Made by a program: the position numbers and the translations under genes
Virus record (IMG/VR): IMGVR_UViG_2645727821_000010
Coordinates: 1 to 42,492 of that record
Strand: one strand, 5' to 3'
Length of the DNA: 42,492 nucleotides
Origin: a virus
Lineage: Duplodnaviria; Heunggongvirae; Uroviricota; Caudoviricetes
Notes under the pieces: model-generated
What the model was told of the DNA's origin: nothing
The model's input: the letters and a program-made list of their open reading frames with translations, nothing else
Database searches by the model: none
Shown here: piece after piece, positions 1-42,492 of the stretch
How positions within the stretch are numbered: position 1 is the stretch's first letter
Layout of the letters: each line of letters starts with the position of its first letter

Positions 1-176
1 ATGCTGCTATAGAAGCTGCAAAAAATCTGGTGGCCCAAGAATATGAGTATAAGGATTTCAAAGCGGCGCAGAGTGATTGCTGTATGCACCCTGGTTCAGA
101 CCTGGTAGGGAAGGTTGAAATGACTGAGTGGTTAGTTGACTTTGCTGCCCAGCTTCGCAAAGGAGGCAACCAGTGA
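1..176 (+). CDS. 3' end of an upstream gene truncated by the window edge (frame 3); hypothetical protein
   Basis: Open frame from position 3 to TGA at 174-176 with no stops; its stop overlaps the GTG start of the next gene at 173. Confidence 0.35.
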   Translation, partial: AAIEAAKNLVAQEYEYKDFKAAQSDCCMHPGSDLVGKVEMTEWLVDFAAQLRKGGNQ

Positions 177-763
177 GCAAGATTGATTATCAAAAGCTTC
201 GTGAAATCGCTGAAAAAACAAAAATTGCTGGTGAAGCACCTGTAATGCCTTTCGATCAGCGAATTAATGCGCTTAACGATTTTATGAAGCACTTTTCGCC
301 AGAAACCGTGCTGGCACTACTGGATGAACGGGAAAGGAACCAGCAATACATCAAATCCCGCGACCAGGAGAACGAGGATATTGCGCTAACGGTAGGGAAG
401 CTGAGAGTTGAGCTTGAGGAAGCAAAATCAAAACTCAACGAGCAGCGTGAGTATTACGAAGGTGTTATCTCGGATGGAAGTAAGCGCATAGCAGAACTGG
501 AAGCGCGGGAAATAAAACCAGCCAAAGGTGAAGTTCTGGTCGTTGTATCTGGTTTTACTGGTTGCGGAAAAAGCGCCATTGCCGGGGAAATAGAAATCGC
601 GATGAAGGCTATTGGTGTACCGGTTAAGTGGACTAATGGCGATGCAGAAAAGCGCATGACTGGCGCTGACTGGCTGACTGCGATTGAGATGTACAAACCA
701 ACTGTGCGCATCGTGGAAGTTAATGTGCCACGCGCCCCTGGCATTCGCATCAAAGGAGAGTGA
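173..763 (+). CDS. hypothetical protein, 196 aa, with a Walker A-like motif (GFTGCGKS) in the C-terminal half
   Basis: ORF track; GTG start preceded by AAGGAGG at 160-166; P-loop-like G-x4-GKS motif seen in the translation. Confidence 0.6.
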   Translation: MSKIDYQKLREIAEKTKIAGEAPVMPFDQRINALNDFMKHFSPETVLALLDERERNQQYIKSRDQENEDIALTVGKLRVELEEAKSKLNEQREYYEGVISDGSKRIAELEAREIKPAKGEVLVVVSGFTGCGKSAIAGEIEIAMKAIGVPVKWTNGDAEKRMTGADWLTAIEMYKPTVRIVEVNVPRAPGIRIKGE

Positions 764-764
764 T

Positions 765-974
765 ATGGCTATCGCTGCAAGTTACACCATGCATCTCTAT
801 TGTGACTGCCGCCAGTGTACGGAAGGTGTATATCCAGTGCCAGACTTCGGTGAGTATATCGGTACGTCATGGTCTGGTTGTGCAAAAGAGGCCCGTAAAG
901 ACGGGTGGCGAATAAGTAAAGACAAAACACGTGCTTTTGCGCCCGGGCATAAAGTTTTGAGGATTAACAAATGA
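765..974 (+). CDS. small Cys-rich hypothetical protein, 69 aa
   Basis: ATG at 765 two nt after the upstream stop, preceded by AAAGGAGAG; internal start of ORF 684..974; CxC-x2-C cysteine cluster. Confidence 0.5.
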   Translation: MAIAASYTMHLYCDCRQCTEGVYPVPDFGEYIGTSWSGCAKEARKDGWRISKDKTRAFAPGHKVLRINK

Positions 975-1333
975 CCACTATTACCAAAGAACGTATCGAA
1001 TTATTCATTAAAAATCCGCTTGATAACGGGCTTACCAGTGGCGAACAAATGGAACTGGCACGAATTGCGCTGGCATCACTGGAAGCCGAACCGGTTGCAG
1101 TAAACGACGACATGGCTTACGCATTCCATCACGCATTGTCAGATTCATCGCTAGGCGCTGATGAAGTAGAGGAAATTAAGGCCGGTTTGCGTGCTGCCTT
1201 TGCCAACGTCACTATCCAACCAGAGCCGGTAGTGCCGGATGAAATCGAGCCAGACGATAGCAATACGTTTGATTATGTTGATGGCTGGAACGCCTGCCGC
1301 GCTGCCATGCTTCAGGGTAAGGGAGGTGAGTAA
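971..1333 (+). CDS. hypothetical protein, 120 aa; shares an N-terminal ITKER...LASLEAEPV domain with the gene at 2381
   Basis: ORF track; ATGA start/stop overlap with the upstream gene; paralogous N-terminus seen directly in the translations. Confidence 0.6.
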   Translation: MTTITKERIELFIKNPLDNGLTSGEQMELARIALASLEAEPVAVNDDMAYAFHHALSDSSLGADEVEEIKAGLRAAFANVTIQPEPVVPDEIEPDDSNTFDYVDGWNACRAAMLQGKGGE

Positions 1334-1509
1334 TGCGTGTGGCATTTTTCGGCTTGTTACCGTACCCGACTCGTTTTTGGGCTTCTGCGCTAATTGCAAA
1401 GCCACATGTCCTGATGGCTGACAACATCATCCCGGCACCAAAGCGCCGCCATACCGGTATTGCAGCGGCACGACGAGCAGCAAAGAGACGCAGGAGAGCA
1501 AAGCGATGA
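1333..1509 (+). CDS. small hypothetical protein, 58 aa (hydrophobic N-terminus, basic C-terminus)
   Basis: Not in ORF track (under 60 aa); ATG at 1333 overlaps the upstream TAA (TAATG), preceded by GGAGGTGA at 1321-1328; translated by hand. Confidence 0.4.
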   Translation: MRVAFFGLLPYPTRFWASALIAKPHVLMADNIIPAPKRRHTGIAAARRAAKRRRRAKR

Positions 1510-1682
1510 AAAACCGTAAGGCAAAACGACTTTTTTTACAGCGACCTGTGCGTGTGGTGGAGCTGGTTATTAGCAACCATAAGATAGCGGTACTCCATCC
1601 ATTTGGTCAGGTGGCTTTTGCCGCAAAGCGTAAGCCTACTGCGTCACAGAACAGGCGGAAGAAAGGGTACGCTGTAAGATGA
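1506..1682 (+). CDS. small basic hypothetical protein, 58 aa, begins MKNRKAK
   Basis: Hand translation; ATGA overlap with the upstream stop; N-terminus duplicated in the next gene. Confidence 0.4.
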   Translation: MKNRKAKRLFLQRPVRVVELVISNHKIAVLHPFGQVAFAAKRKPTASQNRRKKGYAVR

Positions 1683-1867
1683 AAAACCGTAAAGCAAAGA
1701 TTCTGTTAGTTCGAAGAAACGCTCCTGGCGTCTGGCAGTGGGTGAGACTCAGCAACCGACGGATGGGGTTGATGAAATATTACGGGATGATGGATTGTGG
1801 TTTTTGCAAAAAGCCCAGCGCGGCGCAAAACCGCTGGAAAAACCACTTGCGCACTAAAGGAGAGTGA
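1679..1867 (+). CDS. small basic hypothetical protein, 62 aa, paralog of the previous gene (begins MKNRKAK)
   Basis: ORF track; ATGA overlap with the upstream gene. Confidence 0.45.
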   Translation: MKNRKAKILLVRRNAPGVWQWVRLSNRRMGLMKYYGMMDCGFCKKPSAAQNRWKNHLRTKGE

Positions 1868-1868
1868 T

Positions 1869-2384
1869 ATGGCGTTAACACACCGCGAACTCTGTCAGAT
1901 TGCGTACAAGTTCCTTAAGCGCAACGGGTTCAAGGTTTGTTTTCATGACCGCTTTATAGCTGTAACCAGTACCGGAGAACAGCCAGATGCTATGGGGTTC
2001 AGAAATTCAGCATCATGCCTGATAGAGGCGAAGTGTTCTCGTGCTGATTTGTTGGCAGATAGAAAAAAGCGTTTTCGTAAAAATCCGTCTCTTGGAATGG
2101 GCGACTGGCGATTCTTTATTAGTGAGCCGGGAATTATTTCAATTGAGGATTTACCACCTGGCTGGGGATTACTTCACGTTGTTAACGGAAGAGTACGGAA
2201 AGTACATGGGTGGCCCAAGGGTAATTGCTGTTGGGGTAACCCTGAAGATAAACCTTTTATTGGGAATAAGCAGGTTGAATGCGATTACATGTTATCTGCA
2301 TTAAGGCGCATGGAGTTGAGAGGGCACCTTAATGAAATATATGACGGTGTAATTGTTAATAAGAAAGAAGGAAACGCGGCATGA
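1869..2384 (+). CDS. hypothetical protein, 171 aa, possible PD-(D/E)XK-type nuclease (D...EAK motif)
   Basis: ATG at 1869 preceded by AAAGGAGAG; internal start of ORF 1797..2384; motif QPDAMGF...CLIEAKC seen in the translation. Confidence 0.6.
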   Translation: MALTHRELCQIAYKFLKRNGFKVCFHDRFIAVTSTGEQPDAMGFRNSASCLIEAKCSRADLLADRKKRFRKNPSLGMGDWRFFISEPGIISIEDLPPGWGLLHVVNGRVRKVHGWPKGNCCWGNPEDKPFIGNKQVECDYMLSALRRMELRGHLNEIYDGVIVNKKEGNAA

Positions 2385-3238
2385 TCACTATTACTAAAGA
2401 GCGACTGCTGACAATCAAGCAGTGGCGCGAAACATACGGACCTGATAGCAACGTTGTACTGCCAGCAGAAGAAGCGGAAGAACTGGCGCGTATCGTGCTG
2501 GCATCGCTGGAAGCAGAGCCTGTTCTGTATCAGTCCTGCACTCGCCCCACCTGGAATAGCGGTGTTCCGTGGACGGAATGGAAAGAACGTAGTCGTGAGT
2601 GCTACGAAGACGATTTGCGTTTTACAGACACGCCTGACCATGCCGGTTGGATATACAAATGTCGAAAACTATATACCACTCCGCCAGCGCCGATAGCGTT
2701 AGAGGCCATTGAAAACGCAATTGAATACATTCGTAGTATCGCTTTTCACATCGATGAAGACGATTACCACGGCAAACATATTGCGTATTTCATGCGACAA
2801 GCATTGGCCTGGCTGGAAGGGCATTCATGCAGCGACGACAGACTGGGTAAAGCCGACAATCAACCAGTACGCGGCAACCAGGCTGCCGAATCCAATCGCG
2901 GTAATGAGTGGACCGGCAATCCTGATATTGATAACGCAATCATCATGCTCGACCGCATAGATACGGCGGAAAGTTACGATGATGACCGTATTGAGGCTGT
3001 TAAGGCTGTTTTGCGTAGACTGGCAGGCAACTCTCCGGTAACTCCGGATGGTTGGATAAGCTGTAGTGAGCGAATGCCCCCTCAAGATGATTGGATTTTA
3101 ATTTATTCAAAGCACGGCGAGTATATGGCAGGACAGGTACAAGGGGAATACGTGGAGTTGAGCGACGGCACTTTATCGTGGTTAGGGAACGCCTTGTTCT
3201 GGATGCCGCTACCAGAACCGCCGCAGGAGGCGAAATGA
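2381..3238 (+). CDS. hypothetical protein, 285 aa; N-terminal domain paralogous to the gene at 971, Trp-rich C-terminal region
   Basis: ORF track; ATGA overlap with the upstream stop. Confidence 0.65.
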   Translation: MITITKERLLTIKQWRETYGPDSNVVLPAEEAEELARIVLASLEAEPVLYQSCTRPTWNSGVPWTEWKERSRECYEDDLRFTDTPDHAGWIYKCRKLYTTPPAPIALEAIENAIEYIRSIAFHIDEDDYHGKHIAYFMRQALAWLEGHSCSDDRLGKADNQPVRGNQAAESNRGNEWTGNPDIDNAIIMLDRIDTAESYDDDRIEAVKAVLRRLAGNSPVTPDGWISCSERMPPQDDWILIYSKHGEYMAGQVQGEYVELSDGTLSWLGNALFWMPLPEPPQEAK

Positions 3239-3495
3239 TGGATGTAAAAGAGAAGGTTTTGCAGGTGATGCGTTCCCGGGCTGCCCTGCAAGATAAAGCT
3301 CTCGGCGGGGAATATCCATTCAGGATGGCAACCTGGAATCTGCGGTTGGCAATGGAGAAGGAATTTCCTGATGAAGAATGGCGTTCGGCAGATTTGCGCA
3401 AAATTCTTATGGAGCTGGCTAAAGACGGAACAGTATCCAAAGATACCCATGCCAGCCGGATTGGTCAGGCGGTATGGAGACTGGAGGTGAGGTAA
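3235..3495 (+). CDS. hypothetical protein, 86 aa
   Basis: ATG at 3235 overlapping the upstream stop, preceded by CAGGAGG at 3224-3230; internal start of ORF 3091..3495. Confidence 0.5.
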   Translation: MMDVKEKVLQVMRSRAALQDKALGGEYPFRMATWNLRLAMEKEFPDEEWRSADLRKILMELAKDGTVSKDTHASRIGQAVWRLEVR

Positions 3496-3776
3496 TGGCT
3501 AACCTGCAACTTGCCGTTAAAGGTGAATACTTCGATGCCATGATTCGCGGGGAGAAAACGGAAGAGTATCGCCTGTGTAATGACTACTGGAATAAGCGCC
3601 TCGTTAACCGTAAGTATTACCGCCTGATTATCACAAAGGGATATCCGAAGCGCGAAGACTTCAGTCGCAGAATTGACGTCCCGTATAACGGATATGAAAT
3701 AAAAACAATCACACATCCACACTTCGGTGATAAACCGGTAAAGGTGTTCGCGATAAAAGTGAAGATTAATAGCTAA
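3495..3776 (+). CDS. hypothetical protein, 93 aa, possible ASCH/PUA-like fold (GEKTEEYR motif)
   Basis: ATG at 3495 preceded by GGAGGTGA; TAATG overlap with the upstream gene. Confidence 0.55.
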   Translation: MANLQLAVKGEYFDAMIRGEKTEEYRLCNDYWNKRLVNRKYYRLIITKGYPKREDFSRRIDVPYNGYEIKTITHPHFGDKPVKVFAIKVKINS

Positions 3777-3799
3777 ATTTCAATTAACACGGAGTAATT

Positions 3800-4093
3800 A
3801 TGTGGCGCGGTAATAATCATGGCGGAAGTCAGATGATACTTACCGAATATACGTTCGACCACAAAACCAATAAATCACGTTCAGTATATTTGCTTCGGCA
3901 CAATAGCCGCGTAAGAAATACCGTTCTGGAGCAAAATCTGATCGTTGAAATGGATAATTTGGGAAACTTCAAGCCAACAATATCGCTTGATGATTTTCCG
4001 TGTGGTTTAAGCGAAAGAGAAGCAATGCTGAAATTAGCAGAATGGCTACAAAGATTAAGCATTGCTATTGAAGATAACTGGTCTGAACCTTAA
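3800..4093 (+). CDS. hypothetical protein, 97 aa, lower GC than its neighbours
   Basis: ORF track; ACGGAGT upstream of ATG at 3800; an alternative start at about 3833 is possible. Confidence 0.45.
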   Translation: MWRGNNHGGSQMILTEYTFDHKTNKSRSVYLLRHNSRVRNTVLEQNLIVEMDNLGNFKPTISLDDFPCGLSEREAMLKLAEWLQRLSIAIEDNWSEP

Positions 4094-4099
4094 ATTAAT

Positions 4100-4474
4100 A
4101 TGATGACACTAAAACATTTTCTTGACCGCCCATTATGGGCGGCAGCCGCAGGCTATGACTTTAATTATATGGATTGCATGTCTTATACTGCCAATGCATA
4201 CGACCATGCGTTCAGCCTACTGTTTAATTCTTTAAGAATATTGCCGGAAACAGAAGTTGGAGAGCTTCATTTATGGATATTGAGCTTTATCGCGGCAGTC
4301 GTTGGTATTGCTGTATGGCCTTTTATTTTCTGGCTGGTGGCTGTTGTAGTGTGGTTTAAGTGCAAGACATACCGGAGAAAGTATTTCTTAGGTGATGGAA
4401 TGACCGATATTGCCAAAATGAACATTGAAAAATGGACTAAGGAATGTGAAAAGAAATGGCGCAAAAAGAAATGA
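4100..4474 (+). CDS. hypothetical membrane protein, 124 aa (two hydrophobic helices, Lys-rich C-terminus)
   Basis: ORF track; hydrophobic stretch WILSFIAAVVGIAVWPFIFWLVAVVVWF; no clear Shine-Dalgarno. Confidence 0.5.
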   Translation: MMTLKHFLDRPLWAAAAGYDFNYMDCMSYTANAYDHAFSLLFNSLRILPETEVGELHLWILSFIAAVVGIAVWPFIFWLVAVVVWFKCKTYRRKYFLGDGMTDIAKMNIEKWTKECEKKWRKKK

Positions 4475-5388
4475 CCAGAATCACTGAAGAGCGTATATCA
4501 GAGATTATTTCCCGTATCGAAATGTATGGTCACGGTGCTGGATATACGGCAGATGAAGTATTGGCACTTGCCCAAATGGCTTTGGCGGCTTGCAAAGATG
4601 ATAAAAAAATGAAGCTTATCGACTTGTTAGTGAAGGAGCTGCCTAAGTGCGGCGGGTGGCCTGATGGAATGAGTTATTGTTACCTACCCTGTGTCAATTT
4701 AATGGCACCATGCGCGACTTTTGCTTTTGGCTCAGACCACAAAAAAGACACTTTCTTTGGGCGCAATTTTTGTTGTGAGATTGAGCTTCCAATTGGTGGC
4801 CTTGATAGCGATGAATACCAGTCAGTTGTCACTCGCGAACAATACGAATCAGCTCTCATAGCGTCGCAGAAAGTCGAGTTCAATGGTGATGAACTTGAAA
4901 GTAAGACTTACAGGTTGGATTTTGGGCAATGGCTGGAACAGCAACGCGGGAAAATCGATGTGGACTGTGGTTGTGTGTCCACTGAAACATTCATGCACTG
5001 GCTGCGGGTAGCTTACGAGGCTGGCAACTATCCGGATATTCCGGATAGTTCGGTGCCAGGGTCAGGAAAGGGCGTCACCGGTGAACGTATCCGCATTAAA
5101 CCGCATGTTTATCGCGAACTGGTTAACCGTCTCCACGATACAGCGATCAAGTGTGCGGGCACCCAGCAATTACGAGAAAGAATTAGCCGTGTTTTGGGCG
5201 ACGTTATTACGCCAGATCATCATAAACAAGCCGAGAAAAGTGGCTTGGAAAGGTGTCACCTTGAGGCGGCATTAAACATTAAGCCGGGGCATACGCTTGG
5301 CATTATTGATGCACTATTGGTTCATAAGATGGCCAGGGCTTTATTGCCGCTGGTGGATGCTGGCGATACAAGCGAGGGTGAAGTATGA
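4471..5388 (+). CDS. hypothetical protein, 305 aa; N-terminus (MTRITEERISE) is a third member of the ITKER domain family
   Basis: ORF 4456..5388; start at 4471 preferred because of the ATGA overlap with the upstream stop and the parallel with the paralogs at 971 and 2381. Confidence 0.6.
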   Translation: MTRITEERISEIISRIEMYGHGAGYTADEVLALAQMALAACKDDKKMKLIDLLVKELPKCGGWPDGMSYCYLPCVNLMAPCATFAFGSDHKKDTFFGRNFCCEIELPIGGLDSDEYQSVVTREQYESALIASQKVEFNGDELESKTYRLDFGQWLEQQRGKIDVDCGCVSTETFMHWLRVAYEAGNYPDIPDSSVPGSGKGVTGERIRIKPHVYRELVNRLHDTAIKCAGTQQLRERISRVLGDVITPDHHKQAEKSGLERCHLEAALNIKPGHTLGIIDALLVHKMARALLPLVDAGDTSEGEV

Positions 5389-5747
5389 GAGTTGCAGATC
5401 ACATCAAACACCTTGAAAGAATTATCGAAAACGGTGAACTCTTAAGAGATCAGATGAGACGCACGGCAGAAGTCAGAGAGGCGATAATCCGCAGTCAGGC
5501 TGGTAAATTAAAGCAATTGTCAGAGATTAACGCGCTATACAAGAACAGACGTAACCGGGCGGCGCTTCGGCTTCAGAAAGCACGTAATGAAATTAAATTG
5601 GTGGAGGCAAAACTGAAAAAACAGATTCAGCGTTACGATCAGCAAGATGCTTTTTATGCCGCCATCAAGGCGGCTGCTAATGAAATAGGCATCTGGAAGT
5701 TGCTGGTGGAGAAAGCAAAGACGAAGTTAAATGCCAACGAAAGCTGA
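5385..5747 (+). CDS. hypothetical coiled-coil protein, 120 aa
   Basis: ORF track; ATGA overlap with the upstream gene; last gene of the left-hand plus-strand operon. Confidence 0.55.
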   Translation: MRVADHIKHLERIIENGELLRDQMRRTAEVREAIIRSQAGKLKQLSEINALYKNRRNRAALRLQKARNEIKLVEAKLKKQIQRYDQQDAFYAAIKAAANEIGIWKLLVEKAKTKLNANES

Positions 5748-5821
5748 ACTACAGGTACCCACCAGCACATACAGAAAATGATTGTTTCCACATCAAGGAG
5801 ATTTTAATGTTTCACTGAACA

Positions 5822-5959
5822 TTAAGTAAGCCAGTGCATAATTCCATTTTTTACTGACCTTAAAAGCAAAATCAAAACGATGATGAGGATGATCGCCAGA
5901 ATCTGGCTAATAACAGGCGCATCTAAAAATGCACTCAGGAACTGAAAAAAAGCAGTCAT
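5822..5959 (-). CDS. candidate small hydrophobic peptide, 45 aa (MTAFFQFLSAFLDAPVISQILAIILIIVLILLLRSVKNGIMHWLT)
   Basis: Hand translation of the minus strand; AAGGAA 8 nt upstream of the ATG; single predicted transmembrane helix; below the ORF-track size cut-off. Confidence 0.25.
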   Translation of the reverse strand: MTAFFQFLSAFLDAPVISQILAIILIIVLILLLRSVKNGIMHWLT

Positions 5960-6821
5960 TAAGGTGGTTCCTTGTCAAATGTAAAGGAGCACTTGCTCAC
6001 GTTGACGTAGAAACCCAACCCCTATATAGTTGGATTCGGTGAAAGAAAGTCGTTAACGTGAGCTTACGGCACATGTTTTCGGAACAACATCAGGGAACGG
6101 CTAATTCCTTGATGCGGATGGGGTCTGTAATGCAGACCCTATCTATTAACGTCATGATTGCATCTCAAATTTTCTCCTTATCTTCAATTAATCTACATTC
6201 ATTTCATCTGTTAGCCACCACAATATGTAGAAAATGGCCCTCTTGCAAGTGCATAACTTTGTGGATAACTCAGGAAGGAAAAAGTGGCTTTCGCGCACCT
6301 TCGGTCAGACAAGGTGTCCGGGAAAGTCAACGCAAAGAAAAAAATTGTTAAAAATAACGTTTGTTGGAATTGTATATTTTTATCCCCTTCAATGGTTAGC
6401 ATTCTATTAACATCTTTTTTTAGAGACAGAAAAACATATCGTAACAACATATATACAGTATTAAGAGGCGAGTATTATCCTGCGGTGGGAATTCTGGTCG
6501 CTGTTAGATTCGACTTTCTCAGCAGGATTACATCGTCAACTTGCGACGTTGCCGTATGTCTTTCGTGTAATAGGTGACAATGATGCGGCTAGTGAGTTAC
6601 TTGTGAAGTTTTTCGGAAAAGGTTTTGTGGCCTCGGATCTTGATGAGCTACAGCAACATGAAGTGTCTAATTTGATTTTTAGCCATAGCCAATAAGCCTC
6701 CCTCCTCCATCAAGGCCACAATTTGTGACCTTAAACAATTTGTTTTCTGCTTTTTCTTATTTGAGAAAATAACGTTGTTGACAGCTAATAGGCTCGTTGT
6801 TGTTATACATGCCTGTATAGA

Positions 6822-7178
6822 TTATGACCGTAAATTATTAGTGGATTTTAAGCCATATTCACCGTTGTAGAAATTACTCATGTTCCATTCATTAGGAAGT
6901 TCTTTTCTGTCCAATGTATAGTGGCGCACGATATAACGATCTTCATCTTCTTCGATGGACAGGCGGACATAGCCAATGTGGATCACCGATACGGGCGGTG
7001 TTCGTATTGCATAGATGTCGCGGAGATATACCGGTAGCTCGACAAATGCATCAGGTGCATCTGTGATGCTCGTTTTTTCACAGTATTCATATAACGCATC
7101 GTTGATATCGTTAAGAGATTCATGATCGTATATTTCCAGGTAATTACCGCGATCGCGATGGTACTCGATTTTAGCCAT
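6822..7178 (-). CDS. hypothetical protein, 118 aa
   Basis: ORF track; AGGGGA upstream of the ATG; start overlaps the stop of the upstream gene. Confidence 0.55.
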   Translation of the reverse strand: MAKIEYHRDRGNYLEIYDHESLNDINDALYEYCEKTSITDAPDAFVELPVYLRDIYAIRTPPVSVIHIGYVRLSIEEDEDRYIVRHYTLDRKELPNEWNMSNFYNGEYGLKSTNNLRS

Positions 7179-7763
7179 TCAAAATCCCCTGTTATCGTTT
7201 TGCATTTCTCTAATCCGGTTCAGAACTACTTCATGCTGGGCTTGGATAGCGGCTTTTTCGTTTTCAAGTCGGGCAATAGACATCTCTAATTCTTTGCTGT
7301 ACCAGGCGAGTTGGGCCAGGTTCATCCGGTTGTGGTCGAGAGTTGGAGACACTTCGACGCGATCCCTTTCTTCCTGCTTTAATGAGAAGAGATTCATCTC
7401 ATCCCTAGAGGAAAATTCAGCAACAATTTCTTGTTGATGATCCGGTCGCTGCGGCATCCTCGCCAGTATAAATGGCGGTTCTTTTGAAAACATGAATGTC
7501 GGTTCAGACCGTGTTTTTACCCAGCTTGCCTGCTGTCTTTCGGCAAGTTCACAGGCTTCATCATAGTTATCTGCCAAACAAAGCACGGATGGACGGTCCC
7601 ACGCCCCACCATTCAGACAATAAACTACAATTTTCCCGTCAGGTTGTGTAACCCCATATGGATGGTCCCACCAGGCGTCCAGCTGAGCTTTAGAGCGTTT
7701 CTCGTTAGGAGTGCAGTCAAAATTTTTGGGCAATACAGGAGCGAGAGGAATGCGATTAGGCAT
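7179..7763 (-). CDS. hypothetical protein, 194 aa, C-terminal coiled coil; divergent from humD across a LexA box
   Basis: ORF track; AAGGA 8 nt upstream of the ATG. Confidence 0.6.
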   Translation of the reverse strand: MPNRIPLAPVLPKNFDCTPNEKRSKAQLDAWWDHPYGVTQPDGKIVVYCLNGGAWDRPSVLCLADNYDEACELAERQQASWVKTRSEPTFMFSKEPPFILARMPQRPDHQQEIVAEFSSRDEMNLFSLKQEERDRVEVSPTLDHNRMNLAQLAWYSKELEMSIARLENEKAAIQAQHEVVLNRIREMQNDNRGF

Positions 7764-7898
7764 AGCTAATTCCTTATTAACTGATTGGCAACGAGGTTAC
7801 GCTGATCCGTTGGTGATGAATAGTAGCAAAGAGCACAAAATCATCAGCGGTGGTTGATGTACGTAACGCGTTTGCACCAAAGGTGTCTCTTTAATGTA

Positions 7899-7918
7899 TA
7901 CTGTATAAATGAACAGTA
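7899..7918. promoter_or_regulatory. LexA (SOS) box: TACTGTATAAATGAACAGTA
   Basis: CTGT-N8-ACAG motif with flanking TA, 20 bp upstream of the humD start. Confidence 0.8.
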
Positions 7919-7937
7919 TTATTGAGGTGAAAACGCT

Positions 7938-8327
7938 ATGGGCTTCCCTTCTCCTGCGGCGGATTATGTTGAAAGCCGAATTTCTCTTGATCAGCAACTA
8001 ATCAGGCATCCATCAGCAACCTACTTCATGCGGGCAGCTGATAGCCATCACCGTGAGGGAATATTGCAGGGTGCTTTGCTGGTGGTTGATTCCTCGCTTA
8101 CTCCGGTTGATGGTTCTCTGCTTGTGTGCGCTATGGAGGGTGAATATCGCATAAAGAGATACAGGAAGTATCCGCGCCAGCACCTGGAGGATTTAAGCAC
8201 CGGGAAGAAAGAGGCGTTACCAGTAGATGACGATGGATACACGGGCAGTAATGCTGTTTTTGGTGTGATCACTCATGTCATCAATGATGCCCGAAGTGGG
8301 GAATTTGATGATTGTCCGGTTATTTAA
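7938..8327 (+). CDS. humD: HumD, UmuD-like SOS mutagenesis protein homolog, 129 aa
   Basis: Recognised as P1 HumD from the translation and synteny with phd/doc; LexA box immediately upstream; GAGGTG ribosome-binding site. Confidence 0.85.
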   Translation: MGFPSPAADYVESRISLDQQLIRHPSATYFMRAADSHHREGILQGALLVVDSSLTPVDGSLLVCAMEGEYRIKRYRKYPRQHLEDLSTGKKEALPVDDDGYTGSNAVFGVITHVINDARSGEFDDCPVI

Positions 8328-8362
8328 GCTGCAAAGTGCTGGTGCTTTATGCCTGTGAAGTT

Positions 8363-8392
8363 TATAATTGTGTACACATAACGAGTACACGA
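8363..8392 (+). promoter_or_regulatory. phd-doc promoter/operator: TATAAT (8363-8368) followed by palindromic GTGTACAC (8370-8377) and GAGTACAC (8383-8390)
   Basis: -10 hexamer and palindromic sites read directly; Phd/Doc autoregulate through palindromic operator sites. Confidence 0.6.
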
Positions 8393-8399
8393 GGTGTTT

Positions 8400-8621
8400 A
8401 TGCAATCCATTAACTTCCGTACCGCGCGTGGCAACCTTTCTGAAGTGCTCAACAATGTTGAAGCCGGGGAAGAGGTTGAAATCACCCGCAGAGGCCGTGA
8501 GCCAGCAGTAATTGTCAGCAAGGCTACTTTCGAAGCCTACAAAAAAGCGGCGCTGGATGCTGAATTTGCATCCCTGTTTGACACCCTGGACTCCACCAAC
8601 AAGGAACTGGTTAACCGATAA
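8400..8621 (+). CDS. phd: Phd antitoxin (prevent host death), 73 aa
   Basis: Translation [49 protein letters not shown]... recognised as P1 Phd; internal start of ORF 8394..8621. Confidence 0.95.
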
Positions 8622-9001
8622 TGAGGCATATATCACCGGAAGAACTTATTGCGCTTCATGATGCGAATATAAGCCGCTACGGCGGCCTGCCGGGAATGTC
8701 AGATCCGGGTAGGGCAGAGGCCATTATCGGGAGAGTTCAGGCCAGAGTTGCCTACGAAGAGATCACCGACCTTTTCGAAGTCTCCGCCACCTACCTGGTG
8801 GCTACAGCGAGAGGGCATATATTCAATGATGCCAATAAGCGTACCGCGCTAAACAGTGCGCTGCTATTTCTACGCCGTAACGGGGTGCAGGTATTTGATT
8901 CACCTGAACTGGCAGACCTTACTGTAGGCGCTGCGACTGGCGAGATATCTGTATCTTCTGTCGCCGACACGTTACGTAGATTGTATGGTTCTGCGGAGTA
9001 G
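8621..9001 (+). CDS. doc: Doc toxin (death on curing), Fic-fold kinase, 126 aa
   Basis: Translation recognised as P1 Doc; TAATG overlap with phd. Confidence 0.95.
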
Positions 9002-9005
9002 ATTA

Positions 9006-9185
9006 ATGGCACGCAAATACAACAAATTGTCCCGTGAAGCGTTAAAGATGCTTCTTGATGGCGTGAGTCGCCGCAAGGTAAAGCAATACCTGGTTGGTAA
9101 GCAAATTGGAGTCAGGACCGCTATTGCTGTGTTATGCCGTCAGGAAATGGTTGTGCTTAAACAGAGAATGCCGGGCAGCAGATAA
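9006..9185 (+). CDS. small hypothetical protein, 59 aa
   Basis: ATG at 9006 within ORF 8985..9185; basic, possibly helix-turn-helix. Confidence 0.4.
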   Translation: MARKYNKLSREALKMLLDGVSRRKVKQYLVGKQIGVRTAIAVLCRQEMVVLKQRMPGSR

Positions 9186-9212
9186 AGCCCAATCAGTGAT
9201 TAAAGGTGTGAT

Positions 9213-10256
9213 GTGAAAGCCGTAATTACTCCCTTTGTACAGAAAGAGCTTGGCCTCGCCACGTTCAAAGTGGATCAGGAGGTCAGAAAGCTGGTGGAGG
9301 CTGGCCGTAAATTTATCATGGAGCCGGTGCCGCGTGAGTTAATCGAGCACATGGAAGACGGCCTCGTTGTTACCGAGCAAACCATGGCAACAAATGAGGC
9401 GTTGCAGCCGTTTTTTAACAGCGATGAACTGTTTCGCCGTATTGGTGGAATTGACGCGCTGGTGGCGTGGTTGCGTAGGAAAGAGGGTCAATGCCAGGCC
9501 GCAGATCGTAGTTGGTGTGACAACCATATTGTCCACGCTGAACGAGACAATAGCGCGGTGTTGTTGTGCTGGCATCACGATAACCATTACCGGATGCGTG
9601 GTTTTAATGAGCTGAAAGAAACGCTGCACAATAATCGCGTTAACTGGATACTGGATGTCGCCCGTCAGGAAATGGGCCTTTCAAATAGCCATGATTTAAG
9701 TATTCAGGAGCTGTGCTGGTGGGCTTTCATGCGCAACATGATGCACCTGATGCCGGAAGAAGTCTGCCGCATATCAATAAATAAGATGAAGGCTACTCCG
9801 CAGGATAGCGGACCTCTGAAAGAGGCGGATATTCGCCCGTATGACGATCGCGCTACAGCATATGTTCAGATGATGGAAGAACGCGCCGCGCCGATGCGTG
9901 CAAAAGTATGCCCTGTGGATGTTGACTCCGACCCAGGTATGGCGCATTTCAAAATACCAAAACTTCAATCGCTAAAATTGCCCGAGTACATGGACTTTGT
10001 GGCTTCCCGTCCATGCTGTGGCTGTGGAGCTGCGGGAGCTGGCGCTCACATTACGCCTTATATCGTTCGTCATAGTCGATTATGCGCGCATGACATTTAT
10101 GCTATTCCTCTGTGCCAGTCATGCCAGCGTGATATTGAGCGTGACCGCGATAATTGGGAGAAGACGCACGGTAGGCTGGCGATGCATCAACGATTGTTCT
10201 TTGATTACGCGCTTGGAGTCGGCGCTATCACAAGTCACTCGTCGAGCGTTAGATAA
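9213..10256 (+). CDS. hypothetical protein, 347 aa, Cys/His-rich C-terminal region
   Basis: ORF track; GTG start with AAAGGTG upstream; occupies the position of P1 pdcB by synteny, identity not verified. Confidence 0.65.
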
Positions 10257-10257
10257 A

Positions 10258-10274
10258 ATTGCTCTAATGTATTG
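10258..10274 (+). promoter_or_regulatory. C1 repressor operator-like site ATTGCTCTAATGTATTG upstream of lpa
   Basis: Matches the ATTGCTCTAAT core of the asymmetric 17-bp P1 C1 operator. Confidence 0.6.
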
Positions 10275-10344
10275 CTATTTCTTTAATCGAGGGTATTATA
10301 TTCCACGTTGATTAGTTGACATGGGCTAATCAGTAGGTGACAGG

Positions 10345-10797
10345 ATGTTACTTAACTGGCAGGGACGCCACTTCATGGAAATAAATCACTCACGAATAAC
10401 ATCGTACGAGATTGCGGATTACATGATCCGCACTAAATCTCTTCTATCAGCGAAAGAACTCGCAGCAATTCTTGAAAAGGAATACCCGCATCTGGATGTC
10501 GATAAGCGCGATGTTTATCTGCGCTTAAAGGCTATCGCTGTGTCTAAGTATTCGTCTGTTTTGATTGATGACAGTACACGCCCACGTAGATTTCAGATCC
10601 ACTCTCTGAATCCTGAATTCTTTCGCCGTAGCCGCGCTCCGCGCCGGTTTGATGAAAAACTCCAGAACGAACTCTATATGACGCAGGACGAAAAGGAACG
10701 CCGGGAGCACCAGCCTTGGGTAATGGCGCGTCAACTTTTCAATAAGGTGGCCCGTCAGCACCGTCATTACGGTAATGCCACATCCGCACGTATCTGA
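10345..10797 (+). CDS. lpa: Lpa-like late promoter activator, 150 aa
   Basis: Position immediately upstream of pacA and downstream of a C1 operator, as in P1; AGGTGA ribosome-binding site; protein identity not independently recognised. Confidence 0.6.
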   Translation: MLLNWQGRHFMEINHSRITSYEIADYMIRTKSLLSAKELAAILEKEYPHLDVDKRDVYLRLKAIAVSKYSSVLIDDSTRPRRFQIHSLNPEFFRRSRAPRRFDEKLQNELYMTQDEKERREHQPWVMARQLFNKVARQHRHYGNATSARI

Positions 10798-10823
10798 TTG
10801 ATTGCTTGCCCGTTCCGGGCCTT

Positions 10824-10836
10824 TTGACATGTGACT
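10824..10836 (+). promoter_or_regulatory. late-promoter-like motif TTGACATGTGACT upstream of pacA
   Basis: One of four instances of an ACA(A/T)GTGA(C)T element upstream of late genes (pacA, mat, prt, lyz). Confidence 0.4.
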
Positions 10837-10882
10837 TTCGTTACCCTCGCGTCAAAAAGAGTTTTTACGAAAGGAAGCATAA

Positions 10883-12076
10883 GTGACCTGGGACGATCAC
10901 AAGAAGAATTTTGCTCGCCTGGCGCGAGATGGTGGTTACACCATCGCACAGTATGCCGCCGAGTTTAATCTTAACCCTAATACTGCACGTCGTTATCTCC
11001 GTGCCTTCAAAGAAGACACCAGGACAGCGGACAGCCGCAAGCCAAATAAGCCAGTCAGGAAGCCACTAAAAAGCATGATCATTGATCACTCTAATGATCA
11101 ACATGCAGGTGATCACATTGCGGCTGAAATAGCGGAAAAACAAAGGGTTAATGCCGTTGTCAGTGCCGCAGTCGAGAATGCGAAGCGCCAAAATAAGCGC
11201 ATAAATGATCGTTCTGATGATCATGACGTGATCACCCGCGCCCACCGGACCTTACGTGATCGCCTGGAACGCGACACCCTGGATGATGATGGTGAACGCT
11301 TTGAATTCGAAGCTGGCGATTACCTGATAGATAACGTTGAAGCGCGGAAGGCCGCGCGCGCTATGTTGCGTCGGTCCGGGGCCGATGTTCTGGAAACCAC
11401 TCTTCTGGAAAAGTCTCTTTCTCATCTCCTTATGCTGGAGAACGCCAGGGATACGTGTATTCGTCTGGTGCAGGAAATGCGCGATCAGCAAAAAGACGAT
11501 GATGAAGGGACTCCGCCTGAATATCGTATCGCGAGCATGCTAAACAGCTGTTCCGCGCAGATAAGCAGCCTGATCAACACCATTTACAGCATCCGGAATA
11601 ACTATCGAAAAGAAAGCCGGGAGGCGGAAAAGCACGCTTTATCTATGGGGCAAGCTGGCATTGTTAAGCTGGCATACGAACGAAAGCGTGAAAATAACTG
11701 GTCAGTGCTGGAAGCAGCTGAATTCATCGAGGCGCATGGCGGAAAAGTGCCGCCCCTGATGCTGGAGCAAATCAAAGCCGATCTGCGTGCTCCTAAGACC
11801 AATACCGATGATGAGGAAAGGCAAACAGCCGTCGGTGGCCCTTCTCTTGAAGATCTGGACAAAGTTGCGCGAGAACGGGCCGCCAACCGCCGCGCCGATG
11901 CCGCATTGTGGATTGAGCAGCGTAGGGAAGAAATCGCCGATATCGTTGATACAGGCGGTTATGGAGATGTTGATACTGAAGGTGTATCAAACGACCCATG
12001 GCTGGAACAAGACCTGGACGAAGACGAGGAGGAAGACGAAGAAGTTACCCGCAAGCTATACGGGGATGATGATTAA
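10883..12076 (+). CDS. pacA: PacA, terminase small subunit, 397 aa
   Basis: Translation recognised as P1 PacA; GTG start with AAAGGAAG upstream; contains the pac site. Confidence 0.9.
11076..11234. other. pac packaging site: two clusters of TGATCA/TGATCG hexamers (each carrying a Dam GATC)
   Basis: TGATCA at 11076, 11083, 11095, 11110; TGATCG at 11206; TGATCA at 11218, 11229; the 4 + 3 hexamer arrangement inside pacA is the known P1 pac architecture. Confidence 0.8.
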
Positions 12077-13560
12077 TGGCCAGAAGTTGCGTAACGGATC
12101 CACGTTGGCGCGAGCTGGTGGCGCTATATCGTTATGACTGGATTGCTGCCGCTGATGTTTTGTTCGGCAAAACACCTACCTGGCAGCAGGATCTGATTAT
12201 TGAGTCTGTGCAGGAACAGGGTAGCAAGACATCTGTTTCGTCTGGTCACGGTACCGGGAAATCAGACATGACTTCTATCATGATCATGTTGTTCATAATC
12301 ATGTATCCCGGTGCCCGCGCCATTATCGTTGCGAACAAAATTCAGCAGGTAATGACCGGTATATTCAAGTACATCAAGATAAACTGGGCTACTGCCACCA
12401 GCCGTTTTCCATGGCTTGCTGATTATTTTGTTCTGACAGAAACCGCTTTCTATGAGGTTACTGGTAAAGGTGTATGGACTGTAGTACCGAAGGGCTTTCG
12501 TCTGGGAAGTGAAGAAGCTCTCGCCGGTGAACACGCAGATCATCTTCTGTATATTATCGATGAAGCCTCCGGTGTCAGTGATAGAGCTTTCGGTATCATC
12601 ACCGGTGCTCTTACCGGACAGGATAACCGCATCTTATTACTGTCACAGCCTACACGCCCAAGCGGCTATTTCTACGATACTCACCATAAACTGGCCAAGC
12701 GTCCTGGTAACCCTGATGGCGTTTATACGGCGATCACGCTTAACAGTGAGGAATCACCGCTGGTAACGCCAGCATTTATCAAAATGAAGCTGGCGGAGTA
12801 CGGCGGGCGTGATAACCCTATGTACATGATTAAGGTACGCGGACTATTCCCTAAATCACAGGATGGCTTCCTTCTTGGACGTGATGAGGTTGAACGTGCG
12901 ACGCGGCGGAAAGTCAAGATTGCCAAAGGATGGGGCTGGCTTGCATGTGTGGACGTTGCTGGTGGTACGGGACGGGATAAGTCCGTTATCAATATCATGA
13001 TGGTGTCCGGCCAGAGAAATAAACGCCGTGTAATCAACTATCGAATGCTGGAATACACAGACGTTACAGAAACGCAGCTTGCCGCCAAAATTTTCGCAGA
13101 ATGTAATCCTGAGCGATTCCCAAATATCACCATAGCGATAGACGGCGATGGGCTGGGTAAAGCAACGGCGGATCTGATGTACGAGTATTATGGTATTACC
13201 GTACAGCGTATACGCTGGGGTAAAAAGATGCATAGCCGTGAAGATAAGAGCCTGTACTTTGATAAACGTGCTTATGCCAACGTTCAAGCCGCAGAGGCCG
13301 TAAAATCTGGTCGTATGAGACTGGATAAGGGTAATGAAACTATTGAGGAAGCGTCGAAAATCCCTGTAGGGATTAACTCCGCAGGTCAATGGAAGGTGAT
13401 GAGTAAGGAGGATATGAAGAAAAAACTCAACCTGCACTCACCAGACCATTGGGATACATATTGTTTCGCTATGCTGGCGGATTATGTTCCCCAGGATGAA
13501 GTGCTTAGCGTCGAAGACGAAGCGCAGGTTGATGAAGCTCTGGCATGGCTTAATGAATAA
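12076..13560 (+). CDS. pacB: PacB, terminase large subunit, 494 aa
   Basis: Size and position after pacA; TAATG overlap with pacA. Confidence 0.9.
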
Positions 13561-13584
13561 CTCATTGACCATGCCGGATGGAAA

Positions 13585-14436
13585 CTATTGCGCGCTTTCG
13601 GGGTTGTCGTTTACTGGCTGCCCTTTCTTAGTTTTACGGCTGCGCGTAACTGATGCGGCTGATTTGACCTTTTTCTCTTCGCGAGTGATGGCAATTTGTT
13701 TTTTTACATTTTCAATATCTGCCAGGCGATATATTTTTGCCTGCGGCCAGCGGTCGCAGATGATCGGTTCTATAGAGTCATAAAGGCTAAATTTTGCTTT
13801 CTCGAATTCACCGTTGATGATAATTCCATCACGGAGAGTTTCATCGCAGATAAACACACCACATAGCGGCACATGGTAACTAACTGATTTACCATCATTG
13901 TAGTTAGGGCTACTAGAAATGTAATGGACGCGCAGCATTGTTTCGCTAAAGCCGTGTACGCGCATACGGAATTTTTCATCCTCCGGGTACTGCTTCATTA
14001 GCTCTTTTGTTGCTTCCAGGTTCTCTATGTATTTCGCACTGTGCTCATTGATCCCTGCGCTTTTCTGGATGCGAATGTCCTTATCAATCAGATGAATAAT
14101 GCGGCCAGCGGTCATGTTGACGCTGTTCACAGCTTCTGTCTGATAAGTCGTAACCTTACGCACACCGCGAAGGATGTTAGGTACTGGATATAAAATAGTC
14201 TTTGGGATATTGAGGTCTGGGTACTGTTCCAGTTCCCGCGCCATTAAAGTCCATTTATCAATTTCAGCCTGAATGCTGTCAGTTTCTTTGAACGGCAGAA
14301 CGACAACCGGGCGTACAGGACGACCGTCGCTGGCGGCATCAACGTGTTGGGCGCGTGCAACAGCTTTTTTTAGAAAGAGATCCCTGAAGCTGACGAACTC
14401 CTGGTACAGTTGTTCGCCGTAGACATAATTTATCAT
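13585..14436 (-). CDS. c1: C1 repressor of lysis, 283 aa
   Basis: Translation recognised as P1 C1; GGAGGAGG ribosome-binding site; operator sites distributed through the window. Confidence 0.9.
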   Translation of the reverse strand: MINYVYGEQLYQEFVSFRDLFLKKAVARAQHVDAASDGRPVRPVVVLPFKETDSIQAEIDKWTLMARELEQYPDLNIPKTILYPVPNILRGVRKVTTYQTEAVNSVNMTAGRIIHLIDKDIRIQKSAGINEHSAKYIENLEATKELMKQYPEDEKFRMRVHGFSETMLRVHYISSSPNYNDGKSVSYHVPLCGVFICDETLRDGIIINGEFEKAKFSLYDSIEPIICDRWPQAKIYRLADIENVKKQIAITREEKKVKSAASVTRSRKTKKGQPVNDNPESAQ

Positions 14437-14530
14437 TGATCCTCCTCCAGAATTGACATGGCCAACAACTCACAGCGGATTACACTGGGAGTTGTTGGCC
14501 ACCATTATAGAAGGATCCAACGAAAATAAT

Positions 14531-14547
14531 AGATTTATTAGTGCATT
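14531..14547 (-). promoter_or_regulatory. degenerate C1 operator-like site (AATGCACTAATAAATCT on the minus strand)
   Basis: 14 of 17 positions match ATTGCTCTAATAAATTT; lies between coi and c1. Confidence 0.35.
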
Positions 14548-14756
14548 TATTGTGAGTCTGGCTGGTTAGTGGCCATGAGATATTCGATTGTGTCAGTGAG
14601 ATCATCCAGGTCGTCTTGGGTGATGCGGTACTCCTGATTGGATATCTTTGAGTAGTGTTCAGCAATGGCGCGGGCAGCGTCGGTTTCGGCGGGGTCTACA
14701 GATAAAGCGTTAGAGCAATGTCTAACGTCGTCGATGGTTGGTGGAATGAAAGCCAT
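14547..14756 (-). CDS. coi: Coi, C1 inactivator, 69 aa
   Basis: Size and position upstream of c1, as in P1. Confidence 0.85.
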   Translation of the reverse strand: MAFIPPTIDDVRHCSNALSVDPAETDAARAIAEHYSKISNQEYRITQDDLDDLTDTIEYLMATNQPDSQ

Positions 14757-14994
14757 AATTATGCCTCACTGTATTGACAACACAGAGCCTGAAGCTCTGA
14801 CCTACTGTTTCACCCATGATCCATGCTGGGGTAATCTAACAACATTGCGCTGTGTGTAAGATGAGCAATGCATAGCTGTAATGCCGTTGTATAAGGTTTC
14901 CCTGTTTGCTCATTTCCTTCTGAGCCGCTCTACAACGCTGAAGACACATTAAATAGTGAATCCAAAGTCGTATTACGAAACGGCGGCAAAACTA

Positions 14995-15011
14995 TAATTT
15001 ATTAGAGCAAT
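14995..15011 (-). promoter_or_regulatory. C1 operator ATTGCTCTAATAAATTA (Op99-type, upstream of the coi-c1 operon)
   Basis: 16 of 17 positions match the C1 operator consensus. Confidence 0.8.
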
Positions 15012-15077
15012 TGTCAAACAACTATGAAAAACAATCCAGTTTTTGGCTGGTGGAGTGGGATTTTTCTCTCAAAATTT

Positions 15078-15094
15078 ATTGCTCTAATAATTCT
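15078..15094 (+). promoter_or_regulatory. C1 operator ATTGCTCTAATAATTCT
   Basis: Consensus core ATTGCTCTAAT; opposite orientation to the site at 14995-15011. Confidence 0.7.
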
Positions 15095-15137
15095 TGATTT
15101 TTATGCGCAGCTGGACGTAAACTCCTCTTCAGACCTA

Positions 15138-15171
15138 ATAACTTCGTATAGCATACATTATACGAAGTTAT
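15138..15171 (+). other. loxP site ATAACTTCGTATA-GCATACAT-TATACGAAGTTAT
   Basis: Exact match to canonical loxP: 13-bp inverted repeats flanking the 8-bp asymmetric spacer. Confidence 0.98.
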
Positions 15172-15243
15172 CTTAAGGGTTATTGAATATGATCAATTTA
15201 CCTGTAAATCCATACAGTTCAATACCTTATCAGGTCAAATAGT

Positions 15244-15263
15244 GATCACTTGATCATTTGATC
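15244..15263. promoter_or_regulatory. cluster of three Dam GATC sites (two within TGATCA) in the cre upstream region
   Basis: GATC at 15244, 15252 and 15260, plus one at 15191; P1 cre promoters are known to be Dam-regulated. Confidence 0.55.
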
Positions 15264-15360
15264 AAGGTTGCGCTACGTAAAATCTGCGAAATGTTGGCAG
15301 TGTTAGTGCTCCAGATTTCGCGTAGCGCACTTAGCACCACCAATCAATCAGAGGTGAAAA

Positions 15361-15582
15361 ATGGGATATTCAGCTGCTAAAGTGTCCACTCATATTGAGC
15401 TTGAGAAAAACCGTGGTTACTGGCGGGCAAAAGGGTTTGATCGTGATAGTTGTCAACTGTCATTATCGCGCGGTGAAGAGAAAATAGAACGCACGCGCGG
15501 TCGCTGGCGTTTCTATGACGAGAACCATAAACAGGTAAAGGCAGAGCCGATCCTGTACACTTTACTTAAAACCATTATCTGA
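15361..15582 (+). CDS. small hypothetical protein, 73 aa, between loxP and cre
   Basis: ORF track; GAGGTG 5 nt upstream of the ATG. Confidence 0.35.
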   Translation: MGYSAAKVSTHIELEKNRGYWRAKGFDRDSCQLSLSRGEEKIERTRGRWRFYDENHKQVKAEPILYTLLKTII

Positions 15583-15589
15583 GTGTTAA

Positions 15590-16621
15590 ATGTCCAATTT
15601 ACTGACCGTACATCAAAATTTGCCTGCATTACCGGTCGATGCAACGAGTGATGAGGTTCGCAAGAACCTGATGGACATGTTCAGGGATCGCCAGGCGTTT
15701 TCTGAGCATACCTGGAAAATGCTTCTGTCCGTTTGCCGGTCATGGGCGGCATGGTGCAAGTTGAATAACCGGAAATGGTTTCCCGCAGAACCTGAAGATG
15801 TTCGCGATTATCTTCTATATCTTCAGGCGCGCGGTCTGGCAGTGAAAACTATCCAGCAACATTTGGGCCAGCTAAATATGCTTCATCGTCGGTCCGGGCT
15901 GCCACGACCAAGTGACAGCAATGCTGTTTCACTGGTCATGCGACGGATCCGAAAAGAAAACGTTGATGCCGGTGAGCGTGCAAAACAGGCGCTGGCGTTC
16001 GAACGCACTGATTTCGACCAGGTTCGTTCACTCATGGGAAATAGCGATCGCTGCCAGGATATACGGAATCTGGCATTTCTGGGGATTGCTTATAACACCC
16101 TGTTACGTATAGCCGAAATTGCCAGGATCAGGGTTAAAGATATCTCACGTACTGACGGTGGGAGAATGTTAATCCATATTGGCAGAACGAAAACGCTGGT
16201 TAGCACCGCAGGTGTAGAGAAGGCACTTAGCCTGGGGGTAACTAAACTGGTCGAGCGATGGATTTCCGTCTCTGGTGTGGCTGATGATCCGAATAACTAC
16301 TTGTTTTGCCGGGTCAGAAAAAATGGTGTTGCCTCGCCATCATCCACCAGCCAGCTATCAACTCGCGCCCTGGAAGGGATTTTTGAAGCAACTCACCGAT
16401 TGATTTACGGGGCTAAGGATGACTCTGGTCAGAGGTACCTGGCCTGGTCTGGACACAGTGCCCGTGTCGGAGCCGCGCGAGATATGGCCCGCGCCGGAGT
16501 TTCAATACCGGAGATCATGCAAGCTGGTGGCTGGACCAACGTAAATATTGTCATGAACTATATCCGTAACCTGGATAGTGAAACAGGGGCAATGGTGCGC
16601 CTGCTGGAAGATGGCGATTAG
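15590..16621 (+). CDS. cre: Cre tyrosine site-specific recombinase, 343 aa
   Basis: Translation essentially identical to P1 Cre; catalytic R173, H289, R292, W315 and Y324 are all present; loxP lies 418 bp upstream. Confidence 0.98.
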   Translation: MSNLLTVHQNLPALPVDATSDEVRKNLMDMFRDRQAFSEHTWKMLLSVCRSWAAWCKLNNRKWFPAEPEDVRDYLLYLQARGLAVKTIQQHLGQLNMLHRRSGLPRPSDSNAVSLVMRRIRKENVDAGERAKQALAFERTDFDQVRSLMGNSDRCQDIRNLAFLGIAYNTLLRIAEIARIRVKDISRTDGGRMLIHIGRTKTLVSTAGVEKALSLGVTKLVERWISVSGVADDPNNYLFCRVRKNGVASPSSTSQLSTRALEGIFEATHRLIYGAKDDSGQRYLAWSGHSARVGAARDMARAGVSIPEIMQAGGWTNVNIVMNYIRNLDSETGAMVRLLEDGD

Positions 16622-16638
16622 CCATTAACGCGTAAATG

Positions 16639-16655
16639 ATTGCTCTAATTCTTTG
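16639..16655 (+). promoter_or_regulatory. C1 operator ATTGCTCTAATTCTTTG between cre and the next gene
   Basis: Consensus core ATTGCTCTAAT. Confidence 0.65.
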
Positions 16656-16671
16656 ATATTTATGGTGACAT

Positions 16672-16983
16672 ATGAGAAAGAATTTCAACATCGACGGAAA
16701 ATATGTAGTGCTGTCAGTGAGCACTAATATTCAGTCGCCAGCCGTCATTGTCACTGTAAAGCTGAGCGATAGAATGCCTGATATTGACTCAATATCCGTT
16801 GCGTTCCCTGTCAGAAGTATGCGTAGTGCTGAACATTTCGTGATGAATGCCACCGAGGAAGAAGCACGGCGCGGTTTTGCTAAAGTGATGTCTGAGTTTG
16901 GCGAATTTTTGGGGCACGTTGACAAAGCCCTCTCAATCAGTTCAGCAAGGTCCAAAGCATTAACAGCTTCCATGATGAAATAA
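16672..16983 (+). CDS. cra: hypothetical protein, 103 aa (cre-associated, cra-like by position)
   Basis: ORF track; position downstream of cre, as for P1 cra; protein not independently recognised. Confidence 0.5.
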   Translation: MRKNFNIDGKYVVLSVSTNIQSPAVIVTVKLSDRMPDIDSISVAFPVRSMRSAEHFVMNATEEEARRGFAKVMSEFGEFLGHVDKALSISSARSKALTASMMK

Positions 16984-16987
16984 AAAA

Positions 16988-17008
16988 AGCCTGGCAAGGA
17001 GCCAGGCT
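16988..17008 (-). terminator. hairpin AGCCTGGC-AAGGA-GCCAGGCT with an A-run on the plus strand (U-run on the minus-strand transcript)
   Basis: 8-bp stem; the U-tract is only on the minus-strand side, so it is oriented as a minus-strand intrinsic terminator. Confidence 0.45.
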
Positions 17009-17113
17009 GCACAAAAGAGCGGGTTTGTATTCCGCATCCAATCAATCAAGAAGGAGTATAGCACACAGGTACTGAAGTGAAAAAATGTGATTCGCGATAA
17101 ACAAAATCTCTAC

Positions 17114-17143
17114 CATTGCTCTAATTGATTGCTATAATTGAGC
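17114..17143 (+). promoter_or_regulatory. two overlapping C1 operators (ATTGCTCTAATTGATTG and ATTGCTATAATTGAGCC) with an embedded extended -10 (TGcTATAAT, 17129-17137); Op2-type control of ref
   Basis: Operator cores and -10 hexamer read directly; P1 ref is known to be C1-controlled. Confidence 0.75.
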
Positions 17144-17198
17144 CGCAGTTTTTGTCAACTACGAAGACGTTGCCATTACTTAACTCCTTGACATCATT

Positions 17199-17224
17199 GG
17201 CGGCCATCAGGCCGCCTTTTTTTT
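17199..17224 (+). terminator. hairpin GGCGGCC-ATCA-GGCCGCC followed by T8, in the ref leader
   Basis: 7-bp GC stem plus an 8-nt T-run ending 6 nt before the ref ATG. Confidence 0.6.
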
Positions 17225-17229
17225 GCCAT

Positions 17230-17790
17230 ATGAAAACAATCGAACAAAAAATTGAACAGCACCGTAAGTGGCAGAAGGCAGCCAGAGAACGAGCGATCGC
17301 TCGGCAACGGGAGAAGTTGGCTGATCCGGCCTGGCGAGAATCTCAATATCAGAAAATGCGGAATACTATCGACCGCCGTATCGCTAAACAGAAAGAGCGC
17401 CCACCAGCCAGCAAAACGCGGAAAAGCGCGGTAAAAATAAAATCTCGTGGCTTGAAGGGACGAACACCGACGGCGGAGGAGCGGCGCATAGCCAATGCTC
17501 TTGGCGCTCTCCCCTGCATTGCCTGCTATATGCATGGAGTAATATCTGAAGAGGTGTCTCTGCACCATATCTCCGGTCGTACCGCGCCTGGTTGTCACAA
17601 AAAGCAATTGCCACTTTGTAGATGGCACCACCAGCATGCAGCACCGGCTGAAGTAAGAGAAAAATACCCCTGGCTGGTCCCTGTTCATGCCGATGGTGTG
17701 GTTGGAGGCAAGAAAGAATTCACCTTGCTGAACAAGTCAGAGATGGAGTTGCTGGCTGACGCCTATGAGATGGCAAACAGCATGCACTAA
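17230..17790 (+). CDS. ref: Ref, recombination enhancement function (HNH-family endonuclease), 186 aa
   Basis: Translation MKTIEQKIEQ... recognised as P1 Ref, with Cys/His HNH motifs; internal start of ORF 17125..17790. Confidence 0.85.
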   Translation: MKTIEQKIEQHRKWQKAARERAIARQREKLADPAWRESQYQKMRNTIDRRIAKQKERPPASKTRKSAVKIKSRGLKGRTPTAEERRIANALGALPCIACYMHGVISEEVSLHHISGRTAPGCHKKQLPLCRWHHQHAAPAEVREKYPWLVPVHADGVVGGKKEFTLLNKSEMELLADAYEMANSMH

Positions 17791-17818
17791 TAAATATATT
17801 ATTTTTAATCTGAAATAA

Positions 17819-17838
17819 TTGACAACTGACAAGTGACT
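17819..17838 (+). promoter_or_regulatory. late-promoter-like motif TTGACAACTGACAAGTGACT upstream of mat
   Basis: Shares the ACAAGTGACT core with the sites upstream of prt and lyz. Confidence 0.4.
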
Positions 17839-17979
17839 TCAGTCAGAATCATCACATGCCCGGTACGGATGGATCCCTTTTCAAATATTCCATGGACGGC
17901 ACAGTCTGAGTACCGGGCGCTACCTTCAGTTGTATTGCTAAGCCGCCGCTGGTGGCTTTTCTTTTTTATAAGGGGCGCT

Positions 17980-18621
17980 ATGGATAAGAAAATATGCGTT
18001 GTTTCGATGAGCGTCGGCAAACCGGCGTCAATGACTGCCGCATGGATCAACAATGAGCTGATAATGGCTGAGCGGACCAGCTACCCTGAACGCCGCCGCG
18101 ATATGGAACTCCAGCTGCTGCGCGAATTGCGAGAAAAAGAGGAAAAGGGTTTTATCGTGCTGGTGGAAGAGGAAAACAGCTTTATTACGGGTCGAGTTGG
18201 CCAGCGTGTAAGGTTGCGCGATCCCTTCATGAACGGCAGGCCGGTACTAATTGAAGCAATGCAGATTTACAAGGAGCTGGAACGCCAGAAAGCGATCAAG
18301 TTACCGCGCAAAGAATCCGGCAAATACATCCTCCACCAAAGCATCTTCGATTCCGAACACGACAAAAAAGGCGATGAATTTTTCAACATCAACTGGAGCG
18401 AAATAACGACAGAGCACGTTCTGTCGTTGTTATGCTGCTTCGCAACGGAATATAACAACGTTGCAAGCGCCGACTACATCAGGGCAATGGCTGGAGAAGT
18501 TGAGGCCCGCCAGGAACCATCGTTACTAAGCCCTCTGATTAACATAATTCGCGGAACCCAATGTCTAGCCGACAAGCGAGTTCCTCAAGGCTTACTTACC
18601 GGCAAAGAAAACTATTTATAA
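17980..18621 (+). CDS. mat: Mat-like particle maturation protein (alternative starts at 17833 or 17869)
   Basis: ORF track 17833..18621; ATG at 17980 has AAGGGG upstream; assigned by synteny (after ref), not by recognised sequence. Confidence 0.5.
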   Translation: MDKKICVVSMSVGKPASMTAAWINNELIMAERTSYPERRRDMELQLLRELREKEEKGFIVLVEEENSFITGRVGQRVRLRDPFMNGRPVLIEAMQIYKELERQKAIKLPRKESGKYILHQSIFDSEHDKKGDEFFNINWSEITTEHVLSLLCCFATEYNNVASADYIRAMAGEVEARQEPSLLSPLINIIRGTQCLADKRVPQGLLTGKENYL

Positions 18622-18653
18622 TTAATTACGTCAGTAGCCAATAGAGATTTTTG

Positions 18654-18682
18654 TTGTGGAACAAAAATATATATTTTACAAT
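18654..18682 (+). promoter_or_regulatory. candidate sigma70 promoter for the accessory cassette: -35 TTGTGG (18654-18659), 17-bp spacer, -10 TACAAT (18677-18682)
   Basis: Hexamers and spacing read directly; about 30 bp upstream of the cassette start. Confidence 0.3.
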
Positions 18683-18711
18683 CTAGTAACTTTGGGTGGA
18701 GGATTATTACA

Positions 18712-19752
18712 ATGATGAATATTAAGCCGCTGAAAATTAGGAACAAGGTCATGAAGCCTCATAAAGCATCATTAAACCCTGACCTAACCGCAAGGAATGT
18801 ACTTACATACAGTCATTGGGATTTTGTCGAACTCTGGTTAAAGCGAAACGAAAAAGATGAGGCTCTTTTTTATTGGGAGCAAGCAAAAGTATTTAATCAG
18901 GCGGCCAATGGTTTACCCAACCAATCAGCCCCACTTTTGCACTATTATTCATTCATGAATGCAGTAAAGGCGTTACTTTCATCTCGCAATATAAACTTCA
19001 AACAGCATCATGGTGTTGCTAGGGGTGAAAATGCAGCCCAAATTGATAACTTATCTGATATAAAAGTAAAAATAAAAAATGAGGGTATACTTCCGTCTTT
19101 TTCAAAATATATTGACGGCACCTCTCATGAGGGGGTGTACAATATAAAAAACCTTTTTTCTGGATTGCCATATATTCATCGTACATATTGCCTTACTTAT
19201 GATGTAACTGATGATATATTTATTCCACTGATCGATGCTGAGTTCGTTTTGAATGAGTCAGACAATAGCCTGTTTTTCACTGCGATTTTATCCAAGGATT
19301 TTCGGTTCGACACAGTTTTCGACATTCTACCGCCAGCGTTCGAATTGTTTGAAAGAGAAAAGTACAAAATAAAATCAGTAGAATCATTACTTGATTTTAA
19401 TGAAAATCAATCGTCCAACATGCCGCAATTAACTGAATTTCATCAAAAAATAAGAAGAAATCTTTACTATATCAATGGCGCAGAGACTCTTTGGTATCTC
19501 AAACGTAAAAACAATCAATCTGAGCATACTTCTGTTTCAATATCGCCATTGGTTATAACCCTAGCAGCTATGCATCGATTAAGTGAGCTATGTCGGTATG
19601 ACCCACTTAAGCTAAGACAGTTACTAAATGAAAAAGAAAACTGGATTATTGCTGAATTTATTCAACAATCTCCGTCACAGTTTATAGATGCAATTTCATC
19701 TGAAATTACTGGACACCAATTTCTTATCCCAAACGTAAGGTCTGCTTCTTAA
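18712..19752 (+). CDS. hypothetical protein, 346 aa, first gene of a low-GC accessory cassette; possible R-x6-H motif (R265...H272)
   Basis: ORF track; GGTGGAGGA ribosome-binding site; A/T-rich codon usage unlike the flanking P1 backbone; no family recognised with confidence. Confidence 0.7.
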   Translation: MMNIKPLKIRNKVMKPHKASLNPDLTARNVLTYSHWDFVELWLKRNEKDEALFYWEQAKVFNQAANGLPNQSAPLLHYYSFMNAVKALLSSRNINFKQHHGVARGENAAQIDNLSDIKVKIKNEGILPSFSKYIDGTSHEGVYNIKNLFSGLPYIHRTYCLTYDVTDDIFIPLIDAEFVLNESDNSLFFTAILSKDFRFDTVFDILPPAFELFEREKYKIKSVESLLDFNENQSSNMPQLTEFHQKIRRNLYYINGAETLWYLKRKNNQSEHTSVSISPLVITLAAMHRLSELCRYDPLKLRQLLNEKENWIIAEFIQQSPSQFIDAISSEITGHQFLIPNVRSAS

Positions 19753-20261
19753 TGAATATATATATCGCATGCGCTTTAACTCATGTTCCAAGGGAAATTT
19801 TCCATGAGTACAGTAATTGGATTCACAGCCTTGCAAAAGGTTTATCTCAAAATAACAACGTAAAATATGCTTTGATAAATAGTGACCCAGAATTATCAAA
19901 GCGCCCTGAAAGTAACAAATCTAGACTTTGTTACATTTGGGACAGAGATATGGTTGAGAAATCTGATGTAATAATTGCAGAATGTAGTTTTCCATCAACA
20001 GGGCTAGGAATAGAGTTGCAGATTGCTGAACAGAAGAACATTCCTGTAATCATCTGTTATAAAGATTATGGGATAAATAAAACTAAAACCATTGAATACG
20101 TGAATCCAGATGAGACTACCCATAATCTACAAGTTGGCGAGGGTTTCATTTCTCATATGGTATTAGGACTACCAAACATCCTTGATGTCATATTATGTAA
20201 AGATATTGATAACACATGCAGGAAGCTAAAAATACTGTTAGATATGATTAACCATAATTAA
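19752..20261 (+). CDS. nucleoside 2-deoxyribosyltransferase-like (NDT/DNPH1-type flavodoxin-like fold) protein, 169 aa
   Basis: TAATG translational coupling to the upstream gene; N-terminal NIYIACAL and central SDVIIAECSFPSTGLGIELQIAEQKNIPVI resemble the NDT-family pattern with a candidate catalytic Glu88. Confidence 0.7.
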   Translation: MNIYIACALTHVPREIFHEYSNWIHSLAKGLSQNNNVKYALINSDPELSKRPESNKSRLCYIWDRDMVEKSDVIIAECSFPSTGLGIELQIAEQKNIPVIICYKDYGINKTKTIEYVNPDETTHNLQVGEGFISHMVLGLPNILDVILCKDIDNTCRKLKILLDMINHN

Positions 20262-20291
20262 AAATTAACACCCACTTAAGATGTCTAAACC

Positions 20292-20311
20292 AGCCCGGTA
20301 TTAACCGGGCT
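20292..20311. terminator. hairpin AGCCCGGT-ATTA-ACCGGGCT between the convergent NDT-like gene and lxc
   Basis: 8-bp perfect stem with a 4-nt loop; weak flanking T-tracts. Confidence 0.4.
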
Positions 20312-20319
20312 AGACAAAC

Positions 20320-20568
20320 TTAATCAGCATTCAGGAGCAATGCATTATCTATGATGATTTGCTCCCATTCTTCGAATGCCCGGTCGCGGACGCCCTGGGG
20401 AACGCTGTTAGTTTTGAAATCGACGACCGTACGCCATTTCCCGTCCGGGCGGTACATGCGCAGAGCTTTACTTCCCCCTTCCCTGCGCACCTCAACGTTA
20501 TGCTTATCAGCAAACTCTTGTAATGCTCGTAGCGTCCCATGCTTTACTGTGTAGTATCGCTTTTTCAA
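20320..20568 (-). CDS. lxc: Lxc/Bof-like modulator of C1 repression, 82 aa, TTG start
   Basis: Size and position downstream of ulx and darB, as in P1; the start codon read from the sequence is TTG. Confidence 0.7.
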   Translation of the reverse strand: MKKRYYTVKHGTLRALQEFADKHNVEVRREGGSKALRMYRPDGKWRTVVDFKTNSVPQGVRDRAFEEWEQIIIDNALLLNAD

Positions 20569-21005
20569 GTTTTCTCTCCAGCCTGTGCCAAGGCTTCAAC
20601 TTCCAAATCGTAAGACTCAAACTCATAGTCCTGGTCGTCAACTTCTTCAGGCACTGGCAGTAAATGCCAGGCTGAGTATATCTGACCATTATCAAAACGC
20701 TCCTGGCTGTAGAGCGTCGCGGCTATGAGTGTTAGCGCCGGGCGGTCATAACGGTAAATTTTGCGAACGTCACGGTCAACGAGACGACCGAAATTACCAT
20801 AACCGCGCTCCAGTAATAATTTTTTAATTTCCGGCCAGTATGGACCATAGCTGCGGTACAGGCGGGGATTTTTCAGTAATCGCCCGCGTAGCCCTGACAG
20901 GAAGAAATCAACGTATTCGTCTTCTGTCTTTCCTAACAACGCTGTACGGAGTACCGCCTCAAGATATGTTTTATTCGGTTTTATTGTATCAGATAGTGTG
21001 GCCAT
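20565..21005 (-). CDS. ulx: Ulx-like protein, 146 aa
   Basis: Position between darB and lxc, as in P1; overlaps the lxc start. Confidence 0.6.
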   Translation of the reverse strand: MATLSDTIKPNKTYLEAVLRTALLGKTEDEYVDFFLSGLRGRLLKNPRLYRSYGPYWPEIKKLLLERGYGNFGRLVDRDVRKIYRYDRPALTLIAATLYSQERFDNGQIYSAWHLLPVPEEVDDQDYEFESYDLEVEALAQAGEKT

Positions 21006-21038
21006 ATTATGCGACGCCCGGCGAACCGGGCGCTCCTG

Positions 21039-24000
21039 TTATGCGTATTGTTGGATGACGGCCAGAACGTCCGCCACGTTGTGTTTTGTCTCGATAATCC
21101 ACCAGTTACCTGGGAAGTCGCTGTTCTTCGCCTTCGCTGGCAACCAGCGAGCGCCGAATTTCGCCTTGATTGCGTCTTTCGCACGGAAAAGAACCCCTTT
21201 CATGCCGGAGGCTTCCTGAAGCCCAAATACCTCGCCAGCGGCGAATTTTGGTGCGTACATCATCTTCAGGTCGGCGGTGGATACGCGATAATTCAGACCA
21301 AGAGACTGAGCTATGCTGGTGGCATCACCCTGTATTGATGATAACTCTTCTTGTTTCTCGTTTCTGGCAGCAATTTCTTCCTCCGTGATGTTGCCAAGGG
21401 CCAGGTTTATCCGATCAGCGTCTGCCTGTTTCTCTTCATCGGTGCGCCCGGCAAGTACCGTGTTAATTCTGTGCAATATCTCCACATGATTCTTGCGCAT
21501 GCTGAGCAATTCCGGCGTAACCTCGTTAAGGTCCACCAGCCCAAGGATGGCAAGGTCGGTAAACATTGATACCAGGTTGTAGGTCATGCGATAGCTGAGT
21601 TGCCCATAGGCTGATGGCAACTGCACCGCATCCATTTTATAGGCATCCATAAATTTAGAGCCGTCGTTTACGACATCCGCAATTGCCGGTGTGATTTTTC
21701 CTGTGGTGGCGGCCTCCCTGATTGCTGTTACCCACGATTGAGTCAGCGCGGCGACTGCATGATTCAGATTGACTTTCCGTTCTGCTGCAATGCGCGCGCT
21801 TGCTGCGTCCATTGCCTGCTTGATCTCGTCTTTATTGCTGTAAATGCCAATGGTGCCAAACTGTGCTGTGGTGATCTCATAATCTGACGCCCGGAACTCA
21901 TTGGTACCGAAAATGGCATTGGTGACTTCAAGTTCAGAATCCCCGTTACGAGTAGCCCCCTGGCTTGTTTTCTCCGGCATTCTGGCGATCGCATCCGCTA
22001 TTTTCTCCTGAATTGCTTCAGGGGATAGCGTATCTCCGTATGACGCGATTACATCGCCATAATTGGAGCCAAACAGTTCAACCAGGAATGCTTCTGCCGA
22101 ACGGATCTGGCGGTTATTCCCTTCCGACATCATACCAAGCACCCATTTTGCAATTGACGACTTCAGCGCGCCGTCACGGCGATCCGGGTAAACCGCATGC
22201 TTCAGTGGGTCCGTATAGGTACCAACAAAATCAATGCTATAGCCTGACTCTGTAGTCTGAACGCCGTATGAGTCAGTGATTTTGATCATGCCGCGCTGCT
22301 GGAAACGGTAGAAATCGTCACAGGAAACGATGTCGTTAATCCCGGCGATGGAGACGCCACCACTGATTTTCTGCATAACAGCATCTTCATCGGGAGTTAC
22401 ATCAACCTGTTTATCCAGCGTCTTCACATCCCAGTTACCAGATTTGGTGCCTTTGAAGGTGAAGATGATCTCCACGTCTGCGCGCTGGCTGTCGAAGTCC
22501 AGCGACTTAATGCGAACGATATCACCGGCACAATCGTAGTATTGGCCTACACGCCATGAGCGATCGCCGATAACAAGGAACTCACTCGCATGGTTAACCA
22601 GGTCAGGATCAACATCCAGAATGCCTTTATTTAATGCATCCTCCACCAGCGGGCGCAGGCGTTTGATATCCGTCGCGGCCTTCTGAGTACGGTTCAATAA
22701 TTTCTCATAGCGGGAGATGGCTTGAGAGATATTAGCCTTGCGCTGAATGGCGCTTTTCAACGACGCGCGATACTGTGCTAACAACATACGGTCTGTGTGA
22801 TGGACACTCCCCCAGCGTGCCTTCCAGTCTGCGTTATCCGCTGCCTTGGCCATTGCCGCCTGTTTGAATTTAGCTACCTCGGCGGTGGTCTTTTCAAGTT
22901 CCGCTTTGCTTCGCTCTAATTCAGCGGTAAGCACCTCCACATCCTCACCAGCTGCGTGCTGCGCCTTGATGTAGTTCTGAAGGTCGATAGTAGCCTGTTC
23001 TTTCTGGCGAGCGCGTTGCGCGGCTTTCGCCTTATCCATTTGAACCTGCATCATTGCCAGACGTTCGCCATCATCCTTAGCGGTATACATCTGCATTTCG
23101 ATCATATCGTTGGCGTCGGCGTTCTCCATTTCTGACTTATCTGAACGGAGGATATCGGAGATCCAGCCTGCTTTACGCTTCAGCGTCTTCAGTCGGTATT
23201 CATCGAAAGAACCCTTGCCGCAGTAGTAGTGAACGCGAACGCTTGCACGGTTGGAGCCAACTCGGGCACCGCGACCGTTTCGTTGCGCAATACTGGCTGG
23301 AGTCCATGGCAACGTCAGATGATGGATGTCAGTCGTTCCTCGATGCAGGTTGATACCCACCTCTGCCTTTTTGTTGCAGATGATGATCGGAGTCCGGCCC
23401 TCCTGGAAGTCGGCTGCAATCTTTTCCAGACCGCCCAACGACATTTCATTTTGCTGCGCGATATAGGCGTCATACAGAGCCATTTGCTCGTTGTATTTCG
23501 CTATCTGTGCATCTGTTGGTTCATCCGGTAACTCTTTCGGCGGTTTAACCGCTTTCAGTTTCTTACCGGTTTTACCTGCCTCGGCAACCGTCTGAGCATT
23601 CAGTATCCCCACCTTTGAAGGTTCAAGGTTAAGAGCATTGCAGATAATGCGCTTGAGCTTCTGGTGCTGCGTTTTTTCATCGGTGAAGATGATTTGCTTA
23701 CCTTCCGGGAAAAACTCCTTCAGCGTGGCAATCAGCTTCGCGTATTTGGGCGTAACGGGGTGAGTTACGGTCTGTTCGTCAATGCCAAACCTGGCCAGGC
23801 GCTTATTCACTTCCTGCTCGAACGCTTCCGGAACCTGCAACTGAATAAACTCGCCCTTATCTATCAGGGAGTATTGCGATTGCTGCGTGATTGAATCATC
23901 ACTGTCGTCGTCTTCGCTGGTGGCTTGTTTAGGCAAACTGTCTGCCAGCTGCTGCACCGCATCGGCGTACTCCGGCAGGAAACGATAGGTGATCCGGCGA

Positions 24001-27000
24001 TAGTACAGGTCCATGTCAGTACATACGCGGTCCATATCCCTGATTATTGAGAAGATCGGACGGGCTTTCTCGTGCTCAATCACGCCGTCTTCATTGACCG
24101 AGGTCGTTACACCATTGTTGGCTTTGGCCGCCGCTTCCGCCTGCTGACGCAATTCTTCATACGCCGCCAGTTGTTCTTCAGTAAGTGGTGCATCCTGCTG
24201 GTGTTCGTCCAGTTCCGGGATCTCCACGGTATCCTTAACGTCTTCCGCCGTTTTAAGCGTTGTCCAGCGATGGAATATGCCGCGCAGCGCATCAAGGTTT
24301 TCAAAACCCACCAGCGCCATTTTTTCTTCAACTTCGCCGCTGATTTTCTGTACCGTTTCCAGCCTGGTCTTGCCGAAGAATTTTACGAAGTCATCAGGAC
24401 TGTAGATCCCCATCTTCTGCCAGTATTCCTTCGGCAGAACATGAGAAAGCATGTTGTATGCATCGATCGGGGTGTTAACGACTGGTGTTGCAGTCAGGAG
24501 AACCGGTCCGCGCCCGCCATTCTTTTTCATCAAGTACGCGTTTTTGATTGCCATATCTCGCGCCGATTGCGCCACCGCGCTGGTGGGCAGATAGGCCAGC
24601 TGTGACGCTTCGCGACCATTTTTATAGCTATTGCGGTAGTTGTGGCCTTCGTCAGCAATCACGCTGTCGAAGCCCATATCCTCAAAGTACGGATACTTCT
24701 CTGCTTTTTCGGTACCGGTATCTGAATACTCCGACAATACCCGGCGACGCGCCGCCTCTTTGCGGTGGGAGTCGGAGTCCATTGCGCTGGCTACGCGCCC
24801 GGCGGCAACGAAGTCATAAAGCATGTCTTGTGCATGCTCATCTACGGTGTCATCACGTAGCGGAATGCGGGCGTATTGTTCTTTGGTAAACACGACTGCA
24901 CGGTAATTTGAGTGCGGGATCGCGTTCATCCGCGCCGTGATAGTGGCTTCATCTGCCAGCTTAAGAGCATCGCGCATAACTGGAGTGCCATCAGTACCAA
25001 GAACAGGTTTACCGTTCTCATTGAGCACCGGCACCTGGCGAATCTGATCGCCATCCATCAGCACATCAAGACCGACGAACAAGTAGTTACTGAATGCCTC
25101 TTCACTCAGGAATTCTTTTGCTTCGTAATACCAATTTTCCAGCACTGATTTAGGCACTACATACGCAGTACGGGTGGAGCGACCGTTCTCATAGTTGAAC
25201 GCCTCAAGCGCCAGCGCGGTCGTGGTTTTACCCAGCCCGGTGCCGAAGCCCAGGATGCCGCGCCCATCTTCGGACAGTCGGCGCACCTCGCTATTCTGGT
25301 AATCAAATGGCTGGCGCTTACCGCTTAATCCCTTCAACCCAAGCGGATCGCCAGAGTGTTCATACGGGATATTGCTATTGAACACATCGTTGTATTTGGC
25401 AACCAGCTCATCGTAGCGATCGTGCGTCTTGATCCACTTATTGAACTGGTCCTCAAGCAGTGCCATCTGCTCGCGGTAGCCGTTCGCCGTCGCGCTATCT
25501 TTGCCACCGATACGCGCACCATTGAGATACTTTTCCAGCTGTGCCGGGAACCCGGTCGCGTTTTCACCTGATTTACGGTCCCACTCGTAGCGAATCTCAC
25601 CTGTTTCTTTATCCTTGCGCTGGACGACACCGTATCGGTGCCCGACGAACAGACCATCACCACCGTGATAGGTGTCAGAAACCATTTCGTCGCCTTCCAG
25701 CTGCACTGACTGCACATAGCGCAGATCCGGATAGCCGTTTTCCTGCAAAAATTCCAGAATGACGGAACGGTCGAACCAACGGCTATTGAGCTTAAACCGG
25801 ATATTCTCTGCTGGCGTCTTGATGCGCTTCTCTTCGATAGCTGCCAGCTGATTAAGGACGTTGTTCTTTACTGGACCGTCGGGGAGTGTGGCGAGGAATT
25901 CCTGTTTTGGAGCCACTATCTCGTTAATGTCGCCGCTGGTGGCGCGGGCGAACGGAACAATCCCGCCATACGGTGAAACCGCAATACCAGGGGTGCTGGC
26001 CAATAAATTAAGCAACTCTTCATCACTGGCTGGCAGTTCGCCGGTAAACGCAAGGCGGAAATCATCGAGCTGGATTGGATCGCGGGGGAGATCGCTATAG
26101 AGATAACGCAGGGTGTCCTGATAGCTGGTGGAGTCATAACTTGCGCTGGAATCATGCGTAACCAGCTTCCCTGTCAGCTCGTCAGAAATAGTGCCATCCA
26201 GCTTAATTGCACCACGGAAAGCAAACCAGGCGCGCGCACCGCTCCCCGACAATTTCGCTATCGGACCGCGACCGGGGTTACCAAAACGGTCAATCTCTGC
26301 CTGCAAACGGGATACCAGAGAAAGGCGCTGCTGTTCGATTTGTTCAGCACTATGCCCGGCGGCCTTCATGTCCTGATATTCAATTAACATCCGGCCAATC
26401 ATCGCCCCGCGATACAAGCGTTCACGGTATTTTTCAGGCTGGCTGTTAATCCAGTCCACCAGCTGCACCATATCGTCGCTGATTGATGTGGTGTACTTAT
26501 CGCGGACATTTGCCATCTGGGTAAATGTCATGCCGAGACGGCCTTCTGTTGTAGTCAGGTTACGCTGAAGAGCCTCCCAGCTATCCGCGCCATAACTGGC
26601 AGCATCGATCTTAAGTTCCTTCCCGGCATCAGCTTCAATCCAGCGACCACCAGCATATTTTTGCCATACGCCATTAATCAGGCGCATTTCCCCTTCACCA
26701 ACAACGTCTGCGGTCGGTGACGGTTCAGCCATATCGAGCAAAGACCAGTCGATACGGCTTTCGAAACGATGAATCAGCTTCGCTTTAAGAGCCTGGTTAT
26801 CAATCTGACCGTCGGCACGAACCTCAATACGCCCCTGGAAGCCCTTTTCCTGGGTGCCATGAACAAACCGGCGGCCGTCCTTTTCAAACCACTTGCCAGA
26901 AATAAACGTTGGCCAAAGCACATTTGCCGATTCGAGAGTGCTTTCATCCACCAGGGGGATTTTCTCAGCCATCTCTGCCGGATGTTTGCGCATCAGCACC

Positions 27001-27806
27001 ACATCAACAACTGTACTGGTCCCGTTTGCGTCAAAAGTACCGGTAGGCAAGCGGTGGGCACCAAGAAATTCAGCTTTCCGTGATAGGCGCAGGCGTAACC
27101 GCTTCATGTTTGAACCTGAAACAATGGACGGCGGCACAATCACGCACATGAATCCGCCTGGCTTTATCTTGTCCAGCATGCGGAGCATGAAGTAAGAACC
27201 CATGTCCGTTTCTTCTGCGTAAGGCTTATCGATGTTGCGTGTGTTATCACGACCACCGAACGGAACGTTACCCACAACATGGTCGAATGAATCGTTAGGC
27301 GTGCTTACAGCCAGTTGTTCGAACGGAGAAATCTGTACGCTGTCTTCCGGGTGCAACAGCTGGTTTATACGACCGGAAACACTGCTGATCTCAGTCGCGG
27401 TCATCACCGTACCAACCGGTTTTGTCTCATTAAAAACGCCGGTTCCCGCCGATGGTTCCAGAGTGTTACCTACGTCCGCGCCGTAGAGCTTCATGATCTC
27501 CCAGACACCTTCAGCGATCGGCTTTGGTGTGTAATATTCGGAGACGGACCCGCCAATGCCGCCTTCGCCGGTGTACCCAGCCAGGATCTGGCGCTGTTCA
27601 TCTGTCAGTGTCGCGCCGTCCACCAGCGAATTAAGCAAATCTATCGCCTTCTGATTCGCCTCCCGGCGTAGTCGGTCATAGCTTTTGCCTTCCACCTTTT
27701 CCACGCCGTATCTAATCGGCGCTCGGTGAGATGTTATTGCACTAATGTATTTCAATATTTCGCTGACACTTGAACAGCGAAACACCCCCATAGATAGCTT
27801 GTTCAT
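21039..27806 (-). CDS. darB: DarB, defence against restriction protein B (methyltransferase-helicase), 2255 aa
   Basis: Single 6.8-kb ORF; size matches P1 DarB as I recall it; AAGGA ribosome-binding site. Confidence 0.9.
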   Translation of the reverse strand: MNKLSMGVFRCSSVSEILKYISAITSHRAPIRYGVEKVEGKSYDRLRREANQKAIDLLNSLVDGATLTDEQRQILAGYTGEGGIGGSVSEYYTPKPIAEGVWEIMKLYGADVGNTLEPSAGTGVFNETKPVGTVMTATEISSVSGRINQLLHPEDSVQISPFEQLAVSTPNDSFDHVVGNVPFGGRDNTRNIDKPYAEETDMGSYFMLRMLDKIKPGGFMCVIVPPSIVSGSNMKRLRLRLSRKAEFLGAHRLPTGTFDANGTSTVVDVVLMRKHPAEMAEKIPLVDESTLESANVLWPTFISGKWFEKDGRRFVHGTQEKGFQGRIEVRADGQIDNQALKAKLIHRFESRIDWSLLDMAEPSPTADVVGEGEMRLINGVWQKYAGGRWIEADAGKELKIDAASYGADSWEALQRNLTTTEGRLGMTFTQMANVRDKYTTSISDDMVQLVDWINSQPEKYRERLYRGAMIGRMLIEYQDMKAAGHSAEQIEQQRLSLVSRLQAEIDRFGNPGRGPIAKLSGSGARAWFAFRGAIKLDGTISDELTGKLVTHDSSASYDSTSYQDTLRYLYSDLPRDPIQLDDFRLAFTGELPASDEELLNLLASTPGIAVSPYGGIVPFARATSGDINEIVAPKQEFLATLPDGPVKNNVLNQLAAIEEKRIKTPAENIRFKLNSRWFDRSVILEFLQENGYPDLRYVQSVQLEGDEMVSDTYHGGDGLFVGHRYGVVQRKDKETGEIRYEWDRKSGENATGFPAQLEKYLNGARIGGKDSATANGYREQMALLEDQFNKWIKTHDRYDELVAKYNDVFNSNIPYEHSGDPLGLKGLSGKRQPFDYQNSEVRRLSEDGRGILGFGTGLGKTTTALALEAFNYENGRSTRTAYVVPKSVLENWYYEAKEFLSEEAFSNYLFVGLDVLMDGDQIRQVPVLNENGKPVLGTDGTPVMRDALKLADEATITARMNAIPHSNYRAVVFTKEQYARIPLRDDTVDEHAQDMLYDFVAAGRVASAMDSDSHRKEAARRRVLSEYSDTGTEKAEKYPYFEDMGFDSVIADEGHNYRNSYKNGREASQLAYLPTSAVAQSARDMAIKNAYLMKKNGGRGPVLLTATPVVNTPIDAYNMLSHVLPKEYWQKMGIYSPDDFVKFFGKTRLETVQKISGEVEEKMALVGFENLDALRGIFHRWTTLKTAEDVKDTVEIPELDEHQQDAPLTEEQLAAYEELRQQAEAAAKANNGVTTSVNEDGVIEHEKARPIFSIIRDMDRVCTDMDLYYRRITYRFLPEYADAVQQLADSLPKQATSEDDDSDDSITQQSQYSLIDKGEFIQLQVPEAFEQEVNKRLARFGIDEQTVTHPVTPKYAKLIATLKEFFPEGKQIIFTDEKTQHQKLKRIICNALNLEPSKVGILNAQTVAEAGKTGKKLKAVKPPKELPDEPTDAQIAKYNEQMALYDAYIAQQNEMSLGGLEKIAADFQEGRTPIIICNKKAEVGINLHRGTTDIHHLTLPWTPASIAQRNGRGARVGSNRASVRVHYYCGKGSFDEYRLKTLKRKAGWISDILRSDKSEMENADANDMIEMQMYTAKDDGERLAMMQVQMDKAKAAQRARQKEQATIDLQNYIKAQHAAGEDVEVLTAELERSKAELEKTTAEVAKFKQAAMAKAADNADWKARWGSVHHTDRMLLAQYRASLKSAIQRKANISQAISRYEKLLNRTQKAATDIKRLRPLVEDALNKGILDVDPDLVNHASEFLVIGDRSWRVGQYYDCAGDIVRIKSLDFDSQRADVEIIFTFKGTKSGNWDVKTLDKQVDVTPDEDAVMQKISGGVSIAGINDIVSCDDFYRFQQRGMIKITDSYGVQTTESGYSIDFVGTYTDPLKHAVYPDRRDGALKSSIAKWVLGMMSEGNNRQIRSAEAFLVELFGSNYGDVIASYGDTLSPEAIQEKIADAIARMPEKTSQGATRNGDSELEVTNAIFGTNEFRASDYEITTAQFGTIGIYSNKDEIKQAMDAASARIAAERKVNLNHAVAALTQSWVTAIREAATTGKITPAIADVVNDGSKFMDAYKMDAVQLPSAYGQLSYRMTYNLVSMFTDLAILGLVDLNEVTPELLSMRKNHVEILHRINTVLAGRTDEEKQADADRINLALGNITEEEIAARNEKQEELSSIQGDATSIAQSLGLNYRVSTADLKMMYAPKFAAGEVFGLQEASGMKGVLFRAKDAIKAKFGARWLPAKAKNSDFPGNWWIIETKHNVADVLAVIQQYA

Positions 27807-27815
27807 TGGTAATCC

Positions 27816-27836
27816 TTAACAAGTGACTAGTGTTAA
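27816..27836 (+). promoter_or_regulatory. late-promoter-like element TTAACAAGTGACTAGTGTTAA in the darB-prt divergent region
   Basis: 6-bp inverted repeat TTAACA/TGTTAA around an AGTGACTAG core, about 50 bp upstream of prt. Confidence 0.45.
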
Positions 27837-27873
27837 ATTTCCGTTCAAACACGATGCGAATTATTCTAATTAA

Positions 27874-30604
<2,731 letters not shown>

Positions 30605-30617
30605 CCACCAAAAATAA

Positions 30618-30635
30618 CCCCGGCAGCTGCCGGGG
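30618..30635. terminator. perfect 18-bp palindrome CCCCGGCAGCTGCCGGGG between the convergent pro and lysis genes
   Basis: 9-bp GC-rich stem read directly; A-run upstream and T-containing tract downstream. Confidence 0.7.
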
Positions 30636-30651
30636 TTCTCGTTAACTATTA

Positions 30652-30903
30652 TCACCTTCGCCTGCGTGCCATATATTTGCGCACCGCGCGGCCTGGACAA
30701 TCTGAAGCTGTTTCTTTCTGCTGCATCAATCTCGCGGCCATGCTCAAAAATGTCAGGCACAGCCGAAGCCCGGCATACAATAGCGGTTCCAGTGGCCACG
30801 TCTCATTGAGCACATATACCGCCATGAAAATCGAGTCGAAAACTATCGCCGCCAGCGATAACTTCATTGTCGAAAGTCGGCGGAGCTGCCTGAGTTTATT
30901 CAT
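30652..30903 (-). CDS. small membrane protein, 83 aa, downstream of lyz (lysis-associated by position)
   Basis: ORF track; two hydrophobic segments; overlaps the lyz stop by 8 nt. Confidence 0.4.
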   Translation of the reverse strand: MNKLRQLRRLSTMKLSLAAIVFDSIFMAVYVLNETWPLEPLLYAGLRLCLTFLSMAARLMQQKETASDCPGRAVRKYMARRRR

Positions 30904-31453
30904 TGACCAGCCCCGTCAGGCAAAGCTGGCGTTCTTTTTCACGGCGAATCTTTAAACCTCGCAAGGGCACGCCGTTACTGTTCACGAAATCAGGGAGATG
31001 GTTACACATATTCACCCATTCCCCTTTCTGCGCCCACTTGTGGATGGACGTTTCGACTCGCATGCCTCGCGCTTTGCTGTAGTAGGTCCGTAAACTATTG
31101 CATCCCATATTGAATGCCGCGCTTGTCATTGCGCTGAAGGCATTATCGGGCATGTCTTTGCCCCGGAAGTGCTGATTAATACAGCGTTCAGCGATCAGGA
31201 TATTCTTTTCCCAATCAGCGGCGATTTGCTGGTCGTTTTTTCGAACACCCGGTGTAACTCCGTGGGTATTGCCAATCCCGTCAGTCCACACCCCCGCCGG
31301 GCACATGTATGGATCACGTCGGCAACCTTCAGCGTTTCCGATAAGCTCAAGCCCCGCCTGGTTGGTTCGCACATTGCCATTACCCATCACGATGGTAATC
31401 ATCACCGCGATAGCGCAAATTGCACCGCCTCCTGCGGCTGTTTTTCCCTTCAT
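30896..31453 (-). CDS. lyz: Lyz, signal-anchor-release (SAR) endolysin, 185 aa
   Basis: Translation MKGKTAAGGGAICAIAVMITIVMGNGNVRTNQAGLE... recognised as P1 Lyz; GAGGT ribosome-binding site; internal start of ORF 30896..31552. Confidence 0.9.
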   Translation of the reverse strand: MKGKTAAGGGAICAIAVMITIVMGNGNVRTNQAGLELIGNAEGCRRDPYMCPAGVWTDGIGNTHGVTPGVRKNDQQIAADWEKNILIAERCINQHFRGKDMPDNAFSAMTSAAFNMGCNSLRTYYSKARGMRVETSIHKWAQKGEWVNMCNHLPDFVNSNGVPLRGLKIRREKERQLCLTGLVNE

Positions 31454-31550
31454 AAAGACCTCATAAGCGAATTTTTTACGCTCCAGGACAAACACCCATT
31501 CACAGCCAATACCGACTGACTCGATCCCTTTAGAAGGCACAGGATAATGC

Positions 31551-31564
31551 AAATCACTTGTTAG
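31551..31564 (-). promoter_or_regulatory. late-promoter-like motif (minus strand CTAACAAGTGATTT) upstream of lyz
   Basis: Same ACAAGTGA core as the pacA, mat and prt sites. Confidence 0.4.
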
Positions 31565-31586
31565 CTACGTTTCAAAGATATACATT

Positions 31587-31603
31587 ATTGCTCTAATTAA
31601 TTT
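31587..31603 (+). promoter_or_regulatory. C1 operator ATTGCTCTAATTAATTT upstream of ssb
   Basis: Matches the C1 operator consensus at 16 of 17 positions. Confidence 0.75.
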
Positions 31604-31622
31604 ATTTTATTAGGTAAGATAA

Positions 31623-32111
31623 GTGGCACAACGCGGTGTAAACAAAGTCATCCTGATTGGTACCCTGGGGCAAGACCCGGAGATCAGGTATATACCAAAT
31701 GGCGGAGCGGTCGGAAGACTCAGCATCGCAACGAATGAATCATGGCGCGACAAGCAAACGGGCCAACAGAAAGAGCAAACAGAATGGCATAGAGTCGTTT
31801 TGTTCGGGAAACTTGCTGAAATTGCGAGTGAGTATTTACGAAAAGGTTCTCAGGTCTACATCGAAGGGAAACTTAAAACCCGTAAGTGGACAGATGACGC
31901 CGGTGTAGAACGTTACACGACGGAAATTATCGTCAGCCAGGGCGGAACTATGCAAATGATCGGCGCCCGCCGCGACGATTCACAGTCCTCAAATGGCTGG
32001 GGGCAATCAAACCAACCTCAAAACCACCAGCAATACAGCGGTGGCGGCAAACCTCAGAGCAGCGCCAATAACGAACCTCCAATGGACTTTGACGACGATA
32101 TTCCGTTTTAG
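31623..32111 (+). CDS. ssb: Ssb, single-stranded DNA-binding protein, 162 aa (GTG start)
   Basis: Translation closely resembles E. coli SSB ([22 protein letters not shown]..., acidic DDDIPF tail). Confidence 0.95.
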
Positions 32112-32151
32112 AGTTAACTTGTGAGTTATTTGTAAATAGTTCATACACAGG

Positions 32152-32180
32152 CCCCTGTTAATACAGGGGATTTTTATTTC
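32152..32180 (+). terminator. intrinsic terminator CCCCTGT-TAAT-ACAGGGG followed by ATTTTTATTT
   Basis: 7-bp stem and T-tract 40 bp after the ssb stop. Confidence 0.75.
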
Positions 32181-32359
32181 TAGTAACTATAAGAGGTGTT
32201 AATTATTAATTGACAATCTTTAGTGTTTCGCGCACCTTGCAAGTATCCAATATTTACTGATTGTGGACGCATAAAGAAGATCCACAGCGTTACAAATTTG
32301 TATTTCTTTCTTCAGCAATTAAGCAGGCGACTTGCTCTATCCTGCCCAAAGGAACACGT

Positions 32360-33715
32360 ATGACACACTGCAAAGAAAATACTTGGTATGAGCGTCAAGG
32401 GTACAATACCACCCGCCCGAATGAGATAAGGTCGGAGTATGAACGTGATCTTTCCCGGTTAATCCACTCTTCCGCTTTTAGGAGATTACAATCGAAGACG
32501 CAGGTGTTGGGATTGGGCGAAAGCGATTTCTACCGTACGCGTCTAACTCACTCTATGGAAGTAGCGCAAATTGGCGGCGGTATCTTGTCTCAGTTGTCTA
32601 AGCGCGATACAGATGAGGGGGGTAAATTCTTACCTGACCCAAGCCTGATGCAGGCTATCTGCCTTGCTCATGATATAGGACATCCCCCCTTCGGTCATGG
32701 TGGTGAGGTCGCACTAAACTACTGCATGAGATCCTATGGCGGCTTTGAAGGTAACGGGCAGACACTGCGTATACTCTCCAAACTGGATAAGTACACCGAA
32801 ACCAATGGGCTGGATCCCACCCGTAGACTTATTTTAGGCGTACTGAAATATCCAGCAAGCTATTCAGAGGTCGTCAATGAGAGGGCTTACAGCCAGTTAC
32901 AGCCAAGAAGCAATGAGTGGTTGTTTAAATCATCCGAATTTAAGCCCCCGAAATGTTACCTGGACTCTGAGGAGAACACTGTTAGATTCGCACTCCAACC
33001 TTTTGATAGTGATGATGTTAAGTTATTCAAAACGGTAAAAACTACCGCGTTGAATAAGCACAAGGAAACAATATATAAAGCACTGGATACAACGATTATG
33101 GACTTGGCTGATGAGATATCCTACTCACTCCATGATCTTGAAGACGCAATTTCTCTGAAGATGATCGACAAAAAAATGTGGGAGGAGCACTTCGAGGACA
33201 AATCCCATTTATTTGCAGCTTGCCAATGCGACTCGTTTAATCTAAAAGCCGATGATGTAGCTGAAAAACTGTTCGGCGAAAGTTATCTACGCAAGGAGTG
33301 CATAGGGACACTTGTTCATCTGATGATCACTAGCGTTAAGCTTGAAGTGCAGAACTCTGATTTCAAAAGTAAAATTTTACGCTATAAAGTGGCACTTCCT
33401 GCCGCGGTAGAAGAGTTACGTAAAGCCATTTTTGAGCTGGTTAGGAACAAAGTTATTCAGCACGAAAACGTCCAACTATTAGAGTTCAAAGGTCAGAAAC
33501 TGATTGTGGAACTATTCAATGTACTGGCAAATGACCCAATACGTTTTCTCCCGACAGAAACTCGAAAGAAATATAATCAAGAGGAAGCAAAAGGTGATGA
33601 TAAAAAAATGCGCGTCATTTGCGACTATGTTTCAGGCATGACAGATGATTACGCTACTCGACTGTATGAGAAAATATTTGTACCGAGAAAAGGCTCTATT
33701 TTTGATAGACTCTGA
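32360..33715 (+). CDS. dgt: dGTPase-like dNTP triphosphohydrolase (HD domain), about 451 aa
   Basis: Motifs RTRLTHSMEVAQIG and HDIGHPPFGH match the Dgt/HD-hydrolase family; ATG at 32360 preceded by AAGGA; internal start of ORF 32261..33715. Confidence 0.85.
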   Translation: MTHCKENTWYERQGYNTTRPNEIRSEYERDLSRLIHSSAFRRLQSKTQVLGLGESDFYRTRLTHSMEVAQIGGGILSQLSKRDTDEGGKFLPDPSLMQAICLAHDIGHPPFGHGGEVALNYCMRSYGGFEGNGQTLRILSKLDKYTETNGLDPTRRLILGVLKYPASYSEVVNERAYSQLQPRSNEWLFKSSEFKPPKCYLDSEENTVRFALQPFDSDDVKLFKTVKTTALNKHKETIYKALDTTIMDLADEISYSLHDLEDAISLKMIDKKMWEEHFEDKSHLFAACQCDSFNLKADDVAEKLFGESYLRKECIGTLVHLMITSVKLEVQNSDFKSKILRYKVALPAAVEELRKAIFELVRNKVIQHENVQLLEFKGQKLIVELFNVLANDPIRFLPTETRKKYNQEEAKGDDKKMRVICDYVSGMTDDYATRLYEKIFVPRKGSIFDRL

Positions 33716-33884
33716 TTTTTTTCTATTATATAGTACGTAGCCGGGTTCCAGAACCGCATAAAATTAGATCTGGATATAATTCATTTAATTATCTGTTATA
33801 TGCCAAACATAACGATATATAATAGTGGATTAGATGTTACAACTTGACGCAGAATAAATAGCTTTTATTGGCGCATGATGCAAA

Positions 33885-33906
33885 CCCCGCAATGAAGCGG
33901 GGTTTT
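33885..33906. terminator. bidirectional terminator AAA-CCCCGC-AATGAA-GCGGGG-TTTT
   Basis: 6-bp GC stem flanked by an A-run and a T-run, directly 3' of the minus-strand gene 33923..34291. Confidence 0.65.
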
Positions 33907-33922
33907 AACTGTGGTAAATGAG

Positions 33923-34291
33923 TTATAATCTTTTAATCAGGCTCTCAATATTAGTTGGTTCAAAGTAATGCTTATTAACCTCTCCATTTATGAGGAAACC
34001 GTCTTTTAGTAGTCGGTCTAGCTCACGCTCTGCTTCTTTGTTGAACATACCTGGATATATTCTCTTGTACAACTGAAACGTACCATTCATATTCCTGTAA
34101 GCATTCTCAGCAATTTCAATGGAGATTTCATTTCCGGCGTTAAATACAGGAATGAATATCTCAAGAATATCATTCTTTAACTTCTGTTTAAGTTTCTTTT
34201 TTTCAACAATATTAGAATAAAAGATACCTAAAAAAAATGTGCAGATACCAGGAAGCCAATTATTAACGAAAACCTCAGACAAAGCGTCCAC
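33923..34291 (-). CDS. small hypothetical membrane-anchored protein, 122 aa (GTG start), low GC
   Basis: ORF track; N-terminal hydrophobic helix WLPGICTFFLGIFYSNIV; GGAG upstream of the GTG. Confidence 0.45.
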   Translation of the reverse strand: MDALSEVFVNNWLPGICTFFLGIFYSNIVEKKKLKQKLKNDILEIFIPVFNAGNEISIEIAENAYRNMNGTFQLYKRIYPGMFNKEAERELDRLLKDGFLINGEVNKHYFEPTNIESLIKRL

Positions 34292-34497
34292 TATCTTACT
34301 CCAGAGTTAAGATTGATTCTCATAACGCACAAACTCCGTTCAAGGCGATTTTTATATTACAAACTATACATAAACGCTGATCAATATCTCCAGATTTTGT
34401 GTGCCTGTGCATGAATATGCACTAATCATAATCGACCAGAACTTCCGTTAATCGCTAAACTCGAACGATTCTAGCCACATAGACGATCTGTTAGTAT

Positions 34498-34806
34498 CTA
34501 ATATACAAACTGATCCACATGATCACCCAAATCATCGTCGTCGTCCTCATCGCCACCCTCTACTGCTGGCCAATCAACAAACCAGCCAGCGTAAAGATGC
34601 AGCGTTCGGAGAACATCACTTGCGGGAGCATCAAGGGTGTTAACGAATCCCATATAGCTATTGGGATTTGCCCCAGCTATGGCTTCAGCGATCATGTCCT
34701 CGGTAATGTCACCGGAGATAATGCTTAAACGCCCGGAAACTTCTTCATTATCATCAAATTCGATAATGGCATCTCCGCCTAATGGCGCTGCGATTTTAAT
34801 CTGCAT
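34498..34806 (-). CDS. hypothetical acidic protein, 102 aa, immediately downstream of ddrB
   Basis: ORF track; AAGGAG ribosome-binding site; Asp/Glu-rich C-terminus. Confidence 0.5.
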   Translation of the reverse strand: MQIKIAAPLGGDAIIEFDDNEEVSGRLSIISGDITEDMIAEAIAGANPNSYMGFVNTLDAPASDVLRTLHLYAGWFVDWPAVEGGDEDDDDDLGDHVDQFVY

Positions 34807-37783
34807 TATTTAGCTCCTTTGCCACACCTAATAACAGTTCCAGCAATCCGTCACCATTCATCAGTGATGCGGCAGCGGCCTCTTTGTCATGATACAACTG
34901 AAGAGCCATAGAGAATACTTCCGTTGCTGACGTTTTGGAAATAGTCGGTGATTTCTGCCGAATTTTCCCGGTGTTACTTACTGAGGCTGGCGGGTATACC
35001 TTCGCCATATAAATATTACTCAATCGAGATCTGAAGCACCATTCAGGCTTGCCACGCCCACCGATATTGACGAAAGATGGCTTATCCCCTTCAACATTGG
35101 CCTTCAGGAATGACCGGGCTTTCTCTAACAAACCAGGGTTACTGTACTCAAGATGATGACCCAGCTCGTGCCACAGTGCACTTGCATTTTCATCGTTCAA
35201 ATTGACAGCAACAACACCATTAAGATTTGCATATGCCCTTCCCTGGTGGTGAACTACCTTTGATAAGGTCGATATTTTCCCGCCGGTCAGGCGATAAATA
35301 TCAGCAAGTTCCTTGCGCAGGTCTATCCCACCATTCTGTCCAGCGCGGACTTCTTCCACTTCTTCTGTGATAAAAGAGTCGGCCCACTCAAGAGCTTTTT
35401 CTTCAGATACGGATGAGTTTGCGATCGCACTGTTCATGGCAGATAACACTTTCTCGTGGACCGAACCCATACTTCGCTGATTCATTTGCCAGCGTGTCTG
35501 CGGGTTATATGAGAATCGCTTAAGTAGTTGGTCAAGCTGCTCAAGTTCTTCTTCACTGACATACTTTTTAGCCTCACCAATAATGCCAGGGAGAATATTG
35601 CCGTTAGGATTAAACGCTCGCGAAAGGAAGAGTTTCAGCGCCCCCATGCCCTCCGATGCTTCAATATCACCAATAACCCGGTTAACAATGGCCGCACTCT
35701 TCGGATTAGCATCCGCCAACGCTCTGGCTACGATTTGCAGGGACGATACGACCTCACGCTGCATATCAGTCCTGATCTCATCAATAAACTCTGGCGTTAT
35801 GCCGTGCTCTTTAAGGATATCCCGGCCTTCCGCCGTTACCCCATCGATATCACCGACATGTTTATTAACACGACTTTGCAATGCCTTAAATGCCTTCAGA
35901 ATTCCACGTGCATCATCCGCTTTACTAACGGCCTTCCTGAATGCTGGCAAGAAGTCTGAGTTAACCTCATTTTGTTGATCGGCCCACTGAATGGAGGCTT
36001 CTTTCATCTCGTCCAGAGTCAGATCACCCAACGCGGTATGGTCTGTGAATATGAGCGATAACCTCTGAACCATTTCTGCCAATGGTGATGCTGATTGCGC
36101 CGCGCTAAGGAATGCTTTCACTCTGGTTGGGCGAATGGAAAACCAGTCAATAGCTGGTGGCATATCTCCGTTTTTTATCGCCTGCGCTATCTCATCAAAG
36201 CCGTCGCGCCCAAGGGAGGATGCGTGATTTAACAATCCGCGAAGTAACGAATTGCTGATACCGAATAATCGGCACCATTTTTTCACGTCGGCAACAGGCA
36301 TTCGAACAAAATGCGCAAGCACTTGTACAAGCTGTTCATCCTGGGGATCTGTGCGGGAAAGCAGCCTGATCAGATGAATAATGTCTTTGATGCCGGATGC
36401 CCGATGTAATAGCAAACTGGTATACGGAGCAACACCGTTGTAACTACCGCCGGAAACGGACTCGAAAAGACCGCCGGATATCCCTTGCATGCCTTCGTTT
36501 TCCAGTTCCTGAGACACCTGGCGAAGGATATCCTGTAACGACACATCGCCGCCGCCAAACATATCCCCCAGCGCCTGGCCCTGGTGCTGTAACTCATCAT
36601 TGATACGTTGAGCCATCAACTTAAAGGCGGTGGCCATACGCTTCGCGCTACGGTTATTCGCGACGATGAACAACGCGAGTGCTTTCACTTCCGGGGCCGT
36701 TTCGCTGAACATATCCCCCTGAGCAATAACATCGGTAATATGCTGGCCTGACTCCTTCGATTGCCTTACCAGGTCTACCGCATCTTTCAATGCCTCCAGC
36801 GCCTTTTTATCGAGGCTATCCGCTGTCTCAATGCCATCAACAATAGTTGTCACAGCCTGCTTGTGCGCTTCTCCTGATAAAGCCTGCATCTGGACAAAAT
36901 CATTGGCTGCCGCATTAAGCGCCGTCAGAACATTACGCATATCCGGATCAGGTTCTTCTGCAACCATCCTTACCAAGCGCGCATCCTTATATGCCTTGGC
37001 AAAGATCGCGTTTTGTATACGGTCTACAAGTTGCCGTGTTGGTCGCCCATCTTCAGTTACAAGGCCAGCCGCCTGTGTGGCACCAACTTGCGTCATAAAT
37101 CCGCGAATAAACGCGTCATTACTGCGGCTAAGCAGATCTCCACTTTCTGACGGGTTAAACAACGCCATCATCGCCGGTGTTATGCTGTCGGCATCAACAA
37201 AAGCCTTTTCACTGGCTGCCATTTCCTGGAGATCAGAAATATTTGAGTCCTTGGCAAACTGAACACGGTCAACCTTCGTTAACCGGCGGCGCACCAGTAC
37301 CGGAGCCGTCATTGATTCAACCTTTTCAGGCCGTATGCCGAATTCGGTCGCATGTTCAATCAGGTACTCCCGATACCGATCCGCATTACCGTCCTGATAG
37401 GCTTTAATGATCCCCATGGTCCGCCCATTACCTGACTCAACGGCATTGTCCTCACCAATTATTGGCGCGCCATGGCTGGATAAACCGGAATCGGTAAGCT
37501 GGGCAGGACGCAAATCCTTGGATATCTGGTTGACCTGAAGAAGGCTGGATGCGCGGGTCCGGTCGCGCGGCTGAAGTTCCTGGGGATAGTCTGGATTAAT
37601 TTTCCCATCCAGAGTATTGGATACCAAAAGAACTGAGGCATCGACGATATCAAACGCTGTTTTTACCTCGTCTCCCTTCGCTGTCACCACATACGAAACC
37701 CGCCCATAATCGGGCAGGTTCTTTAGCAGCTCGATCAGCGTTTCTATGCTGGTGGCCATTACCACCTGATCGCTTAAGCTCAT
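34796..37783 (-). CDS. ddrB: DdrB-like large virion-associated antirestriction component, 995 aa
   Basis: Size and position after ddrA in the darA operon, as in P1. Confidence 0.75.
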   Translation of the reverse strand: MSLSDQVVMATSIETLIELLKNLPDYGRVSYVVTAKGDEVKTAFDIVDASVLLVSNTLDGKINPDYPQELQPRDRTRASSLLQVNQISKDLRPAQLTDSGLSSHGAPIIGEDNAVESGNGRTMGIIKAYQDGNADRYREYLIEHATEFGIRPEKVESMTAPVLVRRRLTKVDRVQFAKDSNISDLQEMAASEKAFVDADSITPAMMALFNPSESGDLLSRSNDAFIRGFMTQVGATQAAGLVTEDGRPTRQLVDRIQNAIFAKAYKDARLVRMVAEEPDPDMRNVLTALNAAANDFVQMQALSGEAHKQAVTTIVDGIETADSLDKKALEALKDAVDLVRQSKESGQHITDVIAQGDMFSETAPEVKALALFIVANNRSAKRMATAFKLMAQRINDELQHQGQALGDMFGGGDVSLQDILRQVSQELENEGMQGISGGLFESVSGGSYNGVAPYTSLLLHRASGIKDIIHLIRLLSRTDPQDEQLVQVLAHFVRMPVADVKKWCRLFGISNSLLRGLLNHASSLGRDGFDEIAQAIKNGDMPPAIDWFSIRPTRVKAFLSAAQSASPLAEMVQRLSLIFTDHTALGDLTLDEMKEASIQWADQQNEVNSDFLPAFRKAVSKADDARGILKAFKALQSRVNKHVGDIDGVTAEGRDILKEHGITPEFIDEIRTDMQREVVSSLQIVARALADANPKSAAIVNRVIGDIEASEGMGALKLFLSRAFNPNGNILPGIIGEAKKYVSEEELEQLDQLLKRFSYNPQTRWQMNQRSMGSVHEKVLSAMNSAIANSSVSEEKALEWADSFITEEVEEVRAGQNGGIDLRKELADIYRLTGGKISTLSKVVHHQGRAYANLNGVVAVNLNDENASALWHELGHHLEYSNPGLLEKARSFLKANVEGDKPSFVNIGGRGKPEWCFRSRLSNIYMAKVYPPASVSNTGKIRQKSPTISKTSATEVFSMALQLYHDKEAAAASLMNGDGLLELLLGVAKELNNAD

Positions 37784-37795
37784 CCCTGTTACGCC

Positions 37796-38161
37796 TTATG
37801 CTGCCTCTTTAATGTTGGCGGCTATCCATGCCGCCGTGTGCTGTTTAACCTGGTCCAGGTCGATGTATGTGCCAACATATTGACTCAAATCCTGCAAGGT
37901 ACCGATAAATGCATCGGTGCTCTGATCGACGAATTTATCAGCCAGGAAATCAGCAACCAGTTTTGGCACACCATCATGTACCGAAGGTTGTTTTTCCTCG
38001 CCACTACTGCCGCCGGACACACCGTACCCCATCTGTTGCATGATCTGGTCAATTTCATCGCTGATATCCAGCAACTCCATGCCACTCGCGGTAGCCGCTT
38101 TGGACATCAGAGCATCCAACTTATCGCTGAGATCCATTAACTCAATAGCTGATAGTGTCAT
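37796..38161 (-). CDS. ddrA: DdrA-like protein, 121 aa
   Basis: Position between darA and ddrB; ATGA overlap with darA. Confidence 0.65.
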   Translation of the reverse strand: MTLSAIELMDLSDKLDALMSKAATASGMELLDISDEIDQIMQQMGYGVSGGSSGEEKQPSVHDGVPKLVADFLADKFVDQSTDAFIGTLQDLSQYVGTYIDLDQVKQHTAAWIAANIKEAA

Positions 38162-40077
38162 GCCGCTACCCCCGCTTTCTGGATTGCTACCAGCAGATCA
38201 GCCAGGTGGCGAGCAGCGCCATTAACCAGCTCTTCGTTTTCCTCAAAACGCCCGGCAGCCTGAAGGGCTGCAATCGCTTCCCGGACATTACCCCGGGCGT
38301 TACGGATCTCCGCCATGTCAGTGCTTTGCATATCCATCACGTTATTGAGATATTCAATGGCTTTATTAGCCTCTGCATCTGCTTCGCTAACCGTTTCATC
38401 AGGCTGTGCCGGGGCAGGTTCTGGCTGAGTAATCTCACCGACTTCGGCCTGCAATGCATTGATCATGCTCTGCACCATTTTCTCGGTGCCAGCGCCCCCC
38501 GGAAACGCAATATTGGGGAAAGTTTTTTGAAACTGAGTTTTCAGCATTACGCGGAACTCGTCTGGTGAGCTGGTGGCCAGCTCCAGAGCTTTTTGTGCAT
38601 ATTTGCCAAACGGACCATTAGTAAGTGTCTTCGCCAGGAAGTCGAAAGAATCCTCGCGAGGCAATAACTTCAGGTCGTACTCACTCATTTGCTGATCAGA
38701 AAGCGGGGTATCGTAAGTAGCAATGCCGTAGCGTGCATATTCATAATACGGGTCACCTTCATCAGGGCGCGGCAGAATTGCTTTGTTACCTTCAGGTATT
38801 GCGCCAGGGGCCGCCGGACGCATTTGCAGGGCATATCGATATGCACCTACAGAGACTTCTGGTTCAGGCGAAGAGCTACCGGTATCCTCCGCTGGTTCAG
38901 GTTCGACGTTTTCCGGTTTATGTTCTTCTGGTTGGACCAGGTATTCCGATACATTACCCGCTTTATAGGCTTTAAACAGCTTGCCGATCGCATCTGCCAT
39001 GTCCACACCCTGTATGGATTTAGCCTTGATCATGTACACGCTGCCATCCGAATCGGTTAACTGGATATACCCTTCACCGTCCTCAATGAATTGCTTCATT
39101 GATGCACCATTACTGAGCGTCACTTCCCCGTTCATATGCATACGATTTTTGATACTTGCAAGGCGATCCGTCATCGCGCGAGAGTGTCCACCAGTCATCC
39201 CCGCAGGAGCAATGGTTTCGCGCCCACCAGTTCGATTGAGCTGATCAATCTCCGTCTGCAAACGCTCATTCTCTTCATAAAGAGAATCCGCTTCCGATGC
39301 AACAGCGTTAATTTTCTGCTCCAGATCTACCTTCTGCCCTTCTACCGCTGCCACCTGATCCGCGAGGTCGCTCATGGCATCCTCTTTCTGGTCACTGTCA
39401 GCCTGTAGTTGGGTTATTTCATCAACCAGGGCTTTTTTCTTCTTCTGCGCACGCTGGAATTTTGCCGAGTTTTTCTCTGCAAGGTTGGCAAGTTTCATGG
39501 TGACCTGCGCCAGCGTCATATCACGTCCACTCATCGGAGCAACGGTATGAGTAACGTCTTTTTTATTCAGTAAGAACTGGAAAGCAATCAGCGTATCGCT
39601 ATTGGTGATCCGGTTTTCCGCTGTCGGGCTATGAAACAGAATGCTGATAGTCTGACCATCACTGAGCGGAATAATGGCTGGCAGGACCGGCAGCCCGTTA
39701 ACGTTACGTGCCCGGCCAATTTCAGCCCCGCCGATCGCGCGTGCACCGTTCTGGGCCACATCCCCCGTTTTATCACTCCCCGCAGAGATTCCGGTACCAT
39801 TCAGCTTCTGGTTCAATGCCCGGACAAATGCCTGCATGGTCCGGTGTAGCTGCAAACGAGTAGAACTAATCGCCTCCAGTAAATCCGTAGCACACCAGTG
39901 GATCGGCGTGTCATAGAAGAACGTAGCCTCGATTTCCTCCAGGGTGTTGGATTCCGTCATCAGATAGCGGTCCTCACCGGCCATTAATGCGCGATATTCA
40001 TCATCAGTCACTGGCGGGGGAAGCACGTCAAGCCCAGGCTTGATCGTCACCCCTTTATTGATATTGAACTGTTCCAT
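38158..40077 (-). CDS. darA: DarA, defence against restriction protein A (internal head protein), 639 aa
   Basis: Size and operon context (hdf-darA-ddrA-ddrB) as in P1. Confidence 0.8.
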   Translation of the reverse strand: MEQFNINKGVTIKPGLDVLPPPVTDDEYRALMAGEDRYLMTESNTLEEIEATFFYDTPIHWCATDLLEAISSTRLQLHRTMQAFVRALNQKLNGTGISAGSDKTGDVAQNGARAIGGAEIGRARNVNGLPVLPAIIPLSDGQTISILFHSPTAENRITNSDTLIAFQFLLNKKDVTHTVAPMSGRDMTLAQVTMKLANLAEKNSAKFQRAQKKKKALVDEITQLQADSDQKEDAMSDLADQVAAVEGQKVDLEQKINAVASEADSLYEENERLQTEIDQLNRTGGRETIAPAGMTGGHSRAMTDRLASIKNRMHMNGEVTLSNGASMKQFIEDGEGYIQLTDSDGSVYMIKAKSIQGVDMADAIGKLFKAYKAGNVSEYLVQPEEHKPENVEPEPAEDTGSSSPEPEVSVGAYRYALQMRPAAPGAIPEGNKAILPRPDEGDPYYEYARYGIATYDTPLSDQQMSEYDLKLLPREDSFDFLAKTLTNGPFGKYAQKALELATSSPDEFRVMLKTQFQKTFPNIAFPGGAGTEKMVQSMINALQAEVGEITQPEPAPAQPDETVSEADAEANKAIEYLNNVMDMQSTDMAEIRNARGNVREAIAALQAAGRFEENEELVNGAARHLADLLVAIQKAGVAA

Positions 40078-40078
40078 G

Positions 40079-40690
40079 TTAATTTCCTGCTTTCAGTTGC
40101 TTAAGACGGCGTTTGAGTTCGCCATTTCGGGCCTTTTCGTTATTGAGTCGGCCTGTCTCCTTATCCAGCTTCGCCCGCAAATCAGTGATCTGCTGTTGAT
40201 TGAAAGACACCGAGTTCTGCGCTGATTTATAAGCGGCAACCACCTGAGCATTCCGCTGTTTTGCCTCTTGCAGGCGCTGAAAGTTGGATTTTACTGCCGG
40301 TTTCTTGTCTACCGGATTGGCAACACGTTTCGCTTTGGCGATCAGTGATTTCTGGAATTTTGCGGAGTTTTTGCGGGCCGCTTGCCCCATGACGGTACCA
40401 AGCGTCTTGATATCCGGCGACTGAGCGTTAGGAATAGCTTTTCCATTCAGCCTCACAGACGATATATCGCCAGTATCGTTTACCTGTATGGCAAGAATTT
40501 GTCCGTCGTTAAGAACCAGCTTTGCGGTTTTAACTTTAACGCCATCTTTCGTTGTTGCGCGGTTGCTGGAGTCAACCTCAATTACCGTAACACCGGTTTT
40601 ATTGATCGCCGCGATAAGGGATTTCAGCCCCTTTTCATTAACCTGGTCAAAATCGACCGTTGCATACTTATTTTTCGTCATCTGACACAT
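40079..40690 (-). CDS. hdf: Hdf-like protein, 203 aa
   Basis: Position between lydB and darA; assigned by synteny. Confidence 0.55.
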   Translation of the reverse strand: MCQMTKNKYATVDFDQVNEKGLKSLIAAINKTGVTVIEVDSSNRATTKDGVKVKTAKLVLNDGQILAIQVNDTGDISSVRLNGKAIPNAQSPDIKTLGTVMGQAARKNSAKFQKSLIAKAKRVANPVDKKPAVKSNFQRLQEAKQRNAQVVAAYKSAQNSVSFNQQQITDLRAKLDKETGRLNNEKARNGELKRRLKQLKAGN

Positions 40691-41111
40691 CCTGTGCGAG
40701 ATTTATTACGTAACTTCTGCGGATTTGCTGAGTAACAGGGAAAATCCGATACAACGGGTTAATGAACGAGTCGCCATGCGTAACCATGACGTTGAAATGC
40801 CACAGCCGTTCTCCTTTACCCATATATTCAGTGGGTATGTACAACCATTCACTGTTTTCGCCCTGTTCAGCCGACGTCAGACAACGTTGTTCGCCTTCAA
40901 TCACTGTCGTTGGCTTCTGAACATCGCGGATCCAATATCTGACCGTTGCGCCGCGCAAAAACGGGAATTTAGACCGGTATTTGAACGGCACCCGGATGAA
41001 ACCCGGTTTAATTTCCACATCACCAAGTTCTAAATGCGTGATGTCCTTGCGTTTTAGCAAATAGCGATCGGCTAAGGCTAACGCAAGAACGCATACACCC
41101 CAGCCAATCAT
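40668..41111 (-). CDS. lydB: LydB-like antiholin, 147 aa
   Basis: Position after lydA with ATGA overlap; assigned by synteny. Confidence 0.7.
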   Translation of the reverse strand: MIGWGVCVLALALADRYLLKRKDITHLELGDVEIKPGFIRVPFKYRSKFPFLRGATVRYWIRDVQKPTTVIEGEQRCLTSAEQGENSEWLYIPTEYMGKGERLWHFNVMVTHGDSFINPLYRIFPVTQQIRRSYVINLAQDVSDDEK

Positions 41112-41437
41112 TTCCCGCCTCCCTTTTTCACCAAACTTGTAAGAACATTCAGAATGCTATCGATATTCACTCGTTTCATCCCTGAAATCACCTCATGACC
41201 GTTATTGCTGGCTATCGTTACCATTAAGTACGTAATTGATAACTCCCAGCCCTCGTGTTGCCCCAATAGGTACGCCACCGCGCCAGCTGTCACTGCAACA
41301 AAGATCTCCGTAACCAATCCCAACAAATTGCCAGACTGGCGACCGTCTCGGACATCCATCAGGAACGTGCCTATCCCACCAATTACTGAAAGCAGGAGCG
41401 CAATAGCAACTGGAGCTAATTCCTGTGTGTCAAGCAC
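41108..41437 (-). CDS. lydA: LydA-like holin, 109 aa (GTG start)
   Basis: Small protein with hydrophobic helices; AGGAGGGA ribosome-binding site; first gene of the lysis/dar operon. Confidence 0.75.
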   Translation of the reverse strand: MLDTQELAPVAIALLLSVIGGIGTFLMDVRDGRQSGNLLGLVTEIFVAVTAGAVAYLLGQHEGWELSITYLMVTIASNNGHEVISGMKRVNIDSILNVLTSLVKKGGGK

Positions 41438-41497
41438 AAGTTCCCTCCTACGTTGTCAGGAGGTAATGGTATGCAAAGTAACTTCTCATCTGGTTGT

Positions 41498-41782
41498 TCA
41501 TAATTTGCCAATACATTCGTAAATCAAGTGAAAAACCCATATTTTGGTTATTCTTAATACAAAATGGCTATTCCAACTACATATCAAAAAAGCAACCACA
41601 TCCAAAAATGAGTTTCCCCACTGAACTTCTGCAAGACAAAAACCAACAAAACCACCTTTTATGGCAAGCAGCCATGCTTCAAGCCAATGTAAAAAACATG
41701 GCTTATAAGCTCCACGCCTAACTCCAGTAAGAAATAAATAGGTTCCACTAATAATGGACATTAAAAAAATCAAAATCTGCAT
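41498..41782 (-). CDS. hypothetical membrane protein, 94 aa, upstream of lydA
   Basis: ORF track; GGGAGGAG 4 nt upstream of the ATG; several hydrophobic segments. Confidence 0.4.
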   Translation of the reverse strand: MQILIFLMSIISGTYLFLTGVRRGAYKPCFLHWLEAWLLAIKGGFVGFCLAEVQWGNSFLDVVAFLICSWNSHFVLRITKIWVFHLIYECIGKL

Positions 41783-41903
41783 AAGCTCCTCCCGGATCTA
41801 ACAAAAATCAAGCAGGAACCTATTCAGATTGTTATTTCTGTGCATAACGCTTTGTTCTTTAAAATTCGCAGACTCATAAGAACAACGCATTAGAGTAAAA
41901 ATC

Positions 41904-42464
41904 ATGCTGATCGGCTATGTACGCGTATCAACAAATGAACAAAACACTGCTTTGCAACGAAATGCCCTTGAAAGCGCAGGATGTGAGCTAATTTTTGAGG
42001 ATAAGGCGAGCGGCAAACAGACTGAACGCCCTGGGCTAAAAAAGGTTTTGCGTATGCTTTCCAGAGGTGACACCCTGGTCGTATGGAAGTTAGATCGTCT
42101 TGGGCGCAGCATGCGTCACTTGGTTGTGCTGGTGGAAGAGCTGCGTGACAGAGGAATTAATTTCCGGAGTCTCACTGACTCTATCGACACCAGTACACCA
42201 ATGGGGCGCTTTTTCTTTCACGTAATGGGGGCGCTGGCAGAAATGGAACGTGAGCTTATCGTTGAACGTACACGCGCTGGACTTGATGCAGCTCGCGCAG
42301 AAGGTCGTATAGGTGGGCGTCGGCCTAAATACCAAGAAGAAACATGGCAGCAAATGCGGCGATTGCTGGAGAATGGCATCCCCCGTAAGCAGGTTGCAAT
42401 CATCTATGATGTGGCTGTTTCCACGCTTTATAAGAAGTTTCCGGCGTCGTCATTTCAATCCTAA
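41904..42464 (+). CDS. cin: Cin-family serine DNA invertase (Cin/Gin/Hin type), 186 aa
   Basis: Translation MLIGYVRVSTNEQNTALQRNALESAGCELIFEDKASG... with the catalytic Ser in the YVRVST motif and a C-terminal helix-turn-helix. Confidence 0.9.
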   Translation: MLIGYVRVSTNEQNTALQRNALESAGCELIFEDKASGKQTERPGLKKVLRMLSRGDTLVVWKLDRLGRSMRHLVVLVEELRDRGINFRSLTDSIDTSTPMGRFFFHVMGALAEMERELIVERTRAGLDAARAEGRIGGRRPKYQEETWQQMRRLLENGIPRKQVAIIYDVAVSTLYKKFPASSFQS

Positions 42465-42482
42465 ACCTTGGTTTAAGAGAAC
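42457..42482. other. cix/hix-type crossover site CAATCCTAAACC-TT-GGTTTAAGAGAA overlapping the 3' end of cin
   Basis: Imperfect 12-bp inverted half-sites around a 2-bp core, the Hin/Gin/Cin crossover-site architecture. Confidence 0.6.
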
Positions 42483-42492
42483 TCGGTACCAG

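Follow-up and report, generated by a model that had tools for sequence, protein, structure and literature searches.

The window analysed here, i.e., the whole stretch of 42,492 nucleotides, belongs to the P1 family of phage-plasmids and is of the P7 type. Between the end of pmgV (5747) and the end of the minus-strand gene upf93.6 (6822), it contains a gap of 1,074 bp, in agreement with the gene-poor region of about 1.07 kb that the original prediction had noticed in an otherwise tightly packed genome. When the window is covered with ORFs of 100 aa or longer, this gap ranks second in size among the uncovered stretches, the next below being 466 bp. However, it is not the uniform spacer that had been supposed. 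It consists of two parts, a discrete module on the left (5760-6298) and gene debris on the right (6362-6776). The debris amounts to about 410 bp of relics of a umuD-like start and of a toprim/primase end, and another 130 bp of the gap were copied from the sequence upstream of E. coli nrdA (Table 1).

Table 1. Features of the gap, with the evidence for each and the sequence identity between the two clades of the module.
Feature	Position	Strand	Evidence or detail	Identity between clades
Portable module (small ORF, leader, antisense promoter, DnaA-box promoter)	5760..6298	-	Similarity limits and differing neighbours	
Flanks				49-67%
Predicted hairpin, overlaps the 45-aa ORF stop codon	5805..5826	-	Predicted fold	
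45-aa hydrophobic ORF, candidate toxin	5822..5959	-	ORF and translation, conservation, hydropathy	78%
Ribosome-binding site AAGGA	5969..5973	-	9 nt before the ATG of the 45-aa ORF	
Leader stem of a 13-nt inverted repeat	5995..6063	-	Arms 6063-6051 and 6007-5995; repeat search, fold	
Conserved part of the leader	6087-5996	-		96%
Whole leader block		-		90%
Predicted sigma-70 promoter TTGACG-17-TATAGT (P1 'PupfN')	6002..6030	+	10/12 consensus positions; predicted promoter in the P1 annotation	
Candidate antisense sRNA, ~110 nt	6037..6150	+	5' and 3' ends inferred	
Leader translation signals	6090..6179	-	AAGGAG 6179-6174; mini-ORF from AUG 6163; 21-codon upstream ORF 6155-6090	
nrdA-like promoter, predicted start near 6213	6220..6268	-	Alignment to the E. 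coli nrdA promoter	
-10 TATTGT of the nrdA-like promoter	6225-6220	-		
-35 TTGCAA of the nrdA-like promoter	6248-6243	-		100%
DnaA box TTATGCACT	6256-6248	-	Overlaps the -35 hexamer	100%
DnaA box TTATCCACA	6268-6260	-	In the nrdA-like promoter	100%
Copy of the chromosomal region upstream of E. coli nrdA, including ypaB	6230..6358	-	Sequence identity	
umuD-like (S24 peptidase) relic, upstream region and first codons	6362..6490	+	Alignment	
5'-truncated toprim/primase pseudogene and downstream hairpin near 6702-6722	6484..6776	+	tblastn, PHROG, nucleotide identity	

In the right part, the umuD-like relic shares 83% identity with the sequence that immediately precedes S24 peptidase genes on plasmids of about 110 kb. 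It retains a degenerate LexA box (6451-6460) and a Shine-Dalgarno-like motif, and its start codon was lost through a 13-nt deletion. The coding relic that follows (6495-6695) corresponds to the last 66 of the 174 aa of a toprim/primase, with 82% identity in tblastn (E = 2e-34), 89% identity at the nucleotide level and a match to PHROG 17952, 'DNA primase' (E = 1e-37). Because only residues 109-174 are present and the N-terminal part is missing, it was considered as a pseudogene relic, within which P7 carries an IS903 (near 6569). Alignment to known protein genes, proposed at the outset as a way to refute a toxin or sRNA locus, was obtained for the right part of the gap and not for the 45-aa ORF, which matches no known family.

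A portable module in two clades

The module is about 540 bp long and occurs as two clades that are 77% identical to each other. The other clade (clade B) is similar between 5760 and about 6299, and similarity to P1 stops near 6298. At least three kinds of neighbours were found on its left side (pmgV, hsdM and another hypothetical gene) and three kinds on its right side (hot, gene relics and an S24 peptidase gene), the limits of the module being identical across independent contexts. It is carried by P1-like plasmids as well as by unrelated plasmids of about 110 kb, and it is present in 216 of the 5,426 complete E. coli genomes, where 222 of 223 copies are plasmid-borne. The 45-aa ORF, its ribosome-binding site and the DnaA-box promoter always accompany the conserved block. 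From these comparisons, the module is best read as a conserved, self-contained and horizontally mobile locus. All matches from a word search of 5.8 billion proteins were truncated or frameshifted copies from the two clades, and those from HMMER against 1.84 billion representative proteins were broken copies of them as well. A metagenome scan with back-translated peptide motifs revealed no clade beyond these two, an exact-pattern scan of species-representative genomes gave no match, and neither nhmmer nor tblastn found a copy at the Lxr-homologue loci of Pantoea, Pseudocitrobacter, Serratia and alphaproteobacteria. Since there are only two deep clades, each compensatory change mentioned below counts as a single event. 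Plasmids of about 110 kb that carry the nrdA-like piece only were considered as divergent carriers of the module and discarded, as no significant similarity was detected downstream of that piece and a strong terminator follows instead.

Between pmgV and hot, the P1 annotation lists three plus-strand ORFs of 'unknown protein' (upfM, upfN and upfO), which, like upf91.3-91.7 of P7, occupy the same DNA as the module. Stops or frameshifts interrupt both upfM and upfN in clade B, and the comparison thus indicates that at least these two are probably not genes. In P1, CRISPRi directed at upfN and upfO has been reported to leave lytic growth unimpaired. The predicted promoters P1upfM and P2upfM of the P1 annotation fall within a poorly conserved, indel-rich stretch and were set aside as functional promoters on that ground. 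The minus-strand ORF, found with its ribosome-binding site exactly where the original prediction had placed it, is absent from the P1 and P7 annotations. PGAP labels it in some plasmids as a hypothetical protein (WP_000123562.1), and annotates nothing at the locus in an identical plasmid. In the literature searched, the locus is not described as a toxin-antitoxin system or an sRNA, and no report of a transcript, of toxicity or of an RNA-RNA interaction was found.

The 45-aa ORF (5959-5822) translates into MTAFFQFLSAFLDAPVISQILAIILIIVLILLLRSVKNGIMHWLT, with a single predicted membrane helix (residues 16-33), over which the 9-residue hydropathy mean reaches up to 4.2 in both clades, and a basic C-terminal tail. 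It is full length, indel-free and preceded by a Shine-Dalgarno sequence in all clades, with a dN/dS of about 0.45, and full-length tblastn alignments were obtained for at least 227 of 229 plasmid copies; variants with an IS1 or a frameshift exist as well. In clade B, the ribosome-binding site reads GAGGA at a matching spacing, the spacer sequence being altered and one base shorter. The predicted hairpin at the stop codon shows, in the alignment of the clades, a two-sided change from U-A to C-G and another from G-C to G-U. The coding signal of this ORF is statistically weak. Indeed, the 31 substitutions between clades are spread as 11, 8 and 12 over the three codon positions, i.e., without third-position bias, the frame stays open 44% of the time in a random-mutation model, and conservative replacement is marginal in a random-substitution simulation (p about 0.07-0.15). 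Moreover, the minus strand is T-rich here, which favours chance hydrophobic ORFs. The peptide gave no relevant match in Pfam and NCBIfam at E up to 1 and no profile match to the type I toxin families Hok/Gef, Ldr, Fst, TisB, Ibs, ShoB, DinQ-like and others in the catalogues. The best hit in PHROG was an unnamed family (E = 0.056), and PADLOC reported nothing relevant for the ORF.

The predicted minus-strand promoter, its leader and the candidate antisense RNA

The predicted minus-strand promoter agrees with the consensus at 8 of 12 positions, and in GenBank M95666 (P1) an 'nrdA-like promoter' on the minus strand is already annotated at this position, together with a dnaA box. Every one of the 5,426 complete E. 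coli genomes has a chromosomal site with 94-95% identity to the stretch 6230-6358, with nrdA downstream of it in the same orientation. These alignments show a host origin for the putative promoter of the module, as a copy of the sequence upstream of nrdA. As in the E. coli nrdAB promoter region, the two DnaA boxes and the -35 hexamer are present, oriented so as to drive the downstream transcript. The similarity ends at the -10 region, beyond which the module has its own leader in place of the downstream promoter part and the leader of nrdA. With two boxes directly upstream of, and overlapping, TTGCAA and homology to nrdA, it would be classed by sequence among the nrdA-type, DnaA-regulated promoters.

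The leader of the predicted transcript, of roughly 250 nt, is 90-96% conserved between clades vs. 78% for the ORF. The 13-bp imperfect inverted repeat noticed originally is present (arms of 13 nt, 92% complementary) and forms a leader stem that encloses the hairpin AAUCCAAC...GUUGGGUU; we estimate that about 0.06 such repeats would be expected by chance in 1 kb. At 6062, the base found in clade B can still pair, as G-U, in the minus-strand RNA only. Upstream, the mini-ORF and the 21-codon ORF overlap. The latter has the same length in both clades and spans almost exactly the stretch opposite the candidate sRNA; its dN/dS is about 1, so its peptide sequence is not under selection. Five variants of ribosome-site accessibility models, covering free, antisense-bound and leader-translated mRNA, gave no consistent switch. 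An anti-Shine-Dalgarno pairing of GUUCC (6084-6080) that was seen in one fold was dropped, as it is not kept in clade B.

Within the leader, the plus-strand promoter (PupfN of P1) is the sole promoter-like site that P1 and clade B have in common with the window. No change affects its hexamers, the between-clade changes inside 6002-6030 being confined to the spacer, and the wider block 5996-6087 shows 4 differences in 92 positions. The motif CCCCTATATAG in this spacer was considered as a possible NrdR box and rejected by inspection, the palindrome spacing being unsuitable. We propose that this sigma-70 promoter drives an antisense RNA. The fold prediction that had been recommended for the region gave a strong structure for the plus strand of the candidate interval, with -44.6 kcal/mol (z = -4.86) vs. 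-32.3 kcal/mol (z = -2.82) for the minus strand. This plus-strand fold contains 7 G-U pairs and three predicted stem-loops (6050-6082, 6088-6114 and 6116-6144). The 7-bp hairpin described at 6121-6139 was recovered as the core of the third one, in which 11-nt arms (6117-6127 and 6133-6143) extend, once folded, to 13 pairs including G-U over 6116-6144. A bare 7-bp hairpin is expected by chance. Its conservation, the compensatory change at 6124/6136 (T-A to C-G) and the z of -4.86 together argue that this one is more than that. In addition, P1 and P7 have G for A at 6118, a change that only the plus strand tolerates. The inverted repeat and the hairpin, initially listed as separate oddities, fit better as parts of the leader and of the candidate antisense RNA.

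The candidate RNA has a weak terminator-like tail, UAUCUAUU, in place of a canonical U-rich terminator, and the terminator scan made no call. No match to Rfam was found over the whole window at the gathering threshold, nor any tRNA by the tRNA scan. In E-value mode, positions 5700-6900 gave noise only, the best model being BsrG (15 bits vs. a threshold of 55), and the Rfam antitoxin and sRNA models (Sok, Rdl, IstR, Sib, OhsC and others) did not match the candidate RNA.

Possible function of the module

A type I toxin-antitoxin locus or an sRNA had been the original suggestion. It gains from the ORF remaining intact in the 77%-identical clade where upfM and upfN are broken, from the conserved plus-strand promoter followed by a structured RNA antisense to the ORF leader, and from the movement of the module among plasmid backbones, but not from the substitution-based coding signal. 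We consider it nearly an even chance that 5760-6298 is an unannotated type I toxin-antitoxin-like locus. This starts from the directly supported sequence features, selective conservation, strand-asymmetric RNA structure, host promoter origin and mobility of the module. The weak minus-strand promoter, presumably regulated through its two DnaA boxes of host nrdA origin, would give an mRNA of about 460 nt starting near 6213, a predicted start on which the overlap with the plus-strand RNA hinges. This mRNA would contain a structured leader of about 250 nt, with a strong Shine-Dalgarno sequence, the mini-ORF and the 21-codon upstream ORF, followed by the 45-aa single-helix membrane peptide. The strong plus-strand promoter inside the leader would in turn produce the three-hairpin RNA of about 110 nt, a perfect complement of the leader across the upstream ORF. 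Pairing of both inferred RNAs might block leader translation or trigger cleavage, keeping the peptide off, and loss of the element or of the supposedly short-lived antisense RNA would then allow the peptide to be made and to damage the membrane.

The predicted peptide, hydrophobic, below 60 aa and with a predicted membrane helix, agrees in these properties with type I toxins. The layout, i.e., a weak regulated toxin promoter, a strong antisense promoter and a long leader with an ORF under the antisense RNA, is one that we take to match hok/mok/sok, ldrD/rdlD and tisB/istR-1. As in hok/mok/sok, which is carried by plasmid R1 and acts in post-segregational killing, a putative small membrane-peptide gene on a plasmid follows a long structured leader whose frame has its own ribosome site, and a short candidate cis-antisense RNA with a strong promoter within the leader would cover this frame. 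However, the peptide has no Hok/Gef match (Pfam, NCBIfam) and the RNA no Sok match (Rfam), mok overlaps hok whereas 130 nt separate the end of the leader ORF from the toxin start here, no 5'-3' fold-back pairing is supported, and the toxin-side promoter has DnaA boxes. As proposed for the module, the SOS-controlled tisB/istR-1 and dinQ/agrB of E. coli have a toxin promoter wired to a global host regulator, an antisense RNA pairing far upstream of the toxin ribosome site, and a long leader with an untranslated or regulatory upstream ORF. Their sRNAs are divergently transcribed and only partly complementary, and the regulator is LexA, whereas the candidate sRNA would be fully cis-antisense, the predicted regulator sites are nrdA-derived DnaA boxes and no family matches. 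In ldrD/rdlD (Ldr/Fst-type), as proposed here, the cis-antisense RNA lies opposite the 5' leader and not opposite the toxin ribosome site. The 45-aa peptide presumably resembles Ldr/Fst in its Ala-Pro motif before the membrane helix and its basic or aromatic tail, but no Ldr/Fst profile matches at E up to 1, its length is 45 vs. 35 aa and the module is plasmid-borne. That the locus would define a new type I family of P1-family phage-plasmids and unrelated E. coli plasmids of about 110 kb, with a 45-aa toxin, a cis-antisense RNA of about 110 nt and a captured nrdA promoter, is rather unlikely. If so, the toxin mRNA would track the replication-initiation or dNTP-demand state of the host, and not SOS as for tisB and dinQ.

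Alternatively, the plus-strand promoter and its structured RNA could be the functional core without controlling the 45-aa ORF, as a trans-acting sRNA or a 5' leader/attenuator, which we regard as unlikely. In the latter case, it would regulate whichever plus-strand gene follows, hot in P1 or an S24/umuD-like gene on the 110-kb-sized plasmids. The 45-aa ORF would then encode a small membrane protein that does no harm, or would remain untranslated. The strongest signals of the module are indeed the plus-strand promoter and fold, the coding evidence for the ORF is weak, a plus-strand gene lies within 0.4-0.5 kb downstream in most contexts, and the hairpin 6116-6144 with its weak U tail could be an attenuator. 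Yet the block is 97-100% conserved in the window and all P7-type elements even though the downstream gene is replaced there by relics, hot and humD carry their own annotated promoters, the 6062 change is tolerated only in the minus-strand RNA stem, and the block is always accompanied by the ORF with its ribosome site and by the DnaA-box promoter.

The module could also act at the DNA level, its two DnaA boxes and the inverted repeats binding DnaA or another protein, with the ORF and the RNA structures as by-products. DnaA titration, or tying the replication of the plasmid-prophage to the host cell cycle, would be examples of such roles. The full conservation of the -35 hexamer and both DnaA boxes, whose source is a host promoter truly regulated by DnaA, and the position of the inverted repeat within the most invariant 90 nt are compatible with this explanation. 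However, the strand-asymmetric fold energy and the G-U-compatible changes point to selection on RNA and not on duplex DNA, the promoter hexamers are invariant while their spacer varies, and the preserved ORF and ribosome site would be left unexplained, making this explanation improbable. Finally, it is very improbable that the whole gap is non-functional recombination debris at a mosaic hotspot beside humD, conserved through recent shared ancestry, because, for all the relics and the P7 IS903 on the right, the disrupted variants of the ORF and the silence of PGAP on the identical plasmid, adjacent segments range from 49% to 100% identity between the same two clades, which neutral decay would not yield, the module keeps the same limits in independent contexts and the ORF is intact in nearly all copies.

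Few phages have been studied as much as P1, whose relatives often carry resistance genes in E. coli and Salmonella. Its annotation has carried the three plus-strand ORFs for about twenty years. If the peptide and the antisense RNA are real, P1 would gain a second, RNA-based addiction or exclusion module, and the locus would illustrate the use of a borrowed host cell-cycle promoter by a mobile element for a toxin. If they are not, the region still documents clearly the mosaic recombination beside humD. In P1, the module is located 2 kb from phd-doc.

A composite gap holding a portable module

Around the gap (5748-6821), the window was 98.7% identical to phage P7 and several P1-like phage-plasmids, and the left half of that stretch was 97% identical to P1 itself. 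The unusual length of this gene-poor region was confirmed: it spans 1,074 bp, and among stretches of the window free of ORFs of 100 aa or more only 14437-15589 (1,153 bp) is longer. The gap is composite, with a module (5760-6298), a promoter captured from the host and debris of pseudogenes. The original prediction of a type I toxin-antitoxin locus or an sRNA is partly supported for the module but not for the rest of the gap.

Judging from sequence comparisons, the module behaves as a single unit. It occurs as two types, clade A (window and P1) and clade B, the latter only 77% identical to the window over 5760 to ~6300 and carried by other P1-like plasmids as well as by unrelated plasmids of ~110 kb. 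On its left lie pmgV, the type I restriction-modification gene hsdM or other hypothetical genes, and on its right hot, an S24 peptidase gene or relics of the window type. Of 5,426 complete E. coli genomes, 216 carried the module, with 222 of 223 copies being plasmid-borne, and searches of protein databases, metagenomes and viral contigs returned clades A and B only. Conservation was uneven along the module (Table), the non-coding leader being better conserved than its ORF, as expected if both strands are functional.

Features of the gap and its flanks, with identity between clades A and B
Feature	Position	Strand	Identity	Remark
pmgV	5385-5747	+		left flanking gene
3' flank			67%	
45-aa ORF	5959-5822	-	78%	AAGGA 9 nt ahead of ATG
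Spacer before ribosome site			61%	
Leader	6192-5996	-	90%	
Sub-block of leader	6087-5996	-	96%	
21-codon leader ORF	6155-6090	-		overlaps mini-ORF; length conserved, peptide sequence not (dN/dS ~1)
Leader mini-ORF	AUG 6163	-		in clade B only its start and stop codons are left
AAGGAG	6179-6174	-		leader, conserved
-10 and start region			49%	with 19-nt insertion
DnaA boxes and -35			100%	
DnaA box TTATGCACT	6256-6248	-		from nrdA-like region
DnaA box TTATCCACA	6268-6260	-		from nrdA-like region
-35 TTGCAA and -10 TATTGT	6248-6243 and 6225-6220	-		predicted promoter
Promoter-like TTGACA-17-TGTTAT	6779-6807	+		just beyond upf93.6 3' end; seen by eye, no call from scan tool
upf93.6	7178-6822	-		right flanking gene
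lxr	7763-7179	-		next after upf93.6, then humD and phd

The predicted 45-aa ORF was recovered with its ribosome-binding site. It is intact in all clades, with a constant length and no indels, and its Shine-Dalgarno sequence is kept (AAGGA or GAGGA) despite the altered spacer. Between clades, 11 synonymous and 20 non-synonymous differences were counted (dN/dS ~0.45), the replacements being mostly conservative (I/V/L/F, R/K) and the hydropathy profile being kept. The case for coding is not a strong one, however: the 11/8/12 split of substitutions over the codon positions shows no third-position bias, the frame stays open in 44% of trials of a random-mutation model, and under this model the conservative character of the replacements reaches p ~0.07-0.15 only. 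The ORF is annotated by PGAP as hypothetical protein WP_000123562.1 in some plasmids and left unannotated in others; it is full-length in at least 227 of 229 plasmid copies, disrupted variants being rare. Among these, IS1 inserted independently into the C-terminal codons in both clades (locus L069, NZ_AP026785.1, 700-1590, protein copy P0003), after codon 39 (clade A) or codon 36 (clade B), and in each case the new tail reads VMTPTY; other broken copies are frameshifted (P0001 and P0004) or insertion-disrupted (P0002). In clade B, stops or frameshifts interrupt upfM and upfN, plus-strand ORFs of the P1 and P7 annotations. In a CRISPRi screen, upfN and upfO were dispensable for lytic growth, upfM being outside the screen.

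Predicted transcripts on both strands

The segment 6230-6358 is 94-95% identical to a chromosomal site that every one of the 5,426 complete E. coli genomes contains, namely the nrdA upstream region (annotated ypaB), oriented to drive nrdA. A P1 entry of the 1990s (GenBank M95666) already lists a dnaA box here, together with an "nrdA-like promoter" on the minus strand. The ypaB counterpart, a 58-aa plus-strand ORF (6234-6410; upf91.6 of P7), measures 58, 46 or 34 aa across clades; its conservation is limited to the N-terminal part lying over the DnaA boxes and the -35, and the ORF seems to be a side effect of the promoter being conserved. Transcription from this promoter is predicted to start near 6213, yielding an mRNA leader of ~250 nt.

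On the plus strand, TTGACG-17-TATAGT (6002-6030) is the sole promoter-like site common to the window, P1 and clade B. It matches 10 of 12 consensus positions; its hexamers are invariant and between-clade changes are confined to the spacer, within a block (5996-6087) showing 4 differences over 92 positions. The transcript predicted from ~6037 would form three stem-loops (6050-6082, 6088-6114 and 6116-6144) and lies opposite the 21-codon leader ORF, which it overlaps near-exactly. Its fold reaches -44.6 kcal/mol (z = -4.86), against -32.3 kcal/mol (z = -2.82) for the complementary strand over the same interval, an asymmetry due to seven G-U pairs. The 7-bp hairpin first noticed here is the core of a longer one with 11-nt arms, extending to 13 pairs over 6116-6144, and the 13-nt inverted repeat (5995-6007 and 6051-6063) is likewise present, with 92% complementarity.

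Among 13 between-clade differences in the candidate RNA, 7 fall at unpaired positions, while the 6124/6136 stem pair shows a two-sided change from T-A to C-G. With the A-to-G change at 6118 (P1 and P7), pairing survives on the plus strand only, whereas with the change at 6062 it survives only in the minus-strand stem of the inverted repeat, so that RNA-level constraints appear to act on both strands; with only two clades, every covarying position represents a single evolutionary event. The UAUCUAUU following the last hairpin is a weak terminator-like tail that was not called by the terminator scan, which leaves the 3' end of the RNA uncertain.

A possible type I toxin-antitoxin-like locus

A type I toxin-antitoxin-like locus is our favoured, still tentative, reading of the module. 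We infer both of its steps: a regulated minus-strand mRNA would give rise to a membrane peptide, and a constitutive cis-antisense RNA would hold this peptide off, through blocked leader translation or cleavage. Folding models searched for a switch in ribosome-site accessibility gave no consistent one. An antisense RNA opposite a leader ORF is reminiscent of hok/mok/sok and ldrD/rdlD, and a toxin promoter tied to a regulator resembles those of tisB and dinQ, DnaA boxes taking the place of the LexA box here. The peptide matched no family in Pfam, NCBIfam, PHROG or PADLOC, nor the candidate RNA any Rfam family, and the literature yielded no description of the locus as a toxin-antitoxin system or sRNA. 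We do not assign the locus to Hok, Ldr, TisB or another named family; at most, it would add a new member to the type I class in general. Purely computational evidence points to a module, so far unannotated in this classic phage, that could plausibly be an RNA-controlled toxin locus and lends itself to testing.

Gene relics and neighbouring sequences

To the right, 6495-6695 is a 5'-truncated pseudogene that retains codons for only the C-terminal 66 residues of a 174-residue toprim-domain ("DNA primase") protein (82% amino-acid identity, E = 2e-34; PHROG 17952, E = 1e-37). E. coli plasmids of ~110 kb (rep_cluster_488) carry this protein in full, and nucleotide similarity to its gene spans 6484-6776. 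The 48-aa ORF at 6549-6695 merely corresponds to the end of this relic, into which IS903 is inserted in P7, near 6569. Besides, 6362-6490 aligns with sequence just upstream of S24/umuD-like genes of the same plasmids, and 6440-6490 preserves remnants of the start of a second umuD-like gene, namely a LexA box in degenerate form, an SD-like motif and the first codons; 11 nt of the LexA box are gone, plus 13 nt including the ATG. Intact humD (7938-8327) lies 1.4 kb to the right. Hence, ~410 bp of the gap are gene debris that recombination next to humD left behind.

In some ~110-kb plasmids (L039, NZ_MK125034.1, 1900-2030, minus strand), the same nrdA-like DnaA-box piece is found without the 45-aa ORF module, a strong bidirectional terminator (AAAAAAGCCCAG...CTGGGCTTTTT) following ~80 nt after it, an arrangement that suggests a short transcript. 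At the right end of the gap, transcription from the promoter-like site beyond upf93.6 would run antisense to the upf93.6-lxr operon. Lxr has homologues to its N-terminal two thirds (53-62% identity; loci L040-L052) in Pantoea, Pseudocitrobacter and Serratia, as well as in the alphaproteobacteria Sphingobium, Mesorhizobium and Afipia, a range extending far past P1-like elements.

Follow-up and report, generated by a model that had tools for sequence, protein, structure and literature searches.

The window, i.e., the whole stretch of 42,492 nucleotides that was analysed, contains a variable insert of 1.7 kb (18622-20319) located between two conserved genes of the P1 family. On the left, mat (17869-18621, plus strand) matches P1 mat (2716-3468) with 94% identity, and on the right, lxc (20320-20568, minus strand) shows 98% identity to P1 lxc/ulx; ulx (20565-21005) and darB (21039-27806) follow beyond lxc. 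In BLASTN comparisons, homology to P1, P7, and JL22 ends at the mat stop codon at 18621 and homology to SJ46 at 18634, and in three further P1-like records it is already lost at about 18489-18503. At the right edge, homology is back at 20301-20322, no more than about 20 bases away from where lxc stops (20320). As homology breaks off and returns around these two stop codons, the insert is defined as the stretch that spans exactly from the one to the other. It constitutes a low-GC allele of the mat-lxc slot, visibly AT-rich as the sequence-only reading of this DNA had noticed, with a GC content of 0.34-0.37 over 18650-20300 versus 0.45-0.53 in the flanks. It contains no more than two ORFs with a length of 70 amino acids or above, gene A (18712-19752, 346 aa) and gene B (19752-20261, 169 aa), both on the plus strand. 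The ORF list agrees with the coordinates and strand that had been assigned to this pair, and the overlap of the stop codon of gene A with the start codon of gene B in TAATG agrees with the translational coupling proposed for it. A search for repeats detected none bordering the insert and, besides an AT-rich inverted repeat ahead of gene A, otherwise only short, chance-like matches of low identity, and there is no Rfam match in the cassette at E ≤ 1.

The sequence-only reading placed the EcoP1I res-mod genes at this position in P1, which is correct, and took the locus for a swappable defence slot. Between mat and lxc, canonical P1 carries res and mod, both on the minus strand, as well as IS5, and res/mod are found at the same position in P7; both are type III systems (EcoP1I and EcoP7). 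Genes A and B are absent from canonical P1, and the BLASTN comparison with P1 and P1-like elements confirms that they replace res-mod. In SJ46 the slot encodes a 373-aa RelA/SpoT protein, which matches the PADLOC model PDC-S33 at 7e-87 and is presumed to be CapRelSJ46. CapRelSJ46, from phage SJ46, is a validated anti-phage system (PMC9712102). The JL22 allele encodes a PIN-domain protein, and further alleles consist of an EAL plus AraC gene pair, a nearly empty version, and an unannotated 1.2-kb allele. Since its alleles include CapRelSJ46, as taken here, and a PIN-domain protein, besides EcoP1I and EcoP7, the reading as a swappable defence slot is supported, but it does not cover every occupant, as the EAL plus AraC allele is not obviously a defence system. 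Among 50,697 GenBank phage records there is none with DNA similar to the cassette; it does occur in PLSDB, on 85 plasmids, and among 5426 complete E. coli genomes, in 109. As 699 of the PLSDB plasmids and likewise 699 of these genomes are lxc-positive, about 12-16% of P1-like elements, or roughly 1 in 7, possess the cassette. In the literature we found no account of the P1 mat-lxc slot as a defence hotspot.

Just past mat, an AT-only inverted repeat (18640-18675, plus strand) with 16-nt arms that are 88% complementary and a 4-nt loop is a possible operator or weak terminator. The predicted fold of 18622-18711 has no stability beyond that of shuffled sequence (z -0.15), and no match to the P1 C1 operator occurs anywhere in 18400-20400. 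Overlapping this repeat are weak sigma-70-like hexamers, TTGTGG and TACAAT spaced by 17 nt (18654-18682, plus strand). The claim that the pair has promoter-like hexamers of its own is the weakest of the earlier reading: read by eye, they agree with the consensus at 8 of 12 positions, but a consensus scan upstream of gene A finds no promoter above its threshold and scores these hexamers below it. As the promoter of gene A is weak, expression of the cassette in the lysogen stays putative. Upstream of the ATG of gene A there is a good ribosome-binding site, GGAGG (18698-18702). The 3' hairpin that had been described is indeed there, where genes B and lxc converge, as the GC-rich AGCCCGGT-ATTA-ACCGGGCT (20292-20311) with a core stem of 20292-20299/20304-20311 and a ΔG of -21.2 kcal/mol (z -5.8) on the plus strand and of -25.4 kcal/mol (z -4.9) on the minus strand. 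It lacks a clear T-run on the plus strand, and the terminator scan makes no call because no T-run comes after it; the hairpin probably serves as a two-way transcription stop.

Gene A is a member of the YaaC family (Pfam PF14175), scoring 157.7 bits against a gathering cutoff of 27, with residues 34-332 covering positions 18-307 of the 307 of the model, and PF14175 is also found on all 120 homologues among the matches listed. As an allele that is 96% identical reads ATT in place of the first ATG, the true start is probably 18715, which would give a protein of 345 aa. The predicted structure, a confident model, contains a HEPN-type four-helix up-and-down bundle (about residues 35-97 plus 277-333), the core of which is split by an α/β insert of about 180 aa, and conservation is higher in the core (0.75-0.79) than in the insert (0.57, down to 0.40). 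HEPN Abi and toxin proteins, i.e., MNT-HEPN toxins, the C-terminal domain of AbiA, and UPF0332/AF0298, possess the canonical Rx4-6H motif and no split of about 180 aa, whereas the last helix of A starts with x-N310-W311-x-x-[S/A/T]314-E315-F316, with unconserved positions for Arg and His. Also, the partner in MNT-HEPN is a nucleotidyltransferase, and in the present pair it is an N-glycosidase fold. A weak profile alignment (E 0.71) sets the N310-F316 region on RNRLV(H)E(Y) of the HEPN toxin 7ae2; this sub-threshold match is the only one obtained in the PDB with the insert-removed profile of gene A, the full profile finds none among PDB sequences, and a Pfam search with the insert-less core returns YaaC only. 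An alternative Rx6H motif at R91...H99 was rejected, R91 being unconserved. Foldseek gives no structural match for the insert, and its reading as a 2H-phosphoesterase (top match Usb1, H156-R-T-Y motif) was discarded as not significant (E 0.42, TM < 0.2). Judged by its predicted structure, gene A encodes a HEPN-fold protein with a degenerate canonical RNase motif and, because it lacks the Arg and His that are catalytic in canonical HEPN proteins, no known effector chemistry can be assigned to it. Bacillus subtilis YaaC, the founder of PF14175, is presumably a chromosomal gene near guaB with unknown function, and we know of no report of an NDT-like partner for it.

For gene B, profile, structure, and residue alignment all point to the fold of DNPH1 and nucleoside 2-deoxyribosyltransferases (NDTs). 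Its match to Pfam Nuc_deoxyrib_tr (PF05014; E 1.8e-4) reaches 22.1 bits and remains below the gathering cutoff of 28.8; a precomputed PF05014 match is present on some of its homologues. With YaaC for A and this weak match for B, Pfam sustains the earlier statement that neither protein is a restriction enzyme or a methyltransferase. When the family profile of gene B is compared with the PDB, Rcl/DNPH1 is found at 3.7e-5. The AlphaFold2 model (pLDDT 95.9) displays a flavodoxin-like NDT fold, and its top Foldseek matches in the PDB are DNPH1, NDT, and the CMP N-glycosidase BcmB (E 7e-6 to 3e-4, probability 1.0). Alignment with human DNPH1 by hhalign (probability 94.8%) places D64/S82/E88 on D80/S98/E104, and an HMM alignment to Rcl likewise puts E88 and D64 on the catalytic Glu nucleophile and the sugar-holding Asp. 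We take E104 and S98 of DNPH1 to be the catalytic and phosphate-binding residues, respectively, and PDB titles (D80A and D80N bound to 5hmdUMP) indicate that D80 is a studied residue. In 39 gene B sequences, E88 and D64 are invariant and S82 is invariant or nearly so. Y4 is invariant as well, within the motif (I/V)Y(I/V)A, and the alignments to DNPH1 stop short of the N-terminus, where the catalytic Tyr is located (Y24, or Y7 in NDT).

DNPH1/Rcl is the best match of B in sequence as well as in structure, and a PS-x-G-x-G-x-E motif is common to both, but identity over the fold is only 14-18%. The phosphate loop GSIRGG of DNPH1 is replaced by A-x-x-L-T10-H11-V-P-R14 in the N-terminal part of B, which, unlike DNPH1, also has the invariant motifs SDP, CYxWD, and LQxGxG and a longer C-terminus. 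Moreover, DNPH1 is a solitary housekeeping enzyme, whereas B is the partner of a HEPN-fold protein. Gene B is a predicted N-glycosidase of the DNPH1/NDT fold with conserved catalytic residues. Fusions of A and B were considered for longer relatives of gene B (250-565 aa) and rejected, as the C-terminal extensions of these proteins have neither a Pfam match nor similarity to A (hhalign probability < 1%). In other genomes, homologues of gene B are paired with a DCD-fold dCTP deaminase, for which no PADLOC model is matched, or with a ShosT-like PRTase, and in Acidobacteria gene B lies directly 3' of the latter.

The order of A followed by B is conserved over many phyla, and the two genes co-evolve. 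Of 55 GTDB species loci recovered with B, about 47 have an A-family match immediately upstream in the same orientation, and the gap between the two genes does not exceed 22 nt in 45 of 46 loci with a full-length pair. Hosts belong to the Proteobacteria, Bacteroidota, Planctomycetota, Acidobacteriota, Cyanobacteria, Nitrospirota, and others. Between the distance matrices of the two genes the correlation is r 0.76, a value reached in none of 2000 Mantel permutations. Both genes are under purifying selection, with a dN/dS of 0.25 for A and of 0.045 for B. One might suppose that the cassette hitch-hikes without any function or is a remnant in the course of decay, given its weak promoter and the fact that some members of the family are frameshifted (A in locus L005, B in L057 and L073, mostly MAG or draft assemblies). 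This purifying selection, dozens of alignment columns in A and B that are invariant across phyla, the confident structure models of both proteins, and the occurrence of the exact A and B protein sequences on at least 1000 contigs each largely refute such a view, which we consider very improbable. A truncated B beside an intact A in locus L070 reflects a difference in gene calling, not a mutation.

Most copies of the pair reside in bacterial chromosomes, and IMG/VR contains only a handful. Ten genomic contexts were inspected one by one. In E. coli, the pair is located in an integrase island between BrxR and Dpd, and in Yersinia in the accessory region of a P2-like prophage with a HigBA-like pair nearby; the hotspot paper of Rousset (2022) concerns the P2 gpA-gpQ locus, which is another one. 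Elsewhere, in one inspected context each, it adjoins PglZ/BrxL of a BREX system, a CBASS CD-NTase plus patatin, a type ISP restriction enzyme accompanied by a WYL regulator, AbiTii, or HicAB. An Aeromonas context has no conflict gene nearby, and another (L088) is mostly housekeeping with only a gene of the PD-(D/E)XK family close by. The 164 genes situated at most two positions from the pair include type I RM, Gabija, a Pycsar cyclase, a CBASS E1-E2 protein, dGTPase, MADS, AbiEii, and several PADLOC candidate systems; this census consists of family counts only, with near-duplicate loci included and no background control, and should not be read as an enrichment statistic. The pair is thus encountered in defence islands and mobile hotspots (the mat-lxc slot, the P2-like region, BrxR/Dpd, BREX, CBASS, and type ISP RM), an observation that carries no background calibration.

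Neither A nor B is represented in the catalogues compared: PADLOC-DB v2, against which both proteins were run as had been suggested, contains no model that matches them at E ≤ 1, NCBIfam 20 (2026) holds no model and PHROGs v4 no family for them, and searches of the literature on YaaC, PF14175, and HEPN plus deoxyribosyltransferase yielded no description of the pair. In Table S10 of DefensePredictor (Science 2026), however, WP_059338150.1 is listed as ‘Predicted novel defense gene’ with a log-odds of 11.04, and in that study higher log-odds go along with a higher validation rate. This protein is gene A at the mat-lxc position of an integrated P1-like element. It is not found among the tested units in those DefensePredictor tables that were accessible to us, and apparently is a prediction only. 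The sequence-only reading had singled out the two genes as the best candidate in the window for an undescribed anti-phage, abortive-infection, or toxin-antitoxin module, and this fits the lack of PADLOC, NCBIfam, and PHROG models, the lack of any text in papers, the contexts typical of conflict systems, and the independent, machine-learning call by DefensePredictor. Already in 2013, NDT domains had been predicted to act as toxin modules of abortive infection.

The closest solved relatives of B, DNPH1, a 5-hydroxymethyl-dUMP N-hydrolase, and biosynthetic CMP N-glycosidases, would also suit a role in nucleotide metabolism or for the benefit of the phage, i.e., in sanitising the dNMP pool (DNPH1-like, 5hm-dUMP), in salvage, or in a counter-defence that destroys nucleotide signals of host immunity. 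The adjoining P1 genes ulx and darB have anti-restriction functions, and some contexts of the pair are plain housekeeping ones. Against this speak the patchy distribution across phyla, the low GC content, and the residence in islands with an integrase and in accessory regions of phages, all typical of conflict systems, as well as the predominance of chromosomal copies beside defence systems over the handful of copies in IMG/VR and none in the GenBank phage records. Gene A, in addition, is scored as defensive by DefensePredictor, and we regard metabolism or phage benefit as a quite improbable explanation.

Instead, the pair might mainly be a toxin-antitoxin (addiction) module that stabilizes the plasmid prophage, A with its HEPN fold, or B by destroying nucleotides, being toxic and the other neutralizing it enzymatically or by binding, with defence as a side effect; this idea overlaps with the explanation favoured below. 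The compact operon of two overlapping genes, its presence on plasmids, in prophages, and in islands, and the toxin-antitoxin pairs (HicAB, HigBA-like) that are often its neighbours would be in line with it, and the acidobacterial B, by lying 3' of a ShosT-like PRTase, takes the position of the antitoxin in ShosTA (PMC11961720). However, A lacks the Rx4-6H RNase motif that is behind HEPN toxicity, and Pfam detects no DNA-binding antitoxin domain (HTH, RHH, or AbrB) in A or B. The disruptions of single genes mentioned above, mostly in MAG or draft assemblies, argue against strict dependence of one gene on the other. Furthermore, P1 already carries the phd-doc addiction module. Altogether, addiction as the main function seems unlikely.

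The explanation that we favour, and to which we give an even chance of being correct, is that the cassette represents a self-contained, horizontally mobile two-gene anti-phage module acting on nucleotides, which takes the place of EcoP1I. From contexts, folds, and conserved residues we infer the defence function, the substrate, and the roles of sensor and effector. The cassette would be expressed from the lysogen, in the mat-lxc accessory slot of a P1-like phage-plasmid. B would be the catalytic part and release the base from the 5'-monophosphates of nucleosides or deoxynucleosides, or possibly from a nucleotide related to these, e.g., NAD+ or a hydroxymethylated dNMP, and its activity would drain or spoil the nucleotide supply that an infecting phage needs. 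A, as a HEPN-fold protein from which the canonical RNase motif has been lost and which has acquired a large insert that evolves faster, would most likely sense the infection and gate B, or else run an upstream step that supplies the substrate of B. Counted against defence are the silence of PADLOC v2, the score of B below the Pfam cutoff, the EAL plus AraC allele, the weak promoter, the loss of HEPN catalytic residues in A and the insert without structural match, and the uncalibrated evidence from contexts; a further point is that a relative in retron Ec86 is tied to the depletion of adenine derivatives and not to dNMP hydrolysis.

In retron Ec86 (Eco1), as proposed for the cassette, an NDT-fold enzyme is the toxic output of an anti-phage system, and this NDT-like effector is reported to deplete adenine and its derivatives. 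The Ec86 effector is restrained by a reverse transcriptase and msDNA, whereas the cassette contains neither a reverse transcriptase nor an Rfam RNA; no PADLOC retron model is matched, and retron effectors are not among the top structural matches of gene B. CapRelSJ46 and EcoP1I/EcoP7 share the identical genomic position and are self-contained, lysogen-protecting systems (PMC9712102), but their proteins and mechanisms, tRNA pyrophosphorylation in the former and DNA cleavage plus methylation in the latter, are unrelated to A-B. Similarly, ShosTA (a PRTase toxin with a DprA-like antitoxin), defensive dCTP deaminase, and dGTPase are one- or two-gene systems that act on nucleotide pools; unlike ShosTA and the deaminase defences, the cassette encodes no PRTase and no deaminase.

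A bolder version, possible but rather doubtful, is that of a so far unnoticed two-part immune system spanning phyla, in which a catalytically re-purposed HEPN-fold sensor would switch on a nucleotide N-glycosidase that irreversibly destroys (deoxy)nucleoside monophosphates, perhaps with a preference for hydroxymethylated dNMPs, as in human DNPH1. If true, this would link bacterial defence to a human nucleotide-sanitising enzyme and define a family of modules in which one glycosidase is coupled to YaaC, to a DCD-type deaminase, or to a ShosT-like PRTase. As a defence system of any kind, the pair would provide a bacterial counterpart to human DNPH1, a first function for the YaaC family, and a new gene pair for the short list of nucleotide-pool immune systems. 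E. coli and Salmonella from clinical and animal sources commonly harbour P1-like phage-plasmids and, given its frequency among these, the cassette would, if it is a defence system, shape which phages, therapeutic ones included, infect the strains that carry it. As EcoP1I and the presumed CapRelSJ46 already sit there, the mat-lxc slot seems a cheap place to mine for more systems, for example the PIN-domain allele or the unannotated 1.2-kb allele.

The window is a P1-like phage-plasmid in which cre (15590-16621) is followed by c8, ref, and mat, the latter ending at 18621 and converging with lxc (20320-20568), while ulx (20565-21005) and darB (2255 aa) follow lxc, likewise on the strand opposite to mat. 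Between mat and lxc, two genes are encoded on the plus strand, gene A (18712-19752, 346 aa) and gene B (19752-20261, 169 aa), with the stop codon of A and the start codon of B overlapping in TAATG. The pair has a GC content of 0.34-0.37 versus 0.45-0.53 in both flanks. The low-GC, overlapping pair described in the sequence-only reading is thus present, as is the hairpin placed at its 3′ end, a stable GC-rich stem (20292-20311) between gene B and lxc with a dG of -21 kcal/mol (z -5.8) on the plus and of -25 kcal/mol (z -4.9) on the minus strand. Of the promoter-like hexamers also ascribed to the pair, a single match exists upstream of gene A, TTGTGG-17-TACAAT, but it is weak (8/12) and does not reach the scan threshold. 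An AT-only inverted repeat (18640-18675, 16-nt arms), which folds no better than shuffled sequence, lies directly 3′ of mat and overlaps this match. The ribosome-binding site upstream of gene A is good, and neither a P1 C1 operator nor an Rfam RNA was found in the cassette. In an allele that is 96.1% identical to the cassette (NZ_CP032890.1), ATT replaces the first ATG (window 18712-18717; 1591-1596 in comparison locus L081) and, because of this replacement, translation of gene A probably starts at 18715 (345 aa), the position to which the start annotated by RefSeq for that allele corresponds.

BLASTN homology to P1, P7, SJ46, and JL22 is lost at the stop codon of mat (18621; a few bases further in SJ46) and homology to P1-like records returns at 20301-20322, at most about 20 bases from the stop codon of lxc, which defines 18622-20319 as the variable insert. 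Homology to the P1-like OP279344, Ro157c2YLVW, and MH422554 stops earlier, at about 18489-18503. The last 130 bp or so of mat (18490-18621) diverge among P1-like lineages, and recombination exchanging the contents of this slot may therefore extend into mat.

At the same place, P1 carries res and mod, as stated in the sequence-only reading, together with IS5, and P7 carries its own res/mod. DNA searches for close and for distant matches found the cassette in none of 50,697 GenBank phage records. SJ46 encodes a RelA/SpoT-family protein of 373 aa in its slot (PADLOC PDC-S33, 7e-87); this is probably CapRelSJ46, an anti-phage system of that phage for which experimental validation exists. In JL22, the slot holds a PIN_12 protein of 315 aa with a weak match to PADLOC PDC-S34 (1364-2314 in comparison locus L065). 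An EAL-domain protein and an AraC-type regulator occupy the slots of OP279344 (OP279344.1, locus L066) and Ro157c2YLVW (NC_050153.1, locus L067), whereas about 1.2 kb without annotated gene are found in MH422554 (1323-2512 in locus L068) and the slot of RCS47 is nearly empty. The record of OP279344 is entitled “P1 isolate del res del mod.” As different contents occur at exactly the same place across P1-family genomes, the mat-lxc position is an accessory slot with exchangeable contents, prominent among them defence systems. Not every allele belongs to this class, as the EAL/AraC pair lacks the appearance of a defence system.

The cassette is carried by 85 PLSDB plasmids and by 109 of 5426 complete E. 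coli genomes, corresponding to about 12% of 699 lxc-ulx-positive plasmids and to 16% of 699 lxc-ulx-positive E. coli genomes. Three chromosomal copies occur among the 5426 genomes, and the one inspected, in E. coli PK8241 (locus L082, NZ_CP080139.1, 4986843-5012540), is an entire integrated P1-like element that adjoins IS26, TnAs3, and IS200C and disrupts an iron ABC transporter gene. Copies of lxc-ulx at least 99% identical to that of the window (20320-21005) exist in 86 plasmids and 101 E. coli records. The similarity of these figures, compared as totals, to those of the cassette carriers suggests that the cassette travels with a single lxc-ulx haplotype, i.e., with one P1-like lineage.

Genes A and B form one unit. 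When one genome per GTDB species was searched with the B profile, 55 loci from many phyla were obtained, in about 47 of which a match to the A family lies directly upstream of B on the same strand. The gap between the genes is at most 22 nt in 45 of 46 loci with a full-length pair, and B lies downstream of A in each of the six IMG/VR contigs that a search with A retrieved. Pairwise distances among A proteins parallel those among their B partners (matrix correlation r 0.76, reached in 0 of 2000 permutations), and comparison with the 96%-identical allele gives a dN/dS of 0.25 in gene A and of 0.045 in gene B.

Gene A encodes a full-length member of the Pfam family YaaC (E 5.9e-46) with 757 detectable homologues. 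Its confident AlphaFold2 model (pLDDT 91.8) displays a HEPN-fold helical core, formed by N-terminal (about aa 35-97) and C-terminal helices (about aa 277-333) and split by an α/β insert of about 180 aa. In Foldseek searches, the whole chain gave no significant match and the insert no recognisable relative. Unlike HEPN RNases, the gene A family does not retain the defining Rx4-6H motif; in a weak alignment (E 0.71), RNRLV(H)E(Y) of the HEPN toxin 7ae2 corresponds to x-N-W-x-x-[S/A/T]-E-F. Invariant residues of the family are H100-G101, H156-R157, H288-R289, R295-Y296, E315, E331, and a C-terminal P-N-x-R. Mean column identity is higher in the core (0.75-0.79) than in the insert (0.57, down to 0.40 near aa 211-240).

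The single sequence of gene B scores weakly, below the gathering cutoff, against Pfam Nuc_deoxyrib_tr, and its family profile retrieves Rcl/DNPH1 from the PDB (3.7e-5). For its very confident structure model (pLDDT 95.9), Foldseek returns DNPH1, nucleoside 2-deoxyribosyltransferases (NDTs), and the CMP N-glycosidase BcmB with a probability of 1.0. An hhalign comparison with human DNPH1, the sequence used being consistent with the PDB alignment, has a probability of 94.8% and pairs the invariant D64, S82, and E88 of gene B with D80, S98, and E104, which we take to be the sugar-holding aspartate, a phosphate-binding serine, and the nucleophilic glutamate of DNPH1, respectively. Based on these matches, B appears to be an active N-glycosidase of the kind that recognises monophosphates; its N-terminal loop differs from that of DNPH1. 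The family is small and tight, comprising 33 clusters (50% identity, E<=1e-30) among 1.84 billion representatives. The B profile also finds a sister group of longer proteins (P0322-P0360, 250-565 aa) whose B-like domain contains a PSTGTGQELERA motif; the long C-terminal extensions behind this domain, in part of low complexity, match no Pfam family and do not resemble gene A.

Ten independent contexts of the pair were read gene by gene. A 59%-identity variant in E. coli resides in an integrase island between BrxR and a Dpd DNA-modification cluster, and in Yersinia the pair occupies the accessory region of a P2-like prophage (gpS-gpV interval) alongside a HigBA-like pair. On three metagenome contigs, it directly follows BREX PglZ/BrxL, adjoins a CBASS CD-NTase with patatin effector, or adjoins a type ISP restriction enzyme with WYL regulator and integrase. 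It lies two genes past an AbiTii protein in Kangiella, alongside HicAB in Nitrospina, and, in Myxococcus, with a PAAR-toxin locus on one side and an integrase on the other. The neighbourhoods in Aeromonas and in locus L088 are of the housekeeping type, with a PD-(D/E)XK-family gene also near in L088. A pooled scan of 164 genes at most two positions from the pair matches type I RM, Mrr, DUF488, Gabija, a Pycsar cyclase, a CBASS E1-E2 protein, dGTPase, MADS, AbiEii, and several PADLOC candidate systems, besides integrases and unrelated genes. Such surroundings are characteristic of mobile conflict systems; the matches are raw and include those of near-duplicate loci.

No model of PADLOC-DB v2, NCBIfam release 20 (June 2026), or PHROGs v4 matches A or B, which RefSeq names “YaaC family protein” and “hypothetical protein,” and among the papers searched there was no publication on YaaC in a defence sense, on PF14175, or on the pair, which agrees with its earlier designation as undescribed. 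However, WP_059338150.1, a 346-aa YaaC family protein of E. coli, is listed as “Predicted novel defense gene” in Table S10 of DefensePredictor (Science 2026), with a mean log-odds of 11.04 and without meaningful homology to any known defence protein; higher log-odds go along with a higher validation rate in that study. RefSeq locates this protein between mat and B of an integrated P1-like element, and the cassette of that element shares 99.7% identity with that of the window; the protein is therefore gene A. In the searched portions of the twelve supplementary files it occurs in Table S10 alone and thus, as far as these portions show, does not belong to the tested units. Novelty is moderate, since both folds are known in immunity, A has been flagged by this machine-learning screen, and candidate systems are numerous; the combination of A and B, the role of the YaaC family, and the substrate of the glycosidase are all undescribed.

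Slot alleles, genomic contexts, and absence from catalogues favour the defence module proposed in the sequence-only reading, and we consider it slightly more probable than an even chance that the cassette is a defence system. It would be a two-gene module expressed from the prophage-plasmid, in which B, as catalytic output, would cleave the N-glycosidic bond of (deoxy)nucleoside monophosphates or a related nucleotide and so starve or poison phage DNA synthesis. A, with its re-purposed site and fast-evolving insert, would act as the sensor of infection that controls B, or would provide B with substrate. Anatomy, folds, conserved catalytic residues, linkage, selection, contexts, and absence from catalogues are what the data show directly, and from these the defence phenotype, the substrate, and the division of labour between A and B are inferred. 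We hold this specific mechanism to be less probable than defence as such. NDT domains were predicted as toxin modules in abortive-infection-like architectures (HEPN survey, 2013), and the NDT-like effector of retron Ec86 reportedly depletes adenine derivatives. The main rival, which overlaps with defence, is a function as toxin-antitoxin or addiction module; a function in metabolism or counter-defence is less likely because the distribution of the pair speaks against it. As a candidate for a new defence system, the cassette is good, abundant, and experimentally tractable.

B also occurs with other partners. In two Acidobacteriaceae MAGs, it follows a ShosT-like phosphoribosyltransferase (PADLOC ShosT, about 1e-7; L036:9223-10591 and L057:9414-10602, frameshifted in the latter), i.e., it takes the position of the antitoxin ShosA in ShosTA. 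In a Desulfarculales and a Bacteroidetes MAG (L010:9009-10540 and L022:8946-10531), translational coupling joins a homologue of gene B to a DCD-fold dCTP deaminase, which scores above the cutoff of TIGR02274 (96.6 bits) and ends in a membrane tail of two helices at its C-terminus. Nucleotide-acting proteins are thus recurrent partners of B. No PADLOC model matched the deaminase-B pair, which may constitute a further undescribed nucleotide-targeting pair and which in L010 adjoins a restriction-type helicase and a Fic protein.

Follow-up and report, generated by a model that had tools for sequence, protein, structure and literature searches.

The window, a stretch of 42,492 nucleotides of viral DNA, is a P1-like phage-plasmid. 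Its homology to P1 ends at position 18621, and a low-GC cassette of two genes follows, with a GC content of 34–36% against 48–53% in the flanks. The P1 gene order at this point is mat-res-mod-lxc; in the window, the space between mat and lxc is taken by the cassette instead of the EcoP1I res-mod genes. The features of the locus are as follows.

18622–20319: low-GC two-gene cassette, between mat (ending at 18621) and lxc (20320–20568, − strand)
18694–18703, + strand: Shine-Dalgarno-like purine-rich stretch, GGGTGGAGGA, 8 nt upstream of the YaaC ATG
18712–19752, + strand: YaaC-family gene, 346 aa, first of the pair
19750–19754, + strand: TAATG junction, where the YaaC stop and the NDT-like start overlap by one base
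19752–20261, + strand: gene similar to nucleoside 2-deoxyribosyltransferase (NDT) and DNPH1, 169 aa, ATG start, TAA stop at 20259–20261
20292–20311: GC-rich hairpin AGCCCGG-tattaa-CCGGGCT, in the gap where the NDT-like and lxc genes converge
Residues Y4, D64 and E88 of the NDT-like protein: candidate catalytic residues, from alignment and conservation
Residue S82 of the NDT-like protein: candidate phosphate-binding Ser, from alignment with S98 of DNPH1

The initial annotation had described the 169-aa open reading frame as the second gene of a cassette. The sequence bears this out; the YaaC frame lies directly upstream, and both genes fall within the low-GC block. The one-base overlap at TAATG suggests that the two genes may be translationally coupled. 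No consensus sigma-70 promoter was found by a simple scan of 18622–18711. The hairpin downstream of the pair is a possible terminator. However, a terminator scan of the operon flanks gave no convincing site, and the hairpin, which lacks a T-run on the + strand, was for that reason left uncalled.

The same slot differs among related elements. Phage SJ46 carries CapRelSJ46 between mat and lxc (PMC9712102), and the slot seems empty in RCS47, where the flanks are about 100 bp apart. An annotated identical plasmid has the order mat, YaaC, hypothetical, lxc, ulx and darB. The cassette gave no megablast match among the INPHARED phage records; elements that carry it have been deposited as plasmids (85 PLSDB records) and are also present in IMG/VR. 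Among complete E. coli genomes, about 2% have the cassette, almost only on P1-like plasmids.

The 169-aa protein has 238 homologues, with E-values down to 1e-108, and the identity is 48–72% among the matches listed, across distant phyla. The frame is therefore a genuine gene rather than a chance one. It had been placed in the NDT family on short motifs, which occur where they were reported: I3-Y4-I5-A6-C7-A8-L9, S71-DVIIAEC-78 and G84-LGIELQIAEQKNIPVI with Glu88. The first had been read as an N-terminal beta-strand, and residues 2–6 form a strand in the AF2 model. The family assignment is upheld by Pfam, a PDB profile search, hhalign and structural comparison. Pfam PF05014 (Nuc_deoxyrib_tr) matches the single sequence with an E-value of 1.8e-4 and 22.1 bits, below the gathering score of 28.8, and many homologues carry precomputed matches to PF05014. 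When the family profile of the protein was compared with PDB sequences, Rcl/DNPH1 was the first match (E 5.8e-5). The family aligned with human DNPH1, whose sequence was checked against PDB entries, with an hhalign probability of 94.7%. The AF2 model (pLDDT 96.3) consists of a single domain with the flavodoxin/Rossmann-like alpha/beta fold of NDT and Rcl. A Foldseek search of the PDB with this model returned the NDT/DNPH1 fold, with DNPH1, NDTs and the CMP N-glycosidase BcmB as the top matches. DNPH1 was the best of them (E 4.7e-6, prob 1.00, target-normalised TM 0.75), and the DNPH1, NDT and BcmB chains heading the list have target-normalised TM values of 0.70–0.78. On its predicted structure, the protein is a member of the NDT/DNPH1 (Rcl) superfamily.

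Some azoreductase/AcpD chains appeared lower in the Foldseek PDB list. NCBIfam and PHROGs gave no meaningful match for YaaC or the NDT-like protein. Pfam scans of longer sister-family proteins (250–565 aa) found no recognisable fused domains; therefore, these proteins offer no functional clue.

In the hhalign alignment with human DNPH1, D64, S82 and E88 fall on D80, S98 and E104, the last being the nucleophile. Glu88 had been proposed to sit where the catalytic Glu is found, and its alignment with E104 and its invariance among homologues (38 of 38 aligned sequences) agree with this; it also matches the Glu in GYELG of rat Rcl in the PDB profile alignment. Y4 and D64 are invariant in the same 38 sequences, and S82 is nearly so (at least 90% conserved). 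Y4 lies in strand beta-1, where the PF05014 match opens (residue 4 at profile position 2), and it is equated with the N-terminal Tyr of the Tyr-Asp-Glu triad by position only, without a residue-level structural alignment. The segment PSTGLGIELQ matches PSLGVGYELG in DNPH1. The N-terminal loop is ALTHVPR, whereas DNPH1 has the phosphate loop GSIRGG. A conserved insertion of ~30 aa (Y116-N-P-D ... L126-Q-x-G-x-G), which forms an extra hairpin at about residues 110–135, has no counterpart in DNPH1. An insertion follows strand beta-4, and therefore no counterpart can be assigned to the second phosphate-binding Ser of DNPH1, which comes from the neighbouring subunit of the homodimer. Judged by its alignments and model, the NDT-like protein is most like the hydrolase branch, whose enzymes split nucleoside 5'-monophosphates at the N-glycosidic bond.

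Since the insertion has no DNPH1 counterpart, a different substrate is possible, such as NAD+/ADP-ribose or a signalling nucleotide. NAD+/ADP-ribose has been reported as a substrate of some retron NDT effectors. The protein might then be an effector that acts on NAD+/ADP-ribose, ATP-like molecules or nucleic-acid bases and leads to abortive infection as in retrons; both the insertion and the non-DNPH1 loop would permit this. The NDT-like effector of retron Ec86 (Retron-Eco1) is anti-phage and depletes adenine derivatives, and the NDT domains of Abi-type proteins have been proposed to attack glycosidic bonds in DNA (Anantharaman et al. 2013, PMC3710099). However, Ser82 is aligned with Ser98 of DNPH1, which binds the 5'-phosphate, and every one of the closest solved structures is a mononucleotide hydrolase or a nucleoside transferase. 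An alternative partner of the gene, a dCTP deaminase (see below), also points towards deoxynucleotide metabolism. We consider an effector with a substrate other than the dNMP pool quite improbable.

The partner, YaaC, has a HEPN-like helical bundle at about residues 35–91 and 279–333, which is interrupted by an alpha/beta insert of ~180 aa and has the four helices of the HEPN fold. Its C-terminal helices contain the invariant residues M287, H288, S291, R295 and Y296 (motif MHRLSELCRY). When these helices were read by eye, the canonical HEPN motif Rx4-6H was absent; therefore, RNase activity cannot be assumed. YaaC homologues with 34–37% identity occur in viral contigs with no NDT-like neighbour, so the pairing is not obligatory for YaaC. 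The family is named after the uncharacterised chromosomal gene YaaC of B. subtilis.

From the side of the NDT-like gene, the association is close. YaaC lies directly upstream on the same strand in 133 of 145 loci. Of 129 related pairs, 128 have a gap of −4 to +35 nt between the two genes, and the 1-nt overlap is repeated in 30. In four loci, the NDT-like gene is preceded by a dCTP-deaminase-like gene (PF22769, E about 1e-26), in which the Dcd active-site motifs are retained, and a ShosT-like PRTase is another alternative upstream partner. A common NDT-binding module in the upstream partners was considered and rejected; hhalign found no domain shared by YaaC and the dCTP-deaminase-like protein.

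Two small, translationally coupled genes, with a constant NDT-like gene behind varying toxin-type folds (HEPN-like YaaC, dCTP deaminase, ShosT-like PRTase), could also form a toxin-antitoxin or addiction pair. YaaC would be the toxin, and the NDT-like protein would neutralise it by binding or by removing a toxic product or signal. Such a pair might stabilise the plasmid prophage or serve a YaaC-driven abortive infection. Swappable partners of toxin type suit the NDT-like protein as a constant regulator or antitoxin equally well, and the mat–lxc slot elsewhere carries restriction-modification (R-M) genes or the fused toxin-antitoxin CapRel. However, the invariant catalytic triad of the NDT-like protein would be unusual for a purely binding antitoxin, and YaaC has no canonical Rx4-6H motif and occurs without an NDT-like neighbour in viral contigs. 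The initial annotation had stated that NDT-like proteins serve as antitoxins in some toxin-antitoxin pairs. This was not confirmed: no published NDT-like antitoxin was found, and the NDT-like proteins that the defence literature did yield act as toxic effectors (retron Ec86 and Thoeris VIII ThsI). Between a nucleotide-pool effector and a neutralising partner, which had been offered as alternatives for the NDT-like protein, the context favours the effector. A toxin-antitoxin role appears rather doubtful to us.

The pair is found in Proteobacteria, Bacteroidota, Planctomycetota, Cyanobacteria, Acidobacteriota, Myxococcota and others. In an unrelated lambda-like prophage, it is a moron placed between the genes for the capsid and the tail tube, and a chromosomal homologue in E. 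coli is flanked by BrxR/integrase on one side and the Dpd cluster on the other. A Bradyrhizobium locus adjoins GajA (E 1.8e-172) and GajB (E 2.4e-125), and a Chryseobacterium locus adjoins PycC and PycTM. The 138 nearest neighbours at 47 loci, tallied without a matched background, include type I R-M, Gabija, Pycsar, dGTPase, CBASS E1-E2, PDC-M19 and PDC-M45. Known defence genes adjoin the pair, and it occupies a variable hotspot shared with EcoP1I and CapRelSJ46. No model in PADLOC-DB 2.0 (2023) matches YaaC or the NDT-like protein; therefore, the pair was not a catalogued system as of 2023, and its defence role is argued from context only. A literature search on YaaC, PF14175 and NDT-like/DNPH1 proteins together with defence found no description of the pair. 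The YaaC and NDT-like pair is a horizontally mobile module that is widespread and so far undescribed.

Such a module might instead have no defence role. It could provide housekeeping or auxiliary nucleotide salvage or sanitising, or it could benefit the phage through counter-defence or pool balancing for P1 replication. DNPH1 and the NDTs are metabolic enzymes by their PDB names, phages encode NDT-like enzymes such as DmtZ for their own nucleotide metabolism, and the B. subtilis YaaC gene is chromosomal. However, the cassette is patchily distributed, with ~2% of complete E. coli genomes having it; its GC content is low, and it can be exchanged for R-M or CapRel. Known defence systems are also repeatedly adjacent to the pair in unrelated phyla. 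We regard the absence of a defence role as very improbable.

The YaaC-NDT module holds the position of the P1 restriction system and therefore probably represents a new defence against phages, one directed at the nucleotide pool. Our preferred reading, which we consider reasonably likely, is that the NDT-like protein is a catalytically competent enzyme, most like the hydrolase branch, and forms the enzymatic part of a candidate two-gene defence with YaaC, which would shield the lysogen from other phages from within the mat–lxc defence slot. In this reading, Glu88 would be the nucleophile, Asp64 and Tyr4 would assist it, and Ser82 would hold the 5'-phosphate. The enzyme would convert (deoxy)nucleoside monophosphates to the free base and (deoxy)ribose-5-phosphate, and we propose that precursors needed by an invading phage would thereby be drained. 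YaaC may be a sensor or regulator, or a second enzyme that feeds or gates the NDT-like enzyme.

A more specific form of this defence can be envisaged, in which immunity acts at the level of monophosphates, with salvaged or modified dNMPs being destroyed. Its targets would be the dNMPs that lytic phages recover when host DNA is broken down. Alternatively, they may be phage-specific modified precursors such as 5-hydroxymethyl-dCMP or -dUMP, the very compounds on which DNPH1 and MilB act, the nearest characterised relatives of the enzyme. The host makes dNTPs de novo via diphosphates, and this route would be largely spared. The immunity could thus be non-abortive and modification-directed, with YaaC and its novel insert sensing the infection or gating the enzyme. 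In place of YaaC, the dCTP-deaminase and PRTase partners would serve as other modules that feed or trigger the same effector. In this full form, we consider the proposal unlikely.

If confirmed, the broader defence role would add a compact, phylum-spanning two-gene system to those known. Nucleotide-depletion immunity, which includes dCTP deaminase, dGTPase, ATP nucleosidase and NADases, would be extended to the N-glycosidic cleavage of mononucleotides, and the cleaving enzyme would be a bacterial relative of human DNPH1. The YaaC family (PF14175), which is uncharacterised, would also gain a first functional context. The P1-like phage-plasmids that bear the cassette are elements that also spread ESBL and other resistance genes, and their mat–lxc slot could be a practical place to seek further systems.

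The NDT-like protein shares its fold with DNPH1/Rcl, a 2'-deoxynucleoside 5'-phosphate N-hydrolase and 5-hydroxymethyl-dUMP N-hydrolase, and with BcmB and MilB, bacterial N-glycosidases of CMP/hmCMP. The nucleophile motif PS(T/L)G(L/V)G(I/Y)EL is also common to them, and they are single-domain proteins of similar size. However, the identity to these enzymes is about 14–18%, and the NDT-like gene lies in a mobile operon with YaaC, unlike a housekeeping gene of the DNPH1 type. HEPN-based Abi and toxin-antitoxin systems, such as HEPN-MNT and the AbiJ-NTD1-NDT fusions, differ from the pair in that no MNT partner is present here, and YaaC lacks Rx4-6H and has a large alpha/beta insert in its HEPN-like fold. 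The name YaaC is absent from the HEPN survey (Anantharaman et al. 2013, PMC3710099).

Retrons of the Eco1/Ec86 and Sen2 RcaT type resemble the cassette in having an NDT-like effector domain, in depleting nucleobases or nucleotides and in mobile carriage. However, their effectors are two-lobed and about twice the size of the 169-aa protein, and the partner here is YaaC. Retron membership was rejected; only the YaaC and NDT-like frames lie between mat and lxc, with no reverse transcriptase or msr/msd. No reverse transcriptase adjoined the pair in the inspected neighbourhoods, and an unrelated group II intron reverse transcriptase lies 9 kb away in one locus (L055). ThsI of Thoeris VIII, which joins a CMP-hydrolase/NDT-superfamily domain to a TPR, resembles the NDT-like protein in that this domain is a proposed nucleotide-pool effector. 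Membership in Thoeris type VIII was likewise rejected, as Pfam found neither TIR, the domain of the Thoeris partner ThsB, nor TPR in either cassette protein; therefore, activation by cADPR is not expected.

In phages with Z-genomes, DutZ (a dUTPase fold that converts dATP to dAMP) is fused or adjacent to DmtZ, an NDT-like enzyme that converts dAMP to adenine and in whose triad Asn replaces Asp (PMC12884076). An NDT-like dNMP hydrolase is thus coupled there to an enzyme of the dUTPase superfamily, and the four loci with a dCTP-deaminase-like partner parallel this arrangement. In the window, the partner is YaaC and not an enzyme of the dUTPase fold. DmtZ serves the DNA modification of the phage itself, whereas the YaaC-NDT pair sits in defence contexts.

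The window represents a P1-like phage-plasmid, and the gene for the 169-aa NDT-like protein lies in it as the second member of a two-gene cassette (18622-20319). The features of this region are as follows.

15590-16621: Cre
following Cre, in this order: C8, Ref and Mat, with Mat ending at 18621
18712-19752, + strand: YaaC family protein (346 aa), directly upstream of the NDT-like gene
19752-20261, + strand: NDT-like protein (169 aa)
20292-20311: GC-rich hairpin AGCCCGG-tattaa-CCGGGCT, between the NDT-like gene and lxc, which converge
20320-20568, strand opposite to the Cre-Mat side: Lxc
following, same strand as Lxc: Ulx, then DarB (2255 aa)

The initial annotation had described the product of 19752-20261 as an NDT/DNPH1-like enzyme with a catalytic Glu88. 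The ORF is real, on the + strand and 169 residues long, and the quoted motifs were all found at the claimed positions, with Glu as residue 88. The TAA stop codon of yaaC overlaps the ATG of the NDT-like gene in TAATG (19750-19754). The GC content of the cassette is 34-36%, against 48-53% in the surrounding backbone. The hairpin may be a terminator common to the NDT-like gene and lxc; the consensus scan made no call for it.

The proposed fold was borne out by five agreeing lines of evidence. The Pfam profile PF05014 (Nuc_deoxyrib_tr) matched the protein with an E value of 1.8e-4 (22.1 bits, below the gathering score of 28.8). A homologue search gave 238 matches that form a tight family; those listed are about 163-191 aa long with 48-72% identity, and many have precomputed PF05014 hits. 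When a 38-member family profile was compared with PDB sequences, rat Rcl and human DNPH1 ranked at the top (E 5.8e-5). The hhalign probability for human DNPH1, whose query sequence was confirmed against PDB entries, was 94.7%. Finally, AF2 gave a very confident model (pLDDT 96.3, pTM 0.89), for which the top Foldseek hits among PDB structures were DNPH1 (E 4.7e-6, target-normalised TM 0.75), several NDTs and the CMP N-glycosidase BcmB. Within the NDT/DNPH1 superfamily, whose fold is already known, the protein is a divergent member. It is labeled 'hypothetical protein' at NCBI, and one UniRef cluster is named 'Nucleoside 2-deoxyribosyltransferase'.

The catalytic residues are conserved together with the fold. 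The hhalign alignment pairs Asp64, Ser82 and Glu88 with Asp80, Ser98 and the nucleophile Glu104 of human DNPH1, respectively. The PDB contains the DNPH1 mutants D80A, D80N and Y24F, so Asp80 and Tyr24 have been functionally studied. In the 38-sequence alignment, Tyr4, Asp64 and Glu88 are invariant and Ser82 is at least 90% conserved. Judging from its position in strand beta-1 and the start of the Pfam match, Tyr4 is probably the counterpart of the catalytic Tyr of NDT/DNPH1. Classical NDTs have Asp where DNPH1 has the phosphate-binding Ser98; the Ser at the equivalent position here points to a nucleoside 5'-monophosphate as the likely substrate, although NAD+/ADPR or nucleic acid is a possible alternative. 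The protein differs from DNPH1 in its N-terminal loop, which reads ALTHVPR instead of GSIRGG, and its family has a conserved insertion of ~30 residues (Y116-x-N-P-D ... L126-Q-x-G-x-G) without a counterpart in DNPH1. A sister family of 250-565 aa (P0321-P0343 and P0360 among the proteins gathered) has a related N-terminal domain with the core motif PSTGTGQELERA, in which the insertion region is also matched; its long C-terminal tails are helical and of low complexity, and they gave no Pfam match.

The partner YaaC consists of a HEPN-like bundle, formed by N-terminal (~35-91) and C-terminal (~279-333) helices, and an alpha/beta insert of ~180 aa (residues ~95-270) between the two helix sets. 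The invariant polar residues of the family are H100, H156, R157, R248, H288, R295, E315, D326, E331 and R343, and the invariants of the insert are H100-G, H156-R-T, S194, S222, R248 and T259-LWY. The canonical Rx4-6H motif is absent from the family. For the insert, Foldseek found nothing better than very weak, possibly spurious matches to Usb1, a 2H phosphoesterase (E ~0.5).

The pairing of the two genes is strongly conserved. GTDB genomes, metagenomes and IMG/VR yielded 145 loci; in 133 of these, YaaC is located directly upstream of the NDT-like gene and on the same strand. Of 129 pairs, 128 have a gap between -4 and +35 nt, and 30 share the 1-nt overlap of the window. The pair occurs in Alpha-, Beta- and Gammaproteobacteria, Bacteroidota, Planctomycetota, Cyanobacteria, Acidobacteriota, Myxococcota, Campylobacterota, Spirochaetota and Nitrospirota.

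At four loci, a dCTP-deaminase-like gene takes the place of YaaC directly upstream of an orthologous NDT-like gene.

L008:5009-6004: Desulfarculales
L050:5046-5996: Piscirickettsia salmonis
L071:1304-2290: metagenomic contig
L092:3-314: metagenomic contig

Three of the four have an ATGA overlap between the genes. The deaminase-like protein is 316-331 aa long (three complete copies), matches PF22769 with E ~1e-26 (two copies scanned, L008 and L050), and retains the Dcd active-site motifs GRSSxARLG and PLE(I/L)xN, as compared with an E. coli Dcd sequence. A C-terminal extension of ~150 aa contains two hydrophobic segments, possibly transmembrane. No PADLOC model fits this protein, and no domain common to it and YaaC was detected. 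The NDT-like genes of these loci nest among the YaaC-associated ones; therefore, the partner has been swapped while the NDT-like gene stayed constant. In two related Acidobacteriaceae MAGs (L031:3991-5846 and L052:4150-5908), a weakly HipA_2-like protein and a ShosT-like PRTase (PADLOC ShosT, E 8e-7) precede the NDT-like gene across a 155-bp gap, and the L052 copy of the latter is frameshifted. This arrangement is one observation and could be mere adjacency.

A constant protein with variable partners is also what the main rival explanation describes, in which the NDT-like protein would neutralise toxin-type partners as an antitoxin. Two points make it the less probable reading: the catalytic triad of the NDT-like protein is invariant, and solitary YaaC genes exist. 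IMG/VR viral contigs (L157-L162) encode YaaC homologues of 34-37% identity without an NDT-like neighbour, so YaaC also exists on its own; in L157, the downstream position is taken by an uncharacterised ORF that is 339 aa or longer. YaaC may act by itself or have different partners.

The position of the cassette was compared among P1-like phages (window 18622-20319 against NC_005856 3469-9749, NC_031129 of SJ46, ON470615 and FO818745). The P1 homology of the window ends exactly at the end of mat, position 18621. In P1, the mat-lxc interval is occupied by the EcoP1I genes res and mod, a type III system. Salmonella phage SJ46 encodes a 373-aa RelA/SpoT protein there, which we take to be CapRelSJ46, reportedly shown to be an anti-phage system, and vB_EcoM-673R5 has a split RelA/SpoT gene. 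In RCS47 the slot looks empty, since the megablast match, by its span, puts the flanks ~100 bp apart. With EcoP1I and RelA/SpoT cargo in the same slot, the mat-lxc interval is a site at which P1-like phages swap defence genes, and the cassette sits in a defence hotspot of these phages. JL22 and other records have further hypothetical genes in this interval.

The contexts outside this slot point the same way. The cassette was found in 85 PLSDB plasmids; of 5,426 complete E. coli genomes, 109 carry it, nearly always on plasmids. The exact NDT-like protein occurred on at least 1,000 contigs. On the chromosome of E. coli GCA_031463515.1 (L054:5510-20507), a homologous pair, with an NDT-like protein of 72% identity, has BrxR/integrase on one side and a Dpd cluster on the other. 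This island comprises BrxR, an integrase fragment, QueD/PTPS and a Dpd-type 7-deazaguanine DNA-modification cluster with DpdD, a PLD nuclease and a DEAD helicase. The Bradyrhizobium copy adjoins Gabija (GajA, E 1.8e-172; GajB, E 2.4e-125), the Chryseobacterium copy Pycsar (PycC, E 4e-142, plus PycTM), and that of L050 an Abi_2 gene. In a prophage with lambda-like morphogenesis genes (IMG/VR UViG 3300020592_000112, L144:6943-8513), the pair separates the capsid genes from the tail-tube genes and runs on the opposite strand; it is a moron acquired independently by an unrelated phage lineage. On another IMG/VR viral contig, the pair adjoins Mrr_cat and DUF2971 genes. For 47 genome loci, the 138 nearest neighbours were compared with PADLOC models; the models matched (E <1e-10; a raw list without matched background) include those for type I REase and MTase, GajA/B, PycC, dGTPase, CBASS E1-E2, mad3, PDC-M19A/B and PDC-M45B/C.

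The NDT-like gene thus forms an operon with a HEPN-like protein in a mobile, hotspot and defence-island setting. We propose that the two genes make up an anti-phage module in which the NDT-like protein supplies the enzymatic activity as a nucleotide N-glycosidase. By cleaving (deoxy)nucleoside monophosphates into base and sugar phosphate, it would starve the invader, and YaaC would sense or gate, or serve as a second enzyme.

NDT-like domains are known or proposed defence effectors in retron Ec86 and type VIII Thoeris. Assignment of the present protein as a retron effector (no RT or msr/msd) or as Thoeris ThsI (no TIR or TPR) was ruled out. PADLOC-DB 2.0 has no model for it or for YaaC, and no mention of YaaC in a defence context was found in the literature searched. 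In Z-genome phages, the characterised enzymes DutZ (dUTPase fold, dATP to dAMP) and DmtZ (NDT-like, dAMP to adenine) are fused or adjacent (PMC12884076). The loci with dCTP-deaminase-like and NDT-like genes mirror this pairing, and they support a role of the NDT-like protein in deoxynucleotide chemistry. As a candidate system, the YaaC-NDT pair is well supported and easy to test, and it is no conceptual surprise. It would be a nucleotide-targeting defence with an NDT-like enzyme, which is a known kind, but the partner and the architecture are new.

Follow-up and report, generated by a model that had tools for sequence, protein, structure and literature searches.

A mobile gene pair of P1-like phage-plasmids, encoding a predicted HEPN-fold YaaC protein and a putative nucleotide N-glycosidase, is a candidate anti-phage defence

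Homologs of the nucleotide N-glycosidases DNPH1 and MilB have metabolic roles; the substrate of MilB is hydroxymethyl-CMP and that of DNPH1 is hydroxymethyl-dUMP. The nucleoside 2-deoxyribosyltransferase (NDT)-like effector of the retron Ec86 has been reported to deplete adenine derivatives, and ThsI, the CMP-hydrolase effector of type VIII Thoeris, has been hypothesised to manipulate the nucleotide pool. PrrC and RloC are located inside type I restriction–modification loci. Both are HEPN RNases, a superfamily in which helix 3 ends in the Rx4-6H motif (PMC3710099). The AF0298-like and AbiV families keep the Arg but have lost the His, and use instead a conserved His from the insert between helices 2 and 3; loss of the canonical motif does not preclude toxicity in a HEPN protein (PMC3710099).

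Here we analyse a stretch of 42,492 nucleotides (the window), identified as a P1-like phage-plasmid by the gene content around a gene for a 346-aa protein of the YaaC family. We favour, with moderate confidence and on the strength of sequence comparisons, the reading that this gene and the one after it form a two-gene anti-phage module carried by the prophage, in which the effector role would fall to the partner and that of sensor or regulator to YaaC. The cassette is probably an undescribed anti-phage defence.

Locus and gene cassette

The genes around the pair run c1, cre (15590-16621), ref, mat, the YaaC-family gene, its partner and then lxc, ulx and darB; these last three lie on the opposite strand to the pair, and the darB product has 2255 aa. 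The cassette and its parts are:

18562..20319, no strand assigned: acquired cassette in the mat–lxc slot (covering both genes, the final ~60 nt of mat and the terminal hairpin), from comparison with RCS47
18654..18682, plus strand: possible weak sigma-70 promoter, TTGTGG, 17-nt spacer, TACAAT, read by eye
18698..18702, plus strand: Shine-Dalgarno sequence GGAGG, read from the sequence, with the start codon 9 nt downstream
18712..19752, plus strand: YaaC-family gene, 346 aa (ATG open reading frame; Pfam PF14175; 757 homologs; AlphaFold model)
19752..20261, plus strand: partner gene, 169 aa, putative N-glycosidase of DNPH1/MilB/NDT fold (Y4, D64 and E88 invariant; motif SFPSTGLGIELQIA)
20292..20311, no strand assigned: GC-rich hairpin AGCCCGGT-ATTA-ACCGGGCT, perfect over 8 bp, read by eye

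An earlier note, made from the letters alone, had proposed an open reading frame at 18712-19752 coupled through TAATG to an NDT-like gene downstream, and both proposals stand: the frame opens with ATG behind GGAGG and encodes 346 aa, and its TAA stop (19750-19752) has one base in common with the partner ATG (19752-19754). The gene follows mat and has the same orientation. A consensus scan for promoters and terminators reported nothing in the intergenic region upstream of it, and no strong promoter was found there; the candidate at 18654..18682 has a consensus score of 8/12 and is missing from the scan output because this is below the threshold. The hairpin at 20292..20311, placed between the convergent partner and lxc genes, is probably a terminator. 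It has no T-tract and was not reported by the terminator scan, which depends on one. At the corresponding point of its empty site, RCS47 carries a hairpin that is not the same.

Comparison of window positions 18562-20319 with P1-like phage loci (L082-L085, L173 and L174) shows that the mat–lxc interval is a variable cargo slot. Homology to RCS47, in which the slot is empty, stops at 18561 and restarts at 20320, and the GC content of the cassette (0.34-0.37) is below that of the backbone (about 0.48-0.52). In reference P1 (NC_005856), the same interval holds the EcoPI type III restriction–modification genes res and mod. Only two open reading frames were found in the cassette; a search of positions 17500-21200 against Rfam gave no match, with no non-coding RNA or retron elements. 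The low GC content, the empty site of RCS47 and the res/mod genes of P1 indicate that the cassette is horizontally mobile.

The contents of the slot differ between relatives. The res/mod genes of P1 are accompanied by an IS5 insertion; a RelA/SpoT-family gene shares the slot with a hypothetical gene in vB_EcoM-673R5 and SJ46; JL22 has a single hypothetical gene of 316 aa on the minus strand; and MH422554 has about 1.2 kb with no annotation. The last ~60 nt of mat (18562-18621, about 20 codons) show no homology to mat of RCS47 or P1, so the cassette boundary falls within mat and Mat has a different C terminus here, at similar length.

A YaaC-family protein with a predicted HEPN fold

The earlier note could not place the 346-aa protein in a family, a statement now superseded: the protein matches the Pfam family YaaC (PF14175) with 157.7 bits (E = 5.9e-46; curated cut-off, 27 bits), its residues 34-332 aligning to profile positions 18-307 of 307, and the same family is matched by 50/50 aligned homologs. 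In RefSeq it already bears the name 'YaaC family protein', with 85 plasmids and 109 of 5,426 complete Escherichia coli genomes so annotated; the pair cassette occurs in about 2% of these genomes, nearly always on P1-like plasmids. Homologs number 757, and a search of 1.84 billion representative proteins returned 607 clusters at E <= 0.001. The match is not to a non-nuclease housekeeping family, which the note had named as grounds for abandoning its reading, and the context of YaaC is mobile and defence-related. Searches of full-text literature gave nothing functional on YaaC or PF14175. Longer homologs have no informative domain fusions, only N-terminal extensions in which no Pfam domain was found.

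The AlphaFold model (pLDDT, 92.8) predicts a four-helix HEPN bundle that is split by a large alpha/beta insert; the HEPN-type fold guessed in the earlier note holds up in this model, with helices that map on the HEPN core. The parts of the protein are:

18856..18984, plus strand: first two helices of the HEPN core (residues 49-91), invariant at W55, Q57, Y79, N83 and K86
18985..19545, plus strand: insert domain of alpha/beta type, residues 92-278 (~185 residues), separating HEPN helix 2 from helix 3, from the AlphaFold model and alignment
19504..19527, plus strand: R265-x6-H272 stretch of the earlier note, in a loop of the insert domain, from alignments, shuffles and the AlphaFold model
19546..19710, plus strand: HEPN core helices 3-4, residues 279-333, from the AlphaFold model, alignments and the HEPN paper

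Helix 1 spans residues 49-65 and helix 2 residues 73-91, the latter carrying N83 and K86. The insert opens with an invariant H100-G101 (nt 19009-19014) and also contains conserved H156-R157, R248 and W261-Y262. Helix 3 (residues 279-296) bears a conserved stripe, H288-S291-E292-R295-Y296, at the end of which R295 (nt 19594-19596) occupies the position of the motif Arg; helix 4 (residues 310-333) includes W311 and E315. Across 92 family representatives, N83, K86, H100, G101, R295 and Y296 are invariant (R295 and H100 are each kept in 91/92) and H288, S291 and E315 are nearly so. No conserved His follows R295 at +5 to +7 in the alignment of these representatives, and the canonical Rx4-6H is absent; the sequence positions fit the AF0298/AbiV type. 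This pattern points to a non-canonical AF0298/AbiV-type HEPN-fold protein with an unusually large insert, which may also be an RNase.

At the sequence level the link of YaaC to HEPN is weak. The window protein does not match the Pfam HEPN family PF05168, which gave weak matches in 7/50 homologs (best E = 0.016), and a profile search of the PDB returned no HEPN chain with either the full-length profile or one from which the insert had been deleted. It is by its predicted structure that the 346-aa protein falls within the HEPN superfamily fold.

Nine residues after R295, beyond the canonical x4-6 spacing, a His is present in 44/92 representatives; the window protein has Leu there (L304, nt 19621-19623).

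The string K-R265-KNNQSE-H272, which the earlier note had singled out as a possible HEPN RNase motif, is present in the protein (nt 19504-19527), but as a motif we reject it because it is unconserved, belongs to a lineage-specific insertion, does not sit where HEPN helix 3 ends, and would be expected from chance alone. Among 120 close homologs, Ser is the commonest residue in the R265 column (46%), and H272 lies within an insertion that is absent from 98%; among the 92 divergent representatives, the R265 column is occupied by R in 36 and by K in 31, and 74 have a gap at the H272 column. The pattern R-x4-6-H occurs four times in the protein, in no case conserved, and composition shuffles yield 1.4 on average, with at least one in 78% of shuffles. 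In the model, the string falls in a loop after the strand 260-264 of the insert domain, with a pLDDT of 76-81 for residues 261-280. It is a chance match.

Pairing with a putative nucleotide N-glycosidase

The partner is predicted to be a nucleotide N-glycosidase of the DNPH1/MilB/NDT type. It has a flavodoxin-like NDT fold in which the catalytic Tyr, Asp and Glu nucleophile that mark the N-glycosidase superfamily are all in place; the Tyr-Asp-Glu triad is intact, a PSxG phosphate-binding loop is present, and the mean column identity is 55%. Against Pfam PF05014 (Nuc_deoxyrib_tr), it scores 22.1 bits (E = 1.8e-4), below the cut-off of 28.8 bits, and about half of its homologs have a precomputed match to that family. 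The cassette has no MNT nucleotidyltransferase next to YaaC; the adjacent gene is the one of NDT/DNPH1 fold.

To follow the pairing we used both genes as anchors. Among 80 YaaC loci in GTDB species genomes, 40 have the partner directly 3' on the same strand, mostly with an intergenic gap of -20 to +15 nt; these span eight phyla (Pseudomonadota, Bacteroidota, Planctomycetota, Campylobacterota, Myxococcota, Armatimonadota, Nitrospirota and Spirochaetota). Searching from the partner, YaaC was found directly upstream in 81 of 87 metagenomic and viral loci, and five of the six exceptions are contig-end cuts, which leaves 81/82 informative loci. The partner-linked YaaC proteins form one clean clade (41/41). 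No third gene is conserved across the 40 paired loci, beyond close relatives. The adjacency in 40 loci of eight phyla, the 81/82 partner-anchored loci and the single clade strongly support joint action of the two proteins, as the earlier note had suggested. The pair is an obligate, translationally coupled two-gene operon with YaaC first.

The sole true exception is a soil metagenome contig (L100:1304-2814) on which a member of the partner family is coupled, through an ATGA overlap, to a dCTP deaminase-like protein instead of YaaC. That protein has 331 aa (PF22769, E = 1.4e-27) and a hydrophobic C-terminal tail, and neither protein of this pair has a match in PADLOC. Such a neighbour, at this single locus, may point to chemistry on deoxypyrimidine nucleotides.

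A comparison of linked with unlinked YaaC proteins gives T158, S222 and N341 as the residues that mark the linked clade, and NDT-linked homologs share a semi-conserved N-terminal motif, GRxLxPHKA.

Genomic neighbourhoods of the pair

Most copies of the pair are chromosomal. In a survey (raw counts) of 35 non-redundant loci of the pair, covering their 120 closest neighbouring genes, we found the restriction, methylase and specificity subunits of type I systems. Hachiman HamB, dGTPase and candidate PDC-M19 genes also occur there, together with integrases, resolvases and a transposase. Several YaaC–NDT pairs abut hsdR. A chromosomal copy in E. coli, with 59% identity and a partner of its own, lies between a BrxR regulator plus phage integrase on one side and a Dpd cluster on the other. 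Neither protein of the window has a match in PADLOC-DB 2.0 at E up to 1 or in PHROGs, and the literature searched contains no system that combines HEPN with a deoxyribosyltransferase.

Further details of placement were also recorded. The island around the diverged E. coli copy (L175-L178:4562-17053) includes a phage-type integrase and a BrxR/WYL regulator, to which one island (L176) adds JetD_C and ScoMcrA-like HNH genes; the Dpd 7-deazaguanine cluster downstream comprises PTPS/QueD, DpdD, PLDc_2 and a DEAD helicase. The pair is also present, in diverged form, on two viral contigs of IMG/VR (L171:628-11579 and L172:956-9707), once among the tape-measure, capsid and portal genes of a lambda-like prophage and once next to two DUF2971 genes, an acyltransferase and a nuclease of the Mrr_cat type. 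YaaC homologs that have no NDT-like partner adjoin, or lie between, the hsdM and hsdS genes of type I restriction–modification loci (L036, L049 and L072; also L048 and L061), a placement reminiscent of the HEPN anticodon nuclease PrrC.

Candidate role in anti-phage defence

From these contexts we infer a role in defence, an assignment of sensor and effector, and a class of substrate. The cassette would most likely protect the lysogen against other phages. YaaC would sense infection or restrain the partner, possibly cutting RNA as well, and the N-glycosidase, as the effector, would remove the base of (deoxy)nucleoside 5'-monophosphates or of a related nucleotide; loss of the base would then starve phage replication or abort the infection. 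Retron Ec86 and type VIII Thoeris offer two precedents for defence effectors from the NDT superfamily. A bolder version, which we think improbable, is that the cassette belongs to a widespread, hitherto unrecognised family of two-gene systems in which a non-canonical HEPN-fold sensor controls a DNPH1/MilB-like glycosidase that destroys deoxynucleoside monophosphates, maybe the hydroxymethylated pyrimidine nucleotides that certain phages require. If true, the immunity would come from hydrolysing a DNA precursor specific to the phage, as a monophosphate and not as a triphosphate.

Three other readings are less likely than an anti-phage module. The predicted HEPN fold of YaaC, its conserved polar cluster with His and Arg, and the compact, overlapping two-gene operon on a low-copy plasmid-prophage would also suit a toxin–antitoxin or addiction module of the kind that the earlier note had in view, in which YaaC would be a HEPN RNase toxin acting through H100/H288 and R295, the NDT-like protein would neutralise or regulate it, and the main effect would be to stabilise the plasmid-prophage; a missing canonical motif is compatible with toxicity in HEPN proteins (PMC3710099). 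However, the known HEPN toxins are neutralised by MNT nucleotidyltransferases and not by glycosidases (PMC3710099), a complete and strongly conserved catalytic triad would be unusual in a mere antidote, and NDT-like proteins are themselves the toxic effectors of known systems. Most copies, moreover, are chromosomal, in islands that need no stabilisation, and we consider an addiction module unlikely. We give slightly less weight to a signal relay akin to Thoeris or to type III CRISPR accessory nucleases, by which the NDT/TIR-related enzyme would, upon infection, make a nucleotide-derived second messenger that binds the YaaC insert and activates a HEPN RNase.

The patchy, horizontally transferred distribution and foreign composition of the cassette bear on whether it has to do with defence at all. 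It might be a module for nucleotide salvage or detoxification, or it might serve the phage, either as a counter-defence against host immune nucleotides or by reshaping the nucleotide pool for P1 replication. The metabolic roles of DNPH1 and MilB homologs are in keeping with this, as are the position of the cassette beside the P1 anti-restriction genes ulx and darB and the B. subtilis gene that gave the family its name, which has no known defence role. Against it stand, besides distribution and composition, the location of most copies on chromosomes, beside restriction or defence genes and integrases and not in metabolic operons, and the defence or toxin cargo that the slot carries in related phages; a role outside defence is the least probable of the readings considered here.

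YaaC (PF14175), a family of hundreds of sequence clusters, now has a predicted fold and a candidate active site, as well as a predicted enzyme as its fixed partner. Should the anti-phage module be confirmed as a defence system, it would be a new combination, that of a non-canonical HEPN protein with an N-glycosidase of the NMP/dNMP type, and would extend attack on the nucleotide pool from triphosphates and NAD+ to monophosphates. The cassette is experimentally accessible, being 1.6 kb in length and native to E. coli. The slot of P1-like phages, with EcoPI restriction–modification, RelA/SpoT-type genes and the YaaC pair, may be read as a hotspot of defence cargo that can be mined for further systems.

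Comparison with known systems

The closest HEPN relatives by predicted fold are of the AF0298-like HEPN-T (PDB 2hsb, UPF0332/COG2250) and AbiV type, to which YaaC has sequence similarity only at noise level. The insert of those proteins is a loop or short helix, whereas that of YaaC is a whole alpha/beta domain of ~185 residues, and their partner is an MNT nucleotidyltransferase, whereas that of YaaC is a predicted glycosidase. PrrC and RloC resemble the family in placement, given the stand-alone YaaC relatives at hsdM/hsdS and the YaaC–NDT pairs that abut hsdR. In both, the Rx4-6H motif is canonical and ATPase domains are present; YaaC has neither, and the window copy of YaaC, unlike PrrC and RloC, has no associated restriction–modification genes.

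The partner has about 15% identity to DNPH1/Rcl, MilB/BcmB and the nucleoside 2-deoxyribosyltransferases. Unlike DNPH1/Rcl and MilB/BcmB, it is encoded with YaaC in a mobile cassette (81/82 informative loci). Type VIII Thoeris is alike in that a validated defence system has a MilB/DNPH1-type hydrolase domain as its effector (ThsI, a CMP-hydrolase with TPR). Thoeris requires a TIR signal generator (ThsB) and a ligand-sensing effector, whereas the YaaC cassette has no TIR gene and no TPR; its hydrolase, unlike ThsI, is a bare domain of 169 aa paired with YaaC. Retron-Eco1/Ec86 shares with the proposed module an NDT-like toxic effector that is restrained by a partner until phage infection. It differs in having a reverse transcriptase and an msDNA-coding RNA, neither of which is in the YaaC cassette, and in an effector of two lobes that is larger than the 169-aa partner; in the YaaC pair, it is a HEPN-fold protein that would restrain or sense. 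The pair appears to be an undescribed system that is built from known kinds of parts.

Follow-up and report, generated by a model that had tools for sequence, protein, structure and literature searches.

The gene that follows ssb in this P1-like IncY phage-plasmid very probably encodes a single-protein anti-phage dGTPase of the SpdGTPase/G177 type, carried as a cargo cassette between ssb and hxr. This interpretation stands but is already known: the NCBI PGAP name of the protein is "anti-phage deoxyguanosine triphosphatase", and a 2025 DefenseFinder survey (preprint) names dGTPase as a common defence in the P1-like phage-plasmids of E. coli. A literature search found no paper mentioning WP_000148486. 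The analysis covered a stretch of 42,492 nucleotides, referred to below as the window; the features discussed are collected in the Table.

Table. Features of the ssb-hxr locus and its surroundings (positions in the window)
Feature	Position	Strand	Evidence
C1 repressor operator (Ossb/Op21) controlling ssb (context)	31587..31603	+	one mismatch to the C1 consensus; annotated likewise in P1 and P7
ssb, conserved P1 backbone, left border of the variable locus	31623..32111	+	Pfam SSB, E = 3.6e-40
Variable cargo segment, 2386 bp	32112..34497	.	blastn breakpoints, GC
Intrinsic terminator after ssb: 7-bp G+C-rich stem, 4-nt loop, T-run	32152..32178	+	terminator scan, fold
Shine-Dalgarno AAGGA, 6 nt 5' of the dGTPase ATG	32349..32353	+	read from the sequence
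Anti-phage dGTPase (dGTP triphosphohydrolase) CDS, 451 aa	32360..33715	+	NF041026, PADLOC, PDB 9P8W, PGAP name in NZ_CP031351
Hairpin between the convergent dGTPase gene and ORF122, likely bidirectional terminator	33882..33905	.	folds
ORF122, 122 aa, N-terminal hydrophobic helix, second independent cargo gene	33923..34291	-	phrog_26730 (unknown function)
hxr, Xre-like putative repressor, conserved P1 backbone, right border	34498..34806	-	P1 annotation
ddrB, first large gene of the dar/ddr anti-restriction block (context)	34796..37783	-	Pfam ddrB-ParB, E = 5.2e-39; P1 annotation

The dGTPase gene and its relatives

The ORF listing gives the reading frame as 32261-33715 (+), a span whose start is merely the first TTG following a stop codon. 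The biological start of the gene is the ATG at 32360, and PGAP calls the same CDS (451 aa, WP_000148486.1) in plasmid NZ_CP031351, which is 100% identical. Two Pfam domains, HD (PF01966, 33.6 bits) and HD_assoc (PF13286, 74.9 bits), scored above their gathering scores. The ORF is real and intact. The original prediction had placed a Dgt-type HD-domain dNTP triphosphohydrolase at 32150-33720. The enzyme type was borne out by the two domains and by the antiphage dGTPase profile described below, and the gene is real, but the range given also takes in the upstream terminator and the leader.

Profile searches separated the protein from the housekeeping enzyme. The NCBIfam profiles NF041026 'antiphage_dGTPase' (571 bits, cut-off 400) and NF003701 (561.8 bits, cut-off 383) were both covered over their whole length, and the PADLOC dGTPase model PDLC02374 gave 494.9 bits. 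In contrast, the housekeeping Dgt model NF003429 (PRK04926) gave 142.3 bits against a cut-off of 405, which places the protein outside that equivalog. Assignment to the clade defined by anti-phage activity, and not to housekeeping Dgt, is supported by the sequence comparisons.

Alignment with SpdGTPase of Shewanella putrefaciens CN-32 (PDB 9P8W) yielded E = 3.3e-158, with 260 of the 436 aligned residues identical (59.6%); residues 16-451 of the query were aligned with residues 11-462 of the chain. Tal et al. delimited a defence-clade band by at least 45% identity to SpdGTPase over at least 90% of the length, and the phage-plasmid protein falls within it; 53% of the homologues in the band of at least 45% identity adjoin defence systems (Tal et al.). 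This comparison with a characterised defensive dGTPase, together with the NF041026 match, upheld the earlier view that the gene belongs to a known anti-phage family. The active-site block AHDIGHPPFGHGGE, residues 103-116 of the dGTPase, is the same as residues 99-112 of SpdGTPase, and the catalytic residues are intact: H104-D105 form the HD motif and H113/E116 the HE dyad. In SpdGTPase the HD motif is H100/D101, and the D101A mutation leads to loss of defence (Tal et al.). Since AHDIGHPPFGHGGE is identical in the two proteins, D105 of the dGTPase corresponds to D101.

SpdGTPase is thus a full-length, single-gene homologue (451 vs 462 aa) with the same AHDIGHPPFGHGGE block; it differs in about 40% of its residues and in being chromosomal in another host, whereas the present gene resides on a phage-plasmid. 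SpdGTPase depletes cellular dGTP and confers strong protection against T7 (Tal et al. 2021/2022); the enzyme hydrolyses dGTP in vitro on its own and forms a hexamer (9P8W structure: Yamaguchi et al. 2025, preprint). Four dGTPases of this kind, Ec G177, Sp, Pl and Ms, each protected against phage when expressed alone, and the E. coli G177 enzyme (Table S5) did so in MG1655 (Tal et al.).

With a chromosomal E. coli protein the dGTPase shares 80% identity, and the first 133 residues of that protein are 98.5% identical to E. coli G177 dGTPase; this comparison is limited to the 133 residues of available G177 sequence. The G177-type chromosomal alleles WP_001514832 / WP_057061554 share 80% protein identity and 79% DNA identity over 32302-33719 with the cassette, and are given the same PGAP name. 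They lie in an island by yjcB/pdeC, and upstream of them is a block of PfkB-NDT / QueC / Ogg / Dam-methyltransferase genes. From this arrangement the P1 cassette has taken only the dGTPase gene and a 58-nt stretch of its leader, and ORF122 has been added. The islands of the chromosomal relatives contain methyltransferase, glycosylase and toxin-antitoxin genes as well as integrases.

Two further systems are related at a greater distance. CloA of the Clover system is likewise an HD-domain dGTPase effector that starves the phage of dGTP and has catalytic HD and HE residues, but the CloA chains 9P8S-V align only with dGTPase residues 22-168 (E about 2e-24). No CloB-like Pol-beta-type nucleotidyltransferase was found beside the gene, the neighbours being ssb, ORF122 and hxr, and the locus is therefore not a Clover system. 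CloA forms octamers that are inactive alone and are activated by dTTP; the enzymes of the SpdGTPase clade form hexamers and are active by themselves. E. coli Dgt (PDB 4X9E/6OIY) shares superfamily and chemistry (dGTP to deoxyguanosine and triphosphate) but is distant: the PDB match spans only dGTPase residues 13-124 (E = 6e-24), and Dgt and SpdGTPase are about 24% identical (Tal et al.). Dgt shows no preference for defence islands.

A variable locus between ssb and hxr

In blastn comparisons the sequence was 97% identical to P1 and P7 on the ssb side as far as 32109/32113, and 98-99% identical on the hxr side from 34499 on. Between these breakpoints homology to P1 and P7 was interrupted; as the original prediction had supposed, P1 has no such gene at this position. 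The cargo segment fills the exact gap from the ssb stop codon to the hxr stop codon and has a GC content of 39.8%, as against 47.8% for the window. The gene had been described as sitting between ssb and the ddrB/darA block; this was right on the ssb side, but the immediate neighbours on the right are ORF122 and hxr, not ddrB.

The ssb-hxr interval is the published variable region 2 of P1-like phage-plasmids, for which low GC has been described (PMC9603915). The slot is occupied by isaA-IS1-isaB in P1 and by the porin gene nmpC in P7. The insertion point is the same to the nucleotide; the cargo here is a defence gene, not IS1-associated genes or a porin. In further elements the slot is taken up by porins, a Tad2-like protein, integrases or genes of unknown function. 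PADLOC gave no match for this other cargo, and its assignment to known defence systems was dropped; the Tad2-like anti-defence domain of one slot variant was the sole defence-related domain found among it. The dGTPase, located in the variable cargo locus of a phage-plasmid, thus sits in an accessory region. Since it is missing at this position in P1 and P7, sequence comparison identifies it as acquired cargo and not as part of the P1 backbone. Transposon-like borders were rejected: on neither side of the cassette were there meaningful repeats, whether direct or inverted. A search for structured RNA in the spacers returned only a sub-threshold GIR1 match (19 bits vs 100), which was dismissed.

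The cassette was found at identities of at least 99% in 64 of 5426 complete E. coli genomes, plasmid-borne every time. As hxr-ddrB is present in 480 of these genomes, the cassette occurs in about 13% of P1-like elements of E. coli; comparison of the locus across P1-like genomes, which the original prediction had proposed, therefore gave no indication of a conserved backbone gene. In PLSDB the dGTPase was found in 53 of 534 records, and plasmid copies with an intact ORF and at least 99% identity also came from E. albertii, E. fergusonii and Cronobacter. Of the records, ON470615 (vB_EcoM-673R5) alone was deposited as a phage genome, and in it the dGTPase gene is split by two homopolymer deletions. 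Counter-selection as the origin of this frameshift was rejected, because lyz and ddrB are likewise split in the same record, which points to sequencing error.

The original prediction also spoke of two candidate nucleotide-pool effectors on the element. The dGTPase half of this claim holds, whereas the NDT-like ORF (19752-20261) is a weak candidate: its Nuc_deoxyrib_tr score was 22.1 bits against a gathering score of 28.8, and PADLOC gave no match. This ORF assorts independently of the dGTPase cassette. It has no meaningful similarity to the PfkB-NDT fusion found by the chromosomal dGTPases (E = 0.045 over 38 residues), and a relationship between the two was discarded.

Signals around the gene and the neighbouring ORF122

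The gene is bounded, as had been predicted, by the ssb terminator on one side and by an AT-rich spacer (33716-33922, 34% GC) on the other. The terminator hairpin (32152-32169), which is followed by a T-run, folds with -12.9 kcal/mol (z = -2.97). The first approximately 70 nt 3' of ssb, terminator included, are common to other ssb contexts, so the name 'ssb terminator' is apt. It is predicted from the sequence to insulate the dGTPase gene from C1-controlled ssb transcription. No C1 operator was found between ssb and the dGTPase gene, the nearest being Ossb at 31587, and C1 control of the dGTPase was rejected on this ground.

On the other side of the gene the hairpin at 33882-33905 folds with -15.9 kcal/mol on the plus strand (z = -3.0) and with -17.4 kcal/mol on the minus strand (z = -5.0). 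It was not reported by the terminator consensus scan because its T-run is short. Judging from the folds, it can terminate transcription of both the dGTPase gene and the convergent ORF (33923-34291).

No convincing sigma-70 promoter was found in 32180-32359. The leader is conserved with the chromosomal homologues from 32302 onward, and the extended -10 upstream of the chromosomal homologue, TGCTATATT, reads TGCTCTATCC in the cassette. A sigma-70 promoter upstream of the dGTPase was rejected, there being no consensus-like site and the chromosomal extended -10 not being conserved; because of these two observations, expression of the dGTPase in the lysogen is presumptive. The site 32325-32343 matches the P1 late promoter, AAGTNACTT-N4-TANNNT, with two mismatches. 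Chance alone would give about 10 matches of this quality in the window, and LPlyz, an annotated late promoter, has one mismatch only; the site was not considered significant.

ORF122 has 34 homologue clusters and a conserved ILEIFIPVFNxG motif. Its AlphaFold model is all-helical, of moderate confidence (pLDDT 73.5), and had no informative or significant match in a viral fold search. Pfam, NCBIfam and PADLOC searches with ORF122 were likewise without a match, and no dGTPase adjoins its homologues in Salmonella, Yersinia and Marinomonas.

Possible function and alternative explanations

Extrapolating from the characterised relatives, we expect the protein to be enzymatically active, expressed in lysogeny and protective. 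A hexameric HD-domain hydrolase would cleave dGTP to deoxyguanosine and triphosphate. In the plasmid-prophage state the enzyme would keep or drive dGTP too low for fast-replicating superinfecting phages, among which T7-like phages, the target class of SpdGTPase, may be affected by analogy; low dGTP would then shield the resident element as well as its host. That the dGTPase gene would be transcribed on its own, outside the C1-repressed ssb unit, is suggested by the ssb terminator and the lack of a C1 operator. The cassette would most likely be exchanged by homologous recombination within the conserved sequences on either side, ssb and hxr.

An enzyme that depletes dGTP should also be a hindrance when the element itself replicates lytically. 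It is unlikely that a dedicated self-compatibility mechanism for lytic replication of the approximately 95-kb genome is part of the cassette or is required by it. Such a mechanism might lie in temporal control from the weak site at 32325-32343 that resembles a late promoter, or ORF122, which travels with the dGTPase, might modulate the enzyme. A third candidate is a trigger left unpulled by P1, suggested because P1 relies on host RNA polymerase from start to finish.

The role of the dGTPase could lie mainly in mobile-element competition or stabilisation of the element, the enzyme holding back other temperate phages or incoming plasmids in their replication, or tuning dNTP pools in the plasmid state, and not in defence against lytic phages. 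The same locus in relatives holds Tad2-like anti-defence cargo and porins, which shows that selection at this site acts on the element's own interests, and the survey authors suggest that such defences act against other mobile elements. This explanation invokes the same biochemical mechanism and so differs in target, not in kind; as the characterised relatives act against lytic phages and no evidence ties dGTPases to plasmid exclusion, we regard it as quite improbable. Still less probable is that the gene is silent or decaying cargo which has hitch-hiked with a recombination patch into a P1-like context where it is unexpressed or inactive. An intact ORF, kept at identities of at least 99% in the 64 complete genomes and in PLSDB records from other species, a full set of catalytic motifs and a good Shine-Dalgarno sequence all argue against decay. 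What speaks for it is the lack of a detected consensus promoter upstream, the altered -10-like element and the one frameshifted phage record, in which, however, the splitting of lyz and ddrB indicates sequencing errors.

The nearly constant co-travelling of ORF122 and the dGTPase in the cassette copies, and the existence of regulated two-gene dNTPase systems (Clover), raise the possibility that the dGTPase and a membrane-anchored ORF122 form a two-gene system, in which ORF122 would be a regulator, sensor or antidote, by analogy with CloA-CloB. We consider this very improbable. ORF122 as a partner of the dGTPase was rejected, since the genes are convergent with a terminator hairpin between them and the ORF122 homologues of Salmonella, Yersinia and Marinomonas stand without a dGTPase. 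Moreover, the close chromosomal relatives of the dGTPase lack ORF122, no Pfam domain, be it a nucleotidyltransferase or another, was found in ORF122, the G177 and Sp enzymes are protective by themselves, and one plasmid, which matches only to 33805, appears to have the dGTPase without ORF122. That the gene might encode a housekeeping or replication-linked phage enzyme, a Dgt analogue for pool balancing or fidelity in P1, is scarcely credible. The gene does adjoin ssb, a replication gene, but it is separated from it by a terminator, neither P1 nor P7 has it and about 87% of the P1-like elements lack it, its low GC marks it as foreign, and the Dgt model gave 142 bits where 405 were needed.

As a single-protein anti-phage dGTPase the cassette does not change existing knowledge: the family, its mechanism and its occurrence in P1-like elements are published and are built into the NCBI pipeline. 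It offers a clean, well-delimited case of a recombination-prone cargo slot of a phage-plasmid being used for a nucleotide-depletion defence, and its exact boundaries and frequency of about 13% are useful for plasmid annotation and for the choice of alleles to test. The question it raises is by what means a phage in lytic growth copes with a dGTP-depleting enzyme that it encodes. If the cassette did include or depend on a self-compatibility mechanism, it would be a natural model for keeping depletion-type immunity from harming the element that encodes it.

The dGTPase gene and its cargo slot

The window belongs to a P1-like IncY phage-plasmid. Its 31500-35000 stretch is 100% identical to p2RM9154-C1, an E. 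coli O145 plasmid (NZ_CP031351), and the flanks of this stretch are 97-99% identical to P1 and P7. Where the original prediction had placed a dGTPase-like gene, the ORF listing gave a single long ORF, 32261-33715 (+), with no competing ORF of note on the opposite strand. The TTG at 32261 was rejected as a mechanical call in favour of the ATG at 32360 with its AAGGA motif. PGAP calls the identical 451-aa CDS in NZ_CP031351 (WP_000148486.1). Both predicted flanking signals, the ssb terminator (the hairpin at 32152-32178) and an AT-rich spacer (34% GC, 3′ of the gene), are present.

Features of the window
Feature	Position	Strand	Remarks
YaaC-family gene + 169-aa NDT-like ORF	18712-20261	+	YaaC Pfam E = 5.9e-46; stop and start codons overlap
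Hairpin terminator with T-run, 3′ of ssb	32152-32178	+	terminator scan; -12.9 kcal/mol, z = -3.0
dGTPase gene	32360-33715	+	451 aa; ATG start; AAGGA at 32349-32353
Second strong hairpin, in the AT-rich spacer	33882-33905		between dGTPase gene and convergent ORF122
ORF122	33923-34291	-	122 aa; N-terminal hydrophobic helix; invariant ILEIFIPVFNxG motif

Homology to P1 and P7 stops at 32109/32113 and restarts at 34499, the breaks coinciding with the stop codons of ssb and hxr, two backbone genes that converge here. The intervening 2386 bp have 39.8% GC (vs 47.8% for the window). At this site P1 carries isaA-IS1-isaB and P7 carries nmpC instead of a dGTPase gene, as anticipated for P1. The site is ‘variable region 2’ in an earlier published comparison of P1-like elements (PMC9603915), whose authors also remark that such regions are low in GC. 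The suggested comparison of the locus, sampled among 534 PLSDB records with the same flanks, yielded several alternative cargos: OmpC/NmpC/PhoE-type porins, paired genes of unknown function, a Tad2-like anti-Thoeris domain protein and integrases, besides the P1 arrangement.

In another P1-like plasmid (locus L018, 1110-1784) the slot encodes a protein of 224 aa whose C-terminal domain is Tad2-like (Pfam E = 2.9e-22), named ‘MW1434 family type I TA system toxin’ by PGAP; the cargo of the slot thus includes, in different elements, both defence and counter-defence genes. In the mcr-1 plasmid pR15_MCR-1 (locus L020, 4771-7543) ssb and its terminator are followed by two tandem site-specific integrase genes, showing that larger mobile insertions use the slot too.

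No repeats flanking the cassette were found, so the simplest route of exchange would be homologous recombination within the conserved ssb and hxr flanks. DNA homology to the chromosomal allele (79%) is confined to 32302-33719; the cassette therefore gained the dGTPase gene with a 58 nt leader, and nothing more of that island.

Protein family and chromosomal relatives

The protein contains the Pfam domains HD and HD_assoc. It scored 571 bits with NF041026, ‘anti-phage deoxyguanosine triphosphatase’ (cut-off 400), 562 bits with NF003701 (cut-off 383) and 495 bits with the PADLOC dGTPase model, whereas all housekeeping dGTPase equivalogs of NCBIfam stayed far under their cut-offs (E. coli Dgt NF003429, 142 vs 405). 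These scores bear out the predicted Dgt-type HD-domain enzyme of an anti-phage family. Clover CloA was rejected as the identity: the nucleotidyltransferase partner is absent and similarity is restricted to the N-terminal region.

Among solved structures the top match (E = 3.3e-158) was 9P8W, a crystal structure of SpdGTPase from Shewanella putrefaciens CN-32, with 260 of 436 aligned residues identical (59.6%). The active-site block AHDIGHPPFGHGGE is identical in the two proteins, making D105 equivalent to Sp D101, whose replacement (D101A) abolished defence (Tal et al.). H113 and E116 align with the HE catalytic dyad. SpdGTPase homologues enriched beside defence systems are those at least 45% identical to it (Tal et al.), and by its sequence the window protein is well within this band. 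Its nearest E. coli relatives, at 80% identity, are encoded on chromosomes; over residues 1-133 they share 98.5% identity with the E. coli G177 dGTPase, synthesised by Tal et al. and protective. This comparison with characterised defensive enzymes had been proposed at the outset; judged from sequence, the window protein agrees with the anti-phage dGTPase family in every testable respect.

Chromosomal relatives 70-80% identical, from E. coli, Brenneria goodwinii and a metagenome, all lie just downstream of one common six-gene block (extracted loci L005 and L006, 3339-7515; L022, 1370-5651; L023, 1321-5626). It consists of a 110-aa ORF and genes for a fusion of a PfkB kinase with a nucleoside 2-deoxyribosyltransferase domain, for proteins resembling QueC and a nitroreductase, for a glycosylase of the Ogg type and for a methyltransferase of the Dam type. 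PADLOC matched only the QueC and methyltransferase parts. Possibly the block forms a module for DNA modification or defence that has yet to be described.

Other cargo genes

ORF122 corresponds to phrog_26730, annotated as unknown function, and had no match in Pfam, NCBIfam or PADLOC. Its predicted structure is helical (moderate confidence, pLDDT 73.5), and a structural search with the model returned no significant match. It occurs in Escherichia, Salmonella, Enterobacter, Yersinia, Vibrio, Marinomonas and Rheinheimera.

The YaaC/NDT-like pair occupies what we take to be the type III res-mod slot of P1. It lies downstream of a Ref-like nuclease gene and a 262-aa ORF (17833-18621), and upstream of a 2255-aa ORF (21039-27806). 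The pair had no PADLOC match, and the NDT-like ORF (19752-20261) was below threshold for Pfam Nuc_deoxyrib_tr (22.1 vs 28.8 bits). The pair occurs in 106 of the 5426 E. coli genomes, some of which (e.g. NZ_CP083706, NZ_CP060921) lack the dGTPase cassette; the two modules are thus independent cargo of two different variable regions. The original prediction counted both genes as candidate nucleotide-pool effectors; the present results lend no support to a shared role of this kind.

Distribution, alternatives and expression

Of 5426 complete E. coli genomes, 64 contain the cassette at ≥99% identity, in each case on a plasmid. Since hxr-ddrB occurs in 480, the share of carriers among P1-like elements of E. 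coli is about 13%. In PLSDB it is present in 53 records, E. albertii, E. fergusonii and Cronobacter sakazakii among them. All copies are near-identical, which indicates a single recent acquisition followed by spread. The sole cassette-bearing record deposited as a phage genome (ON470615, phage vB_EcoM-673R5; locus L002, 2860-4213) has a dGTPase gene interrupted by two one-base deletions, which fall in runs of G6 and C6; as lyz and ddrB are broken up too, sequencing error is likely.

A P1 backbone gene with a housekeeping or replication role, the outcome named as contrary to the original prediction, is excluded, because most P1-like elements lack the gene and the family scores contradict it. 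The many genomes with intact, near-identical copies argue against silent cargo. Genomic context speaks against a two-gene system with ORF122: homologues of ORF122 in Salmonella, Yersinia and Marinomonas have no adjoining dGTPase, those of Salmonella and Yersinia lie among typical mobile-element genes, and close dGTPase relatives occur without ORF122. We therefore treat ORF122 as an independent cargo gene. Use of the dGTPase in competition between mobile elements, rather than against lytic phages, was also considered; the mechanism would be unchanged and the target alone would differ.

The assignment to the anti-phage family is correct and already known: in dozens of records this very protein bears the PGAP name ‘anti-phage deoxyguanosine triphosphatase’, and a 2025 preprint, in which DefenseFinder was run on 846 P1-like contigs extracted from a collection of clinical Enterobacteriaceae, reported CapRel or dGTPase systems as common on E. 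coli P1-like phage-plasmids. We found no paper testing the WP_000148486.1 allele. The present analysis adds where precisely the cassette begins and ends, how frequent it is, where it came from, and the treatment of ORF122 as separate from the dGTPase.

With a terminator 3′ of ssb and no C1 operator found between ssb and the dGTPase gene, we argue that the gene lies outside the C1-repressed ssb unit. No promoter was identified upstream. A P1 late-promoter-like layout with two mismatches, AGGCGACTTGCTCTATCCT at 32325-32343 (+), lies 17 nt 5′ of the start codon; it has a 9-bp -22 element and, 4 nt further on, TATCCT, the hexamer of LPlyz. Chance alone would give about 10 such matches across the window, so the site is no more than a lead for expression timing.

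SpdGTPase strips the triphosphate from dGTP, and in T7-infected cells carrying it dGTP was undetectable and deoxyguanosine rose; T7 escape mutations map to gp5.7 and gp0.7, modifiers of host RNA polymerase (Tal et al.). Purified SpdGTPase is a hexamer that hydrolyses dGTP without a partner (SpdGTPase structure study). By analogy with these relatives, dGTP hydrolysis by an enzyme expressed from the plasmid prophage would shield both the host and the element against superinfection by lytic phages. P1 relies on the RNA polymerase of its host at all stages; if interference with that polymerase is the trigger, one may speculate that P1 itself might not set the dGTPase off.
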